Positions 1 through 36,579 of a DNA stretch of 36,579 nt are shown in pieces. Each line of letters starts with the position of its first letter. Positions within the stretch are counted from its first letter, which is position 1. Source of the DNA: Octopus bimaculoides (taxonomy: Eukaryota); the NCBI RefSeq assembly GCF_001194135.2, contig NC_068982.1, forward strand, positions 64,152,625 through 64,189,203, written 5' to 3'. The notes under the pieces are model-generated. The model did not search any database and was not told where the DNA came from. It saw only the letters and a program-made list of their open reading frames with translations. The position numbers were made by a program, and so were the translations under genes.

Positions 1-39
1 ATATATATGCTTACTATAGCCTCACGCTGACCAAAACTC

Positions 40-548
40 AACAGGTTGTTCTGACCTCGTCTACAGAATTCATATTTTTTCTGTCCAAATGATTTTGAAG
101 ACTGCGGAATAATCAGATGGGGCAATGTTCGACGAATATGGTGGGTGGGGCATCGTTTCCCATTCAAACTGCTCCAGCCTATGGCCGAGCATTATCCTTC
201 TAGGCTGTAGTTTCCGGCTTGGAATTACTGGAACCACTATTGACACTGGCTTACGCTTATTGCCCAATCCCCATATACTGCATTAATATTCTTCGCACTT
301 TCTGTTACATTGTTGCCTTTATTGAACTCATAATGCAAAATATGCCGAATATGCTCCTTTGTCACTTCCATTATAGCTTTAAAAAAATAACTGTTAAAAT
401 CGAACTGCACTCTTCAAAACTAAGAATAAGTGCAAGGTAAAATTACTACCTGCTTTCATACCAAGTTGATGCAGGTAGTTTACTCTGTCTCACTCCAACT
501 TTTAGTTCATGCAACTGAAAAAACCACATTATTTATAGGATTACCCGA
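40..548 (-). mobile_element. Internally deleted mariner (Tc1/mariner) element, pseudogenised
   Basis: Minus strand from ATG at 371 reads MEVTKEHIRHILHYEFNKGNNVTESAKNINAVYGDWAISVSQCQ*WFQ*FQAGNYSLE (mariner N-terminal HTH). It is joined directly to DNARP and LEQFEWETMPHPPYSSNIAPSDY, then QNHLDRKNMNSVDEVRT after a frameshift (catalytic C-terminus). A TIR-like end TCGGGTAATCCTATAAATAATGTGGTTTTTT ends at 548, next to a TA run. Confidence 0.9.
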
Positions 549-1581
549 TATATATATATATGTGAATCCACATGGAGGAAGGACACTCTCATTTGAATCC
601 CACTATGCTAAGTCTCTGACCATTTTGTCTGTTTTTTGCTTGTTACCAGCAGGTGTTCCTTACCAGGTGTTTGTCGCTAGAAAATTTAGTGTGCAGGTAA
701 CTTTTTCCTCAAGCAGAGGTCAGTCCTCGAGCTTTTTGGAGCTACAAAAAGGCAGTGGGCCTTATGTTGGGCCTTATCTTGGGAAGGCTCGGATAAAGGT
801 AAGTACAGGGTCATAAAATTGTGAGCTGCTAAATCTGCACGCATGGCTGTAAATATCTATTGATTCGAACTAGAATAAAGAACTGGACCTTACTAAATGG
901 ATTAAAAAATTTTTTTTTCTTCACCCTTGTAAATGATGGAGGTAAACTTTTAATGAAAATCTACGGGTCCCTGCTTCCTATCTTCCAGAACTACTTTGTC
1001 TCTTTTTTTTTTCTTCACTAGCACTTAAAAGCAGTGGGAGACGCCTTTTAGATAGAAAAAAAAGATAAACTTTGAAAATTTATGAATTATTTTCAGTCCC
1101 ATCCCTCAGCAATTGTTTTTTCTGCACTGCGCACTTGAAGGTTAAAAAAAAAAAAATTCGAAATAGATTACCAATTCAATTCTCACTTCCTTTATTTTCA
1201 AACAGAAAATGAACCGTAATTTAAAAACAAGAGTGAAATGTTTTCAGTTTTTTTTTATTAACCCCGCTTCTCCATAAATCCTAAAATTTCGGCTTTTTAA
1301 AATCATAGCTTTAAAATATGGACAGTCCAAATCTGCAATTTATTTCTGTGATTTTAGGGAAGTTTGGCTGATGTTTCTAGCACATCCTACGACCACCTGT
1401 CAGGTACCTTCCTCGTTTCTTTGTCACTCGTATTAATGTTTTTCGATATTTTTCTCCTTATAAACACATTTTATAGAATGATGTGGTGGTCCATTGCTGA
1501 AATTTAAACAACAAAAACAATCTGGAATTCAAATTTTTAACCCCCACCCGCACCATGTGAGTTCGTGTGTGTGTGTGTGTA

Positions 1582-3329
1582 AGAAAAATATAGGTTAATG
1601 TTTACAATATTACCGGGAAACGAAAAAAAAAAATAGTGCAACAGATGTAAAAACATATGTGTAGGAAACGAATATGAAAAAAATGCGCGGAAAGCAATGG
1701 AGGGCGGTTAGAGGACTGCGGAAAATTCACAAGATCTGAGTTTCTCCCTCATAACTTTTAGGAAAATGGGTTTTTTAAAATGAAATTTTACATAAATACC
1801 TTTCAAACGGCATACATTATGGTTATAAAGAAATTTGTGGGTAAAATCTTTTCCGAGGGGACAAGATCCGAGGTTTTCGCCCATAACTTTGAGGAAAATA
1901 AATATCTTTTAATGAAATTGTATATAGATACCTTTCAAACGACATGCACTACGGATGCCTAATGTGCCGTAAACCCCTTATTTTTTTGTTCGGAAAAAAG
2001 AAAAAAGAAAAAAAGGCGGGGGACCCCAATAAGTGCGTTTTTGAAGGTGAGGTGCGAAACTGCATTAGCCCCTTTTCTTTACCCATATTTTCAGATAACA
2101 TTTTGCAGAAATACGTTTTCTAGATTGTGGATTACATTAGATTGAAAATCTAAACAAATTTGAAAAGAATAATAAGTGAATATGCTGAAGTTACAAAAAT
2201 TAGTGGTAGCGAAGTCTGAACAGGAGAGAGAAAGAATGATACAAAATCCTTACAAAAACCACGTTAGTGTGTGTATGTGTGAAACAAGTAAAATTATTAA
2301 AACAAAATATCTTTTACATACCTCTTAAAAATCACTGGATATATTAATCCCAGATTGCAGATTGTGGCATATTAGGTCACCGTAATTCATTCATCGAAAA
2401 AAAGAAATACATTTTCCAGTAATTCCGGTTTCTCCCTCACCCTTTTTTTTCCGAACAAAAAATAAGGGGTTTGCGGCACATTAGGCATCCGTAATGCATG
2501 CCGTTTGAAAGGTATGCATATACTCTTTTACCTGTTTCAGTCATTTGACTGTGACCATGCTGGAGCACCGCCTTTGTAAGCCTAGTACTTATTCGTTCGG
2601 CAAAAGAGTTTGCCGAACCGCTAAGTTACGGAGACATAAACACACCAGCATCGGTTGTCAAGCGATGTTGGGGGGACAGACACAGACACACAAACATATA
2701 CACACACATACATACATACATACACACACACATATATATATATGTAAATATATACGACGGGCTTCTTTCAGTTTCCGTCTACCAAATCCACTCACAAGGC
2801 TTTGGTCGGCCCGAGGCTATAGTAGAAGACACTTGCCCAAGGTGCCACGCAGTGGGACTGAACCCGGAACCATGTGGTTGGTAAGCAAGCTACTTACCAC
2901 ACAGCCACTCCTGCGCCTATATATATATACAACTTCATTAAAATATATCCATTTTCGTTAAAGTTACGAGGGAAAAATTCGGATCTTGTGAATTTTCCGA
3001 AGTCCTCACCACACCCCTTCGGAAAAGATTTTACCCACAAATTTCTTTATAATTGTAATCTATGCCGTTTGAAAGGTATTTATATAAAATTTTATTTTAA
3101 AAACCCACTTTCCTAAAAGTTTTTGGGGAAAAACTCGGATCTTGTGAATTTTCCGAAGTCCTCTCACCCCATTGCCTTCCACGCATTTTCGTTTTTATAT
3201 TCATTTCCTACACGTTTTCTTTACACATGTTGCCCTTTTTTGTTTTTATTTCGTTTCCGGGTAATATTGCAAACATAAACTTGTGGTTAATGCTTACAAT
3301 ATTATTGTAAACATTAATCAATATTTTCT
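1582..3329. mobile_element. Foldback-like non-autonomous DNA element with long, internally repeated inverted arms
   Basis: Left arm ~1582-2000 is the reverse complement of right arm ~2442-3329 once the SINE at 2521-2918 is removed (e.g. ggatgcctaatgtgccgtaaacccctta / taaggggtttgcggcacattaggcatcc). Each arm has a duplicated sub-repeat containing aatacctttcaaacggcata and ggaaaattcacaagatc. Spacer ~2001-2441. Confidence 0.8.
2521..2918 (-). mobile_element. tRNA-derived SINE, family A (octopus-type, internal (CA/TA)n tract)
   Basis: Minus-strand head AGGCGCAGGAGTGGCTGTGTGGTAAG...GGTTCAGTCCC (pol III A/B-box-like), then CCTTGGGCAAGTGTCTT, an internal microsatellite and tail ...CAGTCAAATGACTGAAACAGGTAAAAGAGTA. 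Homologous copies at 16505-16722, 16858-17025, 26591-26906 and 33225-33598. Confidence 0.9.
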
Positions 3330-3550
3330 AACAGAAAAGTGTTATTAAAATAAATTATCTTTTACGTACCCTTTTTAAAATCATTGTCGCCCTAATGAAA
3401 TTCATTACACATATGCACACACACACACACACTCTCAACGTAAGCGATATTTTTTAGTGAGTAAATAGAACTTGTGGGTAATAGCTATGATAAAATGAGA
3501 ATAAACATTAGAATTTTTAAATAAAATGAAAGCAATGCTTGAGAGATAAT

Positions 3551-3574
3551 ATACACAGAGAGAGAAAGAGAGAT

Positions 3575-3625
<51 letters not shown>

Positions 3626-3662
3626 ATGATAAAGACTATGGTAAATAATAGAGAGAGATAGA
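3551..3662. repeat. (GA)n/(GACA)n microsatellite
   Basis: Direct reading of the sequence. Confidence 0.95.
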
Positions 3663-3854
3663 CTCATGGTGATAGATAGAGTGGGAGAGCTGTCGATCTA
3701 AAAGCTGAGTTATTTCTCGTAAAAAATTATATATTTTTCTTATTATTTGCGGACGATCTTCTCTTTGGGACACAGATTTCGAAAACTCGTTTTTCTCGAG
3801 AACGTACCGTTATGTATGTCTAGCCCTGGGCTAAACACACATACATAACCAAGA

Positions 3855-3996
3855 CGGAGGTAAGGAATACGCACACCGCCCATTTTCGGCGTAACCCTAA
3901 CACTAACCCCTAAACCCTAACCCTAACCATAAACACCGGGTGTGCGTATTCGATCAAACTAAAGTATTTAGTTTGACCGCGTATTCTTTACCTTCG
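3855..3996. mobile_element. Small element with nested inverted repeats and telomere-like (CCCTAA) core (Helentron/HINE-like or MITE)
   Basis: Outer IR 3855-3872 / 3979-3996 (16/18 match); inner perfect 13-bp IR 3865-3877 / 3939-3951; 9-bp hairpin 3954-3976; degenerate TAACCC repeats 3892-3932. Confidence 0.55.
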
Positions 3997-4050
3997 CTCA
4001 TACACTCGCATATGATATAGTAGATATACGTGTAGACATACACTCGCATA

Positions 4051-4440
4051 TTTTTTTTTTTTTTGGCACTCCGTCGCTTACGACGTCGAGGGTTCCAGTT
4101 GATCCGATCAACGGAACAGCCTGCTCGTGAAATTAACGTGCAAGTGGCTGAGCACTCCACAGGCACGTGTACCCTTAAGGTAGTTCTCGGGGATATTCTG
4201 CGTGACACAGTGTGACAAGGCTGACCCTTTGAATTACAGGCACAACAGAAACAGGAAGTAAGAGTGAGAGAAAGTTGTGGGAAAGTGTACAGCAGGGTTC
4301 GCTACTATCCCATGCCGGAGCCTCGTGGAGATTTAGGTGTTTTCGCTCAATAAACGCTCACAACGTCCGGTCTGAGAATCGAAACCGCGATCCTATGACC
4401 GCGAGTCCGCTGCCCTAACCACTGGGCCATTGCGCCTCCA
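4051..4440 (-). mobile_element. tRNA-derived SINE, family B, full length with poly(A) tail
   Basis: Head GGAGGCGCAATGGCCCAGTGGTTAGGGCAGCGGACTCGCGG...GGTTTCGATTC; 3' end ...CGTCGTAAGCGACGGAGTGCC plus A14. TSD-like acactcgcata / acactcacata. Near-identical to 10534-10925 and 28241-28620. Confidence 0.92.
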
Positions 4441-4466
4441 CACTCACATATAATAGTAGATATACG

Positions 4467-4523
4467 GGATCTTTCTGATTTGACGGGCGCCACTTGTTGG
4501 CCCCCGTCAAATCAGAAAGATCC
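4467..4523. repeat. Perfect 21-bp inverted repeat (hairpin) with 15-nt loop
   Basis: ggatctttctgatttgacggg (4467-4487) is the exact reverse complement of cccgtcaaatcagaaagatcc (4503-4523). Confidence 0.9.
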
Positions 4524-5295
4524 GATATGAGCTACATCCCATTTTACCACATCTTTTTTCCATTCCAGTAATGCTGTATTTGCGTACGCGCGTGTGTATG
4601 TGTGTGTATGCAAACTAATAAATATTCCTCAAGAATATTGCCGAAGGTTCTAGGATTAGTGGCTGTCTTTATTTTCACCGCCGCTTCTACTAACGACATC
4701 ATTACATTCTTAAATTATACACGATGACTAAGAGTGATTGAAAGTGACTGAAGTGATTGTGAAACATTTTGAAAAAAATATAGAGAGTAAATAAGATATT
4801 CTACTGTCATCTTTTACATAAATAGTAACTGTTAGCTTATTTGATCTTCATTCGCAAACGAATTGGAATGATTTGTGAAAGAGTTATTTCATTTTATCCA
4901 TGTGTGCAATGAACTACATAGAGTTTCTCAGAAACTATGAAGTGTCCATTATAAAAGAGATATGCAAATAAAATAGCAGTCGATGCTAAACAATAAATAT
5001 CAGTCAAAATATAATCGTTGACAGGAAACAATGAGCAGATGTTCCTTGTCACTCGTATAAGCTGTCAAGTTTGTGTGTGTGTGCGGGCGCGTGTGTGTAT
5101 GTTTTCAAGGCCATGGATCTTGCAAATGAATTATGTCATGACCACCGACAGGCATGTATGTGATAGACGTTACCATAGTACATCTTCACCCTTCCCATGC
5201 TCTCTAATTCTCTAATGCTCTCTTTCTTAGTCTGCTTTATCTTCTCTCTTTCTCTCCCACTTTAGCTTTCGTACTTTTTCTCTCTCCATACACAC

Positions 5296-5338
<43 letters not shown>

Positions 5339-5574
5339 GATAGATAAATAGAGAGAGAGGGGGAAGGAGAGAGATATGTGTAAATACATACATAGATACA
5401 TATACATGTTATACATACACCCACATATATAGATTGATAGATAATCAATATGAACATATTTAGACATTATAAATAGAAGTACATAAAACTACATATAGTT
5501 ATTTAGCTATCTAGTTACACACACACACACACTCGGATTGATAGATAATCAATATAAACATACTCAGGCACTAT

Positions 5575-5760
5575 ATACACGGGTGTGGGCTGAAAAATTA
5601 ATAGGCTGGCTATGAAGGAGTGATGCTAGAGCTGTTAAATCTTGCATGCATTGAACTGACATCTGACTGTTCAAAGAAGACTTCAAAAGGAACTAGTAGC
5701 AACTTCTCTAGAAAATGGACAAAATCTTGCGTTGTGGTGTTATCATGTACCTGTAGTAAA
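5575..5760 (+). mobile_element. Possible mariner terminal fragment
   Basis: Begins TA-CACGGGTGTGGGCTGAAAAATTAATAGGCTG, resembling mariner TIR starts (TA-CGAGGG...CTGAAAAGTT). No coding homology seen. Confidence 0.3.
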
Positions 5761-5799
5761 AGGCTCCTAAAGCACATTCGTGTTGACGTGTTTGCAAAA

Positions 5800-6690
5800 A
5801 GATCGATTAGTCAGGAAGAAGTACAAAAAGGACATGAAGAAGAATTACACAAGAAAGGACTACGCAATCAATTCCATATAGGCACAATAGAAGTTGCTGG
5901 GGAAAAATAGGCAGGGTTAGCTGATGAAAGGAACGCAAAAAAAGAGACCGAGAGCACTATACCGGCAGCACAAGACCAAGCTCTGGCCACGAACTGGAGG
6001 GTCAACCTTAAGAATGAGCAAGTGTCCCCGCTGTGCCGCATCTGCAATAGCGTGGATAAAACCATTGCCCATATCACGAACGAATGCCCTAGACTTGCCC
6101 AAAACCACTACAAGTTGTGGCGACACGATCAGGTAGCGTAAGTGCTACATTGGAAACTGTAGGAAAAGTGGGACTAGAGAGAGGTAAGACGTGGTATGAG
6201 CACAAATCACAAAGAGTGGCGGAGTCGGAGACTAGCAAAATCCTCTGGGATTTCCCAATCCAAACAGATCATGTGGTAGAGCATAACAGACCGGACTTAA
6301 TGGTGGTGGACAAGGTGCACCACATATGCTATAGAGCCTCAAAGGTTGCATACCCCTTTGAGCCACGAATAGTCAAGAAGGAAGGCGAAGAGTGAGATAA
6401 GTACAACCCTCTTAAGTACCAAATAGACCGGCTATAGAACATGAAGAAGGTGAAAATAGTACCAATTGTTGGGTCCTTAAGAACAGTATCAGAAGGCATC
6501 AAAGGGGAATAGAGTGCCCAGTAGAACTGTTACAAAAGATTTGCCTCCTTAGCATGTCCAGAATAATCAGGAAAGTATTAGCTGAAAAGAACGGATAGCA
6601 TGGCACCGTTGGCTGCAGGTAGCAAGCCCGCTATGGATGCAAGACTCCAGGAGCTCCAACAAAACCGGTGATAAAAAGAAATAATAATGA
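5800..6690 (+). mobile_element. 5'-truncated R4/Dong-clade non-LTR retrotransposon (zinc knuckle + restriction-like endonuclease), pseudogenised
   Basis: From 5941: KETESTIPAAQDQALATNW...LCRICNSVDKTIAHITNECPRLAQNHYKLWRHDQVA*VLHWKL* (CCHC knuckle, RHD). After a frameshift: KTWYEHK...KILWDFPIQTDHVVEHNRPDLMVVDK (PD-D/ExK REL domain) ...KKVKIVPIV. Ends in an aataataat tail near 6680-6688. Confidence 0.88.
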
Positions 6691-6728
6691 GGTGTGTGTG
6701 TGCGTACGCATACATGCATACGTACATA

Positions 6729-6767
<39 letters not shown>

Positions 6768-6820
6768 ACACATATAATCGTTTTGCAAGATTCTTGATGT
6801 GAATTCGTGTGTTGAAACAG

Positions 6821-7024
6821 ATACTGTTGTATTTGGCAATGGTCACGTTGCAAGTTTAGTCAATAAAAACACACGCACTATATATTGGTGTTCACTTGCT
6901 TCAGCTTTATTTTATATTGATCTTTATTTTATATTAAAGCTGAAGCAAATGAACACCAAATATATAGTGCGTGTGCTTTTATTGGCTAAACTGACAACAT
7001 GACCATCCACAAATACAACAGTAT
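6821..7024. mobile_element. Palindromic MITE-like element (~90-bp arms)
   Basis: Arm 6821-6909 is an imperfect reverse complement of 6935-7024, with a 25-nt AT-rich centre and TA at both ends. Confidence 0.8.
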
Positions 7025-7498
7025 ATATATATATATATATATATNNNNNNNNNNNNNNNNNNNNNNNNNNNNNNNNNNNNNNNNNNNNNNNNNNNNNNNN
7101 NNNNNNNNNNNNNNNNNNNNNNNNNNNNNNNNNNNNNNNNNNNNNNNNNNNNNNNNNNNNNNNNNNNNNNNNNNNNNNNNNNNNNNNNNNNNNNNNNNNN
7201 NNNNNNNNNNNNNNNNNNNNNNNNNNNNNNNNNNNNNNNNNNNNNNNNNNNNNNNNNNNNNNNNNNNNNNNNNNNNNNNNNNNNNNNNNNNNNNNNNNNN
7301 NNNNNNNNNNNNNNNNNNNNNNNNNNNNNNNNNNNNNNNNNNNNNNNNNNNNNNNNNNNNNNNNNNNNNNNNNNNNNNNNNNNNNNNNNNNNNNNNNNNN
7401 NNNNNNNNNNNNNNNNNNNNNNNNNNNNNNNNNNNNNNNNNNNNNNNNNNNNNNNNNNNNNNNNNNNNNNNNNNNNNNNNNNNNNNNNNNNNNNNNNN

Positions 7499-7549
<51 letters not shown>

Positions 7550-7830
7550 ATATATACATATATATATATAAGTAAACATATATATATATATATATGAATA
7601 TATATATATATAAATATATATATATATAAATATATAAATATATATAAATATATATATATGTATATAAATAAATTTATACATAAATATATTAATAAATATA
7701 TATATATATATGTATATATATATAAATATATATATATATATGTATAAATATACATATATATATATAAATATAGATATATATATATATATAAAATATATAT
7801 ACATATAAATATATATATGTAAATATATAT
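7025..7830. repeat. (TA)n low-complexity tract with N gap (7045-7498)
   Basis: Direct reading of the sequence. Confidence 0.95.
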
Positions 7831-7836
7831 TTAAAT

Positions 7837-8443
7837 AATGTTAAATCTCTGAACGAGGTATTAACAGTAACTGCACGACAAGGTGAAGTATATTTGCCAC
7901 TTAAATGTGGCTGACCCCTAAGGGTGGATGTTACTGTTGCTTTTAGCCCCAGGAGAACATTTCCTCCAGCTGGCTATTGAAACACATCTGTGTCCTGTCT
8001 GTATTTGNNNNNNNNNNACATTTCCTCCAGCTGGCTATTGAAACACATCTGTGTCCTGTCTGTATTTGCAAAGGGAAGTCATCCTTCCCATCTTGATCTG
8101 TGATACGTACGGACTCGAGTTTCTGGGTATTTACCCGTCCTCAGCGTACGACAATCGCCGACCTTCGATGCGAAAAATGTCCCGATGCAAATGCATATAT
8201 CTTTTTCCAATGAAATTATTCACTGATCTCAAAAAAGTGAAAACAAGCAATGTTAAATCTCTGAACGAGGTATTAACAGTAACTGCACGACAAGGTGAAG
8301 TATATTTGCCACTTAAATACGGCTGACCCTTAAGGGTGGAGGTTACTGTTGCTTTTAGCCCCAGGAGAACATCGCCTCCAGCTGGCTATTGACACACATC
8401 TGTGTCCTGTCTGTATTTGCAAAGATGGCAAGGATGACTTTCC
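7837..8443 (-). mobile_element. Non-autonomous ~350-nt partially tandem unit carrying a hammerhead ribozyme (retrozyme / Penelope-like pseudo-LTR)
   Basis: Direct repeats start at 7837 and 8249 (aatgttaaatctctgaacgagg...gtatttg). The offset of 412 includes a 61-nt artefactual duplication across the 10-N gap, so the unit is about 351 nt. No ORF. Hammerhead motif at 8102-8156. Confidence 0.7.
8102..8156 (-). ncRNA. Minimal type I hammerhead ribozyme
   Basis: Minus strand reads CGUACG CUGAGGA C-GGGU-AAAU-ACCC-A GAAA CUCGAG UC^ CGUACG: 6-bp stem I, CUGANGA core, 4-bp stem II, GAAA, palindromic stem III segment and GUC triplet. Predicted cut between 8112 and 8111. Confidence 0.8.
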
Positions 8444-9306
8444 TCTCTCTGTCTCTCGGATTTTCTCTGTCAATCACTCACACATTCACTCACTACAAAA
8501 ACTAAATAAAAAATTTCAGTTATCTCTCTCTCTCTCTCTCATATACGCACACACCATCAACATTACTCTCTCTGTCTTGCACAGCCCATCAAACACACAT
8601 ACACACACACACAAACATACGCACGCACATCAATTCTTCCATCTCACGCCAACTTCCAAAGAAGTTCAGTCATAAAACTGTCCACGTCTCTTTTCATTTG
8701 ACGCCCACTTCAAAAGATCCCCTTTCCCCAAAACACATATTAAAAAAATATTTTCACTTGTCCGGCCATTGATCGAGAGATAAAACACAAACCATCTCCT
8801 AGTGACTGCAAAACTCCCGCCAAATTAGCCGCAGAAAATACATGCACACATGCACACACACACGTCCATTTCATATGTTTTTCACTTTCTCTATGATTAT
8901 ACACACGCCCAGTACAATAGCTCTCACATACATTTACGTCTTCAACAGGTATGTATCTATTCTATAATATAAATTGTTTTGCTATAAGCGTATAATAATT
9001 ACTTATTCCATATTCACTTAGCTTTTCTCTTCACTTTTCTTAAATTGGATACGTCTGCTATTAATTCTTACATACAATTTCCCCGTTAATTCTTACAACT
9101 TCATTGTTAAAGCAATTCTTAACGTCAACTTCTTAATGCCTCTTCTATTTTTCCTAGCCCCCATACTTACCGAGAACAGCAATTAAAACTTTTTCTAACG
9201 CAATTCTTCTTTCTTGCTCACACACCTTACAGTTTCTCATTCAAACTACATAATATGCAGAATTGTCGCATTAATAGAGTAGGGTGTTTTCAGGGAGATT
9301 TGGCTG

Positions 9307-9625
9307 CTATGGAAAGTTCCGAGGAGGGAGAGGAATTACTTCCTGGAAATTTNNNNNNNNNNNNNNNNNNNNNNNNNNNNNNNNNNNNNNNNNNNNNNNN
9401 NNNNNNNNNNNNNNNNNNNNNNNNNNNNNNNNNNNNNNNNNNNNNNNNNNNNNNNNNNNNNNNNNNNNNNNNNNNNNNNNNNNNNNNNNNNNNNNNNNNN
9501 NNNNNNNNNNNNNNNNNNNNNNNNNNNNNNNNNNNNNNNNNNNNNNNNNNNNNNNNNNNNNTGGGAATGGTAATTCCTGGAAAGTTCCAAGGATGATAGT
9601 TCCTGGAAAGTTCCCAGGATGAGCT
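9307..9625. repeat. 26-bp minisatellite spanning an N gap
   Basis: Unit ggatgatagttcctggaaagttccca; TTCCTGGAA at 9340, 9574 and 9600 (offsets 234 = 9x26, and 26). Confidence 0.7.
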
Positions 9626-10185
9626 ACTCCCATTGGTGAAGACGTTTTCATCTTGTTGCTTAAAAAAGTCAACAGCAGATACAACGTCATCATCACTGCA
9701 ATACTGATTTCCAGCCAAGTATTTTTTCATGTTGGGGAACAGATGATAGTCAGATGCGACCAAATCAAGAGAATAGGGACGGTGATCAACCAGTTCAAAG
9801 TCATAGTCACGCACAACTGTCATTCTTTTCTACTCTAGGCACAAGGCCCGAAATTTTGGGAGAGGGGGCCAGTCGATTAGATCGACCCCAATATGCAACT
9901 GATACGTAATTTATCGACCCCGAAAGGATGAAAGGCAAAGTCGACTTCGGCGGAATTTGAACTCAGAACGTAGACAGACGAAATAACGATAAGCATTTCA
10001 GCCGGCGTGCCAACGTTTCTGCCAGCATGAAGCACAGCAATCATTGAAATCATGGACAAGTATGCTGGAGCATTGTCCTGATGAAGCAAAACTTTTTTCA
10101 TCACTTTTCCTGGGCATTTGGTCTTGATAACCTTTCGTAACTGCCTTAGAAAATTGGTATACTACTCTCTATTGATGGTGTGAAG
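9625..10185 (-). mobile_element. Mariner transposase C-terminal fragment split by a SINE
   Basis: 10185-10027 reads TINRE*YTNFLRQLRKVIKTKCPGKVMKKVLLHQDNAPAY. 9823-9625 reads VRDYDFELVDHRPYSLDLVASDYHLFPNMKKYLAGNQYCSDDDVVSAVDFF. Both are mariner catalytic-domain motifs (DNAPAH, YSPDLAPSDY). Confidence 0.9.
9826..10026 (-). mobile_element. tRNA-derived SINE, family C
   Basis: Minus strand GCTGGCAGAAACGTTGGCACGCCGG...GAGTTCAAATTCCGCC (B box), central CCTTTCATCCTTTCGGGGTCGATAAATT, tail GGCCTTGTGCCTAGAGTAGAAAAG. Many homologues elsewhere in the window. Confidence 0.88.
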
Positions 10186-23424: not shown

Positions 23425-23948
23425 ACTAATAAGAGCCACGTTTCTACTCCATAGAGGAGAATGGAGAAAATCGATGCGTTGTAGATGCGGTGCAGAAGAG
23501 TAGTGACACCAAAGGGAATTCCATAGAAAGTTCTTGACCCGGCGTCCAGTCCACACTGCAGTTGTTGGTAACTGTGGAGCTCAGGTAGATGAAGGGAGCT
23601 GACAAACACCACAACATCGGAGCCAATATGTTGCGGGGAAACGTCCGAGTCATCGCCGACATGCATCAGCTTGCTCTTCCCCAACTTACCTGGAAGCCAA
23701 GCTTTGCTGATTCCTCTCAGCATATGGTCAGTGCGTTCCTGTGCTGGTCGATCGAGTTGCTGAAGCAGGTGTTATCGTCCGCATACACCAGGTCAGTAAA
23801 GAGGTAGTGCCCGAAGGTAATGTCAGAAACTCGCTCACAGACCTTGGTCATCAGATAATTGATGACACAGTTGAAGAGGTCGGGGGCAGCCACGCAGCCC
23901 TGTCTGACACCGCTGTTGATGTGGAACCAGTCAGAGTCCCTCCCTCTC
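23425..23948 (-). mobile_element. RTE-clade LINE reverse-transcriptase fragment
   Basis: SDWFHINSGVRQGCVAAPDLFNCVINYLM...FTDLVYADDNTCF (YADD at 23785-23774), then KLMHVGD...FIYLSSTVTNN and SILLYGVETW across frameshifts; typical RTE RT domains. Confidence 0.9.
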
Positions 23949-24664
23949 ATATATACATACTTTTTTTTTGTATACATCTTAACAAACACATGACCAGCTT
24001 CTCCTTCAACGCCAAAAGTATGCCTCTAAAAGTGAACTTGGAATCTCCTGTAATTTCCTGTAATCCTCAACGTCTTTAACCTCAAAATTATAGAAAGAGA
24101 GATCAATGACTACATATACATAAACAGACAGCATTCCTCTTATAGTTATCTTCAGTCCTATAATCTATTCTCTGATTTAGTACAAAAACAAAAATAGAGA
24201 ATAAAGAACGTTATCTTAACGCCTTTTGCAAAAGAAAGCGGTTCTATAATAACTTTGATATGTAATTTAATCTTGCACTAAATTTAGGCAAAAATAAAGA
24301 GCAAAAACCTGAGTCCGAATGGTGATTGTTTGTGTAAGTAAAAGTTATACAGTGAAGCTGGTCAAATTTGGATAAGTTCGTATTCCGTGAAGACAAAAAG
24401 AGTCTGAGGTTTCAAGGCTAATCTGTCTGAGAAAAAAAAATTATCGTGTCTTTCTCAGAGGAAGACCCCCTTCTCTTCTCACACTATAATAACTTATTCA
24501 AACGCTCAAGCTTCTGTACATTAGATATAATCTTTCTTTGGTTCTATCTTTTTAAACTTTTCTTCGTTTTTCTTCAGATGTTTTCTTTTTCTTTTTTACT
24601 GCTTCTAGTCTTTAAGGAACTTTATATAGCGAACTTACATGGTTAAGTTATGTCTATCATGAGT

Positions 24665-24871
24665 CCTAGGACTCATACGGCCGGAAAACTTGGTTTCCAT
24701 GGCGTTTAAGCGACCGAGATCACAACACACCCTGTCCCTGGACAGTTATAGCTGGAATTCGTCTTCAGCTAAGTGGACTGGAACAACGTCAAATGAAGTG
24801 TTTTGCTCAAGAACACAACGCACCGCTCGAAAATCTGAAGTACAAAATTCTAACCACTAAGTCACGCGCCT
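24665..24871 (-). mobile_element. tRNA-derived SINE, family D (diverged)
   Basis: Minus strand AGGCGCGTGACTTAGTGGTTAG...GGTGCGTTGTGTTCTTGAGCAAAACACTTCATTTGACGTTGTTCCAGTCCACTTAGCTG: tRNA-like head plus a CORE-like CTTGAGCAA segment. Confidence 0.7.
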
Positions 24872-25114
24872 TTACAATTTAGGATGGGTGATGGTTGATG
24901 GCAGTATTGGTCGAGTATCAGACGAAATACTTTTTAATTGTTTAGTTACGTCCCTTTTTATTTGCTTTGCTTTTTATGTTTCTGGAACTGATAAAATACC
25001 TACCATTTATATTTTGGAGTTCATTGAGACCGAATGCATGTTTTCCTCTAAATTAGCAACTTTGTATCTTAATTAGAAATCATTCTAACATTTTGAAATA
25101 ATCTCTGACAATAG

Positions 25115-25207
25115 CACCAACAGAAATATTATTCGGTGATTTGTTCTTTGCATTCGTTGATCGAGGAAAAAGAGGAATTCTTACGACTTCTATGCCCTCC
25201 TGGACTG
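25115..25207 (+). CDS. Candidate 93-nt coding exon of an unidentified host gene
   Basis: Acceptor ctctgacaatag (or cag at 25121-25123), donor CTG/gtaaga. Open in phase 1 (APTEILFGDLFFAFVDRGKRGILTTSMPSWT) and phase 0 (HQQKYYSVICSLHSLIEEKEEFLRLLCPPGL). No homology recognised. Confidence 0.35.
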
Positions 25208-25367
25208 GTAAGATTGATACCAGCTGAAATATTTGCCGGGAAAATATGAATTCTTCAAGAGTATCAAAAGAGTAGGTGATGCTCTTAAGTCAAACTGCGT
25301 GTTAGGTCTATGACCGTGTTATAAACTATAGCCATAAACCTGCAAAATAATAACGATAATAATAAGT

Positions 25368-26014
25368 ATCTTTTCTAATTTACGCACAAAGTCAGCAGTT
25401 TTAAGGGAGAGAGTTAGCTAATTACACGACCCTAAAACTTGACTGGTAGTTTATTTTATCAAACCCGAACGCATGAAAGGTAAAGATGACCTCATTGGTA
25501 TTTGAACTCAAACTATAAAGAGTCAAAAGAAAGCATTTAGCCCGACGCACTAACGATTCTGCCAGCTCGCTACATTAAATGGTTTCAAATTTTGGCCCAA
25601 ATCCCGAAATCTTAAGACTGAGTTAGTCTACACCATCGATCCCTGTCCTTGACCTTTCTTTTATTTCATCGAGCCCCTAAGTGAGAAAAGGTAGAGTTGG
25701 CCATAATGATATTTGAAGAATCAAAAGACATGCTGCTAAGCATTTTGTCCCACACGAAAACGATACTACCAGTTCGCTGCCTTGCCAATAATAATAATTA
25801 TCCTTTCTACTAAAGGCACAAGGCCTGAAATTTTAGGGGTAGGAGTTAGTCGATTACCTCAATTCCACTACTCAATTGGTTCTTATTTTGTCGATCCCGA
25901 AAGGATGAAAGACAAAGTCAACTTCGGTGATCTTTGGACTCAGAAAATAAAGAGTCAACAGAAACCCCACTATGCAGTTTATCCGACGCGCAACAATTCT
26001 GCCAGTTCACTGCC
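25368..26014 (-). mobile_element. Three head-to-tail SINE family C copies
   Basis: Copies at ~25368-25571, ~25586-25783 and ~25802-26014, separated by short AAT-rich linkers. Confidence 0.85.
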
Positions 26015-26026
26015 AAGTCATGCCAG

Positions 26027-26190
26027 TAATAATAGTAATAATAATAATAATAATAATTATTATTATTATTATGATGACGATGATGATGATGGTGGTGGTG
26101 GTGATGATGATGATGATGATGGTGATGGTGATGATGATGATGATGATGACGATGATGATGATGATGATGATGATGATGGTGGTGGTGATG

Positions 26191-26222
<32 letters not shown>

Positions 26223-26263
26223 GATGGTGGTGATGATGATGATGATGATGATGATGGTGGTGG

Positions 26264-26330
<67 letters not shown>

Positions 26331-26333
26331 GAC
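26027..26333. repeat. Compound (AAT)n-(ATT)n-(GAT/GGT)n tract
   Basis: Direct reading; source of the poly-Asp, poly-His and poly-Met ORFs. Confidence 0.95.
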
Positions 26334-26590
26334 AAATTTCAATTGAAACAGAGAAAGGAAAAAAACGCAATAAAGAAACCGAATTCGGAATTAGAATCGA
26401 GAAAACATTCCTGTAAAAAAAAAACTAAAGAAAATACTGTAACATGCCGTGATCCTTCAGTCAATGTGATTCTCTTTAAAATGTTTCATTGCAATTTGAT
26501 TGCTATTGGTTTTACTTTTAATCTTATCTATGTTTTTACATGACATGAATATGTTTACACTGTTTTATGTCTCTTTACATACTCTTTTTA

Positions 26591-26657
26591 CAAGCGATGT
26601 TGGGGGGAGACAAACACAGACACACACACACACATATATATATACACACACACACAC

Positions 26658-26740
<83 letters not shown>

Positions 26741-26906
26741 TACGAAGGGCTTCTTTCAGTTTCCGTCTACCAAATCCACTCACAAGGCTTTGGTCGGCCC
26801 GAGGCTATAGTAGAAGACACTTGCTCGAGGTGCCACGCAGTGGGACTGAATCCAGAACCATGCGGTTGGTAAGCAAACTACTTACCACATAACCACGCCT
26901 GTGCCT
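26591..26906 (-). mobile_element. SINE family A (3'-truncated)
   Basis: Head nearly identical to 2755-2918; internal (CA)/(TA) tract. Confidence 0.9.
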
Positions 26907-27203
26907 ATGATTTTAAACGAAAATTAACAAAATTACTGTTGGTACAAACATAAATGACTTATACAAAATACAAGTTAAAGCAAACGTACATTCTTTTTTT
27001 CTTTCCATTTTTAGGTTTAACCCCTGTTCGACTAGACCTTTGACAAAATGTGACCTAGCCGTGGCCGTCCTGACTATTTTAAGATAGTATCTTACAATAA
27101 CATTAATCAATAATGATAATTACACAATTCAGTGTATTCCAAGAGTTCTGTGTCAATGTGATACTGATAGGTAAAACGATTTCAGGGACAAAAACAAAGA
27201 CAG

Positions 27204-29128
27204 TTTCAAATTTTGGTACAAAGCCAGTAAGTTCGTAGGAAGAGGTAGTCGATTACATCGACCCCAGAGTTCAACTGGTACTTATTTTATCGACCCCAAA
27301 AGGATGAATGACAAAGTCAACCTCAGAAGAATTTGAACTCAGAATGTAAAAATGGAATGCTGCCAAGTAAAAGAATAACAGAAAAGTAAAAATTACTATT
27401 TTTTAAAAACTTAAACCATAACATATCCAGGAAAATTCTAGCTATTAGATCCTAGTGTTAACCTGCAGTAAGATTAAATTACAATATGATATTGTAATTC
27501 AAATGTATCGACCCTTTTATCTTCCTAGTTGATGAAATTTTAAAAAAAAGTATTAAATATAATTATTAAATATGATTATTAAATATAAAAATATTAAATA
27601 TTAAATATGATTATTAAATATAGTTAATGAATCTAAATTATTAGTTTCAGAAAGACAGATTGTTTACATGGCTTTTGGTTTCTGTATCATAGCGTTAGCG
27701 AGATTTGAAAAGAACGGGAAGAAATGCCGCTAAACATTTTGCCCGACGCGCTACCAATTCTTGCAGCTTGCCATCTTGCTGTAGCCAAATAATCCTTTCT
27801 ACTATAGTTAAAAGGCCTGAATTTTGGGGGAAGTGGGGTAGTCGATTATATCAAACGGTATCCAATACTCAAACGGTAATTATTTCATCGACCCGGAAAG
27901 GATGAAAGGTAGCGAGGACTTCTGCGACATTTGAAATCAGAACGTAAAGGTGGACGAAATGCCGCTAAGCATTTTGTCCGGCGTGCTTAGCGATTCTGCC
28001 AACTCGCCACCTTACTGCAGCTGAATAATGCAATTAATTTTCACCCAATGTTCTAAAAATTCTACCAGCTCAAGAATTGATTTTCTAACAGTAACTTAAG
28101 GCCACATATTTGAGGGGAAGGGTGTAGTCGATTAATTCTACCCTCGTGGTAGACTGATACTTTATTTTATCGATCAAAGTAAACAAGCCAAAGCTGATAT
28201 CAGCGGGATTTGAACAACCAACGTAGAGAGCTTTACTTATTGTTGGCACTCCGTCGCTTACGACGTCGAGGGTTCCAGTCGATCCGATCAACGGAACAGC
28301 CTGCTCGTGAAACTAGCGTGCAAGTGGCTGAGCAATCCACAGACACGTGTACCCTTAACGTAGTTCTCGGGGATATTCAGCGTGACACAGTGTGACAAGG
28401 CTGACCCTTTGAATTACAAGCACAACAGAAACAGGAAGTAAGAGTGAGAGAAAGTTATGGTGAAAGAGTACAGCAGGGTTCGCCACCATCCCCTGCCGGA
28501 GCCTCGTGGAGCTTTAGGTGTTTTCGCTCAATAAACACTCACAACGCCCGGTCTGTGAATCGAAACCGCGATCCTATGACCGCGAGTCCGCTGCCCTAAC
28601 CACTGGGCCATTGCGCCTCCACAGAGCTTAACTTAATACCGCAAGAAATTTTACCTGACTATTCAGTCAGTCCAGATAATAAATGATTGCAGAAACGTCA
28701 GCAAACTGTAAATAATAACTTTTTCAACTTTAGGCAGAAGGCCTGAAATTTTGGAGTAAGGGAATAGTTAATTGTATTAACTCCGGTGTTTAACTGGTCC
28801 CTATTTTATTGACCCTGAAAGGATGAAAGGCAAAGTTGACTTCAGCGAAATTTTAACTCGGAACGTAAAGCCGAAAGAAACGCCGCTAAGCATTTAGCCC
28901 GGCGTGCCAAGGATTCTGCCAGCACGCCGCCTTAGCGTAAATAACAATTCTTTCTAATTTTGATACAAGGCCAGCAATGTTGTTGGGAAAGAAAGTCGAT
29001 TACATTGATCCCAGGACTTAACTGGTACTGCATACCTCGGCAGTATTCGAACTCAGAACGGGAAGTCGAGAGAAATATCAGTAAGCATTTTGTTCGACGT
29101 GCTTACAATTCTGTTAGATCATCGCCTT
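27204..29128 (-). mobile_element. Cluster of about six SINE family C copies/fragments, one interrupted by a family B SINE
   Basis: Copies at ~27204-27365, 27710-27778, 27793-28013, 28083-28226, 28722-28933 and 28950-29128, all minus strand. Confidence 0.82.
28241..28620 (-). mobile_element. SINE family B, full length, nested in a family C copy
   Basis: Near-identical to 4065-4440; TSD-like agagctttacttat / agagcttaacttaa. Confidence 0.92.
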
Positions 29129-29612
29129 AACGTCACTAACTAATTATAATCAGACTTTGTATTAACAGAAAGCAAGTTAGTTCCACAGTATGAATATACT
29201 AAACTAGAAAGAATCTAGTATTGGTGTTCTATGACGGCATCAGTTGAAATAATTTACTTCTTGACCCAAAAGAATATCTGAACAATTAAATAAGATGCTT
29301 TGGTGCAGAAGATCTTTTATTAGAATCGAAGTCAGAGGGAAGAAGTATTGTCTGTTCGAAAAATCCAAACGAAGAGCGAATGCTGATCATAATTTTAGAC
29401 CACGTTTTAGACCACCAACATGTATTCTATTCATGTGGAAGTTCTCTATATTGTAGTCATAGCAGCTCCCACACACACGCACGCACATAAACACACGCAT
29501 ACACAAGAACACAAACACTGAGGTAGTGGTGAGTGTGTGCATGTGTGTGTGTGTAAATAAGCTTTCGCCCAATATCTATTGAAATACACACGCACACACA
29601 TATATATGTATA

Positions 29613-29655
<43 letters not shown>

Positions 29656-30672
29656 NNNNNNNNNNNNNNNNNNNNNNNNNNNNNNNNNNNNNNNNNNNNN
29701 NNNNNNNNNNNNNNNNNNNNNNNNNNNNNNNNNNNNNNNNNNNNNNNNNNNNNNNNNNNNNNNNNNNNNNNNNNNNNNNNNNNNNNNNNNNNNNNNNNNN
29801 NNNNNNNNNNNNNNNNNNNNNNNNNNNNNNNNNNNNNNNNNNNNNNNNNNNNNNNNNNNNNNNNNNNNNNNNNNNNNNNNNNNNNNNNNNNNNNNNNNNN
29901 NNNNNNNNNNNNNNNNNNNNNNNNNNNNNNNNNNNNNNNNNNNNNNNNNNNNNNNNNNNNNNNNNNNNNNNNNNNNNNNNNNNNNNNNNNNNNNNNNNNN
30001 NNNNNNNNNNNNNNNNNNNNNNNNNNNNNNNNNNNNNNNNNNNNNNNNNNNNNNNNNNNNNNNNNNNNNNTATATATATATATATGTATGTATATATACA
30101 CACACACAAACCTATATATACACACAGAGAGAAAAATGTATGTATGTATGTATGTATGTATATAAACACCATTAGAAAGACTGCAGAAAGAGTGGTGAAA
30201 TAAATGAACAATTACTTGACAAATACATTACTTCATGGTTGTAGAAATTTGCTGCGTGCAAACCATGCAACCATACAACGGCATAATCAATATTTCAATA
30301 TTAGATCACCATTAATCGGGATTGCTTTACCTGAAGGCATATGAATTTGGTGAAGGAATAAGAAAGAAAACAGCTGAGAAGTCTCAAAGATCACACACAA
30401 GAAACTACAACAATTGTGGTCAATAAAGAAATTAGAGATATAAAAATACTAGTAGTACTAGTATCTCTAGAAATGTAATCCAATAAGAATAGACTGATCG
30501 ATTGTTAACTAAGATATCACTCATAATTAAAACAATATTTCACGAGCTATTTCGTTAAGAGATGAGGGATATCTAGTGCATTGTGAAAACTGTTCCAAGA
30601 GAAATCTACACTTCAGACGAAATTTATAAATTGCATTAAACTTGTCGTCTATGTGTGTGGGTATCTGTGTGA

Positions 30673-30705
<33 letters not shown>

Positions 30706-30803
30706 GCGGTCTTCTGAGATATCGGACACAGACTGTTGTGTTGTAGGTGGCTTCGAGTGGCTGCGTGCCGCGTAACGTTATTATTATTATTATTATTATC
30801 ATA

Positions 30804-31013
30804 AAGGCAGTGACCTGGTAGAATCGTTAGCACGCTGGGTAAAGTGCTTAGCGGCATTTCGTCCATCTTTATGTTCTGAGCTCAAATTCCGCCGAGGTCG
30901 ACTTTCCCTTTCGTCCTTTTGCGGTCAATGAAATAAGTACCAGTTGATCACTGGGGGTCGATGTAATCGACTTATCCCTTCTCCCAAAATTGCTGGCCTT
31001 GTGTCAAAATTTA
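30804..31013 (+). mobile_element. SINE family C inside an (ATT)n tract
   Basis: aaggcagtgacctggtagaatcgttagcacgctggg...gagctcaaattccgccgaggtcgac...ggccttgtgtcaaaattt, flanked by TTA repeats. Confidence 0.88.
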
Positions 31014-31059
31014 AATCATCATCACCATTTTTATTATCATTATTATTATTTATTGTTAT

Positions 31060-31741
31060 TGCACAGCTTCTAACACTGGAGATGTACTACGGTCCCAGCT
31101 GTTCACTACCAGTGAACTAAGGTAACAACCCTTATTTTTCGATCACCATCCGGAGTATTCGAGCGGTTCCAAGCAGCCAGAGACAATATGATTTATTGTT
31201 TTTTGTCCATCTCCACCTATTCTGCAGCTACTTGTTATGTTACTTTTTATTATATGTTTTTGGTAATTCCTGATGGGAAGGCTTTGATTTTGTGCTGCGA
31301 TTAAAAATCCATCAGTCTCTGCTTTTAGTCTTGAGCTTCTCAGCCATTGTTGGGATTTTGTTTTGTCTATTTCTTTTCTGTTTAGTCTAACTCAATATTT
31401 GCCATGAAGGGGCTTTTCTTGCCTAACTGTACAAGGCCTCTACCACCTTCGATACGTCATATATACAGCCTTTCTATGTCAGATTTTGGGAGGTGCATCC
31501 TAAATCCTGTCATTATTTTCCTGTATATTTTGATTAGTTCATTTAGAGTCCAGTTAAGAATATTGTAACTGTTTCTTATAACTGGGACGGCTAGAGTGTT
31601 GATACCTATTATCTTGTTTTTCACATTGAGTTCTGTTTTCAGTATTAATCTGACTCGTCTATACTATTCTTTTTTATCTTCTCTTTCATTTGTATGTGTT
31701 GTATCATATCTAATTCATTGAATCCTAAGTATTTGTATGTC

Positions 31742-31742
<1 letters not shown>
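31060..31742 (-). mobile_element. 5'-truncated, internally deleted R4/Dong-clade element inserted in (TAA)n
   Basis: Minus strand TYKYLGFNELDMIQHIQMKEKIKK...YRRVRLILKTELNVKNKIIGINTLAVPVI...MHLPKSDIERLYI*RIEGGRGL...WLRSSRLKAETDGFLIAAQNQSLPIRNY...SCRIGGDGQKTINHIVSGC joined to GTARILR, followed by a 3' UTR. AAT repeats on both sides. Confidence 0.9.

Positions 31743-31812
<70 letters not shown>
31742..31812. repeat. (ATT)n microsatellite
   Basis: Direct reading of the sequence. Confidence 0.95.
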
Positions 31813-32639
31813 TGCTTCTGTTCGAGTCAAATAGCTCTGCAGTTTTTGGATTTTAAATAAGGTTTGAATGTGAATAAGTTTTCTAATTTGTGAGAGTACA
31901 AAAGTCGTAGAAAGGAATTTAGAAGCTGCATGTGCCCAAAATAACTGCCTCATTCCTTGAGGAATTTATTCAGGAACAGGTAGGAAGGTAACATGTCACT
32001 GCTTCACAAAAACCGGAGTTTAGCATGTTTTGTACACCCTTAACAGAGCAGTTAATGATATGTGGCACTGTCGTGACACAGTATTACTTTTATGTATAGA
32101 AGGTCTTACAGAAGTATATACCTGGTCTTCTAAGCTGAGGACAAGATAAGAAAGGCCGAGGTGATGCACCATGCATCAGCTATTGGCAGATGCAGTAATA
32201 CATGGGTTAGTACATTACGAGGATTTCAACGCAGTCCAGTAACTGTAATAAGTAAAAATATAAACATAGAAATAAAACCACATTCCTTGATTGGAACTGA
32301 CATTTCTTTAGAATTATTGAACTGCTTATTCTTCTGGTTCCTTCTTCGCTTCCTTTGTCCAGAATAAGTGGTGAAAATGTCTCAAATCTTGAAAAGTTTC
32401 ATAACTTGAAATTAAACCATGATGCTGTTCCACACTATATTAACTGTCGTTTGATCTCAGGCAACATTTCTTGAGGTTCTGCAGCCTGTTTCTCAGTCAG
32501 ATTAACTGAAGCATATAGACCTACCTAATTTCCAGAGACAACACGAAATACCTCCAGCAAATATTATCGCACAAGTCAATAACGTGGCCTTATGGTCTTT
32601 CAATGTACTAGAAGAGATAGCTTCAAATTTTATCAGAAA

Positions 32640-32832
32640 GCCAGCAATTTTAGAAGAAGAAGGTAAATCTATTCCATCGACCCCAGTAGTTGCTAGTACT
32701 TTATTTTATCGATCACGAAGGATGAAAGGCGAAGTCGACCTCGGCGAAATTTTAACTCAAAACGTAATGAATCGGAAGAATTATCGCTAAGCATTTTGTC
32801 CCGCGCGCTAACCTTTCTGTCAGCTCACCGCT
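32640..32832 (-). mobile_element. SINE family C
   Basis: ttttatcgatcacgaaggatgaaaggcgaagtcgacctcggcgaaattttaactcaaaacg...aagcattttgtcccgcgcgctaac matches family C. Confidence 0.85.
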
Positions 32833-33224
32833 TGCAATATGTTAGAAATAGCAACTTAATCTGTTTCAAAGCATACACTACTATCTTCTAAAAAGGAAGG
32901 TCATATAAAAATAATGTGATTCTAAGTATACAATGCATGAAAAACAACAAAGGAAAGATAGTTATGGCTGAAATACCTTCGATTACGGCTTTGGTCAAAA
33001 CTGTTGTACAGATTAAACATGAACTCAAGGCCCAAGAAACGTTTATCAAATGCTTTATTCTCTCAGTCATTTTACCTCTTAACTACGATTCAATTCTGGC
33101 CTGAAGTTATTCTAGTATTAAACCTAGATACTTTCTTATTTTCGAATTTAGTTCTTCTAGAATTAAGCTTACAAGTGTTTCTTAGAAACAAAAATAAGCA
33201 AATTTTATATCAGATTCTCTAAAT

Positions 33225-33598
33225 ATTTACTTGTTTCAGTAACTAGACTTAGGGACACCATTCTGAAGGGTTTAGTCGAAAAACTCAACCCTCGTACTTA
33301 TTCTGTTTTTAGAAGTCTGGTACTTAGTTCATCGTTGTCTTTCACCGAACCACTAATTTCAGGGGACATAAACAAACCAACACTGGTTGTCAAGCGAGTT
33401 GGAAGAAACACAAAGACACTCACACACACATATACATATATTCGGCGGATTTCCACATAGTTTCCCTCTACCAAATTCACTCACAAGGCATTGGTCAGTC
33501 CGGAGCTATAGTAAAAGACACTTGCACAAGGTGCCGCGCAGCAGGACTGAACTCGAAACAACGTGGTTGAGAAGCGAACTTCTTAATTATAGAGCTAT
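33225..33598 (-). mobile_element. SINE family A, diverged near-full-length copy
   Basis: Contains the family A tail (ttgtttcagt), ggttgtcaagcg, ctaccaaattcactcacaaggc and the tRNA-like head. Confidence 0.8.
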
Positions 33599-34271
33599 TT
33601 AATTTTATCATATGACTCGATAATTAAATTATAATTTCCCGGCTATTAACTTTATTTATGGAATATTTATTTGCAATAATTTATCTATACTGCATTTCTG
33701 TTGGCTTGTCCTCCCATAGTCATCTATTTCAACACGAAAGTCGGACCTTCTTATATGTATACATATATATANNNNNNNNNNNNNNNNNNNNNNNNNNNNN
33801 NNNNNNNNNNNNNNNNNNNNNNNNNNNNNNNNNNNNNNNNNNNNNNNNNNNNNNNNNNNNNNNNNNNNNNNNNNNNNNNNNNNNNNNNNNNNNNNNNNNN
33901 NNNNNNNNNNNNNNNNNNNNNNNNNNNNNNNNNNNNNNNNNNNNNNNNNNNNNNNNNNNNNNNNNNNNNNNNNNNNNNNNNNNNNNNNNNNNNNNNNNNN
34001 NNNNNNNNNNNNNNNNNNNNNNNNNNNNNNNNNNNNNNNNNNNNNNNNNNNNNNNNNNNNNNNNNNNNNNNNNNNNNNNNNNNNNNNNNNNNNNNNNNNN
34101 NNNNNNNNNNNNNNNNNNNNNNNNNNNNNNNNNNNNNNNNNNNNNNNNNNNNNNNNNNNNNNNNNNNNNNNNNNNNNNNNNNNNNNNNNNNNNNNNNNNN
34201 NNNNNNNNNNNNNNNNNNTATATATATATATATATATATATATATGGTAAATGAAAGACGAGAACTTTTAT

Positions 34272-34387
34272 TATTAATCACGACGATTGTTTCGACACAT
34301 CTAGCATCGATCCCTCACGAGTAGGATACCTAACAACTGGTTCAGGAGCATCCAGCAGTGCAGATGTGTTTCATCAGGTGATAAATA
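34272..34387 (-). ncRNA. Type I hammerhead ribozyme with an enlarged stem II domain
   Basis: Minus strand UAUUUAUCAC CUGAUGA A-ACACAUCU...(59 nt)...AGAUGUGU-C GAAA C-AAUC-G UC^ GUGAUUAAUA. Stem I 9/10 bp, exact CUGAUGA and GAAA cores, 8-bp perfect stem II, 2-bp stem III and GUC triplet. Predicted cut between 34282 and 34281. Confidence 0.8.
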
Positions 34388-36077
34388 GATACAACTCTTT
34401 AAAATAACCGTTCTGCAATGTATCTTCTTTTTTCGTAGAAAGAAATGCAGCAAAACGAAGGAAATATCTTCATTTATATTGAAGGTCAAAAATAAAATCA
34501 CAGATGCAAACAAGAAATGGACATGTCTTAATAACATCATCTGATAGGATGTTAAGTAATTTTTAAGTAAAGTTTTGTGATATCATGGCCCATTCAAGTG
34601 TAGCAAGTTGTTGACTATGATGTATCCATTATCCAGATATAGATGGCTTATCTGGTATCTCTTGAAAAAAAAAATTGTCCTGATATCGTTTGAAGGTGAT
34701 GGGTTATTTTTTCGATTTGTTTTGGGATATGTAATTAATCATATTAAAAGCATTAAGATATATAAACTTTCAGCAATTTTGGTTTTATATTTATTTCTAA
34801 CTTTGATAAGGTCACTCCTTTGTAAATGATGGACAAATGTAAGGTTAGAGTAAAGTATTTGCTCAAATTCTTCATATTGTTCTTAAGAATGCAAAGTGAA
34901 GCTACACCCGTGTAATTTCTTCAGATAAGAAATATTCCTGCCCAATATCAAATATAATGAATAGATCTCTGATTGATAATGTTCAACTAATTTAGTCTCT
35001 ATCAAACTTGCGTTAAATAAATAACATATCCTATTCTTTTTTTTTTTTTTAATAAAATGGGAATATATTTTCAAATGCTATATGATAAGAGAACAACAAC
35101 CATAAAAATTATACCCCTATAAAGTTATATTATGATTATATATTCTTGGAGAATTATTCAATTTATCCACTTTACCAGTCTTCCAACAGTTACATGCATT
35201 TTAATAATAGTTGTTTCCACGTACTGTTCTATATAATAAAACAGCAGGAACACATTCTCAGAAAACCTCTTCGAATATTAGCAACAACATTTAGTTTACA
35301 GAAGAGGAAGAGTGTACATGACCACATGACTTTTGATCAGAAGCATAAAGCGTTATCAATTGACAACAGAACAAACTAAATAGGGCCACTAAATAGCTGG
35401 TTGGAAATTCTATATATAAAAATTATATAAAGCATATTTGAAATTGATGAAGCTATGCTTGCTGAGTAAACTATAAATATTGTCTTACTAAAGTGTTTTA
35501 TCGATCACGAAATGCTTAAATTTATTTCTTGGCTTGTATGGATGTTTTACACTTTATACATGCCTATCGCAGGCCGTAGGTTGGACATACACGTGTTATT
35601 TGCAGGTCCTCACTATCACTATACATGTAGGTTAAGTCATCCTTCAGAGAGCAACGTTATAAAGATAACGAGTATTTTAAATTAAATGCTTCTCTCTCCA
35701 GTAACACTAAAAAGTGAGTGACAGATGGCTGCTGTTACATCGTTTTAAGTGACTGGTGGGAATATTTGAAAGGGGATGTGCTGAAATGATCTCAATTTAA
35801 TGCACTCGTTCCCCTGTGGATGCATTTGGACAAATGCAGATCGCATAACTAATCGCAACAAAAGTAGCTTCCACACATTTAAAAAAAAAACAAAATAGAA
35901 TAGAAAGAGAAATAAAATGGTCTATTAACTTTATCTAATACATCACAATTACAACGTGTTCATAATGGTCTAACGATGTACAATGAAATAATAGAGTTTA
36001 TGAGACTCGATAAGCAAAAGGAATGTAATAGCGGTGTAATGAGGTTGAGATAATTAAATGAAGGCTGTTATAATTAC

Positions 36078-36579
36078 GCCAGTACATAAATATATACATA
36101 TATGTATGTATATATGAACGTATATGTATGCATATGTATACATATGTATGTATTTATATACATGTATATATATATATGTATATATGTGTGCATATATATG
36201 TATATATGTATAAATGTATATTTACATATATATGTATATATGTATGTATATATATATATATATGTACATGCATATATGTATATATATGTATATATATGTG
36301 TATATGTATATAGATGCATATATATGTATATATATATATGTATATATATGTATATATATATATGTATATATATGCATATGTAAGTAGATGTATGTATATG
36401 TTTATATATATATGTATGTATATGTCTATGTATATGCATATGTATGCATGTATATATATGTATATATATATTTATGTAGATATATGTATATGTATATATG
36501 TGCATATATGTATATGTATATAAATATATATATATGTATGTATATATATGTATATATCTATATGTATATATCTATATGT
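36078..36579. repeat. (TA)/(TG)-rich low-complexity tract
   Basis: Direct reading of the sequence. Confidence 0.95.

Follow-up and report, generated by a model that had tools for sequence, protein, structure and literature searches.

The window analysed here (a 36,579-nt stretch of Octopus bimaculoides DNA, taken at its full length) contains a single long-period repeat, and a hammerhead ribozyme motif lies within it (Table 1). A repeat search of the window detected a direct repeat of 171 nt (7837-8007 versus 8249-8419, 96% identical, start-to-start distance 412 nt) and three occurrences of a 56-mer (7957, 8018, and 8369; 61 and 351 nt apart). Once the sequence duplicated at an assembly gap was collapsed, the unit was exactly 351 nt long and colinear with the second copy, which differed from the first at seven of 176 positions. 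The preliminary description of this DNA had reported a non-coding unit of about 351 nt present in about 1.5 direct copies, and this was borne out, with a period of exactly 351 nt, a head-to-tail arrangement, and copies 96% identical. This period lies within the size range of non-LTR retrozyme units (roughly 150-450 bp). The GC content of the unit was 42.7%, compared to 36% for the window.

The repeat was not reported by TRF run on the window, presumably because the gap interrupts it. No further copies of the unit were found elsewhere in the window by blastn with a word size of seven. The unit is non-coding, low in GC, and without an LTR, PBS, or PPT, as retrozymes are. Searches in any frame yielded no protein homologues apart from one exonised copy (see below), and no tRNA or other Rfam family was found in the unit. 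A SINE or tRNA origin was rejected, as no tRNA was detected.

Table 1. Features of the repeat, its flanks, and the hammerhead motif, in positions of the window.
Feature	Position	Strand	Description
(TA)n microsatellite	7499..7830	.	TRF period 2, 166 copies; probable target site
Copy 1, complete 351-nt unit	7837..8248	-	printed length 412 nt, including a 10-N gap and a duplicated 51-mer
Assembly gap and repeated 51-mer	8008..8068 (N run 8008-8017)	.	probable unmerged contig overlap
Type I hammerhead motif	8150-8106	-	all core elements; Rfam RF00163 alignment
Stem I	CGUACG 8150-8145 / CGUACG 8111-8106	-	six Watson-Crick pairs
Core CUGAGGA	8144-8138	-	
Helix II	8137-8124	-	C.A, then GGG/CCC, loop UAAAUA (or GGGU/ACCC, loop AAAU)
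Core GAAA	8123-8120	-	
Helix III, palindromic ACUCGAGU	8120-8113	-	A-U and C-G around UCGA; 8-nt perfect palindrome
C17	8112	-	U16.1 at 8113; predicted cut between 8112 and 8111
Copy 2, partial unit, 176 nt	8249..8424	-	upstream and 5'-truncated in the ribozyme sense; without the hammerhead
Inverted 23-nt tail	8422..8444	+	reverse complement of 8072-8094, 91%; AAG microhomology joint with copy 2

The 51 nt ahead of the gap in copy 1 (7957-8007) were identical to the 51 nt past it (8018-8068), and copy 2 crosses the equivalent place with a single 51-mer (8369-8419). Most simply, two overlapping contig ends would have been left unmerged and the flanking sequence would be continuous. The printed sequence would then be 61 nt over-long, and the 61-nt spacing of the 56-mer would be a product of the gap. 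At the seven remaining gaps of the window, the flanks showed no comparable overlap in unique sequence. As an alternative, the gap might conceal 300 + k x 351 nt of additional units, in which case there would be more than one hammerhead and a monomer bounded by cleavage sites, as in retrozymes, could exist at the locus.

Both ends of the repeat are informative about how it arrived. The (TA)n microsatellite adjoins its left end (7837), which is the 3' end of the insertion in the ribozyme sense. The inverted tail at the other end is made from the segment that would come next in direct orientation after copy 2 (8072-8094). Read in the ribozyme sense, the order is the inverted tail at the 5' end, the 5'-truncated unit, the complete unit, and the 3' end lying within the microsatellite. 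Truncation and inversion point to the strand on which the hammerhead lies. No target-site duplication was recognised when the flanks were read by eye. Retrotransposition in the ribozyme sense is suggested by three features, namely the abutting (TA)n tract, the shortened upstream copy, and an inverted tail joined at AAG microhomology, and we infer that this order would be the expected product of target-primed reverse transcription with a 5' template switch. The inverted 5' tail can be likened to the outcome of L1 twin priming. Since the cleavage site is internal and intact, the template would have been either circular or an uncut multimer rather than a linear monomer produced by cleavage.

The hammerhead motif and its statistical support

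The minus strand reads CGUACG-CUGAGGA-CGGGUAAAUACCCA-GAAA-CUCGAG-UC-CGUACG from 8150 to 8106. All positions of the invariant core are present (C3 U4 G5 A6 N7 G8 A9 / G12 A13 A14 / A15.1-U16.1, H17), three helices surround the core, and helix I is open, giving a type I topology. The preliminary description of a complete minus-strand type I hammerhead, made up of stem I, CUGAGGA, stem II, GAAA, CUCGAG, and GUC, was thus accurate, and the cut is predicted in the same place, after C17 (8112/8111). In the fold of the whole unit, stem I is prolonged beyond a UGU/U internal loop by GAU/AUC, after which a long imperfect helix follows.

The G10.1-C11.1 pair that closes helix II is missing. The C.A mismatch noted earlier at the base of stem II is real (C at 8137 opposite A at 8124), and the attenuation that it was taken to imply is a fair reading of the sequence. 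We speculate that a single CpG-to-CpA transition might separate the mismatch from a C-G pair. Calling the motif a minimal hammerhead, on the other hand, was loose, as its helices match canonical metazoan type I motifs in size. Copy 2 ends before the motif, and the locus as printed contains one hammerhead only; a monomer with a cleavage site on both sides is not present there. A circle of about 350 nt had been expected from the locus, but with a single hammerhead as printed it would not release a monomer or circle by itself.

Comparison with Rfam, which had been proposed as a check of the motif, gave a divided answer. A whole-window scan at the gathering threshold listed no family at all, and a scan of 7800-8500 (700 nt) at E<=10 yielded no hammerhead and only a spurious snoRNA. 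When 66 nt were searched alone with Hammerhead_1 (RF00163), the alignment covered the full length of the model (1-45 of 45), with a score of 19.9 bits and an E-value of 0.0051; the gathering score of this family is 34 bits, and the motif falls under it. It is like the model in core bases, type I topology, and helix lengths. It is unlike the model in score and in helix II, which was skipped as a local end in the alignment and went unscored because its closing pair is C.A. The sub-threshold score is likewise explained by the C.A that stands here in place of the conserved G10.1-C11.1 pair. The helix II consensus in Rfam is GUCC-CAAAUA-GGAC, versus CGGG-UAAAUA-CCCA here, with five of the six loop positions matching.

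We estimated the chance expectation of the motif with a descriptor of our own (at least five pairs in stem I, at least four in helix II with a single mismatch tolerated, and one additional pair in helix III). The window contained one match, at the hammerhead, and nine matches were obtained in 3000 simulated first-order Markov windows, or 0.003 per window. Scaling the Rfam E-value resulted in an expectation of ~7e-4 per window for RF00163 alone and ~1e-5 inside the repeat of ~600 nt. For a genome of a few gigabases, tens of chance matches at 19.9 bits would be expected, so that the motif alone is unconvincing at genome scale. Several matching features were demanded by no search: the consensus-like loop 2, the 8-nt palindrome, the location in the repeat, and the agreement of strands.

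A search of metagenomes with the pattern CTGANGA-N12-14-GAAACTCGAGTC returned 35 loci. The majority of these (33) were apparent chance matches, with zero to four pairs in stem I and zero to two in stem II. One metagenome contig (L001), in which the motif is present in two tandem copies, possessed proper stems and scored 34.9 bits with RF00163, that is, as an Rfam-level hammerhead. Its helix III is identical to that of the octopus motif (ACUCGAGU), and 13 nt of helix III are all that it has in common with the octopus unit. The octopus motif, whose stem I has 6 bp, all Watson-Crick, and whose helix II has 4 bp, behaves like L001 and unlike the chance loci. A pattern specific to the octopus family gave no matches in the metagenome, viral, and prokaryote collections.

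The RNA of the unit is strongly self-paired. For the monomer bounded by the cleavage sites, the minimum free energy (MFE) was -107.5 kcal/mol versus -84.3 +/- 5.3 for dinucleotide shuffles (z -4.35); the circular form gave a z of -4.26, and about 60% of the bases were paired. The antisense strand was similarly stable (z -3.7 to -4.1). In the isolated motif, the catalytic fold had an energy of -7.9 kcal/mol and the MFE fold, in which core bases pair with CUCG, one of -14.3, a distance of 6.4. Helix III amounted to +2.2 kcal/mol as a hairpin and -10.7 kcal/mol as a self-duplex, energetics that, by analogy, would be the signature of hammerheads requiring a second copy. Such a requirement for a dimer was shown for axolotl retrozymes (PMC7229834) and has been argued for most metazoan type I motifs (PMC4209133). 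At the printed locus, the duplex-dependent helix III is without a partner in cis.

Relatives of the unit and comparison with known elements

Relatives of the unit proved to be very few. A 91-aa ORF spanning the ribozyme had no relatives in a 5.8-billion set or a 1.84-billion representative set, and no match in an exact look-up. The six-frame pseudo-protein of the unit yielded one match, the UniRef entry A0A0L8H1Q7 from Octopus bimaculoides. Residues 62-112 of this protein are a translated copy of the unit, read in antisense to the ribozyme and interrupted by one frame shift. Identity amounts to 13/15 residues in the hammerhead stretch and 25/33 in the part that follows. The protein also crosses the unit junction at 8248/8249 (KVKTS/NVKSLN), which indicates the same head-to-tail continuity at a second locus. 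No other exons of the A0A0L8H1Q7 gene were found in the window, and it was consequently treated as a different locus.

There are two amino-acid changes in the hammerhead stretch of A0A0L8H1Q7. Most simply, and if each is a single-base change, one would convert CUGAGGA to CUGAUGA, at the sole free position of the core (N7), and the other would replace a C of stem I with U, keeping a G.U pair. Changes of this kind would be compatible with the core but are not proof of it; third-codon positions hide G5, G8, 11.1, and A14. The one relative found, the exonised copy in A0A0L8H1Q7, supports a probable cephalopod family with multiple copies. The cephalopod retroelement origin proposed in the preliminary description fits with a sole database relative from Octopus bimaculoides.

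Metazoan non-LTR retrozymes have been described from corals, mussels, axolotl, and others, a range that extends from cnidarians to amphibians and includes a mollusc (PMC7229834). The octopus unit resembles them in being a non-coding tandem unit in the range of ~170-400 nt, with a GC content below 45-50%, a type I hammerhead, self-paired RNA, and no LTR, PBS, or PPT (PMC7229834). Its helix III, like that of the axolotl and newt elements, is a short palindrome, and the ribozyme would be expected to work best as a dimer. The differences are that the octopus locus has ~1.5 units, one hammerhead, and C.A in place of G10.1-C11.1. The retrozyme-type anatomy that had been claimed for it, a partially tandem unit of ~351 nt with a type I hammerhead and a palindromic helix III, is therefore that of the published elements (PMC7229834).

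The canonical metazoan type I hammerhead has a helix I of 6 bp, a helix II of 4 bp, and a helix III of 1-2 bp with a small palindromic loop (PMC4209133), and the octopus motif has the same sizes (6 bp, 4 bp, and 1-2 bp with a palindromic loop). The minimal hammerheads (min-HHR) of Penelope-like elements (PLEs) are built differently: helix II is 6-8 bp, helix I is 4-5 bp, one unpaired base follows A9, and the G10.1-C11.1 pair, which is highly conserved, is kept (PMC4209133). In contrast, the octopus motif has a helix I of 6 bp, a helix II of 4 bp, and an extra C that faces an extra A. Reading the C after A9 as a PLE-type bulge with G10.1-C11.1 intact was rejected, as an extra A then precedes G12. 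The identification of the motif as a Penelope-type minimal hammerhead did not hold, given this difference in architecture (PMC4209133). The hammerheads of PLE pseudo-LTRs (pLTRs) are nonetheless similar to it in being type I, in having a palindromic 15.2-16.2 and loop 3, and in their dimer dependence (PMC4209133), which the octopus motif may share.

Satellite 2 of newts and salamanders and Sm-alpha of Schistosoma are also composed of tandem units of ~330 nt with a type I hammerhead, and their weak helix III favours cleavage as a double hammerhead (PMC7229834, PMC4209133). These families form large arrays and have demonstrated transcripts and cleavage, whereas the octopus copy is short, decayed, and isolated.

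The manner of insertion also invites comparison. Insertions of PLEs are reported to comprise partial tandems, short tails, and inverted 5' pieces, with a preference for microsatellites and, for some clades, for (TA)n (PMC8557442). The octopus locus is like them in its (TA)n target, partial tandem, and inverted tail. Retrozymes and pLTRs are reported to be phylogenetically intermingled (bioRxiv 10.64898/2026.07.22.740005), and the retrozyme class is currently hypothesised to be mobilised by a Penelope-type RT (PMC7229834; bioRxiv 10.64898/2026.07.22.740005). For the octopus element, mobilisation by such an RT is a hypothesis that would fit the anatomy of the insertion. Among cephalopods, 235 matches to Rfam Hammerhead_1 were reported in the giant squid (PMC6962438), and no published description of cephalopod retrozymes was found in the searchable literature.

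Origin of the insertion

We consider it likely that the locus is what remains of the insertion, in an octopus-like genome, of a small non-autonomous retroelement that carries a ribozyme and belongs with the metazoan non-LTR retrozymes. Most likely, the copy itself can neither process itself nor give rise to a circle and is a fossil rather than a source element: as printed, its single hammerhead lacks a partner in cis, the 10.1-11.1 pair is broken, and the two parts of the copy have diverged by 4%.

In a family of this type, tandem units would be transcribed from what is here the minus strand of the window, as is established for the class. The palindromic helix III of one unit would pair with that of its neighbour, and the RNA would be cut after GUC by the mechanism of the class (PMC7229834). 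The 351-nt monomer would then be circularised by a host RNA ligase, as in the class generally, and a borrowed RT would reverse-transcribe the circle, or a multimer left uncleaved, into a further site by target priming, giving rise to tandems of more than unit length. At this particular locus, priming may have taken place in the (TA)n microsatellite, synthesis may have run about 1.5 times round the unit, and the 5' end may have been resolved by a template switch at a hairpin, leaving the inverted tail of 23 nt. Subsequent divergence would account for the 4% by which the two parts differ.

The insertion could instead be a heavily 5'-truncated partial tandem, or pseudo-LTR, of an autonomous Penelope-like element, with the hammerhead belonging to its terminal region and not to an independent unit. 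PLEs do carry type I hammerheads in their pLTRs (PMC4209133), they insert as partial tandems with short tails, inverted 5'-truncated copies, and a microsatellite bias (PMC4209133, PMC8557442), and their pLTRs are reported to intermingle with retrozymes in phylogenies (bioRxiv 10.64898/2026.07.22.740005); the locus has a junction with (TA)n, a partially tandem arrangement, and a tail in inverted orientation. We regard this origin as unlikely, however. The recurrence of the 8248/8249 junction in A0A0L8H1Q7 argues for a fixed unit of 351 nt over a random truncation point, and helices of 6, 4, and 2 bp (I, II, and III) with a palindromic loop are of the retrozyme type and not those of min-HHR. Furthermore, no PLE coding sequence, whether an RT or a GIY-YIG ORF, was found among the longer window ORFs examined or beside the repeat.

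It is still less probable that an ordinary local tandem duplication happens to contain a hammerhead look-alike and that the locus is neither ribozyme nor retroelement. The joint probability of the motif falling within the only long-period repeat of the window is ~1e-5, and it brings with it matches that were not required: a Watson-Crick stem I of 6 bp, a helix III identical to that of L001, and a loop 2 that agrees with the consensus at five of six positions. The changes in A0A0L8H1Q7 would be compatible with the core, and the motif lies on the strand implied by the truncation and inversion. Coincidence is nevertheless favoured by the sub-threshold Rfam score, by the broken 10.1-11.1 pair, by a catalytic fold 6.4 kcal/mol above the MFE of the isolated motif, by the matches of the relaxed descriptor to random sequence (9/3000 windows), and by the many windows examined in the first-stage scan. 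The tandem arrangement itself might be an artefact of assembly, in which allelic or collapsed-repeat contigs were set in tandem around a gap to give the appearance of 1.5 copies. The gap inside copy 1, with its exact flank overlap of 51 nt, is a sign of assembler trouble at this place, but copy 2 and the 3' two-thirds of copy 1 share one uninterrupted contig (8018-8444). In addition, copy 2 differs at 7/176 positions, its right-hand junction, where the inverted tail is joined, is distinct, the two ends of the repeat lie in different unique contexts, and the tandem junction occurs in A0A0L8H1Q7 as well. An artefact therefore seems very improbable.

A more far-reaching reading can be formulated, to which we give little credence. 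It holds that the family is a live lineage with a 10.1-11.1 pair other than G-C (C.A or C-G), that it is cleaved as a dimer, that its circles of ~351 nt are abundant in cephalopod tissues, and that its copies have been exonised in antisense into host genes, the troponin-like A0A0L8H1Q7 being an example.

Hammerhead retrozymes are a known class present in many animals, including molluscs, and the octopus copy is a decayed and fairly ordinary member of it; knowledge of the class is unchanged by this locus. The locus is of value for tracing the family, for which it supplies a seed sequence, and as a small case study of insertion into a microsatellite at more than unit length and with an inverted 5' tail. 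Genome-wide confirmation of the family would extend hammerhead-bearing retrozymes to cephalopods, whose genomes are unusually rich in repeats and RNA-level regulation. Confirmation would also provide a defined 351-nt candidate for a ribozyme-made circular RNA in octopus tissues.

Elsewhere in the window, a second core-like string (21394-21418) was rejected as a chance occurrence, with stems I and III absent. The sole RVT_1 match in the window (23717-23989, minus strand) lies 15 kb from the repeat and contains a YADD motif, on the basis of which we take this fragment to be LINE-like. Apart from it, the window ORFs examined showed only a mariner-like fragment (identified by eye) and a zinc-knuckle ORF.

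An inverted tail and a possible protein-coding counterpart of the repeat

The partial copy of the retrozyme-like unit terminates in an inverted version (8422-8444) of the segment at 8072-8094. That segment holds a perfect 6-bp hairpin (GGGAAG-GAUGA-CUUCCC in the ribozyme sense). The partial copy and its inverted tail are joined at an AAG microhomology, and the hairpin seems to be the site of a template switch or snap-back.

A translated copy of the unit forms residues ~61-113 of a troponin-like gene model from Octopus bimaculoides (UniRef A0A0L8H1Q7_OCTBM, 1005 aa, PF00992). This apparent exon corresponds to window positions 8113-8266 (+), lies antisense to the hammerhead and is flanked on both sides by Glu/Lys-rich troponin segments. 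It is either a genuine exonisation of the repeat or an artefact of gene prediction.

Paired hammerheads on a metagenome contig

The two hammerheads on metagenome contig L001 (Ga0049110_10014201) were identical, spaced 662 nt apart and carried by a 662-nt direct repeat with 100% identity and a GC content of 52%. They share helix III ACUCGAGU with the window hammerhead, and the sequence common to the contig and the window unit amounts to 13 nt only. The contig may represent a dimer of retrozyme-like type; alternatively, it may be a small circular element whose assembly ran past its own end.

Features of the contig and the window
Feature	Location	Strand	Details
L001 hammerhead	267-310	-	34.9 bits, above Rfam threshold
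L001 hammerhead	929-972	-	34.9 bits, above Rfam threshold
Interstitial telomere-like repeat	window 3892-3932		(TAACCC), about 6.5 copies
CUGAGGA-N14-GAAA string	window 21394-21418	+	3-bp helix II, A.C at its base
Transposon debris	window 6117-6395	+
Transposon debris	window 9562-9823	-
Transposon debris	window 15077-15628	+
Transposon debris	window 23328-23989	-	includes a YADD-containing RVT_1 fragment (Pfam E 1.6e-9)
Transposon debris	window, about 31.6-32.3 kb

Other features of the window

The second core-like string was judged a chance occurrence as a hammerhead candidate, since it has neither stem I nor helix III and its pattern, seen four times, is expected about twice per window. The arms of a short inverted repeat (gaatacgcacac / gtgtgcgtattc) lie on either side of the telomere-like repeat; no hammerhead match to our descriptor was found near it.

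Transposon debris surrounds the retrozyme-like element. None of the listed remnants had a Penelope-like appearance. Besides the reverse transcriptase fragment, they comprised a transposase C-terminus (mariner-like by eye, with no Pfam match), a zinc-knuckle (gag-like) ORF and, as judged by eye, apparent LINE C-terminal fragments.
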